Part shown: positions 1-38,876 of the stretch, one piece after another | Numbering within the stretch: the stretch's first letter is position 1 | Layout: each line of letters starts with the position of its first letter | DNA from: a virus | Lineage: Duplodnaviria; Heunggongvirae; Uroviricota; Caudoviricetes | IMG/VR virus record: IMGVR_UViG_2526164597_000012 | Length of the DNA: 38,876 bases | Direction: 5' to 3' (one strand) | Notes under the pieces: generated by a model | What the model was told of the DNA's origin: nothing | The model's input: only the letters and a program-made list of their open reading frames with translations | The model's database searches: none | Program-made: the position numbers and the translations under genes

Positions 1-696
1 ATGTTGAGCGCGCCGTTACGCCAGCCGGGCATTGTGGCTTTGCGGGAATATTTACGCCAGCGTCCCCCCGCCTGCATACGGCCTCTTAATCAGGTCGATA
101 ACTTATTTATTCTGCCGGTCGCTGAGTGTATTTCGCTCGGTTGGGATAGCAGCCGCCAGACGCTGGATGCGCAGGTAATCAGCGGCGAAGGTGAAGATAA
201 TCTCCTGACGTTATCCCTTCCGGCATCTGCCTGTTCTCCTTTTGCCGTTGAACGCATGGCGGCGCTTTTGCAACAAACAGACGACCCCGTGAGTCTGGTT
301 TCTGGCTTTGTCAGTTTTGTTGATGGGCAATTGACACTGGAACCACGGGTGATGATGACAAAAACCCGCGCCTGGGCGCTGGACGCGGAAACTGCGCCTG
401 TGGCACCGCTACCTTCTGCCAGCGTTTTGCCTGTGCCGTCTACCGCTCATCAGTTGCTGATGCGCTGCCAGGCGTTACTTATTCAACTGCTCCATAACGG
501 CTGGCGCTATCAGGAACAGAGCGCTATTAGTCAGGCAGAGTTGCTGGCGAATGACCTCTCCGCGGTCGGTTTTTATCGGCTGGCACATGTGTTGGGACAA
601 TTTCGTAATACAGAAAGCGAGGCACGGGTAGAAGCAATGAATAACGGTGTTTTACTTTGCGAACAATTATTCCCCATGCTTCAGCAACAAGGATGA
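1..696 (+). CDS. yehQ: 3' part of host gene upstream of yehR (probable YehQ-like protein), truncated by window start
   Basis: ORF open from base 1, stop at 694-696; lies upstream of the yehR lipoprotein gene and divergent yehS as in the E. coli yehLMPQ-yehR-yehS locus; identity recalled from synteny, not verified. Confidence 0.45.
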   Translation: MLSAPLRQPGIVALREYLRQRPPACIRPLNQVDNLFILPVAECISLGWDSSRQTLDAQVISGEGEDNLLTLSLPASACSPFAVERMAALLQQTDDPVSLVSGFVSFVDGQLTLEPRVMMTKTRAWALDAETAPVAPLPSASVLPVPSTAHQLLMRCQALLIQLLHNGWRYQEQSAISQAELLANDLSAVGFYRLAHVLGQFRNTESEARVEAMNNGVLLCEQLFPMLQQQG

Positions 697-820
697 AATA
701 GTGCTTTTTACTAAGAGTTCTACTCCAGTTCCGGACTGCTCACGTCACGGTATTAGGCATATTCTATATAGCCCCTGGTGAGAGTCACCAGTTTCTTGAT
801 TAAATAAAATGGAGTTTTAC

Positions 821-1073
821 ATGAAGGCTTTCAATAAGCTGTTTTCCCTCGTTGTTGCATCTGTTCTGGTTTTCTCTCTTGCTGGCTGCGGTGACAAAGA
901 AGAATCGAAGAAATTCAGCGCCAATCTGAACGGCACTGAAATTGCCATTACCTATGTCTACAAAGGTGACAAGGTGCTTAAGCAATCTTCTGAAACCAAA
1001 ATTCAATTTGCTTCTATTGGTGCAACCACCAAAGAAGACGCTGCCAAGACACTTGAGCCGTTAAGCGCCAAAT
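821..1073 (+). pseudogene. yehR: yehR 5' fragment (lipoprotein; signal peptide + lipobox LAGC), interrupted after codon ~84 by prophage insertion
   Basis: MKAFNKLFSLVVASVLVFSLAGCGDKEE lipoprotein N-terminus; reading frame runs into the prophage end and terminates after 13 foreign codons; in-frame continuation (YKNIAGVEEK...) is found at 38157..38365. Confidence 0.8.
1068..1073. repeat. Target-site duplication, left copy (CCAAAT)
   Basis: CCAAAT directly abuts the element terminus TGATGCG...; identical hexamer abuts the right terminus; removing the element and one copy restores a continuous yehR frame (..S A K Y K N I..). Confidence 0.7.
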
Positions 1074-1125
1074 TGATGCGCCGCGCGATAAATGCACTCT
1101 ATCTTGTGCGATAAATGGCATCCAC
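1074..1125. repeat. Left terminal region with putative transposase-binding repeats (2x CGATAAATG)
   Basis: TGATGCGCCGCGCGATAAATGCA...GTGCGATAAATGGCA; the reverse complement of the right end has TGAT and GATAAATG at the same offsets. Confidence 0.55.
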
Positions 1126-1151
1126 GCGGCGTTTCATTATTTGAAAAAGAA

Positions 1152-1724
1152 TTACATTTCAGGTTGCGTTATGACAGTCCCAACAGGGTGGTAGCGGTAG
1201 ATCGTTGACAGTCCAATATCATAGATAATTGCCAGCCGCTTTCTGTCATACCCTTTCTGGAGCAATCTTGCGATCTGCTCATGCTGCTCCTTCGTCAGTT
1301 TCGGGCGACGTCCTCCAACTCTCCCTTGTGCTCGCGCAGCAGCCAGTCCTGCCAGCGTGCGCTCAACTATCAGTTCACGCTCCATTTCTGCCAGTGCACC
1401 CATCATATGAAAAAAGAACCTTCCCATCGGAGTGCTGGTATCGATTGAATCCGTCAGACTGCGAAAATTGACACCTTTTGCGCGTAGCTCTTCTGTGAGA
1501 GCAATGAGGTGTTTCATTCTTCTACCCAACCGATCCAGCTTCCAGACCACCAATGTATCCCCTCTTTTAAGGCACTTTAAAGCGCGTTTCAGGCCTGGTC
1601 GTTCCGACTTGGTTCCGCTCATTTTGTCCTCAAAAATCTGTTCACATCCTGCGCACATTAATGCATTGCGTTGCAAATCTGTGTTTTGGTCATTTGTTGA
1701 CACACGTATGTAGCCAATCAGCAT
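1152..1724 (-). CDS. gin: Gin-family serine DNA invertase (190 aa)
   Basis: MLIGYIRVSTNDQNTDLQRNAL... with catalytic Ser region and C-terminal HTH; near-colinear with Mu Gin as recalled; RBS AAGGGAG 8 nt upstream of ATG at 1724; ORF-track entry 1152..1919 is an upstream extension. Confidence 0.9.
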   Translation of the reverse strand: MLIGYIRVSTNDQNTDLQRNALMCAGCEQIFEDKMSGTKSERPGLKRALKCLKRGDTLVVWKLDRLGRRMKHLIALTEELRAKGVNFRSLTDSIDTSTPMGRFFFHMMGALAEMERELIVERTLAGLAAARAQGRVGGRRPKLTKEQHEQIARLLQKGYDRKRLAIIYDIGLSTIYRYHPVGTVITQPEM

Positions 1725-1778
1725 TAAAAATACTCCCTTTTGAGTGGTTAAAGTACTGAGATAATGTGGGGAGGATTT

Positions 1779-1804
1779 GAGAGATAAACGTTGGTTTAGG
1801 GGAA
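1779..1804. other. Candidate gix-like crossover site A (..AAACG TT GGTTTAGGGGAA)
   Basis: Right half-site GGTTTAGGGGAA matches Mu gix half-site GGTTTACAGGAA (as recalled) at 10/12; sits at the 5' edge of the conserved cassette block, next to the gin promoter. Confidence 0.4.
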
Positions 1805-2299
1805 GGCTCGGCGCTGCCCGTTGGTGTGCCCGTTCCATGGCCCTCAGCCACACCGCCAACGGGGTGGCTGAAATGCAATGGTGCAGCATTTTCTTCTGAA
1901 ATGTATCCCAAACTGGCAAAAGCCTACCCCACCAATAAATTACCGGATTTACGGGGAGAATTTATTCGCGGTTGGGATGATGGGCGCGGGGTGGATGCTG
2001 GCCGCGCTTTGCTTAATTGGCAGCCACACACAATTTTGGATCATGCACACTATATGGAATTATGGACCGGGGATGGACTTGCCGCGGGAAGTACACGGGA
2101 AGGAGTAAACCCTGGAATACTGGCTACATACGGGGACGGGGGAATAGTTAAAACAGACGAACCCGGTTTAAATGTGCCTTCCTCACTACGAGCCGTTAGC
2201 TCTCGTAATGTAAAACGGTTTGGTGAAATTAGTGGAAATGTAGGTACAGAAACTCGCCCTCGCAACGTTGCATTTAATTACATCGTAAGAGCCGCATGA
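1781..2299 (+). CDS. Promoterless alternative tail-fibre C-terminal cassette A (Sv-like)
   Basis: Frame open from 1781; begins with the same ~65-aa block (NVGLGEGSALPVGVPVPWP..TPPTGWLKCNGAAFSSEMYP..RGEFIRGWDDGRG) found in the expressed tail fibre, then a unique segment, then conserved ETRPRNVAFNYIVRAA end. Confidence 0.7.
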   Translation, partial: EINVGLGEGSALPVGVPVPWPSATPPTGWLKCNGAAFSSEMYPKLAKAYPTNKLPDLRGEFIRGWDDGRGVDAGRALLNWQPHTILDHAHYMELWTGDGLAAGSTREGVNPGILATYGDGGIVKTDEPGLNVPSSLRAVSSRNVKRFGEISGNVGTETRPRNVAFNYIVRAA

Positions 2300-2768
2300 A
2301 AACGTTGGTTTGGGGGAAGGCTCTGCACTGCCCGTTGGTGTGCCTGTTCCATGGCCCTCAGCCACACCACCAACGGGCTGGCTGAAATGTAACGGTGCAG
2401 CATTTTCTTCTGAAATGTACCCAAATCTGGCAAAGGTTTACCCAACGTTAAAATTACCTGATTTACGCGGTGAGTTTATCCGTGGCTGGGATGATGGGCG
2501 CGGGGTGGATGCCGGAAGGGGCATCTTAAGCATGCAGGGGTGGTTAACAGGAAGTCATTATCATAATATTCGGTCATGGGATGCGTGGGATAACACGGTA
2601 CTGGTGCCAAATGACAAAAGAGGGGATAGTCTGTTGTCGACAGATAATGCCGTCCGGCAAGGTGCAATTAACGGTAGATTTACCAGTCAATACAGAACGG
2701 AATCCTCAGATGGGAATGAAAACCGCCCACGCAATATTGCCTTCAATTATATTGTGAGAACCGCATAA
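2289..2768 (+). CDS. Promoterless alternative tail-fibre C-terminal cassette B (Sv-like)
   Basis: Same conserved N-terminal block and C-terminal ENRPRNIAFNYIVRTA; unique middle; stop overlaps the tfa start (TAATGA). Confidence 0.7.
   Translation, partial: EPHENVGLGEGSALPVGVPVPWPSATPPTGWLKCNGAAFSSEMYPNLAKVYPTLKLPDLRGEFIRGWDDGRGVDAGRGILSMQGWLTGSHYHNIRSWDAWDNTVLVPNDKRGDSLLSTDNAVRQGAINGRFTSQYRTESSDGNENRPRNIAFNYIVRTA
2293..2318. other. Candidate gix-like crossover site B (..GAAAACG TT GGTTTGGGGGAA)
   Basis: Same half-site motif as site A at the equivalent position of cassette B. Confidence 0.4.
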
Positions 2769-3379
2769 TGAATAACGCGATATTAAATGATGACCTTATT
2801 GCCGTACAGGCAGGAAACATCGTCGTTTATAACTATGATGGTGAGACACGGGAATATATTTCCGAATCAACTGAATATCTTGCTGTGGGTGTTGGTATTC
2901 CGGCTAATTCCTGTTTAGATGCCCCAGGCGCACATAAATCTGGCTATGCTATTCGCCGTTCGGAGGATTTAAATTCATGGGAGTATGCGCCAGACCATCG
3001 TGGTGAAACCGTCTATAGCACTGACACGGGAAACACCGAAGAAATCACGGCGCTGGGTGACTACCCGAAAAATACAACCACTATCGCCCCGTTAACACCA
3101 TACGATAAATGGGATGGTGAAAAATGGGTGACAGATACTGAGGTACAACATCGTGCCGCAGTAGAAGCGGCAGAAACCAAGCGCCAGTCACTGGCTGATG
3201 CGGCAATGGATTCCATAAGTCTGATTCAGTTGAAGTTGCGGGCCGGGCGGAAGTTGACGCAGGCAGAAACCACCCGGCTTAATGCCGTGCTGGATTATAT
3301 AGACGCGCTGAACGCAATGGATATAAACATGGCACCAGATATCAACTTGCCGGAAATACCACTGGCATCAGCCAGTTGA
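2768..3379 (+). CDS. Tail fibre assembly protein (Tfa/U-like chaperone)
   Basis: 203 aa; immediately follows cassette B with overlapping stop/start; size, position and sequence style typical of Mu U / lambda Tfa family. Confidence 0.7.
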   Translation: MNNAILNDDLIAVQAGNIVVYNYDGETREYISESTEYLAVGVGIPANSCLDAPGAHKSGYAIRRSEDLNSWEYAPDHRGETVYSTDTGNTEEITALGDYPKNTTTIAPLTPYDKWDGEKWVTDTEVQHRAAVEAAETKRQSLADAAMDSISLIQLKLRAGRKLTQAETTRLNAVLDYIDALNAMDINMAPDINLPEIPLASAS

Positions 3380-3385
3380 ATATAA

Positions 3386-4687
3386 CTAAGCCGCCCTCAC
3401 GATATAGTTAAATGCAATATTGCGGGGGCGGGTTTCACTACCACCTGTGTTACCAATACTTCCTCGTGAATGAAGCGTTGGTGATGGAATCAAACTCCCT
3501 CCTGTATTTGTGGCATCAAGCCCCCTGCCTTGTGTATATGTTTTTTTGAAAATCGTAGCCAACTCCCATTCATCTTTTGTGTCATATCCATCGTTAGCTA
3601 CAACAATATGGCGATGTTTTTCCAACATCCCGTTTTGAATGCTCAATAAAGCGCGTGCCGCATCAATTCCTCGCCCATCATCCCAGCCACGGATAAATTC
3701 TCCGCGTAAATCCGGTAATTTATTGGTGGGGTAGGCTTTTGCCAGTTTGGGGTACATTTCAGAAGAAAATGCTGCACCGTTACATTTCAGCCAGCCCGTT
3801 GGTGGTGTTGCTAAGGGCCATGGAACAGGCACGCCAACGGGCAGTGCAGAACCTTCTCCTAAACCAAGGTAATTGAGGACTTCTTTTATACTGCCCATAG
3901 CGATAATAGCGCGACCAATAGCTGTAAGGGTTGTCAGTGCTGCGCGGTCTGCTCCGGTAAAATAAGGCAACCGATCTGCTGCAGTGGCAAGTCCTGCCAG
4001 AGCAGTGAGCGTGGCATCTGCCGGTTGTTTTCCGTTTGCCAGATCGTATGCAGCCTTGACCGCTTTCGGTGTGGCGGCCAGTATTTCAGACGTGCTGTTG
4101 ATGTCACTGCTCAATTGTACGGTGCCTTTTGCCGTCAGCGAGGCAGCAGGCACTCCCGTTATCTGACTCCACGGGTGAGTGTGGCTGACGGGCGCCTTGC
4201 CGGCTGCAAGGTCGTATGCAGCCTTGACCGCCTTCGGCGTGGCAGCCTCAGTTTCTGATTGACTGTCCGTGGCGCTGCTCAGTTGTACGGTGCCTTTTGC
4301 CGTCAGCGAGGCAGCAGGCACTCCCGTTATCTGACTCCACGGGTGAGTATGGCTGACGGGGGCCTTGCCGGCAGCCAGGTCATATGCAGCCTTGACGGCC
4401 TTTGGTGTGGCGGCCAGCGTTTCAGAGGTGCTGTTGGTGGCACTGCTCAGTTGGGTGAACCCCTTAGCTGTCAGTGTCGCGTCCGGGTGGTTACGGGAAC
4501 GTACGTGTTCAGCCAGTGACTGTGCGGCTTCCTCCGTTTTTTTCTTCAGCCATTTCGTCCTGTTTGCCAGTTGCCGGGGGGCTCGATTTGATATCCCGTC
4601 TGCACCACCCAGAACCGGATCTGATGTCTCCAGTTGATAGATATTTTCTTCCCACTTTTCTGTTTCATTCAGGTTTCCCATAATCAA
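3386..4687 (-). CDS. Tail fibre protein (S-like): constant N-terminal part + currently joined variable C-terminal cassette C
   Basis: 433 aa; internal tandem fibre repeats; C-terminal ~160 aa start with the conserved cassette block (LGLGEGSALPVGVPVPWP...) and end ETRPRNIAFNYIVRAA. Confidence 0.85.
   Translation of the reverse strand: MIMGNLNETEKWEENIYQLETSDPVLGGADGISNRAPRQLANRTKWLKKKTEEAAQSLAEHVRSRNHPDATLTAKGFTQLSSATNSTSETLAATPKAVKAAYDLAAGKAPVSHTHPWSQITGVPAASLTAKGTVQLSSATDSQSETEAATPKAVKAAYDLAAGKAPVSHTHPWSQITGVPAASLTAKGTVQLSSDINSTSEILAATPKAVKAAYDLANGKQPADATLTALAGLATAADRLPYFTGADRAALTTLTAIGRAIIAMGSIKEVLNYLGLGEGSALPVGVPVPWPLATPPTGWLKCNGAAFSSEMYPKLAKAYPTNKLPDLRGEFIRGWDDGRGIDAARALLSIQNGMLEKHRHIVVANDGYDTKDEWELATIFKKTYTQGRGLDATNTGGSLIPSPTLHSRGSIGNTGGSETRPRNIAFNYIVRAA
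3854..3879. other. Candidate gix-like crossover site C inside the tail-fibre gene (inverted relative to sites A and B)
   Basis: Minus-strand ..AATTACC TT GGTTTAGGAGAA at the constant/variable boundary (codons ~273-279). Confidence 0.4.
3960..4480. repeat. Tandem in-frame repeats (~168 bp / 56 aa, ~2.6 copies) within the tail-fibre gene
   Basis: Protein repeats LTAKG..QLSS..SE..AATPKAVKAAYDLA.GK.PVSHTHPWSQITGVPAAS; DNA copies near 4044, 4212, 4381; causes the repeated plus-strand shadow ORFs 4025..4258 and 4259..4519. Confidence 0.75.
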
Positions 4688-5262
4688 CTGCTCCCGTGGT
4701 TATAACTGCCATCATGGATGGCGGTATTGTTATAGCGAATGGCCACAGACTGATACTCCAGGCTGGCCAGATGGCAGCGGGCCGGTGCAAATGCAGCCAG
4801 CGTCTGACGCAGCATCGCGGCCTGATCGTTAGTAATGGGCTGTTTCAGAATAACGCGATAAACTGCCCAGGCGGCTGCATCTCCATGAACAAACAGTCCG
4901 TTATAGCTGCGATTGCCGTCGTAACTGAGACGACCTGTGCCTTCAATCAGATCCACTTCACCAAAGCCAAAACGGCGGATAACTTCCCGGATTGACCACG
5001 GCGTCCCTTTATACCGGTGCAGTTCGATGGCTGCTTTTATAAGCATGCGGCGAACATCGTCCGATTCCGCCAGCTCCCAGCCATCGCCAGACAGTGAGAA
5101 CTGCTCGCCCAGCCATGGCAGCGCGGAACTGTCGACGATATCGACGAGAAAGACCATCAGTACGCTCAGGTCGATGTTATCCAGCCGTCCTGCCAGTCTT
5201 CCCAGCGTCCTGAGACTGATATCACCCTCAAGCGGTGGCGGGAGTTGTAATGGCTCAGTCAT
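4684..5262 (-). CDS. Baseplate/tail protein (Mu gp48-like)
   Basis: 192 aa, position between baseplate J-like gene and tail fibre as in Mu/P2-type baseplate modules. Confidence 0.6.
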   Translation of the reverse strand: MTEPLQLPPPLEGDISLRTLGRLAGRLDNIDLSVLMVFLVDIVDSSALPWLGEQFSLSGDGWELAESDDVRRMLIKAAIELHRYKGTPWSIREVIRRFGFGEVDLIEGTGRLSYDGNRSYNGLFVHGDAAAWAVYRVILKQPITNDQAAMLRQTLAAFAPARCHLASLEYQSVAIRYNNTAIHDGSYNHGSS

Positions 5263-6358
5263 CAGACACTCCAGTCATGTTAAGAGTGATTGCCGTACAG
5301 TTTGCCCATTCGTTTTCTGCCACCACCCGCAGTGCCGGTGTCACCAGTTCAACCTGGTACACCCCGGAAACGGACAATGCACTGATAATCTGGCTGGGGA
5401 CAATATCGCGCCCCAGCGTGGCGGCACGTGATGCCACCCAGTTCTGTATGGCGCTGTTAGCGGCATCTTTTACAGACCTGGCATCCTGATCACGATAGAT
5501 CGTAATCTTGGCTTCAATGGTGTAATCCACCTTCACTGGTGTTTTAGCCCGCACTGTATCAGTGAGTGGCCTGACTTTCTCATCAGAGCAGAAACTCTCT
5601 ACCAGCGTGAGAACACCGCCGTCCGGCAGACCGGTACTGAGCAGCGGATACAGATCTACGGTCCCGGGAACCGGGGAAAGCACAGCAACATCGACAATGT
5701 TGGGATGGGCCTGCATGGCATGAAAGCGGTATGCGCCACGGCTTCCGGCATTGGTGAATGACTCCGGGGCCAGCCTGATACGCTCCCGGAGCCTGTCATC
5801 GTCTTCCTGTTCTGAACCGCCGGAACTGGCCGTCAGATTGCTCACCAGCAGGTCGACGTTATCAATCTCATCGAGTAACTGACTGACCTGCGCAGGTTGC
5901 CAGCCGTTACCAGCGGTACCGGGTTCGGTACAGGTGGACGTGACATTGACCAGCAGCAATCCGGCCTTCAGTACCACATCTGTATCGGTGGCAAAAATAA
6001 CGCTGTCGGAAGCGCTGACGCGGGTGCCTGCCGGGATCAGCACATCAATGGCCAGTGCCTCATCTACGGAGAACTGGAGCGTGGTAGTGGCAGGCTGCGC
6101 GGCAAGACGGTATACACCGACCAGTTCACCGAGGTAATCAATCATCGGCTCACGGGCAAAGGCGACCAGATTCTGCTTTGCTGCCTCCTGTACCGCAACC
6201 CTGACCAGCATTTCGCGATAGGCCCACAGATCAATCAGCAGACGTTCTGCCTGTGCCGGGTACAGCGTTTTGCCGGTATCCGCTTCATACTTCGCAATCA
6301 TTTCTGCCGTGATTTTGTCGGCATCGCGTTCAATAAAATCGGGTTCTGTCAGCGCCAT
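5255..6358 (-). CDS. Baseplate J-like protein (Mu gp47-like)
   Basis: 367 aa; size and synteny (after gpW-like, before gp48-like). Confidence 0.65.
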   Translation of the reverse strand: MALTEPDFIERDADKITAEMIAKYEADTGKTLYPAQAERLLIDLWAYREMLVRVAVQEAAKQNLVAFAREPMIDYLGELVGVYRLAAQPATTTLQFSVDEALAIDVLIPAGTRVSASDSVIFATDTDVVLKAGLLLVNVTSTCTEPGTAGNGWQPAQVSQLLDEIDNVDLLVSNLTASSGGSEQEDDDRLRERIRLAPESFTNAGSRGAYRFHAMQAHPNIVDVAVLSPVPGTVDLYPLLSTGLPDGGVLTLVESFCSDEKVRPLTDTVRAKTPVKVDYTIEAKITIYRDQDARSVKDAANSAIQNWVASRAATLGRDIVPSQIISALSVSGVYQVELVTPALRVVAENEWANCTAITLNMTGVSDD

Positions 6359-6696
6359 AGCAGCTCCTGAGTCCGGGTCTGTCCGTCTGAGCCTTTCCAG
6401 CTCACCCGGAGCGTAAGATGTTCGCCGTCGACGGCGGGTTTAACTGACATAAGCTGGCAGCGGGGCTCCCAGCGCCGGATGGCATCGACGGATTCGCGCA
6501 CCACATGCGGAATGGCCCGGTCTACAGGCCAGTCGATATAAAGATGCAGATTGCTGCCGAACTCCGGGCGATGCGGGTCGCTGCCGCGGGGAGTCCGCAG
6601 GATAATTTGAATCGCCTGCCGGATATCATCCAGCCCCCGGACAATTTCGCCGGGAGCCTGCAGGGTCGGTTGCCAGAATACTGAGGTTGTTTTCAT
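6349..6696 (-). CDS. Baseplate wedge protein, gpW/GP25-like (Mu gp46-like)
   Basis: 115 aa; conserved position and size. Confidence 0.6.
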   Translation of the reverse strand: MKTTSVFWQPTLQAPGEIVRGLDDIRQAIQIILRTPRGSDPHRPEFGSNLHLYIDWPVDRAIPHVVRESVDAIRRWEPRCQLMSVKPAVDGEHLTLRVSWKGSDGQTRTQELLWR

Positions 6697-6750
6697 GGGG
6701 GCAGTATTGCCCCCGTGCGGGAACGCTGATATTAAAGGCGTTTAAAAAGC

Positions 6751-7347
6751 TCAGTGGGAGTGGTGGCTGGAGTTTTCGCCATCAGACAACATACTGCCCG
6801 TGGCATGGGCATTCCCTTTAATCTCGATATTGCCATGGATGGTCGCGGTAACACCTTCACCACCAGAACCCGCCATGCCTCCTTCGTAAATCAGCTTACC
6901 CCTGACACGCAGATCTCCGGTAAGTTCGGTTTCCGGTGCGTCAATCGTGGCTTTCTGTGTTTTCAATACCACATCAGCACCACACTCAATGACAATATGC
7001 TCAATGCCGCCCCGGATGGTCAGAGTGTGCGTCTTCCGGTTGTAGCTGTACTCTGCACCATCAGCAAACCGGGTTCCCCGGATATTTTTGTCACTGAACG
7101 GTGGTTTATCGACGTCTGAATACACCGCGCCCAGAATAACACCATCCTCGCCGTTGGCATCGAGCAGTACCTCAACCTGCTCCCCCACGTCAGGGAGCCA
7201 GTAATCTTTGTTATCCTGGGTATTGCGCTGCAGCACGTTAAGCCAGTTTGTGCGCAGGTTATCGCATTCAGGCAGACGAACGCGGGCCTGAACCCTGTCG
7301 GCATCAACGGCACTGACCGTACCGACCTGACGAGTGACACCAGTCAT
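6751..7347 (-). CDS. Baseplate central spike protein (Mu gp45 / P2 gpV-like), His-rich C-terminus
   Basis: 198 aa; ATGA start/stop overlap with upstream hub gene; RBS AAGGAG; C-terminal ..GENSSHHSH. Confidence 0.65.
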   Translation of the reverse strand: MTGVTRQVGTVSAVDADRVQARVRLPECDNLRTNWLNVLQRNTQDNKDYWLPDVGEQVEVLLDANGEDGVILGAVYSDVDKPPFSDKNIRGTRFADGAEYSYNRKTHTLTIRGGIEHIVIECGADVVLKTQKATIDAPETELTGDLRVRGKLIYEGGMAGSGGEGVTATIHGNIEIKGNAHATGSMLSDGENSSHHSH

Positions 7348-8498
7348 TTTTTCTTCTCCTTAATCACCGTCGATGTACTGCCATCCGGGTGATAAACCGT
7401 GAGTTTCTGAGTTTTTTGTTTTTTCCCTCTTGTGACTGGCCCCCGTGCCACTTCCAGCTCTGTGGTGTAGCCGCTGTTACGGTCAAACGCATGGCGGGCA
7501 GTGGTTATGAGCCATGGCCCGGATAACTGCCCAAAACCCACCAGTTCAATTTTGTTGCCTGCTGTCAGTTGAGGTGTTCCCGTCAGCGTCAGGGAGCCGT
7601 TCTGCTGGTATTCGTTATGTCTGGCCAGTGCTGAATCCGCTTTAATCCGGGCACTGTCCGGGTCGCTGACGCGGCTGTTAACTTTAAGTGAGTCAGCGCT
7701 GGTAACCTTACCACCTTTGAGCTTTTTGTCGCTTTCACGGGTACCACCATCAGCTTCGTAGACGATCAGTTTTTTACTGCTGCTTTTCTGGTGTTTTACC
7801 TTTGCAGATTTATAGACCCGGTTGATGGTGTCACGCAGGGAAAAGCGGGCCACATCCTGCGGTTTTAACTGCCTGACCGGCTCCTGACTGCGCAGTGTGG
7901 CCAGATGAGAAAAAATCAGCTGGTCACTGACCACTTTCACTGCATAACCATACTCGCTGGCCAGCCGGCGCAGAAAACCCACGTCGGTTTCAGCATACTG
8001 GGTCACCCGGTCGATTCTGATGGACTCAATGCTGCCCACCAGTTTCAGTCGGTGCTTTCTGGCAATCCGCCCCGCAACAGCTGCCAGCGTGGTGTTCTCA
8101 AAACCACGACTGGTTTTAGTCCGCAGGGCACTGTTAACCGAGGTGGCCACCCCACGGATAGAAACAACGGAAGCGGGCGAACTCACTTCGATCTCGTCTA
8201 TAGAGAACGTACCGCAGGACAGCAGCTTCTCGCCCTGATAGCCCATTTTCAGCGTCAGCGTGTCACCCTTGCCCGGATACCATTTATCCAGCCAGCGGCC
8301 ATCGGTGTCGTCCAGCTCCACCTCAATGGTATCGGACTCATTTTTGATGTTATCGCTCCAGGTCACACGGGTGACATAAGGCGCGATATCAGAGGTGATG
8401 TTTTTCTGCAGATACCACAAAGTGAACACCGGTGTCAGCACATCGCTGACGCCGGTTAACGCTGATGTGACTTGCGCAGTGCTGTTTATCTCAGCCAT
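7344..8498 (-). CDS. Baseplate hub / tail protein D-like (Mu gp44-like)
   Basis: 384 aa; synteny between gp43-like and spike. Confidence 0.65.
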   Translation of the reverse strand: MAEINSTAQVTSALTGVSDVLTPVFTLWYLQKNITSDIAPYVTRVTWSDNIKNESDTIEVELDDTDGRWLDKWYPGKGDTLTLKMGYQGEKLLSCGTFSIDEIEVSSPASVVSIRGVATSVNSALRTKTSRGFENTTLAAVAGRIARKHRLKLVGSIESIRIDRVTQYAETDVGFLRRLASEYGYAVKVVSDQLIFSHLATLRSQEPVRQLKPQDVARFSLRDTINRVYKSAKVKHQKSSSKKLIVYEADGGTRESDKKLKGGKVTSADSLKVNSRVSDPDSARIKADSALARHNEYQQNGSLTLTGTPQLTAGNKIELVGFGQLSGPWLITTARHAFDRNSGYTTELEVARGPVTRGKKQKTQKLTVYHPDGSTSTVIKEKKK

Positions 8499-8701
8499 GG
8501 GGCAATATCCTCTTCTGTACGGGCTTCTTCAGCCTCAATCACCGGGATCAGTAACAACAGCCCGGAGGGCAGCACCGGCGTGATGGCCACGTGCGGATTG
8601 GCGGCAATAATCCGGGGATAGCCCAGCGGGTCACCGTAGTACTGCCATGCCAGCGAATCCCAGCGCTCTCCGTCACGGGTAACATGTTCAAGAAACATCA
8701 C
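8486..8701 (-). CDS. Small tail protein (tail protein X-like)
   Basis: 71 aa ORF between gp43-like and hub genes, overlapping both. Confidence 0.45.
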   Translation of the reverse strand: MMFLEHVTRDGERWDSLAWQYYGDPLGYPRIIAANPHVAITPVLPSGLLLLIPVIEAEEARTEEDIAPWLR

Positions 8702-9582
8702 ACACTCCTCGTCAGTATTCTGGCGGCCATTGCACTTAATCCCGGAGACATGCGGTTGAATGCTGTGCCGGCGGCGTTAAGCTGCCCGGAAACGGTATCC
8801 AGAGCACCTGCAATATTTCTTTTGTCCACACCACTCAGCGCAGACTGTGCCTGCTGTACATACGTGGCTGCTTCGCTGGCTGTTCTGGCCAGACTGATGG
8901 CATCGGGCATGGATTCAGAGAGTGCGTTAAACGCCGGAACACTTTTCCCCAGAGCCCCGGAGATATTACCCAGTCCGCTCATCAGCCCCGGCACACGGGT
9001 CAGTGCGACAACGGGGTTATCCTTCATTTTCTGTGTCACCCGAACGGCGCTGATAGTGGTCTGGAGTACAGACTGCGCCTGTTTCGCATAGTTGACGCCG
9101 TTGCGGATGAACTGCGCCACCCCTGAAGGTGAAGGTATGGCACCGGAGACCGCCCCGACACCCGGGAGCTTCGTGCGTATTGCCGGTGGTTGCAGAGGAT
9201 TTTTCGGGTCACCGGTGTATTCCCGGAGAGACACGGTGGCACTGACAGCCAGCACGTTGCCGGTACTGTCAGTCTGCTCGCTGGTTGCAGTCACATCGGT
9301 AATCACGAACCAGCCGCGATAGTCACCGTTGCCGAAGACCAGCGCCAGTGCCTGATGGGCTTTCATGGCTGTTCGCAGTCTCGCCAGCTCCACATCGGGT
9401 ACACAATAATGCTGATGGAAAACCAGAGTTATCTGGATTTCGTCCAGCCTGTCGCCGACGAACTGCAGGCCAGGCTTACCCCCGATGCGGGCATGCTCCG
9501 CATAATCGACGCCGAACGTGGCCTCGAAGCCGTCCCAGTAGGTAATCAGCTCAAACTCAATATCACCCAGTACGGCAAACAT
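8698..9582 (-). CDS. Tail/DNA circularisation protein (Mu gp43/P-like)
   Basis: 294 aa immediately downstream of tape measure, start overlapping TMP stop. Confidence 0.6.
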   Translation of the reverse strand: MFAVLGDIEFELITYWDGFEATFGVDYAEHARIGGKPGLQFVGDRLDEIQITLVFHQHYCVPDVELARLRTAMKAHQALALVFGNGDYRGWFVITDVTATSEQTDSTGNVLAVSATVSLREYTGDPKNPLQPPAIRTKLPGVGAVSGAIPSPSGVAQFIRNGVNYAKQAQSVLQTTISAVRVTQKMKDNPVVALTRVPGLMSGLGNISGALGKSVPAFNALSESMPDAISLARTASEAATYVQQAQSALSGVDKRNIAGALDTVSGQLNAAGTAFNRMSPGLSAMAARILTRSV

Positions 9583-12533
9583 CAGCGGTACTCCTTACGT
9601 TGTTTCTGAGCCAGCAGACGCTCCAGCATTTTTTCCAGCTCATGCAGACTCATATTCAGGGCACCAGTCAGTCCTGCAGGCGCTGTGGTTTCCCTGCCAT
9701 TGAGGAAAAACTGAGGATTAAAGCTGACCTGGATACCACCAGACGTTCCACCGCCGGTTGCAGCTGCACCACGGCCTGAATATCCGGCAGCCAGGATTTC
9801 AGGCGAGGGGATACGGGGAACATCCGGTGTCATCTCATTTGCCAGACGTTGCCCTGGTAAAATCGATGCCCGGGTGGAGAGCGGAATAGCGGGCATGGAA
9901 GACAAACTATTGATTACGGCTCCGATCGCATTTTTAGCAGACGACATAAACCCATTGATATCGGGCAACGGCATACTGAAGCGAACACCTGAAGTGTTAT
10001 CCCGTATTTCTGGCCCCTGGATGCTCACGGGCATTCTGGGGAGCAGTTCACTGGCCATTCGCTGCCCGGCCAGAGCTGCAAGCGGAGTGGTCCGCTGCAG
10101 GCCAATGGCGGCCCCCTGCGCGATATTGTCACCAAAGCCCATAAACACGCGGCTCGGCGAATGAATGCCCAGCTTTTCGCTGAACCAGCCACTGATGCTG
10201 TCACCCATTCCGGTTACACTGGATTTGAGCGACTCCCATTTGTTTTTGATACCGTTAATCAGACCATCGACAAGATGGCCACCGAAGTCGGTAAACTTTG
10301 CCGGCAGATCAACACCAAGATATTTCAGCGCAGCTGCAAAGGCTTTATAGAGCAGACCTGCCGGCGACCAGTTAATCAGCAGCTTACCAGTTCCCGCGAT
10401 ACCGCCGTTAAAGGCTTCCTGAATGTCAGCCCAGCACTGTTTAAACCAGCTACTGATGCTGTCACCCATTCCGGTTACACTGGATTTGAGCGACCCCCAT
10501 TTGTTTTTGATACCGTTAATCAGACCGTCGATAAGATGGCCACCGAAGTCGGTGAACTTTGCCGGCAGAGCAACGCCGAAATATTTCAGCGCAGCCGCAA
10601 AGGCTTTATAGAGCAGGCCTGCCGGCGACCAGTTAATCAGTAACTTACCAATTCCCACAATGCCGCCGTTAAAGGCTTCCTGAATGTCTGCCCAGCGCTG
10701 TTTAAACCAGCCACTGACTGCCCCCCAGTTGCGGTAGATAAGGTAAGCTGCTGCCGCGACAGCGGTGATAACGAGACCGATGGGATTCATCATCAGCGCA
10801 CGTCCAATCCAGAGAACAGCACGTCCGGCGAGCATAATTCCGCGAACCAGCCCCCCGGAGAGCACGCCACTCAGTGTTCTGGCTCCTCTGGCGACGGCGC
10901 TAAATCCGGTCACCAGCCAGCGGAGCTTACCGCCTTGCCCCAGTGCGAGCGACAGACGAAGCCAGTTGGCCCGAAGTAAAACAGCATTTTTCCAGACACT
11001 TACAAAGGGGGAAATAAGGAGATTCAGCCCCAGTTTGAGACCAACAGTCGCTATCTTAATCGCAAGGAGCGCACTGATGAGCTTAAAAGCCCCACTGACA
11101 AATTGCGGGTGAGTCGCTACCCAGTGTTTTGCCCCCTGAATGAGTGGAAGCAGTTCCTGAGTCAAAGAAATAAAAGATGGAGCTAATTGATCGCCCAGCG
11201 TAATTGCCAGATCGCGACTGCTGACCATAAGTGTTTTAGTGGCTTCAAGGGGAGATTTCAGCCGCTGATCATAAGCACTGGCAAGCAAATCGTTATCCGC
11301 AGCCCTGAGAGCACCGGCACGGATCTCTCGATATCTGTCCATGTTGGCCAGCATCGGGCGGATAAATGCCATGACCTGCATATCCGCGAACATATCGCCC
11401 AGACCAAAGTTTTTCGCCAGAGCCTGAAGTGCCTCATCTCTTGCCGTATCATTCTTTATTTTCATGGCTGATTTGAAGCCGGCCAGCGCTTCGGGGCTTT
11501 TGGCATTGAGGTAACGTTCTATAACACTCAACATCCCTTCAATCGGAGAGATCCCCGCAGCTTTATAACTCGCAATAGATCCCTGCAAATCAATACCCAG
11601 ATCAGCAAACTGTTTCTGAGTATCGCGGGCAAAAATTTTGGTAAGAAAGTTTTTAAAATTATTGGCTGCTTCGTCGGTGGAACCTGCACCGATTTTTGCT
11701 ATCTGGAGACTGGCCCCTATTTCAGCAACAGCCTCTTTTCCACTGGCAATACCCGCCATCATTGGGGCCAGGGACTGCATCCACTTGACCTGATCCGGGA
11801 TTTCAAATGACCCCTGGTCACCGGCATAAGCCATAATATTCTGAACGGCACCAAAATCTCTGGCCGCACCTTTCAGGGAGTTTTGCCAGACTGCGGCCAC
11901 TTTTGCCCAGTCCTGAGCAGACGTGCGTGTTGCCGTTGCCGCGCGGGCAATATCCGGCATCAGAAAACCGATATCTGACACATTATCAATATTGTCGCTG
12001 ATGAGTGAACCCACCGCCTCCTGCAGCTCATCCTGATACTGATTGTATTTAAGCGCCCAGCCTTTTATCTGTCCGGCAAGTGCATCCCGCGTTTTATTGT
12101 CATATTTTGCGGTGATCGACATATCAATCATTTTGTCCTGAAAAGACATGGACTGCTGAACGGCAGGGGAAACCGTATGATAAACAGTCTGTGCCATGCC
12201 ATACGCTTCAATCCCCTGACCATACAGCGCCATGCGGTTAGCTTTCAGCGCATCACTGGTAGCGGATGCCGCTGACAGACGGCGCTGCTGGCGCTCAATT
12301 TGCTCCATGGTGCGGCTTACCCGCAGCAGCTCGCTGTTGAGATGCTGCATCCGGGAAGAACCCAGTTGACCATAACGTTCTGTTGCACGGGTTAAAGCGT
12401 TCTGACGTTCCTGCAGGCGGCGTGAGGTATCGCTCAGGGAATCAAGCGCACGGCGGGTACCGCTCATTGCAGAACGGAATGTGCTACCAATCATCCCGCC
12501 GATAACAACGCCGACTGAAAACTGTCCCGACAT
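9582..12533 (-). CDS. Tail tape measure protein
   Basis: 983 aa, Ala/Gly/Leu-rich with hydrophobic stretches, downstream of frameshifted chaperone; RBS CCGGAGG. Confidence 0.85.
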   Translation of the reverse strand: MSGQFSVGVVIGGMIGSTFRSAMSGTRRALDSLSDTSRRLQERQNALTRATERYGQLGSSRMQHLNSELLRVSRTMEQIERQQRRLSAASATSDALKANRMALYGQGIEAYGMAQTVYHTVSPAVQQSMSFQDKMIDMSITAKYDNKTRDALAGQIKGWALKYNQYQDELQEAVGSLISDNIDNVSDIGFLMPDIARAATATRTSAQDWAKVAAVWQNSLKGAARDFGAVQNIMAYAGDQGSFEIPDQVKWMQSLAPMMAGIASGKEAVAEIGASLQIAKIGAGSTDEAANNFKNFLTKIFARDTQKQFADLGIDLQGSIASYKAAGISPIEGMLSVIERYLNAKSPEALAGFKSAMKIKNDTARDEALQALAKNFGLGDMFADMQVMAFIRPMLANMDRYREIRAGALRAADNDLLASAYDQRLKSPLEATKTLMVSSRDLAITLGDQLAPSFISLTQELLPLIQGAKHWVATHPQFVSGAFKLISALLAIKIATVGLKLGLNLLISPFVSVWKNAVLLRANWLRLSLALGQGGKLRWLVTGFSAVARGARTLSGVLSGGLVRGIMLAGRAVLWIGRALMMNPIGLVITAVAAAAYLIYRNWGAVSGWFKQRWADIQEAFNGGIVGIGKLLINWSPAGLLYKAFAAALKYFGVALPAKFTDFGGHLIDGLINGIKNKWGSLKSSVTGMGDSISSWFKQCWADIQEAFNGGIAGTGKLLINWSPAGLLYKAFAAALKYLGVDLPAKFTDFGGHLVDGLINGIKNKWESLKSSVTGMGDSISGWFSEKLGIHSPSRVFMGFGDNIAQGAAIGLQRTTPLAALAGQRMASELLPRMPVSIQGPEIRDNTSGVRFSMPLPDINGFMSSAKNAIGAVINSLSSMPAIPLSTRASILPGQRLANEMTPDVPRIPSPEILAAGYSGRGAAATGGGTSGGIQVSFNPQFFLNGRETTAPAGLTGALNMSLHELEKMLERLLAQKQRKEYR
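10165..10720. repeat. Tandem in-frame duplication (2 x 258 bp, plus the first ~30 bp of a third unit) inside the tape-measure gene
   Basis: Two near-identical 86-aa units (SWFKQ.WADIQEAFNGGI.G.GKLLINWSPAGLLYKAFAAALKY.GV.LPAKFTDFGGHL.DGLINGIKNKW.SLKSSVTGMGDSIS); mirrored by plus-strand shadow ORFs 10165..10350 and 10423..10611. Confidence 0.85.
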
Positions 12534-12570
12534 AGTGGTTAACCTCCGGGGAAGGTGAAAAGACGTGAGG

Positions 12571-12602
12571 GGATAACGCAGAACAGCCGCTACTGGCGGC
12601 TG
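12571..12602 (-). terminator. Possible attenuator/terminator between chaperone and tape-measure genes
   Basis: Minus-strand hairpin CAGCCGC-CAGTA-GCGGCTG followed by TTCTGCGTTAT. Confidence 0.3.
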
Positions 12603-12608
12603 TCTGTA

Positions 12609-12866
12609 CTATGATTTGTCGCCGTACTCGCTTTTTATTTGCTCTTCAGCCTGCTCCAGCCACATCTCCAGATCGTCAGTATCGAGGGCATCAATCTCCC
12701 CCGGCTGAAACCGGAACCATCTCGCCAGCAGCCCCTGCGCCTGCGTCAGCGCCCTGGTTGCTCTCACCCATCCCCGTGATGAGCTGAAATCGTTTCTGTA
12801 ACTGCAGGTAATCAGCCAGATCCATATTGTCGAGATCTTCCGGGAGAAGACCAGTACTGCGGGCAA
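12609..12866 (-). CDS. Frameshift-extension frame of tail assembly chaperone (GT-like product)
   Basis: Overlaps the 3' part of 12691..13026 in the +1 frame and extends 84 nt beyond its stop; a G-run (CCGGGGGAGATTGA) sits at the end of the upstream frame. Confidence 0.55.
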   Translation of the reverse strand: MPAVLVFSRKISTIWIWLITCSYRNDFSSSRGWVRATRALTQAQGLLARWFRFQPGEIDALDTDDLEMWLEQAEEQIKSEYGDKS

Positions 12867-13026
12867 TCAGCGGTTCGTCCCAGTCTGCCGGGTTTTTGCT
12901 GATTTTGCGCACCTGCTTCAGGTCTTTTACCGTCAGGCGTTTCAGTTCAACCAGCTCAATTCTGGTGCCTGCAGCAGTGGTGAAGGGATAAGACAATTTA
13001 AAAGTATCGGATGGGGTCTGTGACAT
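12691..13026 (-). CDS. Tail assembly chaperone (G-like), upstream frame
   Basis: 111 aa directly upstream of tape measure; RBS CAGGAG; paired with an overlapping frame as in conserved tail-chaperone frameshift genes. Confidence 0.7.
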   Translation of the reverse strand: MSQTPSDTFKLSYPFTTAAGTRIELVELKRLTVKDLKQVRKISKNPADWDEPLIARSTGLLPEDLDNMDLADYLQLQKRFQLITGMGESNQGADAGAGAAGEMVPVSAGGD

Positions 13027-13090
13027 GATTGTGCTCCTGTGTAAGTTCAGGGCAGTATGTCGGGAGAAGCGCGTGACGGATATTAAAGGA

Positions 13091-13117
13091 GATTAAGAAG
13101 AAGGGGCCGGAGCCCCT
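13091..13117 (-). terminator. Rho-independent terminator-like hairpin after the 93-aa ORF
   Basis: Minus-strand AGGGGC-TCCG-GCCCCT followed by TCTTCTTAATCTCC. Confidence 0.45.
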
Positions 13118-13123
13118 GTGATG

Positions 13124-13405
13124 TCAGCAAGTGCGAAACCCCTTGCAGTTACGCAGGAAAGCGATGAGAAGCGTCTTTCCCTCAGATTTGCCGATGCCGG
13201 AGAACCAGTGGTCGGGAGGCTCCCATGCTTCAATCAAATCCGCCAGTTTGCGGGCCTTTGAACGTGTGCAGTCAATCGGGTCATTGGTTTTACGGGTATT
13301 AAAAAGGGTTTCCACCCCCGGAATATCAAGGAGGGTAAACCACGTACCATTTGACATGCCCAGTGCCGCACATCGTCCTCCTTTATCCGTCAGTTCAACA
13401 CTCAC
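13124..13405 (-). CDS. Hypothetical protein (93 aa) between tail tube and chaperone
   Basis: ORF with 2 Cys pairs; no family recognised; followed by a terminator-like hairpin. Confidence 0.4.
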   Translation of the reverse strand: MSVELTDKGGRCAALGMSNGTWFTLLDIPGVETLFNTRKTNDPIDCTRSKARKLADLIEAWEPPDHWFSGIGKSEGKTLLIAFLRNCKGFRTC

Positions 13406-13407
13406 CG

Positions 13408-13929
13408 TCAGCCCCCGATATTGATACGGTAGTCAGTCAGTTGATCAACACCGCCGACCCGGAAGATGTTGGCCAGATAGTCCAGTTGCAGCAGCTCTTC
13501 ACCATCCAGTACCTGTCTGATATACGTGCAGGTGAAGCTACTGGAGAACTCGGCGTTCTCGTGCTGTTTGAACGTCCCCAGCGGGTTCTTCTTGAACATA
13601 ATCGTCAGGAAGGTGACCAGCGGGATTTCGTCAATCAGCCCCTGCGAGCTGTAGCGCTGGACGCTGGAACGACACTGCAGTGCCAGCGACCTGTACGGGT
13701 TCGCGGCAGACAGCATCGCATCGCGGTAAAAGCTGTTCCATTTGATTTCGCCTTCCAGTTTGTCAAAACCAGCCGGGAGTTCCACCTTACCCACCATCCC
13801 CAGCGCCTTGTGTTCCTGCATAATCATGGAGACATCGGGGAGTTTAACTTCCTCAGCCCGTCCCAGCAGGTTAGTACCATCCAGATAGATGTTGGCATTC
13901 GTGATGCGGTTTATCTCAATCTTTGACAT
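13408..13929 (-). CDS. Tail tube protein (Mu M-like)
   Basis: 173 aa directly downstream of sheath gene; contractile-tail synteny. Confidence 0.75.
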   Translation of the reverse strand: MSKIEINRITNANIYLDGTNLLGRAEEVKLPDVSMIMQEHKALGMVGKVELPAGFDKLEGEIKWNSFYRDAMLSAANPYRSLALQCRSSVQRYSSQGLIDEIPLVTFLTIMFKKNPLGTFKQHENAEFSSSFTCTYIRQVLDGEELLQLDYLANIFRVGGVDQLTDYRINIGG

Positions 13930-15356
13930 CAGTTGCCCCCTTTCAGGGTTAACAGGTATTCCGAGGTGATCTCAGTCTCAAACGTCAGTCGCTCCAGCGG
14001 CGGTGGTGGCGTATATTTGTAGCTCAGCAACAGGTGCCCGGCGGCCAGCTCCGTCTCCGGATTGCGGGCCGGATCAAACCAGCAACGGAAGCCCAGTACC
14101 GCACCATCACCAGTCATTTTGCGACCGTAGGCGTTGACCGACTCCGTCAGTGCATCAATCAGCGCCTGAGTAATCGGCATGTCGATGTACTGCTGGCTGA
14201 AATAACGAATGGACTCGTTGATCACATCACCGGTGCGGCGAACGTTCTCAAAGTTACGCATATGGGTGACCGTTGGCCATGCTGCCGTCCGGTTACCCCA
14301 CAGACGAAGGCCGCTGCCGTAACTGCTGAATACTGTGGTGATCCCCTGTTCGTTAAGCAGGTTCACCTCACTCTGCGGGTCATCAATCATCGCGGACAGC
14401 TGGCGCTCCACGCCGGTGATCCCCAGAATCTCCTGATTGGAGGATGACCACCAGTAGCCCTTGTCCAGATCGACTCTGGCACGCAGACCTGCTGCACGCT
14501 GGCTGAGCGGCTCCAGACGCTCTGTGTTTGTCACCGGGTCATATACCTTCACATGCGGATAGCACAGACGGACGCGGTCGGAGCTGGTATTGAAGTTGAT
14601 GGTGCCTTCCGGGCCACGACCTGCCAGAGCCTGTGCAAAGGTGGTACCGACAGGCGCATCAATGTAGGTTACCGCGCCCAGCTTCTCTGCCATGGCGATA
14701 AGCTCAACTGCGACACTCTTCTGGGTGCAGAACACCGGCGCAATCAGAATTTTGGCGAAATAGCCGTACAGGTTGAAGCTGTCGTTAAGCAGCTTCATGC
14801 CGGTTCGGTTTCCGGCGCTGTTCACCCCGCCGATGATGTCCGCCGCAGTCACCTTCGACGGGTCCGCGTACTCATAGCTCACCTTCACGCTGCCACCGGC
14901 CTCAATAGCCTTGCCCAGGTTCGTGAGCACACCCGCCTGCGCATCAACACGGTAGTCCGTGTTCGCCGTGTGGGTGGTGCTGCCTTCACTGTTTTTCACC
15001 ACCACATTAGCGACAACCGGATGCGCCAGTCTGGCCTGCCCTGTCGATTTGTCAAAGGTAACCACCTCATCCTCGATCGCCGTTTTATGTTTCGCCGGGT
15101 CGAGGACGTTAATGACCAGAACGGTGCCTGCACCATGGTCATAAATCGCATCCAGCGCCTGCGGAATGGTAAAGCCGGTGAACTGGCTGCCAAATGCCGC
15201 TGCGTCTTTCTCAGACAGGCACTGTACCAGCGTATTGACATCCCCCATCGGGGCGGTACCAATCAGGCCAATAACGGCAGATTTCACCGTTTTAACCGGG
15301 CGGGCTCCGTTTTCCACCTCAATGGTTTCGGGACCATGCAGATAGTTAGCTGCCAT
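13929..15356 (-). CDS. Tail sheath protein (Mu L-like)
   Basis: 475 aa, sheath-like size and position. Confidence 0.8.
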   Translation of the reverse strand: MAANYLHGPETIEVENGARPVKTVKSAVIGLIGTAPMGDVNTLVQCLSEKDAAAFGSQFTGFTIPQALDAIYDHGAGTVLVINVLDPAKHKTAIEDEVVTFDKSTGQARLAHPVVANVVVKNSEGSTTHTANTDYRVDAQAGVLTNLGKAIEAGGSVKVSYEYADPSKVTAADIIGGVNSAGNRTGMKLLNDSFNLYGYFAKILIAPVFCTQKSVAVELIAMAEKLGAVTYIDAPVGTTFAQALAGRGPEGTINFNTSSDRVRLCYPHVKVYDPVTNTERLEPLSQRAAGLRARVDLDKGYWWSSSNQEILGITGVERQLSAMIDDPQSEVNLLNEQGITTVFSSYGSGLRLWGNRTAAWPTVTHMRNFENVRRTGDVINESIRYFSQQYIDMPITQALIDALTESVNAYGRKMTGDGAVLGFRCWFDPARNPETELAAGHLLLSYKYTPPPPLERLTFETEITSEYLLTLKGGN

Positions 15357-15600
15357 GGGCGTCCTCCGTTTTCACTTCGCTGTCACTGCTGCTTCTGCGC
15401 TTTGGTGACTGCACAGCCGGTGTGACGGCGGGTTTAGTCTCTTCAGGTACCGGCGTCAGATGTTTCAGCGCCACCAGTACCTTCACGTAGTCATGCTCCT
15501 CCGGCAGGGAAACCGTCTTCCCCGGCCAGAGCAGGATTTCGGTTCCGTCCGACAGCGTGACGCCGCTGGCCGGGCCGGAATAGCGGTATTCTTTCATCAC
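15346..15600 (-). CDS. Hypothetical head-tail region protein (Mu gp38-like)
   Basis: 84 aa, conserved position. Confidence 0.45.
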   Translation of the reverse strand: MMKEYRYSGPASGVTLSDGTEILLWPGKTVSLPEEHDYVKVLVALKHLTPVPEETKPAVTPAVQSPKRRSSSDSEVKTEDAHGS

Positions 15601-16061
15601 TCGCTTTCCTCATAGTTCACTTCGGTTAACAGCGGGCCGGACGGTAAATCGCTGTCTTCGATAAAGACGCTTTCAGTCACGAAGTCGAGGGCGTACTGCC
15701 ACAGCCCCCTGACTTCACCGATAAACACCTCGCGGGTCAGCCAGATACGGCGGCGGCAGCCGGGCGGGGTGTGGCCACCGAGAATGCGGCGGACAGCATC
15801 CAGGACATTAATCGCCCCTTTTTTACCGTTGAGCTGGCGGAAGACCACCGTGACGCAGAGCTGGATAGTCTGAGACTGGATCACCGCACCGGTATCATCC
15901 GGCCTGTCAAAGCGCGAACCGGCATAGCTCAGCAGCAACGCGCCAACCGGATGGTTCAGGCGATATTCAGCCGGTTTCTCCGGGAAGTACTCCACCTGCA
16001 GTTGCGGCAGCTTCTCGCGTAACCGGGCCAGTACCGCATCAAGGACGGGCAGAACGTTCAT
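15597..16061 (-). CDS. Head-tail joining/neck protein (Mu gp37-like)
   Basis: 154 aa, conserved position. Confidence 0.5.
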   Translation of the reverse strand: MNVLPVLDAVLARLREKLPQLQVEYFPEKPAEYRLNHPVGALLLSYAGSRFDRPDDTGAVIQSQTIQLCVTVVFRQLNGKKGAINVLDAVRRILGGHTPPGCRRRIWLTREVFIGEVRGLWQYALDFVTESVFIEDSDLPSGPLLTEVNYEESE

Positions 16062-16507
16062 CAGTATTTCTCCAGTAAACCGTCACGACCGCCGAAAGTG
16101 GCCGGGCGACTGCGTACACGAAACTCGCCAGGCTCAGGCACATCTTTCTGAGTGGACGGCAGCCCCAGCGTGAGCCTGTTATCACGTAACTCCCTGAGTT
16201 GCCGCAGCGCTTCTTTGTGGTCATCCTTCACCGTATCCGGGAGGTCACCTTCCGGGCGGCGGGCGTAGAGCCGGTAACGGACCAGCGTGATGGCAATGTC
16301 CCGCAGAACAGTCGGTATCTCTGCCAGTGGCAGGATATAGCGTCCGCGCAGATGGGCATCAATCAGCTCGTCGGCATAGCGGATACAGCTGTCCACCACA
16401 CGGGTATTCACTGTTGCAGGCGAGTCGAAGTCCATCTCTTCACTGGTGAGCTCGATAAGCGTCCGCTCCGGCACCTGCGCAAGCAAATCCTCCAGGGTGC
16501 AGTACAT
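16061..16507 (-). CDS. Head completion/connector protein (Mu gp36-like)
   Basis: Start chosen at internal Met (MYCTLEDLL..) so that it abuts the upstream gene; ORF-track entry runs to 16669. Confidence 0.5.
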   Translation of the reverse strand: MYCTLEDLLAQVPERTLIELTSEEMDFDSPATVNTRVVDSCIRYADELIDAHLRGRYILPLAEIPTVLRDIAITLVRYRLYARRPEGDLPDTVKDDHKEALRQLRELRDNRLTLGLPSTQKDVPEPGEFRVRSRPATFGGRDGLLEKY

Positions 16508-16508
16508 G

Positions 16509-16847
16509 TCACACCCCGCGCAGGATACGAATGACGTCGCCTTCACCCCCGGCTTCATCAAGTGCAATACCACAGGATTTACCGTCGCCGGACTGCGGCA
16601 CGGCTCTGGCCTGAGCATCTGACTGAACAGCCACACCACGGCTGACAGCGGCCCCGGCCTCGACAGCAATAATGCCCAGAACGCTCACCGGCGTGCTGTC
16701 GCCGGTAACAGCATCCACTTCGGCAACCCCGAGCGCTGCGGCACCGGCTTTACAGGGGGTATTATCTGCCCCGACAAAACGCTGCTGTGCCAGTGCTGCC
16801 CCTGCCGTTACGGTTGTGATCAGAATGACCTGCTGAGTGGTTCCCAT
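16509..16847 (-). CDS. Hypothetical Ala/Gly-rich head protein (possible decoration/stabilisation protein)
   Basis: 112 aa immediately downstream of major capsid gene. Confidence 0.45.
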   Translation of the reverse strand: MGTTQQVILITTVTAGAALAQQRFVGADNTPCKAGAAALGVAEVDAVTGDSTPVSVLGIIAVEAGAAVSRGVAVQSDAQARAVPQSGDGKSCGIALDEAGGEGDVIRILRGV

Positions 16848-16856
16848 AACGCCTCC

Positions 16857-17810
16857 TTATTTACTGATACCGGTAATGAGATACCCGGCATCGCCACCAA
16901 CCACGGCGACTTTGTAGATATCGGTATAACGGCAGTACTTCACCTTGCCACCGGCTCCGTCGTATTTGTCGGCAACAGGCATCCCCTTACGCCGCAGGGT
17001 GTAGCCGAAGGACGGCTCGTTCTCGTCCGCGCTGTCCGCCCCCGGCTGCGGTTTGCCGACATAGTGCAGCATCAGATTGTCTCCCCAGATATCCGCCGGC
17101 ACGCTGTTCTTATCCATTGCCGCTTTCATGGACGGCAGGGAGACTGGGGCACCGATGACGATCTCTTCGATCTGAAAGAGGTCCTGCAGGATTTCTTTGG
17201 TGATGCGCTTGCGTTCGTTGGCTCCGATGGCGGCCTGAATCGCCGGGTGGAACTTCAGCAGCGCCATCACGCCGGCCCCCATGGTCATCAGGTTAGGACG
17301 CAGCCCCGTGGCCGTACGGACCGCTTCCATACCGGCTTCAATCACCCCGATGGGGTCCCCCTTACCACCGGCCCAGCGATCACTGGCTGTCAGTTTTTTG
17401 ACGTGCCCGGTACGGTAGACCTTTTCATCCTGAGCCAGACGGGCAGCGATAAGTTCACGGCGCAGGTTCACGCCATTCGTGGCGCGACGGATGGCCTTGC
17501 TCTCTTCGTTAAACATGGACTCCGCCTGCTCGCGATAGTCCACCGGCGCAGCCAGATCGTGTTCACCCAGCACCAGGTCCAGCGTGCCTGTTTTTTCACG
17601 GACCAGAACATTGCTGTCCGCCCCGACGGCACGCTCGGTGTCATATTCCACAAAGGCGGTTTTCCCGAAGGTCGGTACACGCACGCCTTCCTTGTCCGTC
17701 AGCACGACGGGGAAAATACGTTCGCCGATGAATGCGGCATTTTTATAGCCACGGGCGATACTGGTCAGTACCGGATCAACGACACGTTTACCTTTTAAGT
17801 AATCAGACAT
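16857..17810 (-). CDS. Major capsid protein (Mu T-like)
   Basis: 317 aa following protease/scaffold gene; Mu synteny. Confidence 0.8.
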   Translation of the reverse strand: MSDYLKGKRVVDPVLTSIARGYKNAAFIGERIFPVVLTDKEGVRVPTFGKTAFVEYDTERAVGADSNVLVREKTGTLDLVLGEHDLAAPVDYREQAESMFNEESKAIRRATNGVNLRRELIAARLAQDEKVYRTGHVKKLTASDRWAGGKGDPIGVIEAGMEAVRTATGLRPNLMTMGAGVMALLKFHPAIQAAIGANERKRITKEILQDLFQIEEIVIGAPVSLPSMKAAMDKNSVPADIWGDNLMLHYVGKPQPGADSADENEPSFGYTLRRKGMPVADKYDGAGGKVKYCRYTDIYKVAVVGGDAGYLITGISK

Positions 17811-17824
17811 GCTCTCTCCTTAAA

Positions 17825-18940
17825 TTACAGGCAGCGTGCGACAGCAGCCTCATAGCTGATGCCTTCTTTTTTGGACAGGGCCACTGCTTTCTGATGCAGG
17901 GCCAGACGCTCAGGATCGGCTTCCGCAAACTCTGCCACATCCACCTTCACCGTGTCGCCGACACGCTCTTTTGTGGCCTGTTCGGCGAAATTCATCACCG
18001 GCTCCCCGTCGGAGAGCAATGAACGAAAGGCGGTGGCCAGCGGTGTGCTGCTTTCCCCCTCAGCAAACTCCACCGGCTTGTCGCCACCGGCAACGGCATC
18101 CAGCAGGGCAACCACCACGGAGGAGGCGCGGGGAGCCAGACGGCCCTCTGCGACCAGTTTTTCTGCAAAGGCCACATTGTCCTTATGCAGTTGCTCCTGT
18201 CTGACCTGTGCATCACGCGCATCGCGATCAGCAGCCTGCTGCTTCAGGCGGCGGTTCTCCTCCTGAAGGGCTTCAATCTCTTCTTTTGTCATCGATGATT
18301 CCTCGTTACTTGCGGAAGACGGCCCCGGGCCTGTCTCACTGAATTGTGCACCTGCTGCATCCTGCGACAGTGTGTCGCGGTACGCCTCTTCGCGCAGACT
18401 GTTGAGCTGCCATTCCGGCAGGACTTTTTCTGCCTCGTCCAGACTGAAGCGGGCGATCAGAAAATCGCGCAGCTTTCCCCACAGGGAGGCATTCGTGATG
18501 GCCTGCCAGTCGGCGAACTCCACCACACCTTCTTCCTGCTCACTGAAGGACACCTGTTTCAGCCCCTTGACGGAAGGTGGCTGTGCCCCGAGAAAGCCCA
18601 CATGGCGAAGGTAGAGCACGCCGGGCTTCGGATTGGACGGTGAATCCGGGAGGTAGAAAGAGGCGGACACTTTTTTGAATCGTCCGTCGGTGACCATCTC
18701 AGCAAACTGCGGGTCCAGCTGGGCAGGCTCTGCCATCAGATCGACGCCGCTGAGCGACAGGGCTTTCACCCAGCCCCACGCCGGGTCTTCCGTTCTGGGA
18801 TGACCAATCACGAGTGGTGCTTCATGGACGGACGGGTCATAGGCTTTCACGCAGGCGGCAAGATCGTCTGGCGTGAACGGCAGTTTTTTGCCGTGCATAT
18901 CGGTATGAGTACCGGCTTTAAAAATGTGAATGGCTGACAT
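17825..18940 (-). CDS. Head maturation protease / scaffold (Mu I-like)
   Basis: 371 aa with acidic coiled-coil C-terminal half (..EEIEALQEENRRLKQQAADRDARDAQVRQEQL..) typical of scaffold domains; preceded by a promoter-like region. Confidence 0.7.
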   Translation of the reverse strand: MSAIHIFKAGTHTDMHGKKLPFTPDDLAACVKAYDPSVHEAPLVIGHPRTEDPAWGWVKALSLSGVDLMAEPAQLDPQFAEMVTDGRFKKVSASFYLPDSPSNPKPGVLYLRHVGFLGAQPPSVKGLKQVSFSEQEEGVVEFADWQAITNASLWGKLRDFLIARFSLDEAEKVLPEWQLNSLREEAYRDTLSQDAAGAQFSETGPGPSSASNEESSMTKEEIEALQEENRRLKQQAADRDARDAQVRQEQLHKDNVAFAEKLVAEGRLAPRASSVVVALLDAVAGGDKPVEFAEGESSTPLATAFRSLLSDGEPVMNFAEQATKERVGDTVKVDVAEFAEADPERLALHQKAVALSKKEGISYEAAVARCL

Positions 18941-18964
18941 TTTGCTGTCCCGCGTTATGTTGTC

Positions 18965-19004
18965 GGAGACAGTTTGTGAGAAATGCAGGCCCGGCGATTT
19001 TAAT
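18965..19004 (-). promoter_or_regulatory. Late-operon promoter/leader motif, copy 2 (upstream of protease/scaffold gene)
   Basis: Minus strand ATTAAAATC-N6-CCTGCATTT-N8-CTGTCTCC; near-identical tripartite motif upstream of the holin-like gene. Confidence 0.5.
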
Positions 19005-19065
19005 CTGCTTTAGAAAACATCAGGGGAGAAGGACAGGGAAAGCAATACGGTGAACCGGAGGCGGT

Positions 19066-19108
19066 TATAAAACAGAGGCTGTAAAGCCTTTATAAAGGTA
19101 ATACAGCC
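19066..19108 (-). terminator. Rho-independent terminator-like structure after gene G
   Basis: Minus-strand GGCTGTA...(inner palindrome CCTTTATAAAGG)...TACAGCC followed by TCTGTTTTAT. Confidence 0.45.
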
Positions 19109-19154
19109 CCTCATTCGCTGGCAATGATAAATCACCCGCCTGAAGAGAGAAAAC

Positions 19155-19613
19155 TCAGCGACGGGCCGCTGATTCAAGATGGCGGACAATGGTATCGAGG
19201 ATGGGGATTACCACTTCAGGCTGTAGTTCTCCATCCCCCGTCACCGGCAGGAACGGGCGGGCCGGAAGTTCAACAGACTCATTACGCCCCGTTTTACCCC
19301 CGAACTGGTGAATGGCACCGTAAACAACGTTGGTCCCCACAACAGCCTGCCGGTCGTCATGGTCGGTTGATACTGACCCCATCAGACGCCCGGTATCCTG
19401 CAGTGTCTGCCCGTCACGTTCTTCCGCTGCCAGCGAGGGCATCCACCCCGGACGCCCCTCATCAAGAAAGTTAAACTGTGTTTCCGCCAGCAGGGTTCCG
19501 GCGATTTTGCGCATCGCGGGCTCCAGGTCTGTGGCAGCAAGATCCAGCGCACGGAGGCTCCGGCGCAGGGATTTATCGTTAATGGTGATACTGACCAGGT
19601 TATCGGAAGCCAT
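19155..19613 (-). CDS. Virion morphogenesis protein (Mu G-like)
   Basis: 152 aa, conserved position after F-like gene. Confidence 0.6.
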   Translation of the reverse strand: MASDNLVSITINDKSLRRSLRALDLAATDLEPAMRKIAGTLLAETQFNFLDEGRPGWMPSLAAEERDGQTLQDTGRLMGSVSTDHDDRQAVVGTNVVYGAIHQFGGKTGRNESVELPARPFLPVTGDGELQPEVVIPILDTIVRHLESAARR

Positions 19614-19615
19614 TG

Positions 19616-20437
19616 TTATCCTCTCAGTTCCTGTTGTGCCAGTGGCTGAAGCGTACCCTGATAGCGGGCCAGGTCGGGACGGTATGCTGCCCCCGGTGCA
19701 TAAGACCAGCCGACGTCGGTGGTCACCTTCGTGGTGCCGGTATTAAAGGTGGCCACGTTCCGCATTTCGCCGGTTTTCTCTGAGACCAGTTTCAGTTCCT
19801 GGCCCATGGCAGAGCCGGAGCTGATAACCTTCAGGCCACGGGCACGTACATCCGCCGCACTCAGGGCAATCACACTACAGCGGCAGCGCCAGCCGTTCGG
19901 CGGGTAAAATGCCTGCCAGAACGGGTCATCCCAGCGCAGCACCAGACCATGCAGCGCCAGATGGCTCCTGCGGGTATGGCTGTCGTTGATGCCGGTATAC
20001 ATCCAGTACGGCCTGTCGTCGACGTTTTCCATCTGTTCCGCCCAACGACCGGCGCTGTAGAGTACGGACATATTGGTGCGAAAGATGGTATCGAGCCGCC
20101 ACGGACTGCCCTGCTGAATGGTGACCGGCTTACCCGTTACCGGGTCAGTCGTGTCACGTGGTCCCCACCATCCCTTACGCTTCAGCACCGGCTCCAGCTC
20201 CTGCCGGAACCAGCGATCGGTTTTTCCTTCATCGACAGCCTGCTGCAGTGCCCCGCGAATATCTTCCAGGATATCCAGGCGGGTCACTTTAGCAACGGTA
20301 AAGGCGCGGGCATGGGCCTCCTGCCACATTTCTTCCCAGTCCCAGGTAATCTGATACCCTTTGGACTTCAGGTAACTGACTGCCCGCTTCGGGGGAAGCG
20401 TCATGCAGTACGCCAGTTCAGCCGTTGTCACGCTCAT
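19616..20437 (-). CDS. Minor head protein (Mu F-like)
   Basis: Start placed at ATG 20437 (GGGGA upstream) rather than TTG at 20464; follows portal. Confidence 0.65.
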   Translation of the reverse strand: MSVTTAELAYCMTLPPKRAVSYLKSKGYQITWDWEEMWQEAHARAFTVAKVTRLDILEDIRGALQQAVDEGKTDRWFRQELEPVLKRKGWWGPRDTTDPVTGKPVTIQQGSPWRLDTIFRTNMSVLYSAGRWAEQMENVDDRPYWMYTGINDSHTRRSHLALHGLVLRWDDPFWQAFYPPNGWRCRCSVIALSAADVRARGLKVISSGSAMGQELKLVSEKTGEMRNVATFNTGTTKVTTDVGWSYAPGAAYRPDLARYQGTLQPLAQQELRG

Positions 20438-21914
20438 GCAGACGTCCCCGGATATTTGCCACAAAGAGAATACGGGCCAGCCGTTCCTGCAGATCGTCCG
20501 TGTTCATCTGAGGGTAGAGCTCCGCCAGTTCGCCCAGCAGCTCAGTCGGGTTAACCCCGTTTTCGACCCGCTTAAACAGAGGTGCCAGGACGGGTTCCAG
20601 CGTGCCATTTAACACACCTCCGTTCATCAGAATGTCCAGCGCGTCGTCAAGCTGCTGCTGAGCCTGAATATCGGCATCAATCGCCTCGGCAAATGACAGC
20701 GGCAGCATGTTATTCTGGCGTTCCGACGGTGGTGTCTCGTCAATATCGCCGTCCTGCAGCTGGTACTCACGCTTAAAGTATTGCGGGGTCAGACGCAGAC
20801 CCGCCCGGGTGAGTTTTTCGTCGCGGGTGGCGCGGGTGTCATCAATGGTCTCCTGTTCCCACATGGCCCAGACCGGACACGGCACATCGCCGAAGTTCAG
20901 GGTGACCACCGTTCTGATAACCTGATTCACTGCTGCCTGAATGATGTCCGCATCCGCATCGCGGATATCAGCCGTTACCTCCAGCCCGGCCTGTGCAGAG
21001 GCCTTGTTACTGTTCGCTTCCGTGGTCTGATTCTGACCAAGTAATGCAATGGAGATCTCACTGCGTGACAGTGTGATCAGCTCGCGGAATACCTCGCTGC
21101 TGTCCGCCTTACCATCCGCGGCTTTGAGTTCGATGCTGCTGTCATCGGGGATGGCGGCCACCGCGTCCTCCACCATCTGCTCCATGGAGTCCAGCAGTTT
21201 TTCAATCTCTGCATCATTTGCACCCCTCGGGTGCTTACCGATCACCCACGGGGAGCCAAACTTTTCGGCAAAGCGGAGCCAGAATTTCATCCCGCCTTTC
21301 TTGAAGGCGACCGGCCAGAAGCACATGGACAGGTCCGGGAAACCGTAAGGATTGTCATACGAGGCATCCTGTGCCGGCACCACGAATTTTGACGGTGACA
21401 GCAGCTCACCCTCCACACCCGCATCACGCGCCCGGAAGCGCAGGCAGTTGTCCGTATCAAACTGAAACCACTCAGGCGGTTTGCCGACAATATCCGTCAC
21501 TGCCCACGCCCTGACCGAACGGCCCCACATGATTTCACAGGGCTGATACCCGTAGAGCACGGCATCACTCATCTCACCGATGATGCGGGACAGATCCAGA
21601 TCGTCGAGCATGTCGCGGATGAAACGGAAGACCCGGGCAGAAGCGTGACCGCGCTCCAGTCCACGCTCCAGTGATTTGAGCGCTGCTTTACGTCTGCGGA
21701 TACAGCCCCCGACCAGCGGGTCGGTGCGCAGTTCGCGGTAGATACGGATATCCCGTCCCTGAGCCTTGAGAATGGGATCAGGATTGGGCAGATACATGCC
21801 CAGTCCGTAAAAGTCGATCGCGCGGCTGCGGGAGGCAATCTGCGAGGTCAGTGATTTCTGAGGCTCAGAAAAAGCAACAAATTCATCGGGTGAAACCCAG
21901 ATACCCCTCGCCAT
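20418..21914 (-). CDS. Portal protein (Mu gp29-like)
   Basis: 498 aa directly downstream of large terminase with overlapping start/stop. Confidence 0.8.
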   Translation of the reverse strand: MARGIWVSPDEFVAFSEPQKSLTSQIASRSRAIDFYGLGMYLPNPDPILKAQGRDIRIYRELRTDPLVGGCIRRRKAALKSLERGLERGHASARVFRFIRDMLDDLDLSRIIGEMSDAVLYGYQPCEIMWGRSVRAWAVTDIVGKPPEWFQFDTDNCLRFRARDAGVEGELLSPSKFVVPAQDASYDNPYGFPDLSMCFWPVAFKKGGMKFWLRFAEKFGSPWVIGKHPRGANDAEIEKLLDSMEQMVEDAVAAIPDDSSIELKAADGKADSSEVFRELITLSRSEISIALLGQNQTTEANSNKASAQAGLEVTADIRDADADIIQAAVNQVIRTVVTLNFGDVPCPVWAMWEQETIDDTRATRDEKLTRAGLRLTPQYFKREYQLQDGDIDETPPSERQNNMLPLSFAEAIDADIQAQQQLDDALDILMNGGVLNGTLEPVLAPLFKRVENGVNPTELLGELAELYPQMNTDDLQERLARILFVANIRGRLHERDNG

Positions 21915-23509
21915 CAGAATCCCTCCAGCATACGGGCCGCCTGACGACGACGGCGTGAGCTTGCCTTCACCGGCCCTTTGTTAATTTCACGGCTGGCGAA
22001 ATACGCCAGCGCCAGTGCGATGGCTGAATCCCCGTGGCGTTTACCACCGTCAGCCTTTGCTTTTGAGCGTTGCTCCGGTACGCGGGGGACACCGTTCACC
22101 ACCTGAACGGCCCGCAGGTCATCCAGTGTGTCTTCATCCTTTGGTAAGTCCACCAGGTTACCGTCTTCCAGTGCAGCTTTGACCGGAGGCATATGCTCCC
22201 GGTACCAGCCTTCGGTTGGCATCACCTGCTGAACCCGGCCGGAGCCGTAGCGCTGCATGGCGTATTCAGCCAGATAGGCACCATTACCACGGGCATCAAA
22301 CGCTGCACCCAGCAGACCGGGCAGGCCATCCATCAGATACCAGGTGATTTGCTCCTGCTGTCTGAACGGCACGTTACGCAGCTCCAGTACGAATGGCACG
22401 CGTCGTACCAGGTTCTTCTCCTGCAGCAGGGGATAGTCCACCGACAAATCACCGCTACGGCCAAAGTCGCGCCCCAGGAAAGAGCGGGCATCAGTGGGGA
22501 GTGCCTCCAGCAAGGGTTTCAGATACTCATCAAGCCAGTCCTGCGTCTCGCGGAAGCGAACCTCATCAGACAGCAGTTCATAACCTTCCTTGCAGGTCAG
22601 ACGCAATACCGGCGTATCAGCGGACATGCGGGACTCTATCAGGGCACGGGACAGCCAGGCACCGCCACCGTTGGCCGGAATACAGTCAAGCTCTTCGGAT
22701 GCGCCGGCACCGTAGAATTTGTACACCGATGCCATCCAGGCCTGCTCGGATGCCTCCGACCATTCCTTCCCGGTGCGCAGACAGACGCGCCGGAACAGCC
22801 CCTCAGATACGGCTTCCCGGAAAGTGATGCGATGTATGCTGCCTCCCTGACGTCCGGCACGGATATCCCCGATAAGTGTATTGAACGGATTGTCGTCACC
22901 GTCATGGGTGGAGATAACGCGTACCTTTCCCCCCCAGATAAGCATCGCCAGCGCCGCTTTCAGCAGTTCGTCCAGTTGCTCATGGAACGCCGCTTCGTCG
23001 ATAACAATAATACCCTGACGGCCACGCAGGTTAGACGGGCGGCTGGAGAGCGCAACAATACGAAAGCCGGAGTCAGGAAATTTGATGGTGTAAGTCCTGA
23101 TGTGTTTGTCGTCGTCGTCCTCTTCCCAGAATCCTTCTTCAATTTCACTGGCCGCATAGTTGAATGCCCGTGCCCACATCGCACACGCCTGAATGTATTC
23201 GACGGTCATGTCCTGGTTATAAGCGATGTAATACACATTCATCCCGCCTGCTGGCGCAGAAGAGGCGGCGGTCAGTACGTTATCGGATGCCTCAGCCCAT
23301 GTAATACCGGTACGACGGCTCTTTTCTATCACCTTAAGCGGAGAGGTGTCTGCCACCCAGCGCTGCTGGTAAGGCAACAGAACGGGAGGAGCATCCAGCG
23401 CCGAGGTATCAGGCAAAACGGGAGCAAGGTTATTCCTCCCGTCCATGGGACTCATCCCTTCGGGGCCACCGCCAGCGGCGTTTAAAATCACTCCGGATGA
23501 TTTTGTCAT
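21914..23509 (-). CDS. Terminase large subunit (Mu gp28-like)
   Basis: 531 aa; acidic patch and ATPase-like segment (..IIVIDEAAF..). Confidence 0.8.
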   Translation of the reverse strand: MTKSSGVILNAAGGGPEGMSPMDGRNNLAPVLPDTSALDAPPVLLPYQQRWVADTSPLKVIEKSRRTGITWAEASDNVLTAASSAPAGGMNVYYIAYNQDMTVEYIQACAMWARAFNYAASEIEEGFWEEDDDDKHIRTYTIKFPDSGFRIVALSSRPSNLRGRQGIIVIDEAAFHEQLDELLKAALAMLIWGGKVRVISTHDGDDNPFNTLIGDIRAGRQGGSIHRITFREAVSEGLFRRVCLRTGKEWSEASEQAWMASVYKFYGAGASEELDCIPANGGGAWLSRALIESRMSADTPVLRLTCKEGYELLSDEVRFRETQDWLDEYLKPLLEALPTDARSFLGRDFGRSGDLSVDYPLLQEKNLVRRVPFVLELRNVPFRQQEQITWYLMDGLPGLLGAAFDARGNGAYLAEYAMQRYGSGRVQQVMPTEGWYREHMPPVKAALEDGNLVDLPKDEDTLDDLRAVQVVNGVPRVPEQRSKAKADGGKRHGDSAIALALAYFASREINKGPVKASSRRRRQAARMLEGF

Positions 23510-24051
23510 GTGGCAATCCCCAGAATCTCGCGACGAAGCGCCTGTACTGCGTCGCTTGACAGTCCCCCCTTACGGGCAATTTTCTCGGCGTTGCTGGCTG
23601 CCTGCTGCGCTCTGGCCCGTACTTCAGACTGGAACTTTTTGAGGTTGACGGACGCGCGGGACAGCGTAGCCACATTCTTCGCCACCTTCGACAGCAGGGC
23701 CACGCGTTCTTTAGGATCGACTTCGCCTTCTTCCGCCTCCTGCAACTGGACAATACTCTCGAACAGCTCGGTCTGAATAAGGGCTATCACAGCCTCCGAA
23801 CGCGCATCCTGATCGTCTGCTGCGCCTTCGGTCAGCATGCGGGCCGCTTCTGTTGCCGCACGGATAGCACCATAGCGGCGCTCAATCTTCTGTCCATAGC
23901 GATGGATAGCGGATTTGCTGATGACGTACCCCCGCTCACGCAGCAGGGACTCCAGCTCGTTATACCCGCTGAAGCCGGATTCAGTCAGCGCCCGTTCAAG
24001 CCAGCGGCGCACATCTTCCGGCAGCTTTTCTATTGTGCTGCGTCTGGCCAT
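23506..24051 (-). CDS. Putative terminase small subunit / DNA-binding packaging protein (Mu gp27-like)
   Basis: 181 aa immediately upstream of large terminase. Confidence 0.55.
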   Translation of the reverse strand: MARRSTIEKLPEDVRRWLERALTESGFSGYNELESLLRERGYVISKSAIHRYGQKIERRYGAIRAATEAARMLTEGAADDQDARSEAVIALIQTELFESIVQLQEAEEGEVDPKERVALLSKVAKNVATLSRASVNLKKFQSEVRARAQQAASNAEKIARKGGLSSDAVQALRREILGIAT

Positions 24052-24362
24052 TATTCACTCCAGTACTTTTCCGGGCGGGCAATACCCGGACCACATTCCA
24101 CGGTGTATTCCACCAGGTCTACGCCGAGGCGGGTCAGGTCAGCAAACCAGTCGCCAGAAGGTTTTTTCTCCAGATCAACCATTTTACGGTCAGCCAGATA
24201 ATCCAGTTCGCGGCGCAGTTCCAGCGGTGTGGTGTCCGGGTAGATGGCACGGGACACATCCAGCAGCAGCGTCTCGCTGGCGGTGTAAGGGCGGGTCTTG
24301 TTCAGGGCAACCAGCAGACTCCAGCGCAGGGATTCGCGGCGTACCCGGGTAATATCGACCAT
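24051..24362 (-). CDS. Hypothetical protein (Mu gp26-like)
   Basis: 103 aa, conserved position. Confidence 0.45.
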   Translation of the reverse strand: MVDITRVRRESLRWSLLVALNKTRPYTASETLLLDVSRAIYPDTTPLELRRELDYLADRKMVDLEKKPSGDWFADLTRLGVDLVEYTVECGPGIARPEKYWSE

Positions 24363-24688
24363 TATTGACCTCCGGTATTGCGGTACTGCTGTACCACTTC
24401 CAGTTTGTTATAAAGCGCGTCCAGTTTGGCCTCAATGACTGTCTGGCCACGGATATAATCCTCTCGACGGACATAATTCAGCGGTAAATCCGCTTTAAAT
24501 CGCATAAATTCTTTTTCCAGCTCGCCCCAGTTGGAGGCGGATTGTTGCAGGGCCTGTTCAAGGGAGGCGAATCGTGCCGCCTGGCGTTCTTCTGTTTTAC
24601 TGAACAACCATTTGGCGAGCCCTCCCACAAACCCCATGAAGGTGAGCAGAAAACTCACCACCGTCCAGAATTCAACCTGCAGTGTCAT
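24362..24688 (-). CDS. Small membrane protein (Mu gp25-like)
   Basis: 108 aa with N-terminal transmembrane segment (VVSFLLTFMGFVGGLAKWLF). Confidence 0.45.
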   Translation of the reverse strand: MTLQVEFWTVVSFLLTFMGFVGGLAKWLFSKTEERQAARFASLEQALQQSASNWGELEKEFMRFKADLPLNYVRREDYIRGQTVIEAKLDALYNKLEVVQQYRNTGGQ

Positions 24689-25335
24689 TTCTGTAATCCT
24701 TCCCGTTCATCCAGTAACGCGTTTATCTGGTTCCGCCAGCGACGACATTGTCCTGCGTTGTCGATGATGTTGGCGAGAACGTCACGCTGGGAGACACCCG
24801 AATCGCGTAACCGGGTGTCAGTGGTTTCAGGTTGCCCGGTCGCTGTGCCAGAGCGGGTGCCAGCGGCGGCAACTGAGTCTGAATGACCGGTGTCGACGGA
24901 TGCGTTGTCATATCCGAGTGCGGCGTTGTACTGGCGCACGAAACCGCGAGTAAACACGCACTCAATGGGATGGCTCTTACCTTTTTCATCAATCCAGCGC
25001 TGTGTGACATCGTTAATTTGCCCCTGTAGTTGTTTATTCCGGCTCTCCAGTTGAGCAATCTGCTCAAGATAACCGGCTTCAGCCCGCTGCCCGGCGGCCA
25101 CCTGCTCCTGATACCGTCTGGCCCAGGCCCGCAGCGCAGCATTCTCAAGCGTTGCCTGCTCCGTTTTGTACGCGTCAAATGCTGACTGCAACTGACTGAG
25201 CGCGGTATCACCGTCACGCTTTGCAGAGTCATGACCACTTCTGTATCCCATGGCATACAGGCCGACCAGAAAGGCATTGATAAGAATGGCCAGCAGAATG
25301 CCGCGCCACGGCAGCTTTTTAACCAGATGCCACAC
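24685..25335 (-). CDS. i-spanin (Rz-like): N-terminal TMD + periplasmic coiled coil
   Basis: TMD WRGILLAILINAFLVGLYAMGY then helical Q/A/E-rich region; start inferred at GTG 25335 with GGAGG 8 nt upstream (ORF-track entry runs to 25437). Confidence 0.6.
   Translation of the reverse strand: MWHLVKKLPWRGILLAILINAFLVGLYAMGYRSGHDSAKRDGDTALSQLQSAFDAYKTEQATLENAALRAWARRYQEQVAAGQRAEAGYLEQIAQLESRNKQLQGQINDVTQRWIDEKGKSHPIECVFTRGFVRQYNAALGYDNASVDTGHSDSVAAAGTRSGTATGQPETTDTRLRDSGVSQRDVLANIIDNAGQCRRWRNQINALLDEREGLQK
24723..24989 (-). CDS. o-spanin (Rz1-like lipoprotein) embedded in the +1 frame of the i-spanin gene
   Basis: MKKVRAIPLSACLLAVSC|AS.. lipoprotein signal with lipobox, then Pro-rich mature region; wholly inside the Rz-like gene. 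Confidence 0.65.
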   Translation of the reverse strand: MKKVRAIPLSACLLAVSCASTTPHSDMTTHPSTPVIQTQLPPLAPALAQRPGNLKPLTPGYAIRVSPSVTFSPTSSTTQDNVVAGGTR

Positions 25336-26059
25336 AACTGCTGCCTCCCCATGTGAGATATCGCGGTGCCAGTTCGCGCAGGATGCGCTGCGGATAATGG
25401 CGGTTCTCCCGCCAGCTGGCCGCATTGCGTCCGGCATTCACCGTGGCGACATGTCCGAACCAGCGGGTGCTGTCCAGACCTTTCTGTGATGCAAGCCGCC
25501 TGTCCCGTTGTACCCAGCCCAGACCACCGTTATAGCCCGACAGTGTCATGGCCATACGCTCGCAGTCACTGGCGGCGCTGACACGCTGCCACAGCCAGCG
25601 GTCATAGCTGACCAGCGCCCGGATAGCCCATGCCGGATTAAACGGCTCACGACTGCTCAGCATCGGTATCAACTGGCTTATCCAGTCGGCAGTGGCAGGC
25701 ATGAACTGCGCCAGTCCCTGAGCGCCAGCCGGCGAGATCGCATCAGGTCGCCAGCCGCTTTCCTGATGCAGTTGCGCGGCGAAATCGGCCACCGGCGCAG
25801 ACAGTCCCCATTCAAGCCGGGCATTACGGATCACATCATCGCGATACTGCAGCGCAGCCTGCGGAGGTTGTGCTGCGCATGCCTGGCTGAAAAAGCCGCC
25901 ACACCAGAGCAACATTGCGACAAAGAATACCCATGCCACATGAACCAGAAAGGTCCCGGCGCGGACTGACAGGCGTTCGGTTCTGATGAAGACCCGAAAG
26001 GCTTCGAAAGCCAGTTTCAGGGACATGCATACAATCCAGGTGATCTGCGGCCAGTTCAT
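25319..26059 (-). CDS. Endolysin, lytic transglycosylase (SLT domain) with N-terminal hydrophobic signal/SAR-like segment
   Basis: SLT-type motif ..AAQLHQESGWRPDAISPAGAQGLAQFMPAT..; hydrophobic N-terminal region FLVHVAWVFFVAMLLWCGGFF; sits before the spanins. Confidence 0.7.
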   Translation of the reverse strand: MNWPQITWIVCMSLKLAFEAFRVFIRTERLSVRAGTFLVHVAWVFFVAMLLWCGGFFSQACAAQPPQAALQYRDDVIRNARLEWGLSAPVADFAAQLHQESGWRPDAISPAGAQGLAQFMPATADWISQLIPMLSSREPFNPAWAIRALVSYDRWLWQRVSAASDCERMAMTLSGYNGGLGWVQRDRRLASQKGLDSTRWFGHVATVNAGRNAASWRENRHYPQRILRELAPRYLTWGGSSCVASG

Positions 26060-26061
26060 GA

Positions 26062-26412
26062 TTAAAGCCCCATCGCAACAGCCAGGCAGACCGCTGCAAC
26101 AATCAGTGCACGGCGGATTAACGCAGCAGAAAACACCAGGTGAAGGCCGGTCTGTACCGGGAAACGCCCTTCAGCCATCAGCCTGTCGTCATGTTTCAGG
26201 TACTGACCGGGACGGGCTTTGGGGAAGAGCGAACGGTCAAGCCAGTAACCCAGCACTGCTGCCAGCGTGATGAGTGCCAGCTTGTAGATCACAACAGGCA
26301 GCTGCTGTGGTGAGACCAGAGCGATGGTGCCCAGCAACAGCACTGAGGTCAGCAGCCAGCCGCTGAGGCGAGGTTTTTTAACAGGGGGAATGAATTTTTT
26401 CAGGTTTTTCAT
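26062..26412 (-). CDS. Holin-like small membrane protein (first gene of late/lysis operon)
   Basis: 116 aa from ATG 26412 (RBS GGAGAC), 2-3 predicted TM segments; directly upstream of endolysin. Confidence 0.5.
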   Translation of the reverse strand: MKNLKKFIPPVKKPRLSGWLLTSVLLLGTIALVSPQQLPVVIYKLALITLAAVLGYWLDRSLFPKARPGQYLKHDDRLMAEGRFPVQTGLHLVFSAALIRRALIVAAVCLAVAMGL

Positions 26413-26431
26413 GTGTGTCTCCTTATCTGGT

Positions 26432-26471
26432 GGAGACAGCATCACAAATACAGGGCGCGAAGGATTTTAAA
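26432..26471 (-). promoter_or_regulatory. Late-operon promoter/leader motif, copy 1 (upstream of holin-like gene)
   Basis: Minus strand TTTAAAATC-N8-CCTGTATTT-N6-CTGTCTCC, then ACCAGATAA-GGAGAC so that CTGTCTCC can pair with the SD region. Confidence 0.5.
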
Positions 26472-26542
26472 GCGCGTTAAGAGAGCCGGGGATACGGGAT
26501 GTGCAGGATAAACGATGAATTATTCACAGAGGAGAATACGAT

Positions 26543-27271
26543 ATGACGCAGACACTGAATCCGGTCATCACTGTCACCGTGTCCGGTCCTGTGGGCAGCG
26601 GTAAAAGTTACATATTGGCGCGAATAGAGGAAGTGGTGAAACAGGAATTCGGAAACAGCGTCATTGTCGACGCCGCAGACGTGGACGGTGAGCGCCGTAT
26701 GAGTGGGGATGATCTGAGCACATGGCAGAAACCACGGGCTGGCACAGTGATCAGGCTGGAGGAATACACGGGACAGGGCCTGTTGTCATACGGCGAGGAG
26801 CGTATCTGTCGGACGAATGAGCTGCTGGATGTTATATGCCCCACGGGCCGGCAACCCTGGATACTGCCCGATGCACTGCATGCCACCATTGCGGCACTGA
26901 TGACAGTTTACGATCAGGAGCTGCTCATGAAGGAGTTACGTAAACTCACTGGTCAGTCAACAGAATGTTGTTCGTCCCCGAAGTACGGCAAACAGGAACA
27001 CATCCCGATTAACCAGCCTCCCCGGTTCTTCGACGAATACCTTCTGACACCGGAAAATAAAGCTGAGCATGAAGAGATCAAAGCGGCGTTGTTCCGGGAA
27101 ATCAGGAAGATTGCTGAAATGCAACTGGAGGGCGGGCTGGACAGAGTGATGGCGAGAGGAGAATGGGCATCGCTGTTTGAAAGAGTTTCCCCGGAATTAC
27201 TTCCCCTCGCACTGGCTATCGGGATTATGCAGACAGCGGATAAACCTCACTTACGTTCATTAAACACGTAA
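26543..27271 (+). CDS. Accessory P-loop (Walker A GPVGSGKS) protein, function unknown
   Basis: 242 aa; RBS GAGGAG 8 nt upstream; Walker A at residues 15-22 followed closely by hhhhD (VIVDAADVD); diverges from the late operon, outside the conserved Mu-like core. Confidence 0.6.
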   Translation: MTQTLNPVITVTVSGPVGSGKSYILARIEEVVKQEFGNSVIVDAADVDGERRMSGDDLSTWQKPRAGTVIRLEEYTGQGLLSYGEERICRTNELLDVICPTGRQPWILPDALHATIAALMTVYDQELLMKELRKLTGQSTECCSSPKYGKQEHIPINQPPRFFDEYLLTPENKAEHEEIKAALFREIRKIAEMQLEGGLDRVMARGEWASLFERVSPELLPLALAIGIMQTADKPHLRSLNT

Positions 27272-27651
27272 CGCATAATCCGGGATACGCATTCAGCGAT
27301 GACTGCATTTTCACCGGTTTTTACTGCATCCAGAAGTGACTCTTTAAATGGTACGGGCCGGGGCTGCAGAAAGGTCGGCATGGCATTGAGCAGACAGAGC
27401 GTTTTTTCCGTGAGGACGACATCAGCCGCTCCCACAGCCAGCAACTGAGAGTAACGAATATAGCTGTTATCCCGAAGCCATATCAGCGTATCAATAAAAC
27501 ACCGGCACTTTTTCTGGTCGTGATCAACCTGGTCCGGGATATCGAAAAAACCAGAATAAATCAAAACCTGAGGTGCCGGATGCGTGTTCAGTAATCGGCA
27601 GAATATTTTGCCGGTGAGTACATAAAAATCATCATTTAAGGAGTGCATCAT
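27247..27651 (-). CDS. Hypothetical protein (134 aa), antisense gene inside the accessory island
   Basis: Fills the 380-bp gap between two plus-strand genes; tandem ATG ATG start; start codon overlaps the divergent start of 27650..27865; no family recognised. Confidence 0.35.
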   Translation of the reverse strand: MMHSLNDDFYVLTGKIFCRLLNTHPAPQVLIYSGFFDIPDQVDHDQKKCRCFIDTLIWLRDNSYIRYSQLLAVGAADVVLTEKTLCLLNAMPTFLQPRPVPFKESLLDAVKTGENAVIAECVSRIMRYVFNERK

Positions 27652-27865
27652 GAATCCCCGATTAACGTTAACAGAACATCAGCGCCGTGCTGAAGCAGTG
27701 AACAATGTTCTGGAAGATATTATCCGGTTATACCGCGGAGAACTGAGTGTCTGTCGTGCCGCTTTTCATTTTCAGGGAATACAAAAGCAGTTTGATACTT
27801 CTGTTTTTGCAGAAGGTATTACTTATGCCCTGGACCGGATAAGGTCAGAAAATCGCCCCGGATAA
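27650..27865 (+). CDS. Hypothetical small protein (71 aa)
   Basis: Strong RBS AAGGAG 6 nt upstream of ATG; no family recognised. Confidence 0.5.
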   Translation: MNPRLTLTEHQRRAEAVNNVLEDIIRLYRGELSVCRAAFHFQGIQKQFDTSVFAEGITYALDRIRSENRPG

Positions 27866-27919
27866 TCCCTAAACCACATTAACAGAAATCCCGCCATCCC
27901 TGCCGCATCATGAAAGAAC

Positions 27920-27951
27920 GACCAGCCCGGCACCCGAAAGCCGGGCTGGTC
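27920..27951. promoter_or_regulatory. Perfect 12-bp stem / 8-nt loop hairpin in the intergenic region before the methyltransferase gene
   Basis: GACCAGCCCGGC-ACCCGAAA-GCCGGGCTGGTC; no clear U-tract on either strand. Confidence 0.5.
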
Positions 27952-28055
27952 ATCGCCCCACAGGAATGCGCTGTGAGCCGACCAAGGTTCAGTCAGTCTC
28001 GCGAGACCTGACCAGACTGCCATATTTTTTAATAATTGTAAAAGGCTTACAGATT

Positions 28056-28820
28056 ATGAAAATGCAGACATTACCCATCGTGCCGTGGATTGGTGGCAAA
28101 CGCCGCCTTGCAAAACACATTCTGCCGCTGTTTCCGGCGCATGAATGTTATGTGGAGCCGTTTTGTGGGGCAGCAGCGCTCTATTTTCTTAAGACACCCG
28201 GCAAGATCGAAGTCATCAATGATATCAACGGTGAACTGGTGAATCTGTACCGGGTGGTAAAGCATCACCTGGAAGAATTTGTCCGCCAGTTCAAATGGGC
28301 GCTGGTCAGCCGTCAGATCTACAAATGGCTGCAGATCACCCCGGAAGAAACACTGACGGATATCCAGCGTGCGGCACGGTTCTACTACCTTCAGAAGCAG
28401 GCGTTTGGCGGCAAGGTGGCAGAGCACAGCTTCGGTACCTCCACCACATCCCCGCCACGCTTCAACCTGCTACGTATTGAAGAAGAACTGTCAGCGGCAC
28501 ACCTGCGGCTTTCCAGAACAGTCATAGAACACATGGACTGGCAACAGTGCATTGAGCGTTATGATCGTCCGCACACGCTGTTCTACTGCGACCCACCGTA
28601 CCTGGGTACGGAAGGCTATGGTGTGGATTTTCCTGAAGGGAACTACTCGCGGCTGGCAGAGCTGGCCCGGTGCATCAGAGGAAAAATGATAATTTCGGTG
28701 AACGACATCCCGCAGATGCGCGAGGTGTTCACTGGACTGAACATACAGACAGTGAATATCAACTACAGTCTGGCGGGTAAACCCACGCCGCGCCGTGAAC
28801 TGCTAATCTGCAACTTCTGA
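28056..28820 (+). CDS. DNA N6-adenine methyltransferase, Dam-like (orphan)
   Basis: 254 aa; N-terminal EPFCGAAAL (FxGxG-like AdoMet motif) and catalytic DPPY (..FYCDPPYLG..); no adjacent restriction endonuclease gene; start at ATG 28056 with AAAGG upstream. Confidence 0.8.
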   Translation: MKMQTLPIVPWIGGKRRLAKHILPLFPAHECYVEPFCGAAALYFLKTPGKIEVINDINGELVNLYRVVKHHLEEFVRQFKWALVSRQIYKWLQITPEETLTDIQRAARFYYLQKQAFGGKVAEHSFGTSTTSPPRFNLLRIEEELSAAHLRLSRTVIEHMDWQQCIERYDRPHTLFYCDPPYLGTEGYGVDFPEGNYSRLAELARCIRGKMIISVNDIPQMREVFTGLNIQTVNINYSLAGKPTPRRELLICNF

Positions 28821-28850
28821 AACAAAACCGGAAAGCACAATGCTTTCCGG
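28821..28850 (-). terminator. Rho-independent terminator for the repressor transcript (possibly bidirectional)
   Basis: Perfect 10-bp stem CCGGAAAGCA-CAA-TGCTTTCCGG followed on the minus strand by TTTTGTT. Confidence 0.7.
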
Positions 28851-28936
28851 TAAACCAAACAACTTCCACTATGTCACTGGCGATGTTTTCTGAAAGCATC
28901 CAGATCAACCACCTGTCCTTTGTGTCCGGGTCAGTA

Positions 28937-29293
28937 TCAGCCTGCGATTTTTCCTGGTTTTGGCTGAGTATAGAATCGCCCAATCTCAAGAAATGAGCGT
29001 TGTTGGTCTGGTGTCATGTCGTCAAAAGTATCTATTAGTTTTTGTTTTTCTGGGGAAATTTGATTCTGGTTTCTAGTCATACCATCTGTGCTCATTCCAG
29101 TGAGCAACCAATTTACATCAACATTAAACTCTTGATGCATCTTTAACAGAAACTCCCCTCCAGGCATCGCCTTTCCATTTTCAATCTGACTGATACCACC
29201 ATTAGAAATACCTAAACGAGCTGCAAATTCTCTCTGGTTCAACCCTGCTTTCTTCCTCACAGAAATAACGCGCTCTCCTATATCTTTGCTCAT
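28937..29293 (-). CDS. Prophage repressor, XRE-family HTH (c-like)
   Basis: 118 aa; N-terminal HTH ..KKAGLNQREFAARLGISNGGISQIENG..; divergent from the early operon with an operator palindrome between them. Confidence 0.8.
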   Translation of the reverse strand: MSKDIGERVISVRKKAGLNQREFAARLGISNGGISQIENGKAMPGGEFLLKMHQEFNVDVNWLLTGMSTDGMTRNQNQISPEKQKLIDTFDDMTPDQQRSFLEIGRFYTQPKPGKIAG

Positions 29294-29310
29294 AAAAGTG
29301 AATCTCTATC

Positions 29311-29339
29311 TTGATATGCTCATAATTATGAGCAATAAT
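29311..29339 (+). promoter_or_regulatory. Early promoter (Pe-like) with operator in the spacer
   Basis: -35 TTGATA, 17-bp spacer, -10 AATAAT; spacer is the perfect 18-bp palindrome TGCTCATAATTATGAGCA (29317..29334); a further half-site TGCTCATAA overlaps the repressor start codon (29287..29295). Confidence 0.6.
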
Positions 29340-29386
29340 CTAACACATATAAGGCAAACATCATTGCATCAACAAAGGAGACAACG

Positions 29387-29575
29387 ATGACTGCAGAACA
29401 AGTCAAAGCTCTCTTCCGCCAGCGCGGGATCACTTTCACCCGCTGGGCAGAAGAAAACGGCTACAACCGCAATGAGGTATACCGCGTTCTCAACGGGCAG
29501 ACCAAAGCCCGTTACGGTAAATCCCATGAAATCGCCGTGAAGTTGGGACTGAAATCAACAGCTCAGGCGGCCTAA
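29387..29575 (+). CDS. Ner/Cro-like small DNA-binding regulator
   Basis: 62 aa, first gene of early operon opposite the repressor; RBS AAAGGAG; residue pattern reminiscent of Ner-type regulators. Confidence 0.6.
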   Translation: MTAEQVKALFRQRGITFTRWAEENGYNRNEVYRVLNGQTKARYGKSHEIAVKLGLKSTAQAA

Positions 29576-29621
29576 ATATTTTGAGTCTTTGTAAAAGGTT
29601 ATCACATATCGCAAAAGAGGT

Positions 29622-29936
29622 ATGCAGATGAGTAAGACGAATGTTTCAAGCTCCGGCAGTCGCATCCTCCGGGTACTCAAAGCGCTGCGCGGTCATGCCC
29701 TGAACGGTATTTCTAACGGTGAACTGGCGACAGCACTGCACGAGTCACCGGCAAACATCAACCGGGCACTCAACACCCTCATTGAAGAAGGGCTGGCTCT
29801 GAAACTGGAGAACGGACGTTTTGCACCGGGCATCCAGTTACTGCAGATCGCCATGGCCCACAGTAACGAGATGGCACGTGCACAGGATCGTATTAACGAA
29901 ATTAACCAACGTGTCATTTCAGGTAGTCGTTTGTAA
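29622..29936 (+). CDS. Winged-helix DNA-binding protein
   Basis: 104 aa; ..ISNGELATALHESPANINRALNTLIEEGL.. HTH-like; true start may be the second ATG at 29628. Confidence 0.5.
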   Translation: MQMSKTNVSSSGSRILRVLKALRGHALNGISNGELATALHESPANINRALNTLIEEGLALKLENGRFAPGIQLLQIAMAHSNEMARAQDRINEINQRVISGSRL

Positions 29937-29946
29937 GGAGTAATCA

Positions 29947-30867
29947 ATGGGACGTACCAAATCACCGATTAACACTGAACTGAACGCCGATGTACCGCTG
30001 TCGGATGATCTCAACGTCAGCCTGAATGCCATGACACAGCATCGCATGGAGATCATGCAGCAGTTTGGTGATGGACTGCCTTATGAACGTGAACGCATCG
30101 TTCACGAAGCACGTTTTTATATGGCGCAGAGTGCTGAATCTATGTTGGAAGCGGGTAAGCGGCTGATCATCTTAAAAGAAAATGAACCGCATGGTGATTT
30201 CACAAATATTCTGGAAAACGACCTCGGATTAGCACCACAGGTAGCTCGTCGCATGATGCAGGCCAGCGTGAAATTTCTCGGCAATGGAGATGAACAGCCA
30301 AAACGCTCAGCGCTGAGCGTTTTGGGAAAAACCAAGTTATATGAACTGATGGTTCTGGATGACGAAGAACTCGACGCATTAGCTGATGGTGGAACCGTCG
30401 CCGGTGCAACGCTTGATGATATTGATCGCATGACCAGCCGCGAACTGAAGGCCGCCCTGCGTGAAGCGCGCGAAACCAACGCAGCTCAGCAACAGGTGCT
30501 TGCCGGAAAGGACGAAAAAATCAACGAACTGGCCACAAAACTGGAGAAGAAATCGCGCCTGCAACCTCCGCCGCCAGACGAAGAACTGAAAAAATTGCGG
30601 GCGGAAGTGACGGCATTAGCGGTTGAGGCCGAATCGGCTATCGCCGTCCGGCTGTCCAGTGTTTTTGAGACCCTGTGTGAATACTGCACCAAAAACATGA
30701 TCGATACCCCCAGAGATTTCATGGCCGGTCTGGTCTGCCAGATTGAACGCAGTGTTCATGCATTACGTGAGACGTTTGACCTTGAGGCCGCTCCATCGGG
30801 TAACGATGCCCCCGCCTGGCTGACCGAACCGGAACCTGAAATCAACCGACCGGAGGATATGCAGTAA
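29947..30867 (+). CDS. Conserved early-region hypothetical protein (coiled-coil)
   Basis: 306 aa; coiled-coil/charged C-terminal half; no confident family. Confidence 0.45.
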   Translation: MGRTKSPINTELNADVPLSDDLNVSLNAMTQHRMEIMQQFGDGLPYERERIVHEARFYMAQSAESMLEAGKRLIILKENEPHGDFTNILENDLGLAPQVARRMMQASVKFLGNGDEQPKRSALSVLGKTKLYELMVLDDEELDALADGGTVAGATLDDIDRMTSRELKAALREARETNAAQQQVLAGKDEKINELATKLEKKSRLQPPPPDEELKKLRAEVTALAVEAESAIAVRLSSVFETLCEYCTKNMIDTPRDFMAGLVCQIERSVHALRETFDLEAAPSGNDAPAWLTEPEPEINRPEDMQ

Positions 30868-31184
30868 TGAATACGAATAACACACAAAATACCCTGATGG
30901 ACAGCCCGGAGGCACTGGGGCACGCACTGTGTAATCTGCTGCCGGAGATGGTGCAGGGTTTCCGCGTGGTGACCCCTTCCGGTGAAATCTGCGTACCCGC
31001 ACAGGAGACGCACCCGTTTGTACTGACGATGGAGGTGATGCTGATGCAGCAGATAAGACGTCTGCAGAATCAGTCAGCATTACGCCCGGTAGTTGCACCG
31101 CAACCGGTAAATACCGTGGTGAAAACCTGCGATGGCGAAACACTGTGCGACCTCGCCAGAAAAATTGCCGCCAGAATCGGATAA
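30867..31184 (+). CDS. Hypothetical protein
   Basis: 105 aa, translationally coupled to the upstream gene (ATGA overlap). Confidence 0.4.
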   Translation: MNTNNTQNTLMDSPEALGHALCNLLPEMVQGFRVVTPSGEICVPAQETHPFVLTMEVMLMQQIRRLQNQSALRPVVAPQPVNTVVKTCDGETLCDLARKIAARIG

Positions 31185-31199
31185 CAGGGAAGACAAGCT

Positions 31200-32969
31200 A
31201 TGACCCCGGCACTGACTGAAAAACTGGTTGAAACAGCCCGCGCGGCACGTGACGCGGGGCATGGTAAACGCGGTGCAATATACGACGCTGCCTGTGCTGA
31301 ACTTGGCATGTCCCGCGCCACTCTGCTGCGCAGGCTGAAGGAGGTATCTGTGACTGATAAACGCAAAAAACGCGCCGATGCCGGGCGCAGCGCCCTGACC
31401 CGCGACGAAGCCGCGCTGATATCTGCCACACTGCGTGAGGCCACCCGCAAGAACGGTAAGCGTCTCTATTCCATCGCAGATGCAGTGGAAACCCTGCGGG
31501 CTAACGGCTTTATCACCGCAGGCAGAACAGATGAAACCACCGGTGAGTTTTTCCCGTTGTCTGAAGATGCCATCAGCCGTGCTCTGCGTAACTATGGCCT
31601 GCACCCGGAACAACTGGATGCCCCTGCACCACATACCGAAGTGGCCAGTCTGCATCCCAATCATGTCTGGCAGATTGACGCCTCACTCTGCACGCTTTAC
31701 TACCTGAGCAATGGACATAAAGGGCTGCAGGTGATGGACAGCGCGAAGTTCTACAAGAACAAGCCCGCTAACCTTGCCCGTATCGCCAGTGACCGCGTGT
31801 GGAGTTACGAGATTACCGACCATGCCAGCGGCTGGATTTACGTTGAGTATGTGACGGGCGCGGAATCAGGTGAGAACCTGTGTTCTGTGCTTATCAACGC
31901 CATGCAGGAGCGTGGCGGCGCAGACGTGCTGCACGGCGTGCCGAAAATACTCTATCTCGACCCCGGCTCGGCAAACACCGCGGGTATGACGAAAAACATG
32001 TGCCGCTCACTGGGCATCGACCTGATAGCGCACAAGCCGCATAACGCCCGCGCCACCGGACAGGTGGAAAAGGCGCGTGACATTATCGAACGCAAGCTGG
32101 AGCCGGGTCTGAAGTTCCGGCCGGTTCACAGTCTGGAAGAACTCAACGCGCTGGCCGCGAAATGGCGCAGCCACTTTAACGCCACGGCTGTTCACAGCCG
32201 CCACGGTAAAACCCGCACGGATATCTGGCTGAAGATTACTGCTGAGCAGCTGAAAAAAGCGCCTTCCGTTAAGGTATGTCGTGAACTGGCTGTGGCGGCA
32301 CCAGAACTCCGCAAAGTCACGCCAAAACTTCGTGTCTCGTTCCGGGGCACTGAATTTGACGTATCAACGGTACCGGGCGTACTGGTTGGTGAAAAACTGA
32401 TGATTACCCGTAACCCATGGCGCAGCGATGTGGCACAGGTGGTTCTGACTGGTGAGGACGGCCACGAGACGTTCTTCCTGGTCGAAGAGGTCAGAAAGAA
32501 CGAGTTTGGCTTTGCTGAAGGCGCGGCGGTATTTGGCGAAAGTTACAAAGCCCTGCCGGAAACCCCGGCACAGATGGCGGCAAAAGAAACCGAAGCGCTG
32601 GTTACCGGTACAGACAACGCCGCAGATGCAGCCGCCGCACGCAAGGCGAAGGCGCTGCCGTTCGGCGGGCGGCTTGACCCGTATAAACATATCGACGACA
32701 CCACACTTCCGGCCTATATGCCGAAGCGTGGTCAGGCCTCTGACGTACGCGGGCCGCGCACTGAACAACGTCCCATGACTCATGTGGAGGCCGCGAAAGC
32801 CCTGCGCGATAAGTTCAGCACCGACGGCCTTACCTGGACGCCGGAACATTACCGCCAGTTAACGGCACAGTACCCGGACGGCGTACCGGAAGCCGCACTG
32901 GATGAAGTCATGGCCACGCTGACCACACCGGCCCGCAGCAGTGTTATCAGCATTGTTAACGGCAACTGA
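31200..32969 (+). CDS. DDE transposase (transposition protein A-like; resembles retroviral-integrase-fold rve/Tn552-TnsB-type more than MuA)
   Basis: 589 aa; N-terminal HTH-like region; ..HVWQIDAS.. and ..LYLDPGSANT.. resemble the first two acidic-residue motifs of DDE integrase-fold transposases; followed by an ATPase gene. Confidence 0.75.
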   Translation: MTPALTEKLVETARAARDAGHGKRGAIYDAACAELGMSRATLLRRLKEVSVTDKRKKRADAGRSALTRDEAALISATLREATRKNGKRLYSIADAVETLRANGFITAGRTDETTGEFFPLSEDAISRALRNYGLHPEQLDAPAPHTEVASLHPNHVWQIDASLCTLYYLSNGHKGLQVMDSAKFYKNKPANLARIASDRVWSYEITDHASGWIYVEYVTGAESGENLCSVLINAMQERGGADVLHGVPKILYLDPGSANTAGMTKNMCRSLGIDLIAHKPHNARATGQVEKARDIIERKLEPGLKFRPVHSLEELNALAAKWRSHFNATAVHSRHGKTRTDIWLKITAEQLKKAPSVKVCRELAVAAPELRKVTPKLRVSFRGTEFDVSTVPGVLVGEKLMITRNPWRSDVAQVVLTGEDGHETFFLVEEVRKNEFGFAEGAAVFGESYKALPETPAQMAAKETEALVTGTDNAADAAAARKAKALPFGGRLDPYKHIDDTTLPAYMPKRGQASDVRGPRTEQRPMTHVEAAKALRDKFSTDGLTWTPEHYRQLTAQYPDGVPEAALDEVMATLTTPARSSVISIVNGN

Positions 32970-32979
32970 GGAGGGAAAC

Positions 32980-34146
32980 ATGCTGGTACTGAAGCAGCAA
33001 CTGAAAGAGGCCCGTATTCCACAGGCGGTGGTGGCGAGAGCTGTCGATGTTTCTGAGGCCACGCTGGCCCAGATTGTGAATCATAACGCGTGGCCCCGCA
33101 CCAGCCCCGGAGAAGTGCGCCGGCGTCTTGCGTCCTGGCTGGAAAGTCAGGGGATTGATACAACGAAGAGTTTTGATGCTGTACAGGGCGCGGCCACGCC
33201 CCGTACAGCGGGTACCACAGATAAAACGAGCCTCAGTGAGGAAGAGAATATGTTACTCAAAAAACAGGTGTTATTTCCAGCAACCAAAAAAGCGTTTGGT
33301 CTTTTCCGTGACCCGTTCGCCGACGAAGCCATGCAGGGTTCTGATGATGTGTTCACCACCCCGGATATTCGCTACGTGCGTGAGGCGTTGTACCAGACAG
33401 CCCGTCATGGTGGGTTTATGGCCGTCATCGGTGAGTCCGGTGCGGGTAAATCCACGCTGCGCCGCGACCTGACTGAACGTATCAACCGCGAGAATGCGCC
33501 GGTAATTGTTATCGAGCCATACATCATCGCTATGGAAGACAACGATGTGAAAGGGAAAACCCTGAAGGCAGCAGCGATTGCCGAAGCCATTATCAGTACC
33601 ATCGCACCACTGGAAAGCATCAGACGCAGTCAGGACGCCCGCTTTCGCCAGTTGCATCGCGTCCTGAAAGACAGCAGCCAGGCGGGGTTCAGCCACGTTC
33701 TGGTGATTGAGGAGGCCCACAGTCTGCCCATTCCGACACTGAAACACCTCAAACGCTTTTTTGAGCTGGAGTCCGGTTTCAAAAAACTGCTGTCCATCGT
33801 GCTGATTGGCCAGCCGGAACTGGCGACAAAACTGTCTGAACGCAATATGGAAGTCCGTGAAGTCGTTCAGCGCTGTGAGGTGGTCGAACTTCTGCCTCTG
33901 GACAATAACCTTGAAGAGTTTCTGACGTTCAAACTGCAACGGGCCGGTAAACAACTGACGGACATTATGGACGCCAGCGCAGTGGATGCCATACGTGCCC
34001 GCCTGAGCAATCCGGGAAGTCATCGTAAAAATATGGTCAGCCTGCTGTATCCGCTGGCCGTCAGTAACCTGGTAATAGCCGCCATGAATCTGGCCGCTGA
34101 AATCGGGGTTCCACAGGTCAACGCTGACGTTGTCAAAGGGGTTTAA
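32980..34146 (+). CDS. Transposition ATPase (B-like, AAA+ with Walker A GESGAGKST)
   Basis: Start at ATG 32980 with GAGGAGGG RBS (ORF-track entry begins at an upstream GTG); Walker A and Walker B-like ..HVLVIEEAH.. Confidence 0.75.
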   Translation: MLVLKQQLKEARIPQAVVARAVDVSEATLAQIVNHNAWPRTSPGEVRRRLASWLESQGIDTTKSFDAVQGAATPRTAGTTDKTSLSEEENMLLKKQVLFPATKKAFGLFRDPFADEAMQGSDDVFTTPDIRYVREALYQTARHGGFMAVIGESGAGKSTLRRDLTERINRENAPVIVIEPYIIAMEDNDVKGKTLKAAAIAEAIISTIAPLESIRRSQDARFRQLHRVLKDSSQAGFSHVLVIEEAHSLPIPTLKHLKRFFELESGFKKLLSIVLIGQPELATKLSERNMEVREVVQRCEVVELLPLDNNLEEFLTFKLQRAGKQLTDIMDASAVDAIRARLSNPGSHRKNMVSLLYPLAVSNLVIAAMNLAAEIGVPQVNADVVKGV

Positions 34147-34148
34147 TA

Positions 34149-34418
34149 ATGAAATCCACCACAGGTATCAACCAGCAAATCAGCAAAGTGCAGTCAGCCA
34201 TTATGGCGCTTAAGGCGACGAACACGGATGTACAAAGCATCACCATCAGGGGTAACAAACCTGTCATCCGCGTTTCCCGGAGTGCGCATTGCATGCGCAT
34301 GCTTGAGCAGGGAAAGGCCTGTTATCTGTATACCGGTCATGACCACAGGGGACATTTCCGTCAGGGCGTTTTCGAACTGCACGGCTGTCGCGTCGTGTGG
34401 CCGGAATCTTTGTGGTAA
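34149..34418 (+). CDS. Hypothetical protein
   Basis: 89 aa ORF between B-like and gam. Confidence 0.4.
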   Translation: MKSTTGINQQISKVQSAIMALKATNTDVQSITIRGNKPVIRVSRSAHCMRMLEQGKACYLYTGHDHRGHFRQGVFELHGCRVVWPESLW

Positions 34419-34445
34419 TCAGCACAACAGGAGGAGTCATAAAAT

Positions 34446-34976
34446 ATGGCAAAAAGTACAAAAGGGGCAAAACGTATCAAAGCCGCAGCAGCACTCTGGG
34501 TGCCGGGGACACGCGAAGAGGTCATTGAGGGAATCAGACTGCTTGGTGACGCGCAACGTGAACTGGTCAGGGCTGAAACAGAAATGAATGACACCATTGG
34601 CGACATCACTGCACGTTATGCCCCGCTCACCGAGAGCCTGAAAAAACGCATGGCCGAACTGCAGTCCGGTATCCAGACATGGTGTGAGGCGCACCGTGAT
34701 GAACTGACCGGCAACGGGAAGGTGAAGTTCGCTAACCTCACCACCGGCGAGGTGCAGTGGCGAAACCGTCCGCCGTCAGTCAGCATTCGCGGGGCGGATA
34801 ATGTCATTGAACTGCTGAGACGTCTGGGGCTTGAGCGCTTTATTCGTGTAAAGGAGGAAATAAATAAAGATGCCATTCTGAATGAAAAAGAGGCTGTGAA
34901 AAATATTCCCGGTATTACCATAAAAAGTGATATTGAGGATTTTTCAATAATTCCTTTTGAGCAGGATGTGCAGTAA
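34446..34976 (+). CDS. gam: Host-nuclease inhibitor protein Gam
   Basis: 176 aa; strong colinear similarity to Mu Gam as recalled (..RLETEMND.., ..WCEA.RDELT..GKVK.ANL.TG.V.WR.RPPSVSIRG.., ..SDIEDFSIIPFEQ). Confidence 0.85.
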   Translation: MAKSTKGAKRIKAAAALWVPGTREEVIEGIRLLGDAQRELVRAETEMNDTIGDITARYAPLTESLKKRMAELQSGIQTWCEAHRDELTGNGKVKFANLTTGEVQWRNRPPSVSIRGADNVIELLRRLGLERFIRVKEEINKDAILNEKEAVKNIPGITIKSDIEDFSIIPFEQDVQ

Positions 34977-35073
34977 ACACACCACGTTAATTATTTAATA
35001 AAAACATTTTCTTTTTTATTCCGGCGTCAGCGCCGCGGGCTTCTGCACGCCGGAAACAGAGGAGAATTAAATT

Positions 35074-35268
35074 ATGATATTTAAATGTATTCAGTGCGAG
35101 AGGGATATAACAGCCCTGCGTTTTCACAGCGCCATCGCCGTGATGTCCGGTAAGTATCACATACCTGCAGTACGTGTCACCCTGGTCTGCCCGTACTGCA
35201 GCCAGCATTTTTCGGCGGACGTGCCCGTCATGGAATTCTCCCGCCCTGACAGGGAGGACGCGCAATGA
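35074..35268 (+). CDS. Small zinc-ribbon-like protein
   Basis: 64 aa with CxxC...CxxC (CIQCE ... CPYCS). Confidence 0.45.
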   Translation: MIFKCIQCERDITALRFHSAIAVMSGKYHIPAVRVTLVCPYCSQHFSADVPVMEFSRPDREDAQ

Positions 35269-35537
35269 TTACCCCACAGGAAGCACGACAGCGCACCCGA
35301 ACTCTTGTTGAACACTATGTCAACGAGTGTGAATGCCGCGACCTCACCGATGTGAAGCACGTCCTGACGGCGCTAATCAGCATGGTCACACAGGCCATTG
35401 TGGCGACCAACGGAAAGGAGGCTGCCCTGCAGGTACTGATGAACACACTCACCCACACGGCAGAGCATGAGGTGCCGTACCGGATGGAAACCACTGCAGA
35501 AGGCGGCCTGCACATCACCGTCAGCCGGAAGCACTGA
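35265..35537 (+). CDS. Hypothetical protein
   Basis: 90 aa, coupled to neighbours. Confidence 0.4.
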   Translation: MITPQEARQRTRTLVEHYVNECECRDLTDVKHVLTALISMVTQAIVATNGKEAALQVLMNTLTHTAEHEVPYRMETTAEGGLHITVSRKH

Positions 35538-35546
35538 GGGCGCGGC

Positions 35547-35843
35547 ATGACACGAAACACCGAACTCACCCGCACCGCCCTCTACCGTCTGGCCCTGCAG
35601 CGTTTCGGGCCGGACGCACAGGCCCTGAAACTGGCAGAAGAGGCCGCTGAACTGGCGGCCAGTGCCGCCCGCAACCTGAACGGACAGGGCAGCGAAAGTG
35701 ACCTCGCGGCAGAGCTGGCAGACGTGGAAATCATGACAGAGCAACTGCGCCTTCAGGGGATGGACCGGCTGATTGACTTCCACAAACAGAAAAAACTGGA
35801 ACGTCTGGCTGCACGACTGGGCGTGATTTACACGAACGAGTAA
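35547..35843 (+). CDS. MazG-like nucleotide pyrophosphohydrolase domain protein
   Basis: 98 aa; ..LAEEAAELAASAAR.. and ..DLAAELADVEIMTEQL.. resemble the EExxE / D-containing helices of small MazG-type proteins. Confidence 0.5.
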   Translation: MTRNTELTRTALYRLALQRFGPDAQALKLAEEAAELAASAARNLNGQGSESDLAAELADVEIMTEQLRLQGMDRLIDFHKQKKLERLAARLGVIYTNE

Positions 35844-35857
35844 CCGGGAGGCATTCA

Positions 35858-36073
35858 ATGGCTGACATACTCAGGGAAATCACCGCATGGACACTGATTC
35901 TTACTGGCCTGGCGACATGCCTCAGTGCGGGGGCAGCCCTGGCTGCCCTGCTGATGCACATAACAACACAGTGGTTATGGGAAAAGCTTAAAGCAGCATA
36001 CAGCCTGAAAGAGCTGTCCGACGCTGTCCGGGCATGGAAACGGCAGAAAAATACCGGAGATACAGAACAATGA
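35858..36073 (+). CDS. Small membrane protein
   Basis: 71 aa with one TM segment (WTLILTGLATCLSAGAALAALLM). Confidence 0.4.
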   Translation: MADILREITAWTLILTGLATCLSAGAALAALLMHITTQWLWEKLKAAYSLKELSDAVRAWKRQKNTGDTEQ

Positions 36074-36753
36074 CAGACCAGAATAAACACATTGAGAAAC
36101 TGAAAAAGTTGCTGGCGCTGGCCGCATCCGGCAACCCGCACGAGGCCGCTCTGGCACTGCGCCGAGCCCGTAAACTGATGGATGTTCACGGCATCACACA
36201 TTCCGACATTGCTATGAGTGATATTGATGAAACCATCAGTCACTACTGGCCGACAGGCAGTCTCCGTCCACCGCGCTACATGCTGGGCCTGATGAACATC
36301 ATCCGCGAGGTATTTGGTGTTAACTCCATCATTCACCCCGGCACGCATCCGTCTGTGGGGTTCTACGGCAACCGGGAACGTGCGGCACTGGCTGCATACA
36401 CCTGGGAAGTGCTGGCCCGTCAGCTGAAAAAGGCGCGTCAGCAGTATATCAGTGCACAGAACAAAAGAATAAAAACCGCCACCCGCACCAGCCGTGGAGA
36501 CCAGTTTGCCGAAGGCTGGGTGCTGGCCGTTATCAGTGAAATACAGTCCTTTGCCCTGACCGATGATGAGCGTGAACTGATGCAGCAGTGGCTGGAACAT
36601 AAATACCCGCAGACGCAAACCACCAGGGCGCGTAAACCGGGAAGAAGCCGCAATGGCGACGCCTCGCGCTATGCGGGGTTTCGTGAAGGGCAGAACGTCA
36701 GACTGCACCGCCCGGTCAGTGGGCAGGAACAACAGAAACTGGAGGCCAGATGA
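36070..36753 (+). CDS. Conserved phage early protein (DUF2786-like N-terminus)
   Basis: Start at ATG 36070 overlapping upstream stop (ATGA); N-terminal ..KLKKLLALAASGNPHEAALALRRARKLM.. signature. Confidence 0.5.
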   Translation: MTDQNKHIEKLKKLLALAASGNPHEAALALRRARKLMDVHGITHSDIAMSDIDETISHYWPTGSLRPPRYMLGLMNIIREVFGVNSIIHPGTHPSVGFYGNRERAALAAYTWEVLARQLKKARQQYISAQNKRIKTATRTSRGDQFAEGWVLAVISEIQSFALTDDERELMQQWLEHKYPQTQTTRARKPGRSRNGDASRYAGFREGQNVRLHRPVSGQEQQKLEAR

Positions 36754-36980
36754 TTACGCTATCAGGTAAAAGCCGGAAATTAAAAGCCTGCCGAATATCT
36801 GCCAGATACCTTTTTGCCCGCGCCTTTTTTAAGAACGTCAGGCCGGGGATCACAATTGGTGTTATTGCCGGACGCGAACAGGTTGAAAAATACATGTCAG
36901 GTGCATGGTGGAATAACGACCCTGTCATTGCTGCCCGTAATATTCATATCGAATGGGGAGGTATTCAGAATGACTACTGA
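36750..36980 (+). CDS. Hypothetical protein
   Basis: 76 aa ORF. Confidence 0.35.
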   Translation: MITLSGKSRKLKACRISARYLFARAFFKNVRPGITIGVIAGREQVEKYMSGAWWNNDPVIAARNIHIEWGGIQNDY

Positions 36981-37176
36981 AACCATTGTCTGTTTTCTTT
37001 TCTGGTATATGTACGCAGGATCATGCAGCGCAAGACTTCATCGTTCCCTGGGCTATGGCAGGCACTACGACACCGCGCATTACATCCTGTACATGACCGC
37101 CGTCATGTTGTTCTGGCCAGTCACCCTGCCAGCTGCAACCGACATTGTTGCCGACAGACTGAAAAAAAGGAGATGA
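36970..37176 (+). CDS. Small membrane protein (68 aa)
   Basis: GGAGG RBS then ATG 36970; two hydrophobic segments. Confidence 0.4.
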   Translation: MTTETIVCFLFWYMYAGSCSARLHRSLGYGRHYDTAHYILYMTAVMLFWPVTLPAATDIVADRLKKRR

Positions 37177-37177
37177 T

Positions 37178-37627
37178 ATGCAGAAAAAACGCCTGATACA
37201 GCTTATCCATATTGCCCGTAATGAACTGGGTATGGATGAAGACACCTACCGCCAGATGTTACAGGGGCTGACCGGTAAAGCCTCAACCAAAGGAATGGAT
37301 ACCACACAACTAAACTGCGTGCTGGAATCCATGAAAAAGAAAGGCTTTCGCGTTAAACCAGCCAGAAAAGCCAGCTCCGGTTTACCGCTGGATAACCATC
37401 CGCAGTCCAGGAAAATTCGTGCGCTATGGCTTGAAATGGCTGCTGCCGGCATTGTTCGTGACCGTTCAGAAAATGCATTAGCGAGGTGGATCAAGCGGGA
37501 AACGGGCATCAGCGCCCTGCGCTGGCTCAGTACTGAACAGGCAAGCAGTGTTATTGAGAAACTGAAGAAGTGGCAGCGCAGAGCTGCGGGAGTCAAACAT
37601 GAGCGACCTGAATCAGTTTCGAAGTAA
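37178..37627 (+). CDS. gemA: GemA-like regulatory protein (Mu gp16 family)
   Basis: 149 aa; N-terminal ..KRLIQLIHIARNELGMDEDTYR.. resembles Mu GemA; located just upstream of mor. Confidence 0.65.
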   Translation: MQKKRLIQLIHIARNELGMDEDTYRQMLQGLTGKASTKGMDTTQLNCVLESMKKKGFRVKPARKASSGLPLDNHPQSRKIRALWLEMAAAGIVRDRSENALARWIKRETGISALRWLSTEQASSVIEKLKKWQRRAAGVKHERPESVSK

Positions 37628-37988
37628 GGGGCCGGAACTCCTGGTGGAACTGGCACAGCATACCTCTGAGACCGTTCGCGAGATTATTGATATTGAGCCC
37701 GAAGTTGCCGACCAGATTGGTCAGGCCGTCGCGAACCGAATGATGCAGGTCTGGGGCGGGCAAAACGTTTATTTCCCGATGGGCATGGTATGGAAGGTCA
37801 GTCAGCGCGACCGGGAAATCTTCAGGGAGTTTAACGGACGCAACCACCACGAACTGGCCCGCAAATTTGGTGTTTCGCTTCAGTGGGTCTACAGCGTGGT
37901 TAAGCGGGTAAGAAAAGAAGAACTGGATCGGATGCAGGGCAAGCTATTTGCTGATGAACCCGATGCAGATACGGAGAAAAAAGAGTAA
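37599..37988 (+). CDS. mor: Mor/C-family transcriptional activator (middle/late gene activator)
   Basis: 129 aa; C-terminal ..FNGRNHHELARKFGVSLQWVYSVVKRVRK.. matches Mor/C HTH region (Mu Mor ..FNGRNVSELTTRYGVTFNTVYKAIRRMRR.. as recalled). Confidence 0.8.
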   Translation: MSDLNQFRSKGPELLVELAQHTSETVREIIDIEPEVADQIGQAVANRMMQVWGGQNVYFPMGMVWKVSQRDREIFREFNGRNHHELARKFGVSLQWVYSVVKRVRKEELDRMQGKLFADEPDADTEKKE

Positions 37989-38017
37989 TATCTGCAATCA
38001 GGCTGGCGCGAGTTCTG

Positions 38018-38150
<133 letters not shown>

Positions 38151-38156
38151 CCAAAT
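38151..38156. repeat. Target-site duplication, right copy (CCAAAT)
   Basis: See left copy. Confidence 0.7.
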
Positions 38157-38365
38157 ACAAAAACATCGCGGGTGTTGAAGAAAAATTAACCTATACAGAT
38201 ACCTACGCGCAGGAAAACGTGACTATCGATATGGAAAAAGTGGATTTTAAAGCCCTGCAGGGTATTTCAGGAATCAACGTTTCTGCTGAAGATGCCAAAA
38301 AAGGTATCACTATGGCGCAAATGGAACTGGTGATGAAAGCCGCTGGTTTTAAAGAAGTGAAATAA
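38151..38365 (+). pseudogene. yehR: yehR 3' fragment (resumes in frame after the prophage)
   Basis: ..YKNIAGVEEKLTYTDTYAQENVTIDMEKVDFKALQGISGINVSAEDAKKGITMAQMELVMKAAGFKEVK*. Confidence 0.8.
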
Positions 38366-38405
38366 TCTGTCGGCGGCCATGTTTCGCATGGCCGCCATAC
38401 CCGTC

Positions 38406-38876
38406 TTAGCTTTTCTTCACATGCTGGCGCGCTGCCAGTCCACGCAGAAAATAACGTAAAAATTGATCGCCGCATTCGCGGAAGTTTTTATGATCCGGTG
38501 CGCGCATCATCGCTGTAATTTCCGGCATCGAAACGCGGAACTGCTGTTCGGTGAGGATAGCCAGAATGTCATCGGTTTTCAGCGAAAACGCGATGCGTAA
38601 TTTTTTCAGCACGATGTTGTTATTAATGCGACGTTCCGGCTCCAGTGCCGGAGCAGACTCATCCTTGCCGCGTTTTTCATAAATCAGGCCATTGAGGAAT
38701 GACGACAAAACAATGTCCGGACAACGCTGAAAACCCTCTTCGTCTTCTTTACGTAGCCAGACGGCGATCTGTTCCGCGGTGGCTTCGACATTACCCAGCG
38801 CCAGAATACGCACCAGGTCATTATTATTGGCTTTCAAAATGTAGCGCACGCTGCGCAGAATATCGTTACTTAGCAT
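38406..38876 (-). CDS. yehS: YehS (DUF1456 family) host protein
   Basis: 156 aa ORF, start ATG at the last 3 bases of the window; convergent with yehR as in the E. coli locus. Confidence 0.7.
   Translation of the reverse strand: MLSNDILRSVRYILKANNNDLVRILALGNVEATAEQIAVWLRKEDEEGFQRCPDIVLSSFLNGLIYEKRGKDESAPALEPERRINNNIVLKKLRIAFSLKTDDILAILTEQQFRVSMPEITAMMRAPDHKNFRECGDQFLRYFLRGLAARQHVKKS

Follow-up and report, generated by a model that had tools for sequence, protein, structure and literature searches.

A three-site serine-invertase switch joining three collar-type tail-fibre tips to one shaft, with a single tfa gene, in a transposable prophage

The window (the whole stretch of DNA that was analysed, 38,876 nucleotides) contains a Mu-like transposable prophage of about 37.1 kb that resembles the Bcepmuviruses, this being the classification of the related record PhiKM. 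Junction sequences place the prophage at 1074-38150, with its right end at 1074-1151. It has inserted into yehR, flanked by a duplication of CCAAAT at 1068-1073 and 38151-38156, and both halves of yehR match DUF1307 in a domain search. A transposase, a MuB-like ATPase and Gam are encoded by the prophage. The stretch from 1152 to 4687 is its late-operon end, where the constant part of a tail-fibre gene lies downstream of baseplate genes resembling gpI, gpJ, gpW and gpV.

The expressed fibre is encoded on the minus strand by ORF 3386-4687, probably starting at the ATG at 4681 rather than at the TTG at 4687. Its constant 5' part (Sc, 3868-4681, minus strand) matches PF03406 three times, and these Phage_fiber_2 repeats are encoded by about 2.5 tandem units of 168 nt (4037-4453). 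The expressed tip, cassette C, occupies 3386-3865 of the same ORF (minus strand, 159 codons). Two silent cassettes lie on the plus strand, A at 1793-2299 (168 codons) and B at 2307-2768 (153 codons). All three cassettes match PF07484. Each can be fused in frame to Sc in silico, giving fibres of 431 aa (Sc-C), 425 aa (Sc-B) and 440 aa (Sc-A). A natural 440-aa Sc-A protein exists; it is about 100% identical over a 265-aa query and differs from the predicted fusion by one substitution (V to I).

A single tail-fibre assembly (chaperone) gene, tfa, accompanies the cassettes (2768-3379, plus strand, 203 aa). Residues 78-198 match PF02413 (Caudo_TAP, E 1e-30) and the gene directly follows fibre tip B, as a Caudo_TAP gene should. 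The stop codon of B overlaps the tfa start (ATAATG), and the same immediate succession of B and tfa is seen in a P2-like prophage and a P1-like plasmid. The nucleotide identity of tfa to the tfa genes of P2-like phages is about 81-82%. The preliminary description of this locus was right that the gene is alone and, in the captured state, antisense to the fibre gene.

What kind of tip do the cassettes encode? One clue is that the N-terminal half of the collar in cassette C aligns with T4 gp37 (residues 27-93 of 2xgf). Another is that its last 24 aa align with the extreme C-terminus of gp37 (2xgf 219-242, ending in NIAFNYIVRLA). Furthermore, an HxH motif follows the N-terminal block in A (DHAHY), B (SHYHN) and C (KHRHI). 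Judged on sequence alone, each cassette carries a split collar domain of the T4 gp37 type, its conserved start forming one half and its conserved end the other, with a variable, HxH-containing part enclosed between them. The N-terminal segment, the extreme C-terminal strand and the HxH of a gp37/gp12-type collar tip can all be recognized. A search for phage isolates with a close A or C tip found none, the best match having 60-63% identity.

Next to the array is the gene for a serine DNA invertase of the Din family (Gin/Cin/Pin/Min), at 1152-1724 on the minus strand. Its 190-aa product has the family layout, with an N-terminal resolvase catalytic domain (PF00239, E 8e-51; Ser9/10, within the catalytic-serine motif MLIGYIRVST) and a C-terminal HTH (PF02796, E 1e-12). 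The enzyme shares 139 of 190 residues with Gin and 133 of 186 with Cin. Its identity to Mu Gin is 73-77% (76.7% in a database comparison), and it is 100% identical to the invertase of a prophage-derived phage record from ST131. The adjacent Gin-type invertase of the preliminary description is therefore present. A longer ORF (1152-1919) is an over-extension of this gene. Nucleotides 19-90 of the invertase gene (1635-1706, minus strand) are the positional equivalent of the annotated enhancer of P1 cin. They are identical to cin at 54 of 72 nt and to gin at 55 of 72 (75-76%), versus 65-69% for the whole gene. This segment is a putative recombinational enhancer and, by analogy, may depend on Fis.

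Three crossover sites of the Din-family type are present, each a full 26 bp with two 12-bp half-sites around a shared TT core. Site a (invertase-proximal, 1779-1804, plus strand) reads GAGAGATAAACG-TT-GGTTTAGGGGAA, and site b (internal, 2293-2318, plus strand) reads CGCATGAAAACG-TT-GGTTTGGGGGAA. Site c, within the fibre gene (3854-3879), reads TCCTCAATTACC-TT-GGTTTAGGAGAA on the minus strand and is thus inverted relative to both potential partners. Over the 38.9 kb there are exactly three matches to the motif ACS-TT-GGTTTRGGRGAAGG, and none in any of 100 shuffles. The outer half-site of a is also present in two-site relatives, and sites of the b type recur as internal sites in 6-site and 10-site arrays. 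The outer half of b holds the stop codon of cassette A. There is a direct repeat of 216 nt with 88% identity (1786-2001 and 2300-2515), and 3636-3870 is inverted relative to both of its copies (223-235 nt, 86-89% complementary). The cassettes also end alike (53-61 nt at 79%), with 13-15 of the last 17 residues identical. A shared start block, a shared end of about 15 codons and gix-like half-sites had all been proposed. The common end stands as described. The start block is real, but the estimate of about 190 bp was slightly too short. The sites are real as well, yet they are complete, and with their TT core they resemble P1 cix more than Mu gix, whose core is GA.

It is clear that this switch is real and active. 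Three sites permit four isomers, and all four are present in public E. coli assemblies as near-exact copies of the element. The captured state is Sc-C. In a second isomer Sc-B is followed by tfa, in a third Sc-A precedes B and tfa, and in the fourth Sc-A precedes C, with tfa and B antisense. Natural copies were compared with the products of in-silico inversion at the cores. Nine contigs, representing several insertion sites, carry the captured state; in five further loci, distributed over four insertion sites, it has 0-2 mismatches in 3530 bp. L019 is the a x c product with a single mismatch in 3530 bp, and L020 is the fourth isomer (Sc-A/C) with 2 mismatches. An identical 700-bp host flank is common to L019, L020 and a copy in the captured state (L022). 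DLI.5a corresponds to the b x c product at 97.9% identity, whereas without inversion there are 903 mismatches. Likewise, cS51a with b x c inverted is HSP60, with 0 mismatches in 3222 bp. The exchange falls exactly at the core dinucleotide and natural copies are reproduced with 0-2 mismatches, as in conservative inversion. Because these natural isomers of the element exist, all three sites must be used. The near-identical copies elsewhere suggest that inversion occurs in the source lysogen itself. At least three alternative fibre C-termini had been predicted, and the three in-frame fusions and the isomers bear this out. However, it had been supposed that the captured state alone lacks a co-oriented tfa; two of the four isomers do, the second being Sc-A/C, which exists as L020.

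A sister prophage, Phi2 of the ST131 strain EC958, belongs to the same prophage family and has an identical invertase protein. It too has three cassettes and one tfa, and its outer half-sites at a and c are identical to those here. Indeed, site c is identical to the Phi2 5' site, and site a matches the Phi2 3' site, which recombines in PacBio reads. However, the cassettes are different and tfa is another allele (66% nt identity). PacBio reads revealed tail-fibre inversion of Phi2 within one EC958 culture, and the invertible segment was reported as two-site, 2067 bp long (Forde et al., 2014; PMC4134206). The novelty implied by the preliminary description was therefore overstated, since a sister element had been seen inverting in 2014 (PMC4134206) and multi-cassette arrays with a single tfa are common. 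What can be added to the two-site description is an internal third site and four isomers of the ST131 element. Inverting EC958 between a and c reproduces U14A without a mismatch over 4022 bp. The only difference between U14A and U13A is that the segment from site a to the internal site is inverted (no mismatch over 7201 bp), with the inner half-sites swapped exactly at TT. Each new ST131 junction is found at 100% identity in at least 60 genomes, and rough algebra puts the tfa-antisense states at about 55% of ST131 copies. The ST131 fibre gene is annotated as fragments in RefSeq. Therefore, inversion can persist in a possibly defective prophage.

How does the element relate to the known switches? 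It is a new case of the Min/Cin/Pin kind and a reduced form of the multi-site type of switch, which has been known since about 1990. Multiple inversion by Min, on plasmid p15B and P1-like phage-plasmids, was reportedly worked out by Sandmeier, Iida and Arber in 1990-1992, and p15B Min is said to have six sites and 240 isomers. As here, Min combines a Din-family serine invertase with more than two sites of 26 bp, joins a constant fibre 5' part to alternative collar-type 3' cassettes and places its internal sites across the stop codon of the cassette before. However, there are only three sites and four isomers here and, as in Mu, the invertase gene follows the array and is read in the direction of the fibre gene. 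Moreover, the carrier is a transposable Bcepmuvirus-like prophage and not a P1-like plasmid, so the arrangement is Min-like rather than the Min locus itself. With more than two sites, four natural isomers and three in-frame fibres it is nevertheless an array of Min type, as proposed. A P1-like plasmid, pNord122_1, carries a larger array: one tfa, about nine cassettes (among them A-, B- and C-like ones at 87-92% identity) and 10 sites of this type with a TT core. A single tfa is in fact normal for collar-type arrays, including those with 6 and 10 sites, and other arrays have one for 3, 6 and about 9 collar cassettes. In E-1246 a non-collar tip is accompanied by its own second tfa.

P1 Cin shares the cix layout and the TT core, its inner half GGTTTAAGAGAA being comparable with GGTTTAGGAGAA here, and its invertase gene contains an enhancer near the 5' end, at the position of the putative one described above. 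It differs in having two sites and two states, and the P1 S and S' tips, each with its own tfa (U, U'), are of a type other than the short collar cassette. Mu has the same gene order (baseplate, fibre, invertible segment, and invertase at the genome end). However, its gix core is GA/TC, it has two sites and two tfa genes, and its S tip matches the fibre here in the shaft repeat only (5yvq). A two-state switch like that of the Mu G segment is thus rejected, as it had been at the outset: here three sites and three tips go with a single tfa, versus S-U and U'-S' in Mu. The R64 shufflon also uses multiple overlapping invertible segments to alter the C-terminus of a surface-recognition protein, but with the tyrosine recombinase Rci and 19-bp sfx sites. 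The enzyme here is of the serine resolvase type and the sites are 26 bp and cix-like, which rules out membership and leaves the earlier label "shufflon-like" as analogy alone.

The locus is therefore very probably a Din-family serine-invertase switch in which three crossover sites serve three collar tips on one shaft, with a single tfa. The invertase, probably aided by host Fis bound to the putative enhancer within the 5' part of the invertase gene, would pair c with a or b, and strands would be exchanged at the central TT between c and its oppositely oriented partner. A first inversion would leave two inverted pairs able to react again and, therefore, segments X (cassette A) and Y (B-tfa-C) would traverse the four isomers. 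Each cassette would supply a gp37-like collar, made of an N-terminal half (about 70 conserved codons) and a C-terminal strand (about 17), around a variable HxH-containing part that may bind the receptor. Such split-collar cassettes would thus give one constant shaft three different tips, presumably with different host ranges. The single Tfa is most likely a generalist that could be shared among all of these collar-type tips, with co-transcription of tfa and the fibre predicted for two isomers and not for the other two.

One aspect that this raises is how the fibre obtains Tfa when tfa is antisense. What if Sc-C and Sc-A/C are programmed OFF states, making this an on/off as well as a specificity switch? 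In this hypothetical scenario an induced lysogen in either state would make its fibre without the chaperone and release virions without functional fibres. The idea is possible, if somewhat doubtful. It fits with the antisense orientation in half of the isomers and with the translational coupling of tfa to B. A passage in PMC9608196, citing North et al. (2019), states that Tfa proteins are required for correct folding and trimerization of such fibres. In addition, a promoter scan of the array gave 3 weak sites versus 4.7 expected by chance, none of them above chance to express an antisense tfa. However, the antisense states are common in the present element and in ST131, although this is also expected under neutrality in lysogens. 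Leaving half of the isomers dead seems a costly design, yet it recurs in 6- and 10-site arrays.

Perhaps Tfa instead reaches the fibre whatever the orientation of its gene, from a weak constitutive or late promoter in the array, by read-through from outside or by cross-complementation from the further prophages present in most E. coli strains. This can be entertained only tentatively. The conserved C-domain common to phage Tfa proteins hints that they are exchangeable (PMC9608196), and there are many such loci in E. coli, up to 25 matching places per genome. Furthermore, the proposal that inversion in EC958 is performed in trans by another prophage's enzyme (PMC4134206) shows that loci can interact. 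The result of the promoter scan does not fit, and the Tfa N-domain is reported to be fibre-specific (PMC9608196). Either outcome in the virions would revise the view of such switches, in which a lone chaperone gene flips with a collar array and about half of the isomers go without tfa co-transcription; this larger claim is offered with considerable reserve. If antisense-isomer virions are fibre-defective, there is an undescribed on/off layer over specificity and some induced cells release non-adsorbing particles. If they are infective, collar tips fold without a cis-encoded Tfa, or tfa expression is independent of orientation.

It is unlikely that B, paired with its cognate Tfa, is the sole working tip and that A and C are decaying or parked, shuffling yet yielding no functional fibre. 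B alone is directly followed by tfa, and this adjacency is kept in the P2-like prophage and P1-like plasmid mentioned above. Nevertheless, A and C are intact, with their collar halves and HxH, both are 97-98% conserved in another prophage type, and A is joined to the shaft both in chromosomal copies and on several P1-like plasmids.

It is less likely still that the main beneficiary is the host, with an inversion product expressed from the prophage blocking the adsorption of other phages. There is a precedent in PinQ and StfE2 of e14, where the inversion product is reported to have this effect (PMC12529663), and inversion continues in ST131 copies despite their fragmented fibre annotation. However, the prophage here looks complete (37 kb, with a target duplication and an intact late operon) and the array promoter scan indicates no promoter belonging to the cassettes themselves.

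Finally, the blocks of 216-235 nt with 86-89% identity could support RecA-dependent exchange, but a reading of the repeats as plain duplications that homologous recombination has reshuffled is so improbable that it can be dismissed, because an intact invertase adjoins the array, the site motif is present three times with none expected by chance, and the isomers break precisely at the TT core, having exchanged their 12-bp inner half-sites and nothing else.

A Bcepmuvirus-like transposable prophage carries, in its tail-fibre region, a small multiple-inversion array of the Min type, which belongs to the Din invertase family. The preliminary description had called it shufflon- or Min-like as opposed to the two-state G segment of Mu, and the Min-type and non-Mu parts of that proposal stand. 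A shufflon is ruled out, the enzyme being a serine recombinase. A Mu-type two-state segment is likewise ruled out by the three sites, the single tail-fibre assembly (chaperone) gene tfa and the TT core.

The recombinase is a serine invertase of 190 aa (1152-1724, minus strand; Resolvase and HTH_7 domains). It adjoins the array, as had been claimed for a Gin-type enzyme. Its identity is 76.7% to Mu Gin and 100% to the invertase of an ST131 phage record. A longer ORF (1152-1919) is an over-extension of the invertase gene. On the plus strand follow two silent fibre-tip cassettes, A (1793-2299) and B (2307-2768), each with a Phage Tail Collar domain, and then tfa (2768-3379; 203 aa, Caudo_TAP), whose start overlaps the B stop. 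The fibre gene (3386-4681/4687, minus strand) encodes three Phage_fiber_2 repeats and a Collar domain, its constant 5' part (Sc) being joined to the expressed tip, C. There is indeed one tfa, antisense to the fibre gene in the captured state.

The window is essentially one transposable prophage of ~37.1 kb (1074-38150), with the array at one end. It sits in yehR (DUF1307) between copies of a CCAAAT duplication (1068-1073 and 38151-38156), and its ends are TG...CA. Late genes are on the minus strand and early genes on the plus strand, diverging from a repressor-like gene (28937-29293). The early genes include a DDE transposase (31200-32969), a MuB-like ATPase (32941-34146) and Gam (34446-34976), all on the plus strand. 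P2/Mu-type baseplate genes lie upstream of the fibre gene, and the order of baseplate, fibre, invertible DNA, invertase and genome end is the same as in Mu. GenBank classes a close relative as Bcepmuvirus, and near-identical copies occupy at least four other chromosomal sites in other strains. The regulatory region also holds a DNA methyltransferase gene (phrog_56; 27966-28820, plus strand). Opposite the early operon, on the minus strand, lies a 333-aa ORF without a PHROG match (35731-36732), perhaps a moron, perhaps spurious. An Rfam scan of the window matched nothing.

The repeats claimed for 1152-4687 are present. Comparison of the window with itself finds the 216-nt block 1786-2001 again at 2300-2515 with 88% identity, and 3636-3870 is the inverted partner of both (223-235 nt, 86-89% complementary). 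At the cassette ends there are inverted repeats too (2243-2295 and 2707-2767 against 3387-3447, 79%). The blocks were said to start with a gix-like half-site. A recurring site does exist: the 38.9-kb window has three copies of the motif ACS-TT-GGTTTRGGRGAAGG, and 100 shuffles have none. The site is, however, a full 26 bp and not a half-site, and it is closer to cix than to gix. Site a is GAGAGATAAACG-TT-GGTTTAGGGGAA (1779-1804, plus strand), site b is CGCATGAAAACG-TT-GGTTTGGGGGAA (2293-2318, plus strand) and site c is TCCTCAATTACC-TT-GGTTTAGGAGAA (3854-3879, minus strand). The sites are cix-like because they share the TT core of P1 cixL (CAATCCTAAACC-TT-GGTTTAAGAGAA) and cixR (read inward, TTATCCAATACC-TT-GGTTTAAGAGAA), whereas the core of Mu gix is GA/TC. 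The outer half-site of a is that of the single invertase-proximal site in the two-site relatives CE10 and E-1246, so a is the canonical partner and b an added internal site. Internal sites of the b type, with the previous cassette's stop codon in their outer half, also occur in a six-site array of a P2-like prophage and a ten-site array of a P1-like plasmid.

What would inversion at these sites produce? In-silico exchange at the TT cores yields four arrangements and three in-frame fibres, as expected from the proposal of at least three alternative C-termini. The captured state, state 0, encodes Sc-C (431 aa), followed by antisense tfa, B and A. Inversion between b and c (state 1) gives Sc-B (425 aa) with tfa immediately after it in the sense orientation, and inversion between a and c (state 2) gives Sc-A (440 aa) followed by B and then tfa, which is sense but distal. 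The fourth isomer, state 2', also encodes Sc-A (440 aa) but is followed by C and then antisense tfa and B. The captured state had been taken for the sole one with no tfa in the direction of the fibre gene. That is wrong, since tfa is antisense in two of the four predicted isomers.

All four isomers are documented in public assemblies at single-nucleotide resolution. The state-0 fibre of 431 aa is encoded on nine public contigs. Five state-0 loci, at several insertion sites, differ by 0-2 mismatches over the 3530 bp from invertase to fibre; one of them, on contig AIHN01000049.1 of GCA_000250475.2, to which the window is identical, has the yehR flank of the window and 0 mismatches. A search with the predicted Sc-A junction found an E. 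coli protein of 440 aa that matches the 265-aa query at ~100% identity and departs from the predicted fusion by a single substitution (V to I). Both A-expressing arrangements are present on the contigs that encode it. One locus (L019) differs from the a x c product made in silico by 1 mismatch over 3530 bp, another (L020) from the fourth isomer by 2 mismatches, and a 700-bp host flank is identical in these two and in a state-0 copy (L022). It was the protein query that led, by way of the contigs, to these decisive near-identical Sc-A copies; in complete E. coli genomes the Sc-A junction had only ~85% matches, in P1-like plasmids. DLI.5a, with the same cassette set, represents the b x c isomer: identity is 97.9% once the inversion is made in silico, versus 903 mismatches without it. 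cS51a and HSP60, which have a variant first cassette and differ in chromosomal site, are b x c isomers of each other, with 0 mismatches in 3222 bp. The phage records Cartapus, vB_EcoM-673R5, PhiKM and 503046 were uninformative on which isomers infect.

Further evidence comes from a sister element, prophage Phi2 of E. coli ST131 EC958. Its invertase is identical to that of the window and the outer half-sites of a and c are the same, with three different cassettes and one tfa. After a x c inversion EC958 matches another ST131 copy, U14A, with 0 mismatches in 4022 bp. A third copy, U13A, differs from U14A in nothing but a precise inversion whose ends are site a and the internal site; the inner half-sites are exchanged at TT, and 0 mismatches remain in 7201 bp. 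For each predicted ST131 junction, at least 60 genomes have a match of 100% identity. Algebra from the four junction searches gives roughly 174, 120, 180 and 65 genomes for the isomers, with tfa antisense in ~55%, a rough estimate because joins of two pieces, and one or more rearrangements between prophages, entered the coverage counts. In E. coli strain 4/0 (NZ_CP023849.1, 999233-1006540), what comes after the Phi2 array (Sc-cas1, X, tfa) belongs to another prophage, a P2-like one: its fibre gene, complete and convergent, has the Sc-type site too (TCCTCAATTACC-TT). The arrangement points to a large chromosomal inversion, made by the invertase between the two prophages, though it may be an assembly artefact.

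Min-type arrays have been known since about 1990. The sister element was itself documented in 2014 (PMC4134206): PacBio reads from a single culture showed Forde et al. the Phi2 inversion; they gave the same two outer sites, but regarded the switch as a two-site one with a 2067-bp segment. The window element does not reveal a new mechanism. It is a clean natural minimal multi-site serine-invertase array, with three sites and four isomers, and can serve as a compact model of how Din invertases choose their sites and favour inversion over deletion. It can guide annotation too: the label 'phage tail protein' is routinely and wrongly given to silent cassettes, and isomers risk being taken for assembly errors.

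The array is, finally, a test bed for how one Tfa can meet the needs of several fibre tips when its gene changes orientation, the residual point being the orientation-dependent chaperone. Among the arrays compared, one tfa is the rule for collar-type cassettes: CE10 has two cassettes and one tfa, the window and ST131 arrays three cassettes and one tfa each, F95 six sites and one tfa, and pNord122_1 about nine cassettes and one tfa. The second tip of E-1246 belongs to another, gp53-like type and has its own second, short tfa (417 bp). E-1246 has two sites only and the invertase and B-tfa pair of the window; it is a hybrid, part collar array and part classical two-tfa switch. In the P2-like prophage of F95, which has six sites and a different invertase (74% nucleotide identity), the A-B-tfa-C block keeps its order and is 97-98% identical; in the ten-site P1-like plasmid pNord122_1, where B is again directly 5' of tfa, it is 85-92% identical. 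The cassette block therefore moves among three unrelated phage lineages. The one-tfa rule, the separate tfa of the gp53-like tip and the conservation of the block together favour Tfa as a generalist that would act on the common collar. Tfa is reported to have a variable N-domain that binds the fibre and a conserved C-domain that trimerises (PMC9608196). A sequence search of Tfa against the PDB gave no match at E<0.01, and hence no structural argument on which part of the tip it binds.

For the isomers with antisense tfa several readings compete. They may be OFF states; Tfa might be supplied in trans, or tfa expressed whatever its orientation; or their tips may be Tfa-independent. A scan for an independent promoter able to express tfa in the antisense states, and for a terminator between C and tfa, gave nothing above chance (3 promoter-like sites versus 4.7 expected). 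Sequenced phage isolates, in which tips close to A and C were sought in case each normally has a tfa of its own, offered best matches of 60-63% identity, too distant to be informative.

The collar on which a generalist Tfa would act can be placed by comparison with phage T4. The N-block of the cassettes aligns with the collar domain of gp37 (2xgf residues 27-93), their last 24 residues align with its extreme C-terminus (...NIAFNYIVRLA), and an HxH motif follows the N-block directly in every cassette. In gp37 and gp12 the chain exits the collar, builds the distal receptor-binding part round a metal-binding HxH and ends back in the collar. On that reading, the common start and end of the cassettes would be two halves of one domain enclosing a variable insert. 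This would explain why 65-69 of the 72 N-block residues and 13-15 of the last 17 are conserved among cassettes while the middle is ~25-35% identical. The shaft varies in another way. About 2.5 tandem 168-nt units (4037-4453) encode the Phage_fiber_2 repeats, and their copy number differs among relatives, the fibre having 431 aa here, 384 in some database proteins and 537-543 in HSP60 and cS51a. In the ST131 copies, RefSeq cuts this part of the fibre gene into 'partial' fragments.

Follow-up and report, generated by a model that had tools for sequence, protein, structure and literature searches.

In-frame duplication of an 87-residue tape-measure module in an E. coli prophage family, with recombinant one- to four-unit alleles and a predicted effect on tail length

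The window analyzed here is a 38,876-nt stretch of viral DNA (Caudoviricetes; IMG/VR record IMGVR_UViG_2526164597_000012) that contains an ORF encoding a predicted 983-aa protein. A Pfam search matched aa 159-340 of this protein to PF10145 (PhageMin_Tail) with E = 2e-20 and a score of 74 bits (cutoff 33.2). The protein also matched PHROG 28, "tail length tape measure protein," with E = 8e-135, and other tape-measure PHROGs as well. Genomes that are 99.9% identical annotate the homolog as a phage tail tape measure protein, located between a tail assembly chaperone and a gpU-like gene. The gene order of the tail module in annotated, near-identical loci is sheath, tube, tail assembly protein (GpE family), tape measure, gpU-like tail protein, X, D, V, W, J, and I, and the positions of the chaperone pair are annotated in homologous loci as "phage tail assembly protein" and "GpE family phage tail protein." Family profile and gene position, following sheath, tube, and the chaperone pair and preceding the baseplate/hub genes, both place the 983-aa protein among the PF10145-class tape-measure proteins, confirming the identity that the original prediction had given it. 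The gene is carried by a transposable E. coli prophage, Mu-like and of the BcepMu type, whose contractile tail is P2-type. Coordinates of the features are given in Table 1.

Table 1. Features of the tape-measure locus, with positions in the window.
Feature	Coordinates	Strand	Basis
Tail tape-measure protein gene, 983 aa	9582..12533	-	ORF; Pfam PF10145; PHROG 28; annotation of 99.9%-identical genomes
Overlapping ORFs of the tail assembly chaperone pair (gpE / E+E'-like), preceding the tape-measure gene	12609..13026	-	ORFs 12609-12866 and 12691-13026
Hydrophobic, membrane-helix-like region just upstream of the array (aa ~478-605; strongest at aa 478-508 and 579-600)	10719..11096	-	Kyte-Doolittle scan
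13-nt boundary repeat, 5' edge of the array (coding strand TCAGTGGCTGGTT, aa SGWF)	10705..10717	-	Sequence comparison
Repeat unit A, 87 aa (aa 609-695)	10449..10709	-	Repeat searches; 185 bits against the unit HMM
Repeat unit B, 87 aa (aa 696-782)	10188..10448	-	Repeat searches; unit HMM
13-nt boundary repeat, 3' edge of the array	10183..10195	-	Sequence comparison; all there is of the alleged third copy
Optional length module, 213 nt / 71 aa (aa 823-893)	9855..10067	-	Alignments

Tandem Repeats Finder detected one array at 10183-10717, with a period of 261, 2.0 copies, 92% matches, no indels, and a score of 937; a second repeat search returned two 261-nt copies with 93% identity. The array lies inside the tape-measure ORF and preserves its reading frame, in agreement with the in-frame tandem duplication that had been proposed, although the unit is 261 bp (87 aa) long and not 258 bp (86 aa). 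Units A and B mismatch at 19 of 261 nt and 8 of 87 aa. The array covers 62-80% of the protein length, so that its earlier placement in the C-terminal third is roughly right but does not hold strictly. A boundary 13-mer (AACCAGCCACTGA on the plus strand) was found at both edges of the array, and a copy with one mismatch occurs at 10444-10456. What had been taken for the beginning of a third unit is only the 13-nt boundary repeat encoding SGWF, and the sequence past it did not align to the unit. A single-sequence AlphaFold2 model of aa 481-842 was nearly all helix and of low confidence (mean pLDDT 45.7), too low for a fold search, and a PDB sequence search for a solved homolog gave none that was usable (best match 9m8o_M, Gp14, E = 0.19). 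A 29-residue sub-period was also considered, as 87 equals 3 x 29 and Xenorhabdus-type relatives carry a 29-aa partial repeat ahead of the unit. This candidate was rejected: Trp/Phe autocorrelation was not significant at lag 29 (z no higher than 0.4), and other indels in the family measure 22, 67, and 71 aa. Lags 11 and 18 were not significant either (z = 1.0-1.9).

Downstream of the array, the optional 71-aa module is flanked on either side by a copy of the motif GQR[ML]A.E..P. Relatives of 821-825 aa lack the module, those from Pseudocitrobacter and Buttiauxella have it, and one IMG/VR locus (L093) carries it twice. With tape-measure proteins of the P2 gpT / Mu gp42 type (PF10145), the window's protein shares the N-terminal domain family and the neighborhood (chaperone E/E', then T, U, X, and D). 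Single-unit relatives (821-829 aa) are similar to that type in size class, whereas the window's protein is 160 aa longer, which corresponds to one extra 87-aa unit plus the 71-aa module.

The prophage family matched 636 of 5426 complete E. coli genomes. Sixty of these 636 genomes were sampled systematically, and copy number was determined in them by flank-only BLAST. Two units were found in 40 alleles, three in 12, one in two, and four in one; four distant single-unit forms were also present. Counts from a whole-gene sample of complete genomes were consistent with the flank-only sample. The corresponding intact ORFs encode 896 aa (one unit), 983 aa (two), 1070 aa (three), and 1157 aa (four), so that in-frame tandem units differing in number among related phages were observed directly; the units of the 1157-aa allele are 6-15 nt apart from each other. 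Examples are strains EcPF7 (one unit), MEI3O-23 (two), B20123 and A1.S1.65 (three), and LR-31 (four). Alleles that seemed to have an alternative C-terminus (BLAST rows covering only 602-2952 of the query) proved to be three-unit alleles whose matches had been split by the rule for joining hits.

Mis-resolved repeats could in principle generate both the duplication and its copy-number variants, and two records have the look of such assembly artefacts: the GenBank record of phage PhiKM has a 100-N gap inside the repeat, and IMG/VR contig L044 holds ~7.4 units, seven of them protein-identical, interrupted by N. The apparent array of seven to eight units in the latter was set aside as a probable scaffolding artefact on account of those identical units and the N. 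As an account of the locus itself, artefact is almost certainly wrong. The states specific to A and to B, at the 19 positions that distinguish them, are seen again in hundreds of complete E. coli genomes that were assembled independently; the three- and four-unit alleles consist of non-identical units in intact ORFs; and the three-unit form alone accounts for a fifth of the sampled genomes (12/60). Two diverged units found this widely answer the one objection, an assembly artefact, that had been named as fatal to the duplication.

Comparison of the units between alleles revealed mosaics of A and B. Single-unit alleles closely related to the window are A/B chimeras: the single unit of strain EcPF7 matches A up to nt 93 and B from nt 114 to 261, with derived states of both, and its flanks show 0/391 and 0/600 differences from the window (identical over 991 nt). 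Conversely, the middle unit of three-copy alleles is a B/A chimera, with the B sequence over nt 1-59 and the A sequence over nt 67-261. Unit 1 of EC958 carries a B-like patch at nt 21-69, which points to gene conversion. Among the top protein clusters, 11 distinct A/B mosaics were found in one-unit alleles and 14 in three-unit alleles, and the differing breakpoints indicate recurrent unequal crossing-over plus gene conversion. Reciprocal-type chimeric units, breakpoints inside the repeat, and unchanged flanks, all expected of unequal crossing-over, were thus found together. The original prediction that copy number varies at this locus, and does so by recombination, is directly confirmed by the intact one- to four-unit alleles and by their A/B and B/A chimeric units.

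The comparison with tape-measure genes of related prophages also yielded the relatives with a single unit that had been anticipated, both distant forms and the 896-aa alleles. A unit scan of 20 tape-measure ORFs from species representatives in other Enterobacterales genera found exactly one full unit in 20/20; E. coli alleles of 821-825 aa have one unit each, as does the record of Klebsiella phage KP12. Because the 20 relatives from other genera and the 821-825 aa E. coli alleles have one unit each, the duplication is derived. At the nucleotide level, dS between A and B is 0.21, and dS to outgroup units is 0.44-0.55. Judged from these sequences, the distant single-unit forms are ancestral, and the close 896-aa alleles are secondary deletions from the two-unit form. 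The reverse, in which a close one-unit allele is the ancestor or a central A2+B1 segment was imported, was prompted by the outgroup unit, which at the amino-acid level looks like A in its first half and B in its second. Nucleotide polarization with three outgroups ruled this out, as derived changes are scattered over the full length of A and B and the EcPF7 unit has derived states of both. The dN/dS between A and B is 0.19, so both copies are constrained and under purifying selection.

Taken as a whole, these results make it likely that the locus arose by in-frame duplication of an 87-residue tape-measure module, with later recombination producing the series of one to four units and with a predicted effect on tail length. 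The ancestral gene carried a single unit, flanked by a short direct repeat that encodes S-x-W-F. As read from the present sequence, the two-unit form most likely originated by illegitimate recombination or replication slippage between the boundary repeats, which are identical at 13/13 nt in the window's lineage. The 93%-identical units have since been substrates for homologous unequal crossing-over and gene conversion, through which, as the chimeric units show, the array contracts and expands between one and four units among otherwise near-identical prophages. At ~0.15 nm per aa, each 87-aa unit is predicted to lengthen the tail by ~13 nm, roughly three tube/sheath rings; the tails of the 896-, 983-, 1070-, and 1157-aa alleles would then range over ~40 nm.

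In textbooks, the length of the tape measure determines that of the tail; the evidence comes mostly from engineered siphovirus mutants, and to our knowledge tape-measure length sets tail length in every tailed phage tested. Katsura and Hendrix reportedly engineered in-frame deletions and duplications in lambda gpH. In TP901-1, a 347-aa deletion in the tape-measure protein shortened the tail from 118 to 65 nm (PMC5099701), and the relation between tape-measure length and tail length has been stated for siphoviruses and myoviruses alike (PMC13585406). As in lambda gpH and the TP901-1 protein, where tail length amounts to ~0.15 nm per residue, in-frame gain or loss of a segment at the present locus would leave a functional protein. 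Those systems are laboratory constructs in non-contractile siphoviruses, whereas here there is a natural series of one to four units in a contractile P2-type module, with a predicted effect on the tail. The earlier estimate of 10-15 nm agrees with the slopes of other phages, and by this analogy a tail difference of ~13 nm per unit is predicted between prophages. Natural tandem repeats in tape-measure proteins, including 11- or 18-aa units marked by aromatic residues, have been described as evolving through gain and loss of units (Belcaid et al., 2011, PMC3271669; PMC5099701). The present array has in common with them in-frame units whose number varies among relatives and a history that can be reconstructed from paralogous substitutions. 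It differs in that the unit is 87 aa instead of 11 aa and is not an 11-residue (or 11/18-residue) unit with regularly spaced Trp or Phe, that only one to four copies occur, and that the number varies within one species among near-identical prophages. Phage tails are known to change length in this way, and the locus provides a clean example from nature.

The array might be real and variable and yet lie outside the part of the protein that determines length. The segment would then be ejected with the hydrophobic helices as a trans-envelope DNA conduit, and copy number would alter the reach or properties of the conduit, or nothing, while the tail stayed constant. The units begin 9 aa after the last hydrophobic segment (aa 579-600), where an ejected, channel-forming part could lie. 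Furthermore, many unrelated PHROG families of tape-measure proteins have a conserved motif near their C-terminal end, and the last 40 aa of the unit match it; this suggests that the unit has a specific function and is not a pure spacer. The terminal repeats of the TP901-1 protein affect infection efficiency (PMC5099701). In the same phage, however, the tail became shorter in proportion to the size of the deletion, both for deletions in the repeat region and for those in a hydrophobic region (PMC5099701), and the occurrence of four length classes, each intact and subject to purifying selection, agrees with the role of a tolerant spacer. A conduit with a constant tail is unlikely, though it keeps a small, appreciable probability next to the preferred reading of a length-setting array.

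All variants were found as chromosomal prophages, and some strains have neighboring pseudogenes; in EcPF7, for example, the chaperone gene contains an internal stop and an ORF is frameshifted. The repeat could accordingly be expanding and contracting through host RecA recombination in domesticated or defective prophages, with no phenotype since no particles are made. Such neutral churn is very unlikely given that 91/91 full-length cluster representatives are complete tape-measure proteins with the expected start and end, that the units diverged under the constraint noted above, that the window and another strain's prophage have in common a 24.6-kb late-gene block at 99.7% identity, and that the PhiKM record was submitted as that of a phage with a UPEC host. 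PhiKM is the only phage-labeled close relative, and its record is partial.

At the other extreme, the one- to four-unit series could be a selected, quantized tail-length polymorphism in which each unit adds a whole number of rings (about three). We regard this as improbable. If it is true, recurrent recombination would enable a prophage family that is widespread and ExPEC-associated to change from one discrete tail length to another, for instance to match capsule, O-antigen, or envelope thickness, and near-isogenic natural alleles would allow direct calibration of the ruler, in residues per ring, in a contractile tail. On the preferred reading, too, a natural allelic series in near-isogenic prophages could be used to relate nm and rings to residues in a myovirus, and tail length to host range. 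A literature search found nothing specific on this prophage, on PhiKM, or on copy-number polymorphism in E. coli tape-measure genes. In practice, the repeat breaks or inflates short-read assemblies. Owing to the repeat, the NCBI annotation pipeline labels as pseudogenes both of the intact three-unit genes that were inspected.

The longest ORF of the region encodes a 983-aa protein that scored 74 bits with Pfam PF10145 (PhageMin_Tail; cutoff 33.2) and also matched PHROG 28 and a dozen further PHROGs labelled "tail length tape measure protein." An annotated genome with 99.9% identity has its genes arranged as sheath, tube, tail-assembly chaperone, tape measure, tail protein, X, D, V, W, J, I, and tail fibre, with Mu-type head genes (DUF935 portal-like, head morphogenesis, virion morphogenesis) upstream of the tail genes. 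At the far end lay a gene labelled "integrase catalytic domain-containing protein," which we read as the transposase. The closest phage record, Escherichia phage PhiKM, is classified under Bcepmuvirus. These features identify the element as a transposable, Mu-like prophage whose contractile tail is of the P2 type.

Tandem Repeats Finder reported one array inside this ORF, at 10183-10717 (period 261, 2.0 copies, 92% matches, 0 indels, score 937), and a second repeat search returned two 261-nt copies with 93% identity. Both searches bear out the in-frame tandem duplication named in the original prediction, although its size of 258 bp (86 aa) was one codon off. Between units A and B (see table), 19 of 261 nt and 8 of 87 aa are different, with the reading frame kept. 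A 13-nt boundary repeat (TCAGTGGCTGGTT on the coding strand), encoding SGWF, occurs before unit A and at the close of unit B, with a one-mismatch copy at the A/B junction. What had been taken for the beginning of a third unit consists of this boundary repeat only, as sequence farther upstream or downstream of the array did not align to the unit. Two hydrophobic segments precede the array, and unit A begins 9 residues past the second. No significant aromatic periodicity of 11, 18, or 29 residues was found within the 87-aa unit, which therefore falls outside the 11-residue class of tape-measure repeats. An antisense ORF within the repeat, 160 aa in the window and 359 aa in three-unit alleles, is a by-product of the repeated stop-free antisense frame, with no evidence for a gene.

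Features of the tape-measure region in the window
Feature	Window position	Strand	Length or residues in gene register
Tape-measure ORF	9582-12533	minus	983 aa
First hydrophobic segment			aa 478-508
Second hydrophobic segment			aa 579-600
Unit A	10449-10709	minus	aa 609-695
Unit B	10188-10448	minus	aa 696-782
Optional module (71 aa, 213 nt)	9855-10067	minus	aa 823-893
Antisense ORF	10161-10643	plus	160 aa

Of 5426 complete E. coli genomes, 636 had a match to the gene. In 60 of these 636 records, evenly spaced, unit number was called from the record span between the flanks, with the two flanks only as the BLAST query. Two units were present in 40 records, including the type of the ST131 strain EC958, three in 12, and four in one (strain LR-31); a single unit was found in two 896-aa alleles close to the window and in four of the distant 821-aa type, and one record was partial. 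Proportions agreed in a whole-gene sample. In a large protein collection, 91 of the best 120 cluster representatives were full-length, with one unit in 26, two in 47, and three in 18. The genes of EcPF7 (one unit; 2691 bp, 896 aa), A1.S1.65 and B20123 (three units; 3213 bp, 1070 aa, intact ORFs), and LR-31 (3474 bp, 1157 aa, intact) illustrate the series, and the four units of LR-31 are 6-15 nt apart pairwise. An assembly artefact was ruled out as the source of the duplication, because diverged A and B units recur in many independent complete assemblies; three- and four-unit alleles with non-identical units recur in the same way. RefSeq (PGAP) treats the three-unit genes of L004 (NZ_CP146591.1, 900-4112) and L005 (NZ_CP142930.1, 639-3851) as pseudogenes or breaks them up into "incomplete" CDSs. 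Both are single, intact ORFs of 1070 aa, and the extra repeat apparently defeats protein-alignment-based annotation.

To read chimeras, we used the 19 sites separating A from B, polarised against three outgroups. In the single unit of EcPF7, nt 1-93 are A-type and nt 114-261 are B-type, and the unit combines states derived in A with states derived in B. The flanks of this allele do not differ from the window (0/391 nt upstream, 0/600 nt downstream), and the allele is thus a recent deletion from a window-like allele by A-B crossing-over. The middle unit of the three-unit alleles is the opposite chimera (nt 1-59 are B-type, nt 67 and all later positions A-type) with a different breakpoint, as unequal crossing-over between misaligned two-unit arrays would predict. 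A B-type patch at nt 21-69 in unit 1 of EC958 indicates gene conversion. Across protein clusters, 11 distinct A/B mosaics were found in one-unit and 14 in three-unit alleles, so that the events have happened repeatedly and independently. Two units were present in all 31 sampled records with exactly the identity and bit score of the EC958 row, whereas slightly different rows of the same identity band included seven three-unit alleles and the four-unit allele; unit-number changes therefore seem rare on clonal time scales, yet common across the history of the family. The suggestion that copy number may vary by recombination is upheld by these alleles of one to four units with A/B chimeric members. 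The EC958 locus differs from the window at 59 of 391 nt (15%) in the hydrophobic region upstream of the array (10710-11100) and at 1 of 600 nt downstream of it (9582-10187), placing a mosaic junction at the repeat start.

When one genome per species was searched, members of this tape-measure family turned up in Intestinirhabdus, Trabulsiella, Pseudocitrobacter, Pantoea, Mixta, Buttiauxella, Limnobaculum, Xenorhabdus, Brenneria, Dickeya, Apirhabdus, and others. With a unit profile, exactly one full unit was detected in 20 of 20 relatives' tape-measure ORFs, and likewise in the 821-825 aa alleles of some E. coli and the Klebsiella phage KP12 record. This comparison of copy number among relatives, which the original prediction had proposed, showed that single-unit tape measures exist. 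One unit is therefore the ancestral, conserved condition, and the duplication arose later, within a single E. coli prophage lineage. A short direct repeat encoding S-x-W-F already brackets the unit in single-unit relatives and matches at 13/13 nt in the window's lineage; it is the likely substrate for slippage or illegitimate recombination in the founding duplication. The dS between A and B was 0.21, compared to 0.44-0.55 between either unit and outgroup units, implying that the duplication postdates the split from single-unit lineages, yet is not recent; owing to gene conversion, the A-B divergence gives a minimum age. A dN/dS of 0.19 between A and B shows that both units are constrained.

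Tail rings rise by ~4 nm. Wherever phages have been tested, tape-measure length sets tail length. The relation is reported in siphovirus and myovirus morphotypes (PMC13585406), and graded in-frame deletions in TP901-1 took the tail from 118 nm down to 65 nm at a loss of 347 residues (~0.15 nm per residue), with hydrophobic-region deletions counting toward the shortening too (PMC5099701). Applied to 87 aa, this slope predicts that one unit should add ~13 nm of tail, or about three tube/sheath rings at that rise, in agreement with the 10-15 nm proposed originally, and that the series of one to four units should span ~40 nm. An AlphaFold2 model of aa 481-842 was all-helical with low confidence (pLDDT 45.7), and no solved homologue was found. 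The main rival explanation is that the array segment belongs to the ejected conduit and not the ruler: it adjoins hydrophobic helices, and it contains a motif that many tape-measure families share close to their C-terminal end. A minor rival, at odds with the intact ORFs and the dN/dS of 0.19, is that the variation is neutral churn and the prophages are non-productive. The original interpretation, of a duplication predicted to lengthen the tail, was essentially right. Tape-measure repeats that gain and lose units over time have been described before (PMC3271669), and internal duplication and loss in tape-measure genes is an already known kind of change, here well documented; what this case adds is a natural allelic series of one to four units in near-isogenic contractile-tail E. 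coli prophages.

Tape-measure length in this family also varies through several modules besides the 87-aa unit. The 71-aa module has the motif GQR[ML]A.E..P on either side. Pseudocitrobacter and Buttiauxella relatives have this module (67-71 aa), an IMG/VR locus (L093) has it twice, and it is missing in the KP12 record and the 821-825 aa E. coli relatives. The gene of L007 (NZ_CP069528.1, 1501-4386; protein 961 aa) has a 66-nt in-frame deletion of 22 aa (TGFSAVARGARTLSGVLSGGLV) in the hydrophobic region (window ~10803-10868), with a short CTGGT(G/T) direct repeat at each side; protein cluster P0088, of 51 members, is represented by another 961-aa protein. Xenorhabdus-type relatives have a 29-aa partial pre-unit repeat. 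In an otherwise single-unit branch, L090 (IMGVR_UViG_3300029163_000003) and L106 (IMGVR_UViG_2568526497_000007) have independent, larger in-frame tandem duplications (188 aa, copies identical, and 235 aa, copies diverged, respectively) that take in the hydrophobic helices together with the 87-aa unit and the LGIHSPSRVF motif.

Some records call for caution. PhiKM (PQ738613.1) has a 100-N gap inside the array (3853-3952), and its tape-measure gene is split into two CDSs. An array of ~7.4 units in L044 (IMGVR_UViG_2740892433_000005, 2425-4362) is probably a scaffolding artefact, given its seven protein-identical units and an N in the middle. Short, low-coverage contigs 99-100% identical to the window gene in drafts of Arthrobacter sp. 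GMC3 and Y81 (L011, L031, L033) are almost certainly E. coli contamination. The KP12 record (OM835952.1, "Klebsiella phage KP12 clone KP12_2," labelled Vequintavirinae) is a 35-kb "partial sequence" with an 821-aa single-unit tape measure and a P2-type tail module, unfit for a lytic phage of that subfamily, and may represent a prophage that was co-purified or a contig from the host.

Elsewhere in the window, at 1150-4690, long inverted repeats (1788-2010 and 2302-2536 vs. 3636-3870; 223-235 nt, 86-89% complementary) adjoin an ORF (1152-1919) that partly matches a gene of L002, a compared locus, annotated "recombinase family protein." Tail-fibre and fibre-assembly ORFs lie between the repeats in opposite orientations, and the region looks like an invertible tail-fibre cassette system of the Mu G-segment type.

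Follow-up and report, generated by a model that had tools for sequence, protein, structure and literature searches.

Predicted Mor-dependent late promoters at two copies of a late-region motif in a BcepMu-like prophage

Our analysis of a 38,876-nt stretch of Caudoviricetes DNA (the window) makes it very likely that two copies of a three-part motif, one ahead of the protease/scaffold gene (S1) and one ahead of the holin gene (S2), each form the core of a Mor-dependent late promoter in a BcepMu-like prophage. The sites have a common sequence architecture and exact geometry, are conserved, recur at homologous genes even of distant relatives and match the Pm promoter of phage Mu. In the mechanism that we propose, the last gene of the early operon supplies a single Mor/C-family activator, which would bind as a dimer to a 16-bp dyad; in this dyad two 5-bp arms, n(C/T)TAA and TTAAn, enclose a spacer of 6 bp that is mostly rich in G/C. 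With its centre near -43 the dyad would replace the missing -35, and the bound activator would bring host sigma-70 RNA polymerase to a weak nAnnCT hexamer 22 nt downstream. The predicted starts, 7-8 nt past the hexamer, are close to A26431 in the holin/lysis operon and to G18964 in the protease/scaffold head operon. Three more promoters of this kind would stand ahead of the tail-chaperone/tape-measure genes, the genes from baseplate W to the tail fibre, and Dam.

The window represents a transposable prophage of BcepMu-like type. It shares 99.5-99.9% identity with Escherichia phage PhiKM, of the genus Bcepmuvirus, and some 87-90% with Klebsiella phage KP12, and prophages of this type are found in 637 of 5,426 complete E. 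coli genomes. Its features are collected in Table 1. The gene that closes the early arm matches the Pfam family Mor (PF08765, E = 1.3e-43); its protein shares about 30% identity with Mu Mor and 32-37% with Mu C, and it was the single Mor/C homologue in a homologue search of the window.

Table 1. Genes, predicted promoter elements, hairpins and repeats of the prophage, with corresponding sequences from related phages. Positions are those of the window; activator sites, starts and promoter assignments are predictions.
Feature	Sequence	Position	Strand	Remarks
Late genes		holin ATG 26412 to tail fibre gene (about 3386)	minus	
Early operon		about 29387 to last gene 37599..37988	plus	
Mor/C-family activator gene		37599..37988	plus	closes early arm
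Holin gene		ATG 26412..26410	minus	Pfam Holin_2-3
Protease/scaffold gene		ATG 18940..18938	minus	
Tail-chaperone (E-like) gene		ATG at 13026	minus	
Baseplate W-like gene		A of ATG = A6696	minus	54-nt gap ahead of gene
Dam methylase gene		27966	plus	
S1 dyad	TCTAA-AGCAGA-TTAAA	18999..19014	minus	predicted Mor-type activator site
S1 spacer, 22 nt		18977..18998	minus	fixed length, variable sequence; contains box B, 18989..18981
S1 -10 hexamer	CAAACT	18971..18976	minus	same as Mu PI -10
S1 discriminator	GTCTCC	18965..18970	minus	with hexamer CT forms box C; from Mu Pm geometry and family-wide table
S1 predicted +1	G or A	G18964 or A18963	minus	
S1 SD region	GGGACAG	18951..18945	minus	3' partner of CTGTCTC; then protease/scaffold ATG
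S2 dyad	CTTAA-CGCGCT-TTAAA	26466..26481	minus	
S2 spacer, 22 nt		26465..26444	minus	contains box B
S2 -10 hexamer	GATGCT	26438..26443	minus	TGT directly before it makes an extended -10
S2 discriminator	GTCTCC	26432..26437	minus	predicted +1 is A26431
S2 SD	GGAGACA	26422..26416	minus	3' partner of TGTCTCC; then holin ATG
S2 dyad read in reverse	CAGGAT	26504..26509	plus	22 nt downstream of dyad; ahead of divergent P-loop gene
S4, ahead of E-like gene	CTTAA-TCTCCT-TTAAT, 22 nt, CATACT, GCCCTG	dyad 13097..13082; hexamer 13059..13054; +1 about A13047	minus	
S4 hairpin, GC-rich, terminator-like	AGGGGCTCCGGCCCCT then TCTTCTT	13102..13117	minus	abuts S4 dyad
S3, ahead of W-like gene	TTTAA-ACGCCT-TTAAT, 22 nt, AATACT, GCCCCC	dyad 6746..6731; hexamer 6708..6703; A6696	minus	
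Probable fifth copy, ahead of Dam	CCTAA-ACCACA-TTAAC, 22 nt, CATCAT	span 27868..27918; hexamer 27906..27911; +1 about 27918	plus	
G-I gap hairpin	GGCTGTA...TACAGCC then T-run	19067..19108	minus	loop palindrome CCTTTATAAAGG, 19098..19087
BcepMu holin	GCTAA-AGCCGA-TTAAA, 22 nt, CAAGAT			
BcepMu protease	CGTAA-AGCCGA-TTAAA			same gene as S1
Ralstonia phage protease	AGTAA-AGCGGA-TTAAA, 22 nt, CAACAT			
W repeats flanking hexamer	GGGGC/AATACT/GCCCC; GCGGC/AACATG/GCCGC; CCCTG/TAATAT/CAGGG			
Holin repeats flanking hexamer	ATGCCGTC/CAAGAT/GACGGCAT vs ATGCCGCC/CAAGAT/GGCGGCAT			

The motif was first described in a sequence-only reading of the window, which placed both copies correctly. On the minus strand, 19004..18965 reads ATTAAAATC-gccggg-CCTGCATTT-ctcacaaa-CTGTCTCC and 26471..26432 reads TTTAAAATC-cttcgcgc-CCTGTATTT-gtgatg-CTGTCTCC. 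The gapped pattern TTAAAATC-N5-9-CCTGYATTT-N5-9-CTGTCTCC, which was drawn from the same data on which it was tested, matches exactly two places in the window and none in 100 dinucleotide-preserving shuffles; CTGTCTCC by itself occurs, on both strands of the window, at the two motif sites only. The stronger support for the motif is independent of this pattern, since blocks of it are kept in relatives and a weight matrix trained on the two sites finds further copies.

At all four late-arm sites the layout is a 16-bp dyad, 22 nt, an nAnnCT hexamer, 6 nt and a purine. Set against this layout, the three boxes of the original motif (A, B and C) take on a different meaning. Box A appears to be the promoter-proximal arm of the dyad n(C/T)TAA-N6-TTAAn, whose distal arm, a TTAA or CTAA that sits 10 bp upstream of box A, had been missed. 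Box B seems to be mostly variable spacer, of which only a short T-run is kept in relatives, and box C is best read as the last two bases of the -10 hexamer (nAnnCT) together with the discriminator. The suggestion that the motif is a binding site and promoter for the single Mor/C-family protein stands as a prediction, that of late promoters controlled by this protein, while the three-box anatomy offered with it appears to be wrong. The hexamers GATGCT, CAAACT, CATACT and AATACT all keep A2 and T6, and in the relative L006 TATTGT stands in the register of the S1 hexamer. The distance of 22 nt between dyad and hexamer places the dyad centre at -42.5 or -43.5 for a predicted start 7 or 8 nt past the hexamer. 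A consensus scan found no canonical sigma-70 -35/-10 pair at these sites. As -10 elements GATGCT and CAAACT are weak, and in this particular prophage the TAAAAT of box A is a better -10 match.

About 140 contigs, both viral and genomic, supplied homologous regions for comparison. The blocks conserved at the holin gene are (T/A)TAAC-GCnn-TTTAAAATCC and CATTTGTGATGCTGTCTCC; between them the sequence varies freely (cttcgcgccctgt, gtatcccgccac, ctttcccccgac, cctttaatagac), which leaves the CCTG of box B unconserved. At the protease gene the conserved blocks are TTCTAAAGCAGATTAAAA(T/G)C and CA(A/G/C)ACTGTC(T/C)CC. We rejected box B (CCTGYATTT) as a conserved element, as KP12 and other relatives replace CCTG and the T-run alone persists. 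Across four promoter families, entropy is about 0.17 bits in the dyad arms, 0.06-0.63 in the hexamer and 0.7-1.2 in the spacer, the length of which is constant. BcepMu, phiE255 and one phage each of Ralstonia, Pasteurella and Pseudomonas have the same build at their lysis, protease, E-like and W genes. In a family-wide test there were four strong matches per complete genome, two of which, at the lysis cassette of the Pseudomonas phage and the amidase gene of the Pasteurella phage, were absent from the training set. For a table of 22 instances from six lineages we used a geometry filter, so that the filter itself accounts in part for the exact spacing in this table; neither the out-of-sample matches nor the family alignments, which were unfiltered, are affected by it.

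A motif search had been suggested as a way to find further copies, and it did find them. The weight matrix was trained on the S1 and S2 families alone and run over the whole window, where S4 (13046..13100, score 13.9) and S3 (6695..6749, score 10.0) ranked third and fourth; the next-ranked match scored -0.1, and the third-best match in 200 Markov shuffles never scored above -1.1. Related phages carry the same layout. Both sites are strongly conserved in relatives, which keep the same elements and vary the spacer; at S3 the hexamer lies between the inverted-repeat arms GGGGC and GCCCC, and there is no SD. S1 and S2 had been said to occupy the only sizeable non-coding gaps of the late arm. They do occupy the two largest, yet copies three and four lie in smaller ones, at 13027..13123 and 6697..6750 respectively. 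Much the same applies to the idea of two late operons modelled on Plys and PI of Mu: the transcription units would indeed be separate and the genes are the Mu-equivalent ones, but the late arm has four copies of the predicted promoter, with a probable fifth.

This fifth copy lies ahead of the Dam gene. A pan-family matrix gives it a score of 22.6; the one other raised score, 13.6, belongs to the S2 dyad on the plus strand, against an unrelated background of at most 7.7, and the leader of Dam has a 12-bp hairpin (27920..27951). The site is conserved, and relatives with Dam directly divergent from the holin gene use the holin dyad in reverse, with the same leader sequence. Because Dam is served in these relatives by the reversed holin dyad, the dyad appears to work both ways. 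Altogether, there would be at least four and probably five late promoters. A dyad-like match in the invertase gene (1537..1580, minus strand), which lies inside coding sequence and has a background score, was put down to chance.

Among the closest known counterparts is Mu Pm, where a dyad at -51..-36, centred at -43.5, has 5-bp inverted repeats around a G/C-rich hexanucleotide spacer and there is no -35 (PMC4287176, PMC4390567). In AF083977 this promoter reads AGTAA-AGCCGG-TTAAT, 22 nt, TATCCT. It thus shares with our sites the 16-bp dyad in 5-6-5 form, of nearly the same sequence as TCTAA-AGCAGA-TTAAA, the 22 nt to the -10 and the lack of a -35, and 13 of the 16 positions in the Mor site of Pm agree with AGTAAAGCGGATTAAA, the protease site of the Ralstonia phage. 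A further shared feature is a terminator hairpin that abuts or overlaps the site, at S4 here and as the early terminator at Pm. The wiring differs: Mu Mor drives one middle promoter, the product of which, C, then activates the late promoters, whereas in our prophage one Mor-like protein seems to act on all late units directly, without a middle stage. For our sites we infer activator binding, Mor dependence and the starts.

Like Pm, the four C-dependent late promoters of Mu lack a -35 and combine a -10 with an imperfect dyad of 16 bp at -43.5 (PMC2582627). The hexamers of C-dependent Mu promoters are TAGACT, CAAACT, TATCCT and TAAGAT, CAAACT being that of PI. As in our prophage, there are four to five units, which cover lysis, protease/scaffold I, tail/baseplate and a DNA-modification gene; the weak -10 ends in CT and is followed by G (TAGACTG, CAAACTG), and the spacers contain T-runs. 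The T-run of box B, for which we infer a functional role, resembles the spacer T-tracts of Mu Pm, Plys, PP and Pmom. In the Mu G-I gap, too, a terminator is followed by a promoter, PI. The C sites differ from ours in having TTAT/ATAAC instead of TAA/TTA and 23 nt to the hexamer, the tail promoters stand before the E-like and W genes here but inside N, upstream of P, in Mu, and the modification gene is Dam rather than com-mom, Dam being the counterpart of Mu's C-dependent mom.

It had also been noticed that CTGTCTCC can base-pair with the downstream SD region, and it does so at both sites, in 7-bp stems of -10.2 kcal/mol (z = -2.7) with GGAGACA and -10.7 kcal/mol (z = -2.3) with GGGACAG. Among 13 holin-type and 8 protease-type sequences the pairing is kept in 100% of cells, but since all changes are one-sided, to G-U, and column shuffles score equally, this persistence in close relatives is not statistical proof; no double compensatory change occurs among them. 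The pairing had been taken to suggest a hairpin in the leader of the promoter's own mRNA that could gate its translation. Mu Pm geometry places the predicted start directly after CTGTCTCC, so that the 5' arm (-8..-1) would fall outside the promoter's own leader, which leaves the leader hairpin unsupported in that form. The hairpin would probably form solely in RNA that reads through from upstream.

Inverted repeats around the -10 or the start are found at nearly every promoter of the family, with compensatory changes between lineages. The Pasteurella E-like gene has the discriminator-to-SD type, a perfect 13-bp repeat followed by U7, and Mu PI has CTGCTC...GAGCAG in the equivalent place. The mean folding z from hexamer-14 to start+9 is -2.46 for the 22 instances versus +0.05 for 18 other late-gene starts. 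In the read-through context the initiation region has an unpaired probability of 0.30 at the four promoter-proximal genes versus 0.48 at 24 other late genes (p = 0.006), and in the predicted own transcripts this probability is 0.45-0.93. We considered CTGTCTCC...GGAGACA as a protein operator of fixed spacing, which is unlikely, since loop length differs between S2 (9 nt) and S1 (about 14 nt) and other lineages use different arms and positions. An Rfam scan of the whole window found no Rfam family.

The W gene lacks an SD in six lineages, and the earliest codon at which its translation could begin is an ATG 6-8 nt past the hexamer. W should then be translatable solely from a leaderless transcript of this promoter; the same geometry supports the downstream hexamer as the -10 and the placement of the start. 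The W mRNA, with its predicted 5' end, would therefore be leaderless in all lineages, and we predict the same for the protease gene of BcepMu, phiE255 and the Ralstonia phage. The real start of BcepMu gp32 probably lies downstream of the annotated one. The lambda cI mRNA transcribed from PRM is a leaderless phage mRNA. W and the Burkholderia/Ralstonia protease gene resemble it in having the AUG at the predicted +1, no SD and always an ATG, and differ in that they are late structural genes whose 5' ends are predicted.

What the complementarity at the starts may do is a separate matter. One possible addition to the promoter reading is that the arm upstream of +1 pairs with the SD or AUG, or flanks the -10, solely in read-through RNA, so that the first gene of each late unit would be translated solely from its own Mor-dependent transcripts. 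At every site and in every lineage examined, the 5' arm ends before the predicted +1, and the folding z values, the lower accessibility of initiation regions in the read-through context and the equivalently placed repeat of Mu PI all speak for it, as do compensatory arm changes between lineages (ATGCCGTC/GACGGCAT vs ATGCCGCC/GGCGGCAT, for example). So does the only public dRNA-seq of a BcepMu lysogen, B. cenocepacia J2315, in which two starts, 21 and 54 nt upstream of gp20, lie just ahead of the holin promoter. In these data starts were found only upstream of gp20 and inside gp48 and none at the predicted late sites, as is expected of late promoters that are silent in a repressed prophage; the promoter reading itself thus gains no positive support from them. 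Close relatives weigh on the other side, with no double compensatory change and with column shuffles that do equally well; in addition, the BcepMu holin inverted repeat barely touches the SD, the benefit for internal operons is not evident and the argument depends on predicted starts. We regard such occlusion of read-through RNA as plausible, if short of probable.

A precedent for such an arrangement is reportedly the fold-back inhibition of read-through transcripts in IS10 and IS50, described by Davis, Simons and Kleckner in 1985 and by Krebs and Reznikoff in 1986, which guards the transposase genes against transcription from outside. As predicted here, an arm upstream of the element's own start pairs with the ribosome-binding site solely in transcripts from outside; the difference is that our arms overlap the -10 and discriminator of an activator-dependent promoter and lie at internal operon boundaries of a phage.

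The complementarity may equally be a by-product with no function at the RNA level, a pyrimidine-rich discriminator inevitably pairing with a purine-rich SD. All four discriminators consist of G plus pyrimidines, CTCC/GGAG pairing is expected near any SD, and the close relatives are without a covariation signal. Such a by-product would leave unexplained the perfect 8- and 13-bp inverted repeats that flank or overlap the -10 in other lineages, the compensatory changes, and the extra structure relative to other late-gene starts; we consider it quite conceivable but would not bet on it. A property of the promoter DNA is an alternative source of the complementarity. The broadest version of the read-through idea, that across BcepMu-like phages the Mor-dependent late promoters are built so that their own transcripts alone translate the first gene, several of these being leaderless, is tentative and on balance rather doubtful. 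If it is true, an arm in the -10/discriminator would hide the ribosome-binding site in read-through RNA, or a -10-flanking stem would abut the AUG; the leaderless first genes would be W everywhere and the protease gene in Burkholderia and Ralstonia phages, and translation would be coupled to promoter choice at internal operon boundaries of the phage late region.

The promoters themselves could be laid out differently, as the original description implied, with a start upstream of CTGTCTCC, for example from TAAAAT as the -10, and with boxes B and C inside a gating leader of roughly 55 nt. TAAAAT matches the -10 consensus at 5 of 6 positions, the hairpins of -10 to -17 kcal/mol, in the longer folds of which box B pairs with the start-codon region, would suit such a leader, and every relative examined keeps 100% of the pairing. 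Most relatives, however, have TAAAAG, TAAGAG or TAACAG and so lose the essential last T, and no conserved sequence stands ahead of the distal TTAA, where this layout would need an activator site; we rejected TAAAAT as the -10 on these grounds. With the downstream hexamer as the -10, by contrast, the Mu Pm geometry is exact, and this hexamer is the sole route to a translatable W mRNA. An upstream start is thus improbable. Least of all can we credit a chance resemblance or a mobile repeat without regulatory role, for which there is the shortness of the motif and nothing else, in the face of 0 matches in 100 shuffles and of orthologous positions with fixed geometry from Enterobacteria to Burkholderia.

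On the preferred reading of Mor-dependent late promoters, S1-S4 and the Dam site would be new members of the known Mu Mor/C promoter class, with a recurrent structural feature at their starts. Searches of the searchable literature returned no description of late promoters in BcepMu-like phages or of leaderless genes in Mu-like phages. Our analysis lays out the late regulon for a common E. coli prophage type and for the wider BcepMu-like group, and supplies an exact predicted start coordinate for each promoter. It points to a shorter cascade, in which one Mor-type protein with Pm-like sites appears to replace the Mor-then-C relay of Mu. It also bears on annotation, through likely misannotated start codons such as that of BcepMu gp32 and through promoters that standard predictors overlook. 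If the repeats and leaderless starts are functional, the phage would tie translation of the operon-leading gene to correct promoter use.

Terminator-like hairpins accompany two of the promoters. The S4 hairpin is the top-ranked terminator-like site in our scan and is conserved in relatives. The hairpin that had been reported ahead of S1 is present, with a stem at 19108..19077 followed by a T-rich run; a pattern scan picked up its inner part (19089..19076) and a second hairpin at 19172..19155. With a GC-containing stem and then a U-run, the G-I hairpin has the form predicted for an intrinsic terminator. Phages of Burkholderia, Ralstonia and Pseudomonas share the core of this element, TTTATAAAGG, with those of E. 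coli, and such conservation of the loop suggests that the hairpin may have an additional role besides termination.

The non-coding gap that holds a terminator-like hairpin upstream of the predicted protease/scaffold promoter (the G-I gap) carries in the hairpin loop a palindrome whose core, TTTATAAAGG, is kept in phages of E. coli, Symbiopectobacterium, Burkholderia, Ralstonia and Pseudomonas, even though the proteins of these phages share only about 40-50% identity. This gap occupies the middle of the phage genome, the place that corresponds to that of the strong gyrase site in Mu. The hairpin may have a role beyond that of a terminator. A sequence of the form TTGTAAAAGG(C/T)T(T)A(T)CA occurs twice, at 28026..28054 and 29579..29607 on the plus strand, and is similar to the G-I core TATAAAGGCTTTACAG, a likeness that may be due to chance.

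Coordinates of features in the window and, where stated, in BcepMu
Feature	Position	Strand	Context
Palindrome CCTTTATAAAGG(CTTTAC)	19087..19098	minus	loop of G-I gap hairpin 19077..19108
Counterpart of palindrome/hairpin in BcepMu	about 18735..18775		
P-loop protein gene	26543..27271		cassette 26543..27865
Cassette ORF	27247..27651	minus	
Cassette ORF	27650..27865		
12-bp stem-loop GACCAGCCCGGC...GCCGGGCTGGTC	27920..27951	plus	within predicted Dam leader
118-aa HTH_3/CI-repressor-like ORF	28937..29293	minus	divergent from early operon

In Pasteurella phage AFS-2018a, the corresponding gap (about 16700..16790) contains about five repeats of TTTAAAG(C) that resemble half-sites; they follow one another at roughly 11-bp intervals, lie upstream of the protease promoter and may represent extra activator sites. 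In BcepMu (region 18850..18864), the annotated start of the protease gp32, at 18850, falls within the predicted -10 hexamer GATGAT, and alignment with homologues (MNAKPLHIF...) favours the ATG at 18862 as the start, from which gp32 would be leaderless.

Compared with other members of the group, this prophage has an inserted cassette that separates the holin promoter from the Dam methylase gene. Read in reverse, the predicted activator dyad of the holin promoter stands 22 nt from a CAGGAT (26466..26516, plus strand), an arrangement from which the P-loop gene of the cassette could be driven late. The stem-loop in the predicted Dam leader is conserved among relatives with compensatory differences, one relative having the version GCCTGCCG...CGGCAGGC, and is reminiscent, by analogy, of the way Com controls translation of mom in Mu. 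The HTH_3/CI-repressor-like ORF, which is without annotation in the near-identical PhiKM record, is a likely repressor of the prophage.

The tape-measure gene contains a tandem 261-nt duplication (10183..10704; 93% identical), and the tail-fibre gene has three internal 168-nt repeats (4029..4474). In the region 1152..3386, an invertase gene adjoins an apparently invertible tail-fibre segment, whose alternative C-terminal and assembly genes are encoded on the opposite strand; repeats at 1786..2001 and 2300..2515 share 88% identity. A match resembling the dyad, at 1537..1580 on the minus strand within the invertase gene, appears to be due to chance.

What the first reader, a model, noticed from the sequence alone, without database searches (positions are those of the whole stretch)
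26543..28820. Uncharacterised accessory module between the lysis genes and the repressor
The Mu-like core is tightly syntenic, but between the late promoter and the repressor there is a plus-strand block that diverges from the late operon: a 242-aa protein with an N-terminal Walker A motif (GPVGSGKS) and no recognisable partner domains, a 134-aa antisense ORF, a 71-aa ORF with a strong RBS, and an orphan Dam-like methyltransferase. Such repressor-proximal positions in prophages commonly hold lysogen-expressed cargo such as superinfection exclusion, anti-phage defence, toxin or anti-restriction genes. I recognise none of the three non-MTase proteins, so this is the best candidate in the window for an undescribed system.
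Basis: inference. Interest (0 to 1): 0.7.

Follow-up and report, generated by a model that had tools for sequence, protein, structure and literature searches.

The report
Variable accessory-gene hotspot in BcepMu-like prophage
The region is a real accessory-gene hotspot in a very common E. coli Mu-type prophage; it holds three separable units of untested function rather than one defence system, and most of it is probably switched on during lytic growth, not in the lysogen.

Summary
All four ORFs exist and evolve as coding genes. The window is a BcepMu-like transposable prophage, the same as EC958 Phi2 and phage PhiKM, and the module matches in about 630 of 5426 complete E. coli genomes.

The block is a variable hotspot made of separable units, not one system.

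1. The "P-loop protein" is a mosaic. Only its first ~75 residues (a mini P-loop) are widespread in phages. Its modules occur elsewhere as separate small ORFs.
2. The 134-aa antisense gene (PHROG 2266) also lies in the old/tin hotspot of P2-like phages. In 53 of 53 IMG/VR loci it starts head-to-head with a 46-86-aa ORF, the start codons overlapping by 2 nt. Here that ORF is the 71-aa one.
3. The methyltransferase is the published orphan M.EcoMIV. It is poorly transcribed in the lysogen and has no assigned motif.
4. Between the 71-aa ORF and dam there is an empty cargo slot with a leftover terminator.

The only regulatory element upstream of the P-loop gene is the late-activator site it shares with the holin promoter. 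I therefore infer that the plus-strand genes are lytic-cycle genes and that only the antisense gene is a plausible lysogen gene.

No function is shown. No known defence, toxin-antitoxin or anti-defence family matches. Interest is moderate.

The parts
26465..26482 (.). Near-palindromic late-activator (Mor/C-type) site TTTTAAAGCGCGTTAA. It lies in the 130-bp gap between the holin start (26412, -) and gene A (26543, +).
   Evidence: The pattern gives 16 matches with up to 3 mismatches against 2.2 expected. The same TTAA-N6-TTTAAWATC-N~20-ATACT arrangement sits upstream of four leftward late operons, whose first genes start at 26412, 18940, 13026 and 6696. It is conserved in E. coli, L017 and Serratia. 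That it binds the activator is inferred.
26503..26513 (+). Conserved block GCAGGATAAAC between the activator site and the gene A ribosome-binding site; candidate -10 region for a rightward, activator-dependent promoter.
   Evidence: GCAnGAT is conserved in four lineages. No sigma-70 consensus promoter was found upstream of A. Inferred, not shown.
26543..27271 (+). Gene A: 242-aa mosaic protein (PHROG 3787). N module covers residues 1-78 (26543-26776, mini P-loop), M module ~101-141, C module ~170-242.
   Evidence: N matches the L017 88-aa ORF (E 4e-12). C matches the Serratia 89-aa ORF (E 2e-10) and the L017 76-aa ORF (E 6e-4). M matches the L017 161-aa ORF (E 3e-3). pN/pS is 0.21-0.35.
27247..27651 (-). 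o134: 134-aa gene (PHROG 2266), antisense to the A-o71 unit. Its 3' end overlaps A by 25 nt, and its ATG overlaps the o71 ATG on a CATG.
27650..27865 (+). o71: 71-aa ORF (PHROG 4490) with a strong ribosome-binding site. It is kept even where o134 is deleted.
27920..27951 (-). GC-rich hairpin (12-bp stem, about -30 kcal/mol) with a T-rich tail only on the minus strand; terminator-like. It marks an empty cargo slot.
   Evidence: L030 (126-aa gene) and L017 (66-aa and 184-aa genes) carry minus-strand genes at this position.
28008..28036 (+). Weak sigma-70-like site (CTGACC-17-AATAAT, 9 of 12) upstream of dam.
   Evidence: This is a consensus match only; 5 sites were found against 4.0 expected in the scanned region.
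28056..28820 (+). Orphan D12-class N6-adenine DNA methyltransferase. It is M.EcoMIV (EC958_1101), protein WP_000783854.1.
   Evidence: PF02086 8.7e-29. TIGR00571 116 bits against a cut-off of 114.85. DpnM and E. coli Dam are the closest solved structures. pN/pS 0.05-0.10. Identity with the EC958 Phi2 gene shown.
28827..28851 (.). Hairpin between dam and the repressor gene. It has a T-tail on the minus strand, so it is the repressor terminator, and it probably also ends the plus-strand unit.
28937..29293 (-). HTH_3 repressor (context; the right-hand boundary of the hotspot).
   Evidence: Alleles only 33% identical sit in the same flanks.

Best explanation
The region is the accessory-gene hotspot of a BcepMu-like transposable prophage. 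It holds independent units, not one system.

(1) Gene A is the first gene diverging from the late lysis operon. It is a fusion of small phage modules. Its N-terminal ~75 residues form a minimal Walker A / acidic-strand (mini P-loop) domain that probably binds a nucleotide or phosphate.

(2) o134 is embedded antisense between A and o71. Its start codon overlaps that of o71.

(3) dam is an orphan D12 adenine methyltransferase.

Proposed working model (inferred). The late activator bound at the shared dyad (26465-26482) fires the holin operon leftward. It also fires an A-(anti-o134)-o71-dam transcript rightward. On this model A, o71 and Dam are made during lytic growth. Dam methylates progeny DNA before packaging, as an anti-restriction measure comparable to Mu mom, P1 dam or T4 dam. 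Rightward transcription also silences o134 by collision and antisense RNA. o134 can then be expressed only when the plus-strand unit is off, that is, in the lysogen. That makes o134 the one plausible lysogenic-conversion gene, and o71 its lytic-phase counterpart.

Shown here: gene anatomy, conservation, modularity, locus variability, co-occurrence, and the low lysogen transcription of dam (published). Inferred: promoter assignment, timing, and all biochemical roles.
For: Identity of the phage and prevalence of the module.

Hotspot variability:
- o134 missing in L014/L015.
- A, o134 and o71 all missing in L027.
- Other cargo and no dam in L028, L029 and L033.
- An extra gene in L030.
- A split into 88/161/76-aa ORFs in L017.
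- Only the C module (89 aa) in Serratia.

Mini P-loop:
- An exhaustive HMMER search finds only residues 1-~78 outside E. coli, either alone (73-90 aa) or fused to unrelated C-termini.
- The AlphaFold model of the N domain has pLDDT 68 and a beta-loop-alpha-beta-beta layout.
- G20, K21 and E74 are conserved.

Late-promoter motif and its geometry. No sigma-70 promoter upstream of A.

dam:
- Family assignment.
- In L027, dam sits directly behind the A-promoter block.
- Published qRT-PCR shows M.EcoMIV significantly below host dam in the lysogen, with no assignable motif.

o134 pairing:
- 53 of 53 IMG/VR loci have a divergent 46-86-aa ORF (63-86 aa in all but one, L068) with exactly a 2-nt start overlap.
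- In 40 P2-like loci the pair lies between portal Q and gpA. The small ORF is co-oriented with the gpA early operon, and the o134 homologue is oriented as P2 old is (orientation of old from my own knowledge).
- That interval is the old/tin hotspot.

All genes are under purifying selection.
Against: - No transcript data exist for A, o134 or o71.
- The rightward promoter is only a geometric inference. The proximal half-site on the A side (TTAAGAGAG) matches the late consensus (TTTAAWATC) poorly.
- dam has its own weak sigma-70-like site, and a hairpin lies upstream of it, so co-transcription with A is unproven.
- No promoter for o134 was identified. The nearest minus-strand site (28062-28035) lies behind a terminator-like hairpin.
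- o71 and the P2-type small ORFs are not detectably homologous (hhalign probability 0.1%).
- In L017 the o134 homologue has no divergent small ORF.
- Excess conservation at synonymous sites in the 5' part of the o134 homologue is only modest.
- Some N-domain homologues have GK-N in place of GK-S/T, so nucleotide hydrolysis is doubtful.
Confidence: 0.5

Rival explanations
1. One reading: the four genes form one lysogen-expressed defence or exclusion system, with an ATPase, partner proteins and a methyltransferase giving self/non-self marking, like an R-M or BREX-type system.
For: - The position next to the repressor is typical for morons.
- A Walker A motif and a methyltransferase are adjacent.
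- The locus is variable, as defence hotspots are.
Against: - The components occur independently of one another.
- The P-loop domain is only ~75 aa and matches no NTPase family at its threshold.
- There are no PADLOC hits apart from the generic methyltransferase models.
- dam is barely transcribed in the lysogen.
- No nuclease or other effector is present.
Confidence: 0.07
2. o134 plus its small partner is a self-contained anti-phage, abortive-infection or toxin-antitoxin-like cassette. It moves between phage hotspots, and the other genes are unrelated neighbours.
For: - Homologues sit in the gpA-gpQ (old/tin) hotspot of 40 P2-like phages, a locus rich in validated defence systems.
- Machine-learning methods predict that 15-32% of the unknown proteins of P2-like phages are defensive.
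- The gene is lost cleanly in L014/L015.
- In L017 the homologue is co-transcribed with a protein that I judge, from its translated sequence, to have two transmembrane helices.
Against: - No match to PADLOC or Pfam models.
- No enzymatic motif is recognisable.
- In the P2-like set it sits at a nearly fixed position next to Q, more like a semi-core gene than swapped cargo.
- P2 hotspots also carry non-defence genes.
Confidence: 0.2
3. Gene A is a counter-defence or host-takeover protein. The mini P-loop binds a nucleotide (for example an immune second messenger or an NTP), and the swapped C-terminal modules track host targets.
For: - The C-termini are mosaic and fast-changing behind a conserved N domain.
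- Stand-alone N domains occur in jumbo and lambdoid phages at accessory positions.
- In two independent contexts an Acb2/Tad1-hairpin gene lies 0.3-4.4 kb away.
- The inferred lytic-phase expression fits.
Against: - The Acb2/Tad1 association is anecdotal (2 of about 7 contexts) and was not tested statistically.
- Late timing would be unusual for anti-defence proteins, which usually act early.
- There is no structural match to known sponges.
- The Walker A motif is degenerate in some members.
Confidence: 0.15
4. A, o134 and o71 are regulators of the phage's own development (lysis or late timing, or an auxiliary switch), not conflict genes.
For: - The genes lie between the late promoter and the immunity region.
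- The head-to-head overlap of o134 and o71 resembles a mutually exclusive switch.
- o134 has a pattern (F..I.WL...GYI.Y ... V.LT.K.L..LN) that I judge, from memory, to look like a winged-helix protein.
- One source names the Serratia homologue DUF2513.
Against: - The genes are dispensable in many intact-looking relatives.
- Neither DUF2513 nor any HTH model matches in my own scans.
- P2-like phages already have their own C/Cox switch.
Confidence: 0.08

Closest known systems
P2 old/tin (gpA-gpQ) hotspot and phage moron hotspots in general (Rousset et al. 2022, PMC9122126)
   Same: - It is a short variable locus at a fixed position between conserved phage genes.
- Its cargo is mixed and mostly unannotated.
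- o134 homologues lie physically inside the P2 hotspot.
   Different: - Here the hotspot lies between the late lysis promoter and the repressor of a transposable phage.
- No cargo gene matches a validated defence system.
- Most genes face away from the repressor and are probably lytic-phase genes.
Phage orphan Dam-type methyltransferases (T4 Dam, P1 Dam, DpnM/E. coli Dam family); published as M.EcoMIV of EC958 Phi2 (Forde et al. 2015, PMC4659465)
   Same: - It has a D12-class domain and a DPPY motif.
- It has no partner endonuclease.
- It is prophage-borne and is the identical protein accession.
   Different: - Its recognition sequence is unknown. The paper states that no homologue above 65% identity has an assigned site.
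- It is only distantly related to E. coli Dam (55 bits).
Mu com-mom late DNA-modification operon
   Same: In my model, a DNA-modifying enzyme is placed under the late activator so that progeny DNA is protected before packaging.
   Different: - The enzyme is unrelated (an adenine methyltransferase, not Mom).
- The genome position differs.
- Activator dependence is inferred here, not shown.
P-loop NTPases of the kinase type (thymidylate, APS and pantothenate kinases) and minimal or designed P-loop proteins
   Same: - A beta-strand is followed by GxxGxGKS and a helix.
- A later hydrophobic strand ends in a conserved Glu.
- The best fold matches are P-loop kinases.
   Different: - The domain has only three strands in ~75 residues.
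- No family model reaches its threshold.
- Some homologues have GK-N.
- It occurs as a stand-alone 73-90-aa phage protein.
Face-to-face promoter switches of P2 (C/Cox) and 186 (CI/Apl)
   Same: Two small divergent genes whose transcripts must overlap, so expression of one should interfere with the other.
   Different: - Here there is no intergenic DNA at all: the start codons overlap on a CATG.
- There is no sequence similarity to those switch proteins.
- No promoters have been mapped. The resemblance is recalled from memory and is a lead only.

Membership tests
P-loop NTPase | Walker A GxxxxGK[ST] after a beta-strand | tested here: met
   GPVGSGKS at residues 15-22. G20 and K21 are invariant in 24-29 homologues, and strand 8-14 is predicted. 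A few homologues have GK-N.
P-loop NTPase | Walker B: a hydrophobic strand ending in Asp or Glu | tested here: inconclusive
   Strand 68-75 ends in the invariant E74. D43, the other candidate, is not conserved. No biochemical test was possible.
P-loop NTPase | Complete alpha/beta core (five or more strands) and a significant match to an NTPase family model | tested here: not met
Dam / D12-class N6-adenine DNA methyltransferase | PF02086 domain with the SAM-binding and DPPY catalytic motifs | tested here: met
   PF02086 8.7e-29. TIGR00571 116 bits against 114.85. DPPY and EPFCGAAA are visible in the translation. DpnM 6.5e-17.
Dam / D12-class N6-adenine DNA methyltransferase | GATC specificity | not testable with these tools
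   The published methylome could not assign a motif, and a GATC specificity would be masked by host Dam. GATC is under-represented in the prophage, 91 against 172 expected.
Type II restriction-modification system | Adjacent cognate restriction endonuclease | tested here: not met
   The neighbours are o71 and an empty slot upstream, and a terminator and the repressor downstream.
Known anti-phage defence systems (PADLOC-DB v2) | Match of A, o134 or o71 to a defence-system protein model | tested here: not met
   o134 and o71 have no hits. A has only P-loop-local hits at E of 0.002 or worse. The P2-type homologue has none.
Phage hotspot cargo (variable locus between conserved anchors) | Different gene content at the same position in related phages | tested here: met
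   At least eight configurations were found between the holin and the repressor. o134 homologues lie between gpQ and gpA in 40 P2-like loci.
T7 gp5.5/5.7-like (from the GenBank note on phage Midge) | Profile similarity to T7 gp5.5 or gp5.7 | tested here: not met
   hhalign probability is 0.2-0.3%. This is a weak test, because the template was a single sequence and the query profile was shallow.
DUF2513 (UniRef name of the Serratia homologue) | Match to Pfam PF10711 | tested here: not met
   No match at E up to 10 for o134, P0024 or P0031.
Type II toxin-antitoxin pair | Co-directional two-gene operon with a recognisable toxin or antitoxin domain | tested here: not met
   The genes are divergent with overlapping starts, and there is no TA domain.

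The most novel reading that the evidence does not exclude
The o134-family gene and its head-to-head small ORF, with start codons sharing one CATG and no intergenic DNA, may be a previously undescribed self-silencing prophage module. In this reading o134 is a lysogen-expressed exclusion or defence protein. It would be switched off by antisense transcription, and possibly neutralised by the small protein, as soon as the phage's own lytic operon reads through the cassette. That would spare the phage from its own weapon. The module would be shared by BcepMu-like and P2-like phages. A second unexcluded reading is that the 75-aa mini P-loop is an autonomous nucleotide-binding phage domain used in counter-defence.
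Probability: 0.15. Interest if true: 0.7.

Novelty: new member of a known kind. Interest (0 to 1): 0.45.

Why it matters
This prophage is found in roughly one in nine complete E. coli genomes, including the pandemic ST131 clone (EC958 Phi2), so its cargo is carried by a large share of clinical isolates.

The work turns an "unknown system" into testable units:
- a widespread 75-residue Walker-A domain that also stands alone in jumbo and lambdoid phages;
- a gene pair with an invariant 2-nt start-codon overlap, shared with the P2 old/tin hotspot;
- an orphan methyltransferase whose silence in lysogens now has an explanation, namely late, activator-driven expression.

It also defines the late-promoter motif of this phage group and a hotspot in BcepMu-like phages that could be mined in the way the P2 and P4 hotspots were.

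Tried and rejected
- **AlphaFold of the full 242-aa protein.** pLDDT was 43.7, too poor for a fold search.
- **afdb50 fold library.** Unavailable.
- **Profile searches of o134 against PDB sequences.** Nothing.
- **T7 gp5.5/5.7 similarity** (GenBank note on phage Midge). Not reproduced.
- **The DUF2513 name** for the Serratia homologue. Not reproduced.
- **Genome-contig scan with the o134 alignment.** Found nothing.
- **Viral scan with the N-domain alignment.** Failed for lack of a conserved stretch.
- **Viral scan with P0065.** Found nothing.
- **Rfam on the region.** No hit.
- **Literature searches by RefSeq accession and for PhiKM.** Nothing useful.
- **Homology between o71 and the P2-type small ORFs.** Not detectable.
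- **BcepMu itself.** Its gp18-20 sit at this position but are co-oriented with the repressor and are unrelated.
- **PADLOC and Pfam on the alternative cargo of other variants.** Only a weak KwaA hit and DUF2441.
- **Synonymous-site conservation as evidence for embedded promoters.** Only a modest signal.
Full report
**1. What the window is.** The region is 99.9% identical to Escherichia phage PhiKM, which is classified in Bcepmuvirus. It is 100% identical to prophages in many E. coli chromosomes. Of 5426 complete genomes, 633 have a match and 460 carry at least 80% of a 3-kb query.

The layout is as follows. Late genes run leftward and end with the SLT endolysin and the holin (start at 26412). 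The plus-strand block of the finding comes next, then an HTH_3 repressor (28937-29293, minus strand). After that come the rightward early genes: a Ner-like protein, an IclR-type HTH protein, DUF3102, the transposase, an ExeA-type ATPase, Gam, GemA and Mor.

In EC958 (ST131) the same prophage ends at Mor next to ycaL. Its invertible tail-fibre segment has the coordinates published for prophage Phi2.

**2. The observation.** RefSeq annotates all four, including the antisense one. Each matches a PHROG of unknown function, or the methyltransferase PHROG.

Comparison with diverged E. coli alleles gives pN/pS of 0.21-0.35 for gene A, 0.2-0.3 for o134, 0.3-0.6 for o71 and 0.05-0.10 for dam. All four are therefore coding. 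The methyltransferase probably starts at 28056 (254 aa) rather than 27966. No Rfam family matches the region.

**3. Gene A is a mosaic, not an ATPase with missing partners.** Full-length relatives exist only in E. coli. A word-index-free HMMER search of 1.8 billion representative proteins finds 64 hits. Apart from close E. coli relatives, their fragments and two long repeat proteins (P0044, P0085), these share only residues 1 to about 78. That segment either stands alone (73-90 aa) or is fused to unrelated, shuffled C-terminal segments of 80-364 aa.

The other parts of A are also independent modules:
- In a related prophage (L017) the equivalents are three consecutive ORFs of 88, 161 and 76 aa.
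- In Serratia prophages only the C module is present, as an 89-aa ORF. The blastp E-values to A are 4e-12, 3e-3, 6e-4 and 2e-10 respectively.
- In another relative (L033) the N module carries yet another C-terminus.

Stand-alone N modules occur in three kinds of phage. They are in chimallin- or tubulin-encoding jumbo phages. They are in an unclassified phage. They are also in Pseudomonas lambdoid prophages, between the lysis or late-regulation genes and the terminase. In two contexts an Acb2/Tad1-hairpin gene lies 0.3-4.4 kb away. That is a lead, not a statistical result.

**4. o134 and o71.** o134 has a 53% identical homologue in Serratia BcepMu-like prophages, in the same arrangement. L017 has a 188-aa relative. 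P2-like phages of Klebsiella, Escherichia and Salmonella have homologues about 31% identical, and these form the core of PHROG 2266.

A scan of IMG/VR gave 53 loci. In every one, the o134 homologue or its remnant starts head-to-head with an ORF on the other strand. That ORF is 63-86 aa in all but one locus (46 aa in L068). The two ATGs share the AT of a CATG.

In the 40 P2-like loci the pair lies between portal gene Q and replication gene A. This is the published old/tin defence hotspot. The small ORF there is co-oriented with gpA. The o134 homologue is oriented as P2 old is; the orientation of old is from my own knowledge.

In the window the arrangement is equivalent. o71 is co-oriented with gene A, and o134 is embedded antisense between them, overlapping the 3' end of A by 25 nt.

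Natural variants L014 and L015 have lost o134 except for its first 18 codons, which carry the o71 ribosome-binding site. They keep A and o71 adjacent. This shows two things: A-o71 is the underlying operon, and o134 is separable from it.

The small partners of the two subfamilies belong to different PHROGs (4490 and 2454) and are not detectably homologous. However, o71 is already down to 29% identity between E. coli and Serratia, where o134 is still 53%. Divergence beyond recognition is therefore plausible.

I could not predict a structure for o134. Sequence-profile searches of the PDB, the T7 gp5.5/5.7 similarity noted in GenBank, and the DUF2513 name were not reproduced.

**5. The methyltransferase.** It is a D12-class enzyme with no endonuclease neighbour. 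It is the same protein accession as in EC958, where it was published as M.EcoMIV on Phi2. In that study its transcript in mid-log LB culture was significantly below host dam. No methylation motif could be assigned, and the authors predicted it to be inactive in the lysogen. GATC is under-represented in the prophage, with 91 observed against 172 expected.

**6. Regulation (inferred).** A motif of the form TTAA-N6-TTTAAWATC-N~20-ATACT precedes four leftward late operons, whose first genes start at 26412, 18940, 13026 and 6696. The core pattern is strongly over-represented, with 16 matches against 2.2 expected.

The copy upstream of the holin is nearly palindromic and is centred at 26473.5. That is 61 nt from the holin ATG and 69 nt from the ATG of gene A. 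A conserved block, GCAnGAT, lies between the site and the ribosome-binding site of A in four lineages. No sigma-70 consensus promoter precedes A.

In variant L027, A, o134 and o71 are cleanly deleted, and dam then sits directly behind this block.

I therefore propose that the late activator drives A-o71-dam rightward as well as the lysis operon leftward. This fits the silence of dam in lysogens. The weak points of this model are listed under evidence against.

**7. The locus is a hotspot.** Between the holin and the repressor I found at least eight configurations:
- the window type;
- without o134 (L014/L015);
- with an extra 126-aa minus-strand gene (L030);
- dam only (L027), followed by a protein weakly similar to KwaA and a nucleoid-associated protein;
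- a 158-aa version of A with 193-aa and 328-aa proteins co-transcribed with a different repressor, and no dam (L028);
- DUF2441 with 203-aa and 328-aa proteins (L029);
- the split form with 184-aa and 66-aa genes (L017);
- the Serratia form, plus L033 with a 225-aa ORF that begins with a lipoprotein-like signal sequence.

The GC-rich hairpin at 27920-27951 has a T-tail only on the minus strand. It lies exactly where L030 and L017 carry minus-strand cargo. I read it as the terminator of a cargo gene that this copy has lost.

BcepMu itself has unrelated genes (gp18-20) at this position, co-oriented with its repressor.

**8. Verdict.** The evidence argues against a single lysogen-expressed system built around an ATPase. 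It is better described as a phage hotspot holding four things:
- a mosaic protein headed by a mini P-loop module;
- a portable antisense gene with a start-overlapping small partner;
- an already published orphan methyltransferase;
- an empty cargo slot.

No function is demonstrated for any of them. The head-to-head pair and the 75-residue Walker-A module are the two parts most worth experiments.

Noticed in passing
window 26465-26482, 18998-19015, 13081-13096, 6730-6748: A shared late-promoter architecture, TTAA-N6-TTTAAWATC-N~20-ATACT, lies upstream of four leftward late operons. It is presumably the binding site of the Mor/C-type activator encoded at 37599-37988. There are 16 matches against 2.2 expected.
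   Followed up: partly
window 26411-26438: A conserved inverted repeat GTCTCC-N9-GGAGAC overlaps the holin ribosome-binding site (about -12 kcal/mol). It is conserved in E. coli, L017 and Serratia. It could sequester the holin ribosome-binding site in the late-mRNA leader.
   Followed up: no
window 700-38100 (whole prophage): GATC is at about half its expected frequency (91 against 172) although the phage encodes a Dam-like enzyme. CTAG is nearly absent (1 against 11). Forde et al. 2015 also reported GATC depletion in EC958 prophages.
   Followed up: partly
window about 1150-3400; EC958 1005540-1007607: There is an invertible tail-fibre segment at the left end. Forde et al. 2014 observed inversion of this segment in EC958 Phi2. 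A late-promoter-like motif also falls at 1565-1590.
   Followed up: no
L007-L010, and L006/L011/L014, at the position of window 28937-29293: Repressor alleles only 33% identical, or recombinant over half their length, sit between nearly identical dam and ner flanks. This points to exchange of immunity types within this phage group.
   Followed up: no
L027 2921-4372 (E. coli GIMC1410): In a variant lacking A, o134 and o71, dam is followed by a 401-aa protein with a weak KwaA (Kiwa) match (E 8e-5) and a gene annotated as a nucleoid-associated protein. This may be defence cargo, or the edge of a prophage remnant.
   Followed up: no
L028 2058-3716 and L029 1740-4343: The alternative cargo includes a 328-aa protein whose start overlaps the stop of a different 153-aa repressor, so it is lysogen-co-transcribed. 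It is accompanied by 193/203-aa proteins and a DUF2441 protein. None matches PADLOC.
   Followed up: partly
L087 7001-7960, L088, L090 1180-6270: Stand-alone or 140-aa N-domain proteins lie 0.3-4.4 kb from genes with the Acb2/Tad1 hairpin domain (anti-CBASS/anti-Thoeris sponges). They occur in a Pseudomonas prophage and in a contig that carries an NAD-ligase gene.
   Followed up: partly
L017 9670-10224: A 184-aa protein, which I judge from its translated sequence to have two transmembrane helices, is co-transcribed upstream of the o134 homologue on the repressor strand. It matches no Pfam or PADLOC model.
   Followed up: partly
window 30310 and 33430: There are other Walker-A strings in the window. 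GESGAGKS lies in the ExeA-type transposition ATPase and is real. ALSVLGKT lies in the DUF3102 protein and is probably a chance match.
   Followed up: no

Follow-up and report, generated by a model that had tools for sequence, protein, structure and literature searches.

A covarying structured element lies directly upstream of a predicted orphan DNA adenine methyltransferase gene in BcepMu-like prophages

In phage Mu, the com-mom system keeps a DNA modification gene off by masking its ribosome-binding region with an RNA stem that needs remodelling (PMC3299994). Other Mu-like prophages are without mom and encode Hia5, Hin1523 or Nma1821, which are Dam-related, non-specific m6A methyltransferases with a DPPY motif (Drozdz et al. 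2012; PMC3299994). The presumed role of these enzymes is broad protection against restriction (PMC3299994). A further prophage enzyme, M.EcoMIV, was named in 2015 as a D12-class type II orphan encoded by prophage Phi2 of the E. coli ST131 strain EC958 (Forde et al., mBio; PMC4659465). During mid-log growth in LB, RT-PCR detected only weak transcription of its gene, significantly below that of dam, and the SMRT methylome of the EC958 lysogen contained no motif that could be assigned to M.EcoMIV, leaving the enzyme without an assigned specificity (PMC4659465).

The window analysed here, meaning the whole stretch of 38,876 nucleotides, carries a common Mu-like (BcepMu-type) E. coli prophage, which has a Gin-type invertase at its right end, with host DNA beyond it. 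On the + strand of this prophage, positions 28056..28820 encode an orphan alpha-class (D12) N6-adenine DNA methyltransferase of 254 aa. Its product is WP_000783854.1, an accession common to CFS3292 and EC958, where it corresponds to M.EcoMIV (EC958_1101). The protein is therefore already known and catalogued, with an entry in REBASE, and adds nothing new in itself. The gene is also widespread: of 5426 complete E. coli genomes, 526, about a tenth, gave a match, the pandemic ST131 lineage among them, and the records listed for it carry an intact annotated CDS. At 16 of the 17 enterobacterial loci the gene sits in a BcepMu-like prophage with the holin on one side and the immunity/early genes on the other; at the one exception (L011) the holin side is gone and only the early genes remain. 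We regard the methyltransferase as a conserved accessory gene of the enterobacterial BcepMu-like transposable phages, located between a divergent lysis/late operon and the immunity region.

The protein matches the Pfam domain PF02086 (MethyltransfD12) with an E-value of 6e-29 and 102 bits against a cutoff of 22, so 28056-28820 is no chance open reading frame. Both sequence motifs are found where the original prediction had placed them. The AdoMet-binding motif I, EPFCGAAAL, has the FxGxA form and occupies aa 34-42 (28155..28181, + strand), and the catalytic motif IV, DPPY, occupies aa 179-182 (28590..28601, + strand). With motif I at the N-terminus, the target-recognition region in the middle and DPPY toward the C-terminus, the protein has the layout of the D12/alpha class. 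Residues G38, D179, P180, P181 and Y182 are invariant among 84 relatives, and the catalytic motifs are intact. The gene is under strong purifying selection, with a dN/dS of 0.05-0.11 and a dS above 1. By family, modelled fold and catalytic motifs, 28056-28820 is thus predicted to encode an intact D12/alpha-class m6A DNA methyltransferase with a Dam fold.

The start codon used throughout is the ATG at 28056, which is also the choice of PGAP. A longer open reading frame from 27966, present as an N-terminal extension in the PhiKM record, was rejected because coding is not conserved in the added segment, where Klebsiella KP12 has a frame-breaking 1-nt indel. Downstream, the gene faces a convergent gene on the - strand (28937..29293) which encodes, according to its profile matches, an HTH_3 / CI-type repressor of 118 aa belonging to the immunity region. 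The two genes had been predicted to end at a shared terminator. A hairpin does lie between them at 28827..28851, but the T-tract is found on the repressor strand only: the terminator scan scored this hairpin solely on the - strand, where the 11-bp stem is followed by UUUGUUU (tail TTTGTTTCAG). On the + strand the hairpin is followed by TAAACCAAAC, which makes no proper terminator for the methyltransferase strand. The sequence points to a unidirectional intrinsic terminator serving the repressor transcript.

We then compared the enzyme with Dam. Its description as Dam-type in the original prediction holds for fold and family. Foldseek, run with the AF2 model (pLDDT 92.5), retrieved EcoDam with a TM score of 0.80 (2g1p_A 0.81, 4rtj_A 0.80) as well as DpnM (0.79) and 7m6b (0.79), and both sequence and profile searches of the PDB matched DpnM and EcoDam. 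The shared features extend to the order of motif I, target-recognition region and DPPY and to the aromatic intercalator, Y119 in EcoDam, which aligns with F117 and is 92% conserved in the methyltransferase family. The description does not hold at the level of target recognition: identity to EcoDam is only 24%, the protein fails the Dam equivalog model NF008152 with 67 bits against a cutoff of 441, and the residues that contact GATC are replaced. Horton et al. are said to have identified, in 2006, K9, L122, R124 and P134, together with N120, as the residues with which EcoDam reads GATC. In our alignment K9 corresponds to P10, N120 to G118, L122 to K120 and R124 to A122, while P134 falls in a gap, and the positions aligned with K9, N120, L122 and R124 vary inside the methyltransferase family. 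Given these replacements and the equivalog failure, GATC specificity, and hence the DpnI/MboI assay put forward in the original prediction, is not implied by the sequence. The target is probably non-canonical with respect to GATC, as judged from the absence of the Dam GATC-reading residues. Moreover, any GATC methylation by this enzyme in a dam-positive lysogen would be indistinguishable from that of the host Dam.

These data bear directly on the possibility that the gene encodes a phage Dam isozyme which, like T4, T2 and P1 Dam, methylates GATC and supplements the host Dam while the phage replicates rapidly in the lytic cycle, with packaging, regulation or protection from MutH cleavage as possible purposes. 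We consider such a role unlikely. The protein does pass the cutoff of the Dam-family model TIGR00571, albeit marginally (116.6 bits; cutoff 114.85), its nearest solved relatives by both sequence and fold, DpnM and EcoDam, are all GATC enzymes, and the aromatic intercalator is conserved. T4Dam also provides a precedent for reading GATC with different residues. In addition, Forde et al. name M.EcoMIV a predicted Dam homolog (PMC4659465). Against this stand the change of the four recognition residues to P, G, K and A at positions that are variable in the family, the low identity and equivalog score, and the REBASE entry, cited in PMC4659465, which classes the enzyme putatively as type IIA, with an asymmetric site. 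A literature search on the target specificity of the close homologues (phiE125/phi1026b gp26-27 and phiHAP-1/VHML) gave nothing usable. A non-specific enzyme of the M.EcoGII type was also considered and rejected, as M.EcoGII belongs to the beta class.

The sole unexpected and new observation at this locus lies directly upstream of the gene, where we found a conserved, structured non-coding element of about 150 nt (27908..28055). The element comprises four hairpins: H1 (27920-27951), H2 (27959-27975, with its 5' arm at 27959-27963), H3 (approximately 27985-28018), which contains the palindrome GTCTCGCGAGAC at 27996-28007, and H4 (28026-28043). The Shine-Dalgarno sequence AAAGG (28041..28045, + strand), located 10 nt upstream of the ATG, is partly contained in the 3' arm of H4. 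Next to it, between the Shine-Dalgarno and the AUG, lies the segment GGCUUACAG (28044-28052), which we refer to as the anti-RBS target. This segment is complementary to a putative switch segment, CUGUGAGCC (27971..27979, + strand), which also provides the 3' arm of H2.

Conservation of this structure was assessed in two alignments. Across 18 enterobacterial loci aligned with MAFFT, the paired fraction of cells is 94.3%, compared with 87.8% in shuffles, and 11 pairs are changed on both sides. With a covariance model, about 60 of 78 methyltransferase loci were found to have the element upstream; in the resulting alignment (A4), which is itself fitted to the covariance model, 32 of 34 pairs show changes on both sides and the paired fraction is 90.7%, compared with 70.6% after shuffling. 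Copies of the element with saturated synonymous sites retain 84% identity. RNAalifold also predicts a long-range helix between the switch segment at 27971-27979 and 28044-28052. This anti-RBS helix has covarying variants (CTGCAAG/CTTGCAG and CTGCAAACC/GGTTTGTAG) and is paired in 81% of cases, compared with at most 46% in slid controls. No Rfam family covers the element at its curated threshold, either in the window copy or at 12 further loci. The element travels with the methyltransferase family among unrelated phages of beta- and gamma-proteobacteria. Taken together, these results describe a covarying, four-hairpin structure fused to the 5' end of the methyltransferase gene in many phage lineages.

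Which strand of the element acts as RNA is less clear, and our strand tests (counts of G.U versus A.C, single-sequence MFE and RNAalifold on both strands) are conflicting. The G.U pairs of the anti-RBS helix favour the + strand. Conversely, the folding energies, the U-tract and a resemblance to the Rfam family RF00236 (ctRNA_pGA1) favour the - strand, which folds better in 46 of 64 copies (the 64 including three - strand matches) and reaches -34.8 kcal/mol in RNAalifold compared with -18.5 kcal/mol for the + strand. On the - strand, H1 together with a pyrimidine/U-rich tract, GUUCUUU (27913..27951), has the shape of an intrinsic terminator, and every locus retains the corresponding purine tract before H1. 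Such a shape would suit a ctRNA-like antisense RNA as well as an insulator placed before the lysis operon. The phi1026b copy of the element matches RF00236 on the - strand with 44.4 bits (E=5.8e-8), just under the gathering score of 45, and another copy (L030) matches with 30.7 bits, also on the - strand. The window copy gave no match to RF00236 at E-values up to 10, and none of 12 further loci reached the gathering threshold. A scan combined with manual inspection for sigma-70 promoters that could drive an RNA from either strand returned only weak, non-conserved matches. A clear late-promoter motif, TTAA-N6-TTAA-wATC followed by CTGyCyCC, precedes the operons for holin, head, tail and baseplate. 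The copy beside the methyltransferase gene, a TTAA-N6-TTAA dyad at 27869-27882, is degenerate and oriented toward the - strand, which leaves a Pmom-like late promoter of the Mor/C type for this gene unsupported.

The same structure could be a transcription insulator only, that is, a - strand terminator which shields the lysis operon from read-through and is unrelated to the regulation of the methyltransferase. The conservation of H1 and its U-rich tract on the - strand would agree with such a function, as would the ancestral arrangement, in which the late lysis promoter and the holin are immediately downstream on that strand. However, the element accompanies the methyltransferase into phages that have no lysis operon downstream on the - strand, and in phi1026b it sits between Rz and the methyltransferase with all genes on one strand. 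Furthermore, four covarying hairpins exceed the needs of a terminator, and the translation-initiation region of the methyltransferase gene covaries with one of the arms. We judge the insulator explanation improbable.

Instead, the position and pairings of the element suggest that it probably keeps the methyltransferase gene switched off. The explanation we favour, with some confidence but well short of certainty, is that the gene encodes an active stand-alone methyltransferase which is silent in the lysogen and methylates phage DNA during lytic growth, with the structured leader as its off-switch. Production of the enzyme would be confined to lytic growth, when it would methylate the progeny phage DNA. 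This may amount to an anti-restriction "self-vaccination" functionally analogous to that of Mom or Hia5. The off-switch itself could be translational or antisense. The segment at 27971-27979 would pair either inside H2 or with the translation-initiation region, with the choice of pairing possibly set, or decay triggered, by a ctRNA-like RNA made from the opposite strand. We tentatively extend this explanation, in a form that we hold to be possible but short of an even chance, to a general proposal: the element of about 150 nt may be an undescribed riboregulator in which mutually exclusive H2 and anti-RBS pairings, combined with a ctRNA-like antisense RNA from the other strand, would block translation of this widespread family of phage-borne orphan adenine methyltransferases in lysogens until induction. 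The enzyme would then have a non-GATC or relaxed specificity and act as the Mom-equivalent of the BcepMu-like phages.

Lysogenic conversion would be a different role, with the methyltransferase regulating host or prophage genes epigenetically in the lysogen; altered host epigenetic regulation was among the functions originally proposed. Orphan methyltransferases are able to regulate genes, and the location of this gene in the immunity region, beside the repressor and outside the late operons, would suit a regulator. Published results for EC958, which has the identical gene, do not bear the proposal out: weak transcription, significantly below dam, and the lack of an assignable motif in the SMRT methylome argue against a role in the lysogen epigenome under laboratory conditions (PMC4659465). 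The predicted masking of the ribosome-binding site by the structured leader points in the same direction, and we consider a regulatory role in the lysogen very unlikely.

Three genes of the window are found near the methyltransferase gene: 26543-27271, encoding a P-loop protein of 242 aa (PHROG 3787), 27247-27651 on the - strand, encoding a protein of 134 aa (PHROG 2266), and 27650-27865, encoding a protein of 71 aa (PHROG 4490). The function of all three PHROGs is not known. The absence of an adjacent endonuclease gene, as originally noted, is confirmed by Pfam, NCBIfam, PHROGs and PADLOC, which detect no nuclease domain in these neighbours. Across loci the flanking genes vary, and none has a detected nuclease domain. 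Profile searches detect endonucleases poorly, so the lack of any partner conserved across loci weighs more heavily against a type II restriction-modification system. We find it hardly credible that the methyltransferase and these three neighbours make up a cryptic restriction or defence module in which it supplies the modification half. In favour of such a module, the neighbours lack an assigned function, the 242-aa protein has weak matches to AAA_30, mad8 and Csx3 (E-values of about 2e-3 to 7e-3), and among PADLOC models the methyltransferase is best matched by one labelled MTase_II. Against it, the trio is missing from related loci, which have only the methyltransferase and its leader in common: in Photorhabdus, Xenorhabdus, Brenneria and Symbiopectobacterium nothing separates the methyltransferase from the holin that it faces, and another gene takes the place of the trio in KP12, Trabulsiella and Erwinia. 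The nuclease search in the neighbours is also negative.

The silence of the methyltransferase in lysogens now has a concrete candidate cause in the conserved, covarying RNA structure overlapping its ribosome-binding site. If confirmed, the element would represent a new RNA motif controlling phage anti-restriction methylation and would explain why such prophage methyltransferases escape routine methylome surveys. The target of M.EcoMIV is still without assignment ten years after the enzyme was named, and its sequence speaks against a simple GATC enzyme.

The original prediction had also suggested that the methyltransferase substitutes for a missing mom-type modification. By analogy this is plausible, but the enzyme does not belong to the Hia5/Hin1523 family that occupies the mom position. 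The prophage in the window has neither com nor mom genes and gave no match to Zn_ribbon_Com. Hia5 and Hin1523 are linked to com, whereas the methyltransferase studied here is central in the prophage and has no com partner. In BLASTP, similarity to the com-linked gp53 of Haemophilus phage SuMu, used as a proxy for the Hia5/Hin1523 family to which we infer that it belongs, is confined to the region around DPPY (E=0.023). Membership in that family was rejected on the grounds of prophage position, the absence of com and this negligible similarity. The sole small open reading frame with a CxxC...CxxC pattern (35074-35268) was considered as a Com-like zinc-finger regulator and discarded, as it has no Com match.

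With M.EcoMIV of EC958 the locus shares an identical protein accession, the same BcepMu-like prophage and the same neighbours. The two prophages differ in their insertion sites, Phi2 adjoining ycaL and the prophage in the window being inserted in yehR. The published account of M.EcoMIV includes neither the upstream structured element nor an analysis of the recognition residues (PMC4659465). The closest RNA family is ctRNA_pGA1, along with other cis-antisense regulators of copy number or translation; with it the - strand of the element shares the succession of an extended hairpin, a GC-rich hairpin and a U-tract opposite the leader of the gene that it would control. The element is longer, however, as it also includes H3 and H4, and the phi1026b score remains under the gathering threshold of that family. 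As for regulation, the locus resembles Mu com-mom in that a DNA modification gene of a transposable phage has its ribosome-binding region masked by RNA, here by prediction. Unlike com-mom, it involves no Com protein and an enzyme unrelated to Mom, and its RNA has four hairpins with a three-way alternative pairing.

The methyltransferase gene (28056-28820, + strand) encodes a 254-aa protein, and the motifs EPFCGAAAL (aa 34-42, nt 28155-28181, + strand) and DPPY (aa 179-182, nt 28590-28601, + strand) are located within it as the original prediction described. The full-length match to the Pfam D12-class N6-adenine methyltransferases (PF02086, E=6e-29, 102 bits versus a cutoff of 22) shows that its identification as an N6-adenine methyltransferase was right. 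PGAP starts the gene at the ATG at 28056, and an AAAGG sits 10 nt 5' of this codon. A 284-aa version starting at 27966, found in the record of Escherichia phage PhiKM, was dropped because Klebsiella phage KP12 carries a 1-nt indel within that stretch. The closest solved relatives are DpnM, EcoDam and 7m6b. A confident AlphaFold2 model (pLDDT 92.5, resting on 84 relatives) superimposes on EcoDam with a TM score of 0.80 at 24% identity. No variation is seen in the family at G38, D179, P180, P181 and Y182, and dN/dS against enterobacterial orthologues is 0.05-0.11, with synonymous sites saturated. Taken together, sequence and modeled fold make it almost certain that the enzyme is functional. Proteins of 800-2500 aa (the relatives P0123, P0141, P0186, P0235 and others) contain the same domain two to four times or joined to other domains; presumably they are multi-methyltransferase proteins from phages and plasmids.

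The gene is already catalogued, which makes its presence here an ordinary finding. CFS3292 has the same accession, WP_000783854.1, annotated at the corresponding position, and E. coli ST131 EC958 has it at 1031787-1032551; the 3 kb at 27000-30000 are 100% identical to both CFS3292 and PhiKM. In EC958 the surrounding prophage runs from an invertible tail-fibre segment (1005540-1007607), placed in prophage Phi2 by the genome paper (PMC4134206), to Mor at 1041719. The Phi2 methyltransferase is M.EcoMIV (EC958_1101), described as a D12-class type II orphan and predicted Dam homolog, with a REBASE entry as putative type IIA and, as of 2015, no homologue above 65% identity with a known recognition site (Forde et al., 2015; PMC4659465). 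In mid-log LB its transcription was significantly lower than that of dam, and no motif in the EC958 SMRT methylome could be assigned to it (PMC4659465). These published expression data are contrary to the epigenetic role in the lysogen that had been proposed. Our literature search found no later characterisation of M.EcoMIV. Of 5426 complete E. coli genomes, 526 carry the gene, which among the matches listed is an intact CDS by annotation. Relatives sharing 85-88% identity are frequent in Salmonella, Citrobacter, Klebsiella and Enterobacter; those at ~60-66% include Burkholderia phages phi1026b and vB_E228, Halomonas phiHAP-1 and an Acinetobacter phage.

The protein falls barely inside the Dam subfamily model (NCBIfam TIGR00571, 116.6 versus 114.85 bits) and far under the E. 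coli Dam equivalog model (67 versus 441 bits). We aligned it and 95 family representatives with EcoDam. Horton et al. in 2006 reportedly assigned GATC reading by EcoDam to K9, L122, R124 and P134, together with N120. The corresponding positions here are P10, K120, A122, a gap and G118, respectively, and they vary across the family; only the intercalating aromatic is retained (Y119 in EcoDam, F117 here). T4 Dam reads GATC using different residues, so this site is still a possible target, although GATC specificity is not predicted from the alignment. "Dam-type" is therefore an imprecise term, correct for subfamily and fold and failing for the equivalog and the GATC-reading residues. Across the prophage (1151-38100) GATC is rarer than expected (91 observed, ~142 from base composition), in agreement with the depletion reported in mobile elements of EC958.

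The window holds a transposable prophage of BcepMu-like type (genus Bcepmuvirus). Its genes include those for a DDE transposase, an ExeA-type B protein, Gam, GemA and Mor, those for lysis, head and tail, and an invertible tail-fibre segment with a Gin-type invertase; it has neither com nor mom. It extends over ~1074-38150 (~37.1 kb) and disrupts the lipoprotein gene yehR (DUF1307; parts at 809-1072 and 38156-38366) past codon ...PLSAK, bounded by a CCAAA(T) duplication at 1068-1073 and 38151-38156. The same phage adjoins ycaL in EC958 and lies between malZ and proY in CFS3292, differing sites being expected of a transposable phage. The serine invertase gene (1152-1919, - strand) adjoins the invertible segment (1826-4687), which holds alternative collar-domain C-termini and tail-fibre assembly genes and whose inversion matches that of Phi2 in EC958 (PMC4134206). 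A motif TTAA-N6-TTAA-wATC, followed ~24 nt on by CTGyCyCC, precedes the holin, head, tail and baseplate operons (26467-26480, 19000-19013, 13083-13096 and 6732-6745, - strand), with a degenerate copy at 27869-27882; the Mor-family activator (37599-37988) probably binds this motif as a dyad. Allowing at most 1 mismatch, TTAA-N6-TTAA occurs 18 times in the window, an enrichment over the 7.05 +/- 2.3 expected. In the early region, a 64-aa ORF at 35074-35268 (+ strand) has a zinc-ribbon-like CxxC...CxxC pattern and no match to Com (PF10122).

The methyltransferase gene lies centrally in the prophage, between the divergent lysis/late operon (holin start near 26412, - strand) and the immunity region, where a convergent HTH repressor gene (28937-29293, - strand) is followed by a BcepMu gp16-type Ner-like gene starting at 29387 (+ strand). 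Upstream are genes for proteins of 242 aa (26543-27271, + strand; P-loop GPVGSGKS, PHROG 3787), 134 aa (27247-27651, - strand; PHROG 2266) and 71 aa (27650-27865, + strand; PHROG 4490), for which domain and family searches returned no nuclease signature and no assigned function. The divergent start codons of the last two overlap, leaving no space for promoters, and one of them may therefore not be a real gene. More telling for orphan status is the comparison of loci. The methyltransferase sits between holin and immunity/early region of a BcepMu-like prophage in 16 of 17 enterobacterial loci (the exception, locus L011, has early genes only), and its flanking genes vary. It faces the holin directly in Photorhabdus, Xenorhabdus, Brenneria and Symbiopectobacterium; only in the E. 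coli lineage is the trio inserted between the late promoter and the leader of the methyltransferase. Ten neighbour proteins of the compared loci contain no nuclease domain, and nucleotide-level similarity to the Klebsiella element is limited to the gene and ~145 nt upstream. The claim that no endonuclease gene adjoins it is thus borne out.

Beyond the gene, a hairpin at 28827-28851 has UUUGUUU after it on the - strand and UAAACCAAAC on the + strand. Only on the - strand does it score as an intrinsic terminator, predicted to end the repressor transcript; the proposed shared terminator does lie between both genes but is not bidirectional in the usual sense.

The non-coding stretch directly upstream of the methyltransferase gene (27908-28055) is 84% identical between E. 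coli and Klebsiella-type elements, unlike their synonymous sites, which are saturated (dS ~1.1). Four hairpins emerged when 18 enterobacterial loci were aligned with MAFFT: H1 (27920-27951), H2 (27959-27975), H3 (~27985-28018) and H4 (28026-28043). In this alignment, 94.3% of cells are paired versus 87.8% in shuffles and <=47% in slid controls, with both-sided changes in 11 pairs. A sequence profile and a covariance model, both built from it, placed the element directly 5' of the methyltransferase in ~60 of 78 loci (at 3838-3994 in locus L008). Carriers include Methylophilaceae, Nitrosomonas, Iodobacter, Chromobacterium, Cupriavidus, Methylophaga, a Francisella MAG and many Burkholderia and Paraburkholderia; in phi1026b the element occupies the gap between Rz and gp26. 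Over all loci, 32 of 34 pairs show changes in both partners and pairing reaches 90.7% of cells versus 70.6% in shuffles, in a model-fitted alignment that leans to the modeled structure. The four-hairpin structure is newly noticed and modestly interesting, and the open interest of the locus lies there and in the enzyme's target.

On the + strand, the segment CUGUGAGCC (27971-27979) forms the 3' arm of H2 and has a second complement in GGCUUACAG (28044-28052), between the Shine-Dalgarno and the AUG of the methyltransferase, and H4 covers part of the Shine-Dalgarno. The long-range helix is 81% paired versus <=46% when slid, has many G.U pairs valid on this strand only, and in distant members the three pairing partners co-vary (for example CTGCAAG with CTTGCAG). 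Together these features appear shaped like a translational switch in the methyltransferase leader. A simpler reading takes H1 as a mere insulating terminator ahead of the lysis operon; both the occurrence of the element in contexts of the phi1026b type and its covariation with the ribosome-binding region weaken this reading. The - strand is more stably folded in 46 of 64 element copies (three - strand hits included), RNAalifold gives -34.8 kcal/mol for it versus -18.5 for the + strand, G.U pairs lengthen H2 to 12 bp, and a conserved U-rich tract follows H1. A cis-antisense pair, with leader and counter-transcript both transcribed, would reconcile the signals of the two strands. We put this model as a hypothesis, since no convincing promoter was found for either RNA. 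A conserved RNA structure in the leader would probably explain the silence of the methyltransferase.

Among known RNAs, an Rfam search with the element returned no family at the curated threshold; on the - strand, to whose signals this resemblance adds, the phi1026b copy reaches 44.4 bits against the antisense-RNA family ctRNA_pGA1 (RF00236), just under its gathering score of 45. Among known enzymes, M.EcoGII belongs to the unrelated beta class, and kinship with it was ruled out. Mu-like prophages without mom carry the non-specific Dam-related methyltransferases Hia5, Hin1523 and Nma1821 (Drozdz et al., 2012; PMC3299994), whose genes lie downstream of com at the mom position (PMC3299994). The methyltransferase here differs in its central position, the prophage encodes no Com homologue, and similarity is negligible (BLASTP E=0.023) to SuMu gp53, a com-linked Haemophilus phage methyltransferase used as a proxy for the Hia5-type family by inferred assignment. 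Membership in that group was ruled out on these grounds, and the suggested substitution for mom therefore stands as a functional analogy.

Follow-up and report, generated by a model that had tools for sequence, protein, structure and literature searches.

The locus examined here raises the question of which protein acts on a palindrome that lies within a prophage early promoter, and of how that contact might keep the prophage silent. The window (the whole stretch of DNA analysed, 38,876 nucleotides) contains a BcepMu-like transposable prophage of E. coli. In the region of interest, it matches Escherichia phage PhiKM, a Bcepmuvirus that comes from a uropathogenic strain, with 100% identity. The prophage is carried at ≥99% identity by 390 of 5,426 complete E. 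coli genomes (~7%), and the carriers include O25b:H4-ST131 as well as further clinical isolates from humans. The early region of the prophage lies inside the element and not at its left end.

Early gene order and the 118-aa repressor

A repressor gene, which is unannotated in the public PhiKM phage record, lies divergent from an operon containing the ner-like and transposase genes (Table 1). The order within this operon is a ner-like gene of the gp16 family, an IclR-like HTH gene, a DUF3102 gene, an rve transposase gene, a gene annotated as "Eha protein", and gam. The rve domain was found in a 589-aa protein, and the 62-aa ner-like ORF is preceded by an AAGGAG ribosome-binding site. A search of the whole window against Rfam gave no match.

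The DUF3102 gene of this operon contains a perfect 28-bp palindrome of its own (30298-30325), the position of which is conserved from BcepMu through to the E. coli elements. The two arms of this palindrome change together, in a compensated and strictly Watson-Crick way, and the changes track a putative recognition helix that is encoded some 15-25 codons upstream. This palindrome looks like a second, independent specificity module and, taken alone, is more unusual than the operator.

The preliminary description of this DNA took the 118-aa ORF for the repressor, and the protein comparisons bear this out. Pfam assigns only HTH_3/HTH_19 to the protein (HTH_3, E = 4.6e-15), with no match to a Peptidase S24 (LexA-like) domain, and its sequence matches both 434 cI (3.4e-8) and P22 C2 (1.3e-5). 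In the AlphaFold (AF2) model (mean pLDDT 81), five helices span residues 4-64 and are followed by a low-confidence linker and two further helices at 80-108, which are predicted to form a C-terminal helical hairpin (pLDDT about 80). The model superposes on operator-bound P22 c2 at 1.2 Å over 65 columns. Full-length homology to the repressors of the B3-like Pseudomonas phages Fc02, H71 and JD18 was also detected with tblastn (31% identity, E = 1e-10). These observations support the assignment of the 118-aa protein as a 434/P22-type HTH_3 repressor.

Table 1 Features of the early region, with positions in the window. Operator and promoter names denote predicted functions.
Feature	Position	Strand	Basis or remark
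Repressor gene, 118 aa	28937..29293	-	ORF; HTH_3 domain; full-length homologue of B3-like RepC
O3, putative auxiliary site, TGCTCATTCCAGTGAGCA, 13/14 of consensus, in repressor codons L63-T69	29089..29106	strandless	Consensus search; conserved
O2, putative weak 18-bp site, TGCTCATAAAAGTGAATC, 11/14 of consensus	29287..29304	strandless	Exact half-site; conserved
Pe -35 hexamer, TTGATA	29311..29316	+	Consensus scan; 10/12 matches, 17-nt spacer
O1, perfect 18-bp dyad, TGCTCATAATTATGAGCA; consensus TGCTCAT-N4-ATGAGCA	29317..29334	strandless	Fills the Pe spacer
Pe -10 hexamer, AATAAT	29334..29339	+	Consensus scan; xATAAT conserved among relatives
Candidate extended -10 (TG-n-TAGATT) of a proximal repressor promoter, low confidence	29337..29345	-	By eye
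Leader motif, CAAACATCATTGCATCA	29355..29371	+	Conserved; accompanies the ner-like gene
ner-like gene, 62 aa, BcepMu gp16 family; first gene from Pe	29387..29575	+	TIGR04111, 97.4 bits
IclR-like winged-helix protein gene	29622-29936		Downstream of the ner-like gene

A palindrome in the early promoter and two putative auxiliary sites

According to the preliminary description, the palindrome sits exactly in the spacer between TTGATA and AATAAT, and both the coordinates and a promoter scan agree with this. The early promoter formed by these hexamers (Pe) is the sole sigma-70-like match (10/12) in the consensus scans of 28700-29700 and 29300-31300. The A at 29334 is common to the palindrome and the -10 hexamer, hence the 17-nt spacer. 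Transcription from Pe would be expected to start near 29345-29347. The 9-mer TGCTCATAA has only three exact copies in the 38.9 kb, all of them in one 48-bp stretch; two are the arms of the dyad and the third (29287-29295) lies across the repressor start codon. The O1 18-mer occurs once in the window even when three mismatches are allowed, as compared to 0.02 expected occurrences.

A dyad of this kind could in principle be a chance feature of an AT-rich spacer with no regulatory role. Promoter spacers are AT-rich, and 11% of dinucleotide-shuffled windows contain at least one perfect 9+9 palindrome. By itself the palindrome is thus only mildly improbable, and the case for it must rest on where it lies, on the additional sites and on the comparison with relatives. 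All of these speak against chance, which we consider extremely improbable: the placement is exact, two further consensus sites lie within 230 bp (0.01 expected), synonymous codons are constrained in both of these sites, and, as described below, spacer dyads recur across the family and covary with the repressor domain.

The first of the additional sites touches the start of the repressor gene, where the preliminary description had recognized a half-site. The exact 9-mer is indeed present and covers the start codon (CAT on the plus strand, 29291-29293), but it is not just a half-site, since it constitutes the strong half of the 18-bp site O2. This perfect half spans the start codon and the Ser2 codon (local p about 0.002), and the centres of O2 and O1 are 30 bp apart. 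Read in the sense of the repressor gene, O2 is ATTCAY-TTTW-ATGAGCA, a form kept in 8/8 BcepMu-like lineages with the non-coding half included, and it is present in weaker form in the non-BcepMu homologue L077. O2-like sites located 29-33 bp from O1 recur in other, unrelated immunity types. The start-codon site is a conserved, weak, 18-bp operator-like site, synonymous codon included.

The second site lies inside the repressor gene. When the window was searched with the consensus at ≤1 mismatch, O1 and O3 were the only matches, against 0.01 expected. The centre of O3 is 228 bp from that of O1 and 198 bp from that of O2. All 8 BcepMu-like lineages retain its TGCTCA-N6-TGAGCA pattern, with all four bases represented at the third positions of the two codons in the centre. 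In a homologue from another phage type, LLTG is encoded by different codons and the O3 site is absent. Distal O3-like sites in the repressor gene are found in few other immunity types and are absent from most. Weaker matches are unremarkable, with one-mismatch 9-mers in the window at chance level (11 vs 7.7 expected) and three-mismatch 18-mers outside the region looking random.

Both sites overlap the repressor coding sequence, and their conservation was assessed with a codon test on the 39 columns in codons 1-68 that have an identical, degenerate amino acid across the 8 lineages. The codon varies in 36 of these columns. The three columns with an invariant codon are Ser2 AGC, in O2, and Leu64 CTC and Ser68 AGC, in O3; the chance that all three would fall in operator-specified columns is about 4e-4.

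These results bear on the reading that O1 is a real operator and that O2 and O3 are non-functional, their conservation reflecting coding or translation constraint (a Met-Ser start and a WLLTG motif), with no autoregulation or looping. Such constraint would fit the overlap of the strong half of O2 with the start and Ser2 codons and the position of O3 within the conserved WLLTG motif, and an O3-like site is missing in most other immunity types; the invariant Ser2 codon in particular could be due to a translation-initiation constraint instead. However, amino-acid constraint fails to explain invariant synonymous codons, and the other-phage homologue retains LLTG with different codons and no site. 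The conserved non-coding half of O2, together with the O2-like sites at -29 to -33 in unrelated immunity types, likewise argues for a function of this site. Helical phasing favours neither outcome. The O1-O3 spacing is a non-integral number of helical turns and the O2-O3 spacing is about 19 turns, but phasing is uninformative for looping because the O2-O3 spacing is set by coding sequence. On balance, we regard the non-functionality of O2 and O3 as unlikely, and a role for both as auxiliary sites is the reading preferred here.

Covariation of the palindrome with the repressor among relatives

Across about 70 related loci, the promoter frame is constant, and the spacer palindrome differs with each repressor DNA-binding domain. 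A scan for the ner-like protein, with one genome per species, yielded 64 loci, which belong to Enterobacterales, Pseudomonas, Pasteurellaceae, Burkholderiales and other groups. At the majority of these loci, a dyad forms the spacer of the best promoter upstream of ner. Of the unique promoter-like matches upstream of ner, 56% have ≥7 of 9 dyad pairs, versus 3% of control promoter-like matches from the same DNA, and the enrichment of spacer dyads is significant (Mann-Whitney p = 6e-15). In the enterobacterial relatives, the -35 hexamer is fixed at -76 from the ner ATG.

Within E. coli, six heteroimmune variants have the same frame and leader and carry other palindromes, such as TATCCCAttatTGGGATA and ATGAGAACaataGTTCTCAT, or, in some variants, a repeated GTGAG-N5-CTGCAC in place of a palindrome. 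Each of these arrangements is paired with its own type of repressor N-terminal domain, and all six variants share the ner-like protein. A common repressor C-terminus is found in the window, L002 and L003/L004, and a different one in L005-L007. Conversely, eight homologues that are 51-78% identical and all have the recognition helix GISNGGISQIE keep the spacer TGCTCAT-N4-ATGAGCA with at most one half-site mismatch. The same palindrome is seen with a different leader in L075, and in L077, a non-BcepMu phage, an 80-aa gene with no recorded family replaces the 62-aa ner-like gene.

When all pairs of loci are considered, the correlation of operator with repressor similarity is significant but weak (global Mantel, rho = 0.25), because most pairs are unrelated, and a stratified comparison is more informative. 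For pairs with a ner identity of ≥85%, operator identity is 0.40 at a repressor HTH identity of <30% and 0.81 at an HTH identity of ≥60%. Which sites exist, where they lie, how well they are conserved and how they covary with the DNA-binding domain can be read directly from the sequences compared. These features support the view that the palindrome follows the repressor DNA-binding domain, and not the ner-like gene or the backbone, and in this respect the earlier proposal that the palindrome is the operator of the repressor holds up at the level of sequence.

Two other proteins encoded next to Pe have to be weighed as binders of the palindrome. Downstream of the palindrome the ner-like gene comes first, its product has weak HTH matches, and lambdoid Cro-type proteins bind the same operators as CI; the palindrome might thus be bound by the ner-like protein, alone or shared with the repressor in the style of lambda CI and Cro. 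This is difficult to reconcile with the relatives. The ner-like protein of SaT040 (E. coli) is 100% identical to that of the window, but the repressor N-domains and palindromes differ, and in PK8275 a 98% identical ner-like protein accompanies an unrelated spacer palindrome. One and the same ner-like protein is thus combined with palindromes of unrelated sequence, so that it cannot share O1. In addition, the palindrome is present in L075 and L077 despite the other leader of the former and the 80-aa gene of the latter, and a separate motif (29355-29371) accompanies ner. Binding of O1 by the ner-like protein is accordingly very unlikely.

The fact that two more DNA-binding proteins are encoded just downstream also allows for O1 being the target of another regulator, for example the IclR-like protein, with the 118-aa protein having a different role. 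The same IclR-like accession (WP_000047758.1) is, however, identical in three E. coli relatives with different palindromes, which excludes the IclR-like protein as the binder. Moreover, the homologous Fc02 repressor is genetically proven to maintain lysogeny, and an 18-bp dyad fits a dimer of the 434/P22 type. We give very little credence to another regulator at O1, and the repressor is the binder favoured by these comparisons.

The ner-like protein itself is a strong match to TIGR04111 BcepMu_gp16 (97.4 bits vs a cut-off of 34) and a weak one to Pfam HTH_35 (PF13693), and it is called "ner-like" mainly by position. The leader motif CAAACATCATTGCATCA moves with its gene across immunity types and genera (Enterobacterales, Photorhabdus), and related forms are present in Pseudomonas and Gallionellaceae loci. 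The ner-like protein may bind at this motif. A leader hairpin, CAUCAUUG/CAACGAUG, that would sequester the ner start codon was also considered and rejected, as one side changes in relatives without compensation.

A model of the switch and its relation to known systems

We consider it highly likely that the lysogeny repressor of this prophage has its primary operator, O1, in the palindrome, with O2 and O3 as auxiliary sites. In the proposed mechanism, a repressor dimer would bind O1 with one GISNGGISQIE recognition helix per TGCTCAT half-site. The bound dimer would cover all 17-18 bp between the two hexamers and abut both of them, so that RNA polymerase would be kept off Pe and the whole early operon, with the ner-like and transposase genes, would stay silent. 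O2 and O3 would most likely raise the occupancy of O1, either by cooperativity or by looping via the C-terminal domains. In this they would be comparable to the pairwise cooperative sites of lambdoid phages and to lac O2. At high repressor levels, they may also hinder transcription of the repressor gene, resulting in negative autoregulation. The ner-like protein would use another site, probably the conserved leader just downstream of Pe. Binding, the dimeric or tetrameric state of the repressor, looping, the direction of autoregulation and the transcription starts are features that we infer from the sequence analysis.

The promoter of the repressor gene is less clear. No sigma-70 promoter was found for it on the minus strand of 28700-31300 at ≥9/12 in the consensus scan, and the absence of a convincing promoter leaves the autoregulation step without a defined target. 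The candidate extended -10 (Table 1) is kept in the 8 lineages, a conservation that is confounded by its overlap with the Pe -10 hexamer. A transcript from it might start inside O1, an assignment of low confidence. The arrangement resembles the overlap of pC2 and pE in Fc02 (PMC9936078). Self-activation from O1 in the lambda style was considered and is unlikely, because a promoter activated in this way would start within the gene. If the repressor were transcribed from a distal promoter as in Fc02, O1 and O2 could be roadblocks and not promoter occluders.

The switch is a member of the BcepMu/B3 immunity module, with which it shares divergent repressor and gp16-family ner-like genes about 90-130 bp apart and an rve early operon. 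The prophage of the B3-like phage Fc02 is induced by a mutation (G64E) that makes its repressor temperature-sensitive; the promoter upstream of ner fires within 10 min, as seen by strand-specific RNA-seq, and lysogens transcribe the repressor mainly from a distal promoter (PMC9936078). No operator is defined in that study. We find a dyad in the pE spacer of Fc02 and an extra half-site beside its repressor start, and BcepMu has an imperfect GGTA...TACC dyad in the same layout. In comparison to Fc02 and BcepMu (RepC/pE/pC2 and gp17/gp16, respectively), the operator sequence and the recognition helix are different, and a third, near-perfect site within a gene sets this E. coli immunity type apart. 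Neither the distal promoter pC1 of Fc02 nor its overlapping genes were detected at this locus. In the available literature searched, there is no operator definition for BcepMu, KS10, SuMu, D3112-like or B3-like phages.

At the level of the repressor-operator pair, 434 cI and P22 c2 are the closest parallels: they share the five-helix HTH fold of the repressor, and they bind as dimers to dyads of 14-18 bp overlapping the lytic promoter, as is predicted here. In 434 and P22, strong and weak sites are graded, and one of them touches the repressor's own expression. Unlike the lambdoid switch, the repressor here is a 118-aa protein with a C-terminal helical hairpin and no S24 autocleavage domain, and the equivalent of Cro does not share the operator. 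The lambdoid switch has three adjacent operators, whereas the sites here are spread out: O1 fills the spacer, O2 is 30 bp from it and O3 lies within the gene, at a distance of 228 bp; the 93-bp intergenic region and start codon hold one full and one weak site.

The genetic context, on the other hand, is that of phage Mu, with the repressor divergent from ner and the transposase genes following. DNA binding by the Mu repressor relies on a MuA-related winged-helix domain, and IHF assists it at the Mu sites O1-O3, whereas here an HTH_3 fold would bind a simple dyad, and the early region is internal and not at the left end. Mu Ner acts at a site separate from the repressor specificity, and the predicted action of the ner-like protein parallels that of Mu Ner rather than that of lambda Cro. 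In function, the switch is comparable to a 434/P22-type repressor-operator pair set in Mu-like genetic surroundings.

Two further systems resemble parts of it. Auxiliary intragenic operators, such as lac O2 in lacZ and gal OI in galE, allow looping and tighter repression. As in lac and gal, a strong promoter-proximal site here has a good secondary counterpart within a gene, at a distance of a few hundred bp; in this case, however, the gene is that of the repressor itself, and looping is hypothetical. SinR of Bacillus subtilis combines HTH_3 with a C-terminal helical module for oligomerisation and antagonist binding, to which the predicted hairpin of the repressor may correspond. The repressor matches SinR both in full-length sequence (E = 3e-4) and in a fold search, although the C-terminal similarity is weak and the whole-chain rmsd is 10.5 Å. 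No SinI-like antagonist was identified in the window.

Taken as a whole, this is very probably a well-built but conventional lysogeny switch in which the 18-bp palindrome serves as the main repressor binding site. It leaves the understanding of phage switches unchanged, as textbooks already describe operators that fill a spacer, auxiliary sites of graded strength and negative autoregulation.

A broader and more tentative proposal, which we think is possible but would not expect to hold in full, is that BcepMu/B3-like phages share a fixed switch scaffold with interchangeable DNA-binding domains and palindromes, that looping operates in this type, and that heteroimmune prophages cross-talk. The scaffold would consist of the constant -35/-10 frame, the ner-like protein with its leader, and the repressor C-terminal module. 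If true, the repressor would loop between the promoter sites and the intragenic site in this E. coli immunity type. Given the shared ner-like protein and repressor C-domain, co-resident heteroimmune prophages could cross-talk through mixed oligomers, a common antirepressor or a trans-acting Ner, and induction of one prophage could destabilise another. The combination of one promoter frame with about ten or more repressor/palindrome pairs is also a source of orthogonal repressor-operator parts. For the prophage itself, the set of operators provides a testable map of how it stays silent in its host and of how induction might occur.

Leader of the ner-like gene and co-resident prophages

Downstream of the predicted early promoter, Pe, the leader of the ner-like gene contains a motif that is kept in every immunity type (relatives that differ in both the repressor DNA-binding domain and the spacer palindrome of the same promoter frame) and across genera. 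Related forms of this motif are found in Pseudomonas and Gallionellaceae loci. The motif is a candidate target site of the ner-like protein. A reading of this region as a hairpin that sequesters the start codon was also considered and was unsupported. In the Pasteurellaceae loci L050, L056, L058 and L060-L062, a second conserved palindrome is observed downstream of the -10 and is common to different immunity types. This palindrome is probably the counterpart of the ner-linked leader motif in enterobacterial loci.

Immunity regions were also compared within the E. coli genome collection. In some single genomes the immunity region is present two or three times, as copies or variants, and at least five immunity types occur within E. 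coli on otherwise similar backbones. Thus, heteroimmune prophages with a common ner-like protein do co-reside.

Sequence features of the early region and their positions
Feature	Sequence	Position	Location and structure
Leader motif	CAAACATCATTGCATCA	window 29355-29371	between Pe -10 and ribosome-binding site of ner-like gene
Pasteurellaceae palindrome	ATTGATTAAAgaTTTAATCAAT	L050, L056, L058, L060-L062	42-67 bp upstream of tblastn match start (~20-45 bp upstream of actual ner ATG)
Perfect 28-bp palindrome	CCAAAACGCTCAGCGCTGAGCGTTTTGG	window 30298-30325	within coding sequence of DUF3102 gene (29947-30867)
BcepMu counterpart of 28-bp palindrome		L081 2036-2065	
Second inverted repeat	CGTGAACGcatCGTTCACG	window 30088-30106	in DUF3102 gene; 8-bp arms, 3-nt loop
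Hairpin	ACCGGAAAGCAcaaTGCTTTCCGGT	window 28827-28851	11-bp stem; T-run on minus strand

Repressor gene: probable terminator, annotation and variant form

The hairpin lies between two stop codons, that of the Dam-like methylase gene at 28820 and that of the repressor gene at 28937. It is probably the terminator of the repressor gene, and it may act bidirectionally, as its A/T-flanked symmetry suggests. In the PhiKM record (PQ738613.1, locus 4818-5333), the gene for the 118-aa repressor is unannotated, and the annotation instead gives an opposite-strand ORF of 41 aa within it; the ner-like gene is labelled as a hypothetical protein.

A variant repressor (protein P0018; loci L079 and L080, and also L015) has an unrelated N-terminal domain in place of HTH_3. 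This domain gave no Pfam match, and one source names the protein as AlpA family. The cognate spacer palindrome of this variant is TGTCTAAATTTTTAGACA. Its C-terminal module is the same; the match spans half of the query, its C-terminal part, at 85% identity. Since the same module is fused to an unrelated N-terminal domain, it is a shared cassette. A Mor-family gene directly adjoins the repressor gene in L079, L082 and L084, and in L079 it is placed between the repressor and ner.

A palindrome within the DUF3102 gene

A palindrome of 24-30 bp is found at the equivalent position in 37 related loci (27 distinct sequences). Conservation is seen in the outer CAAA[AT]G and in RRCGYY at the centre. 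Variation falls in the inner bases of the arms, with compensation that is strictly Watson-Crick and G:T nearly absent; this compensation alters the encoded peptide, yet it is kept. The second inverted repeat of the gene lies upstream of the 28-bp palindrome, at a distance of ~200 bp.

Hypervariability in the DUF3102 protein is confined to residues 84-137, the block flanking the palindrome, which looks HTH-like. Its putative recognition helix tracks the palindrome arm sequence across genera, a covariation that is confounded by linkage. A literature search for DUF3102 function found nothing. We hypothesize that the DUF3102 protein (BcepMu gp10) would bind a site within its own gene. If so, these phages would possess a second specificity module, and its reassortment would be independent of immunity.
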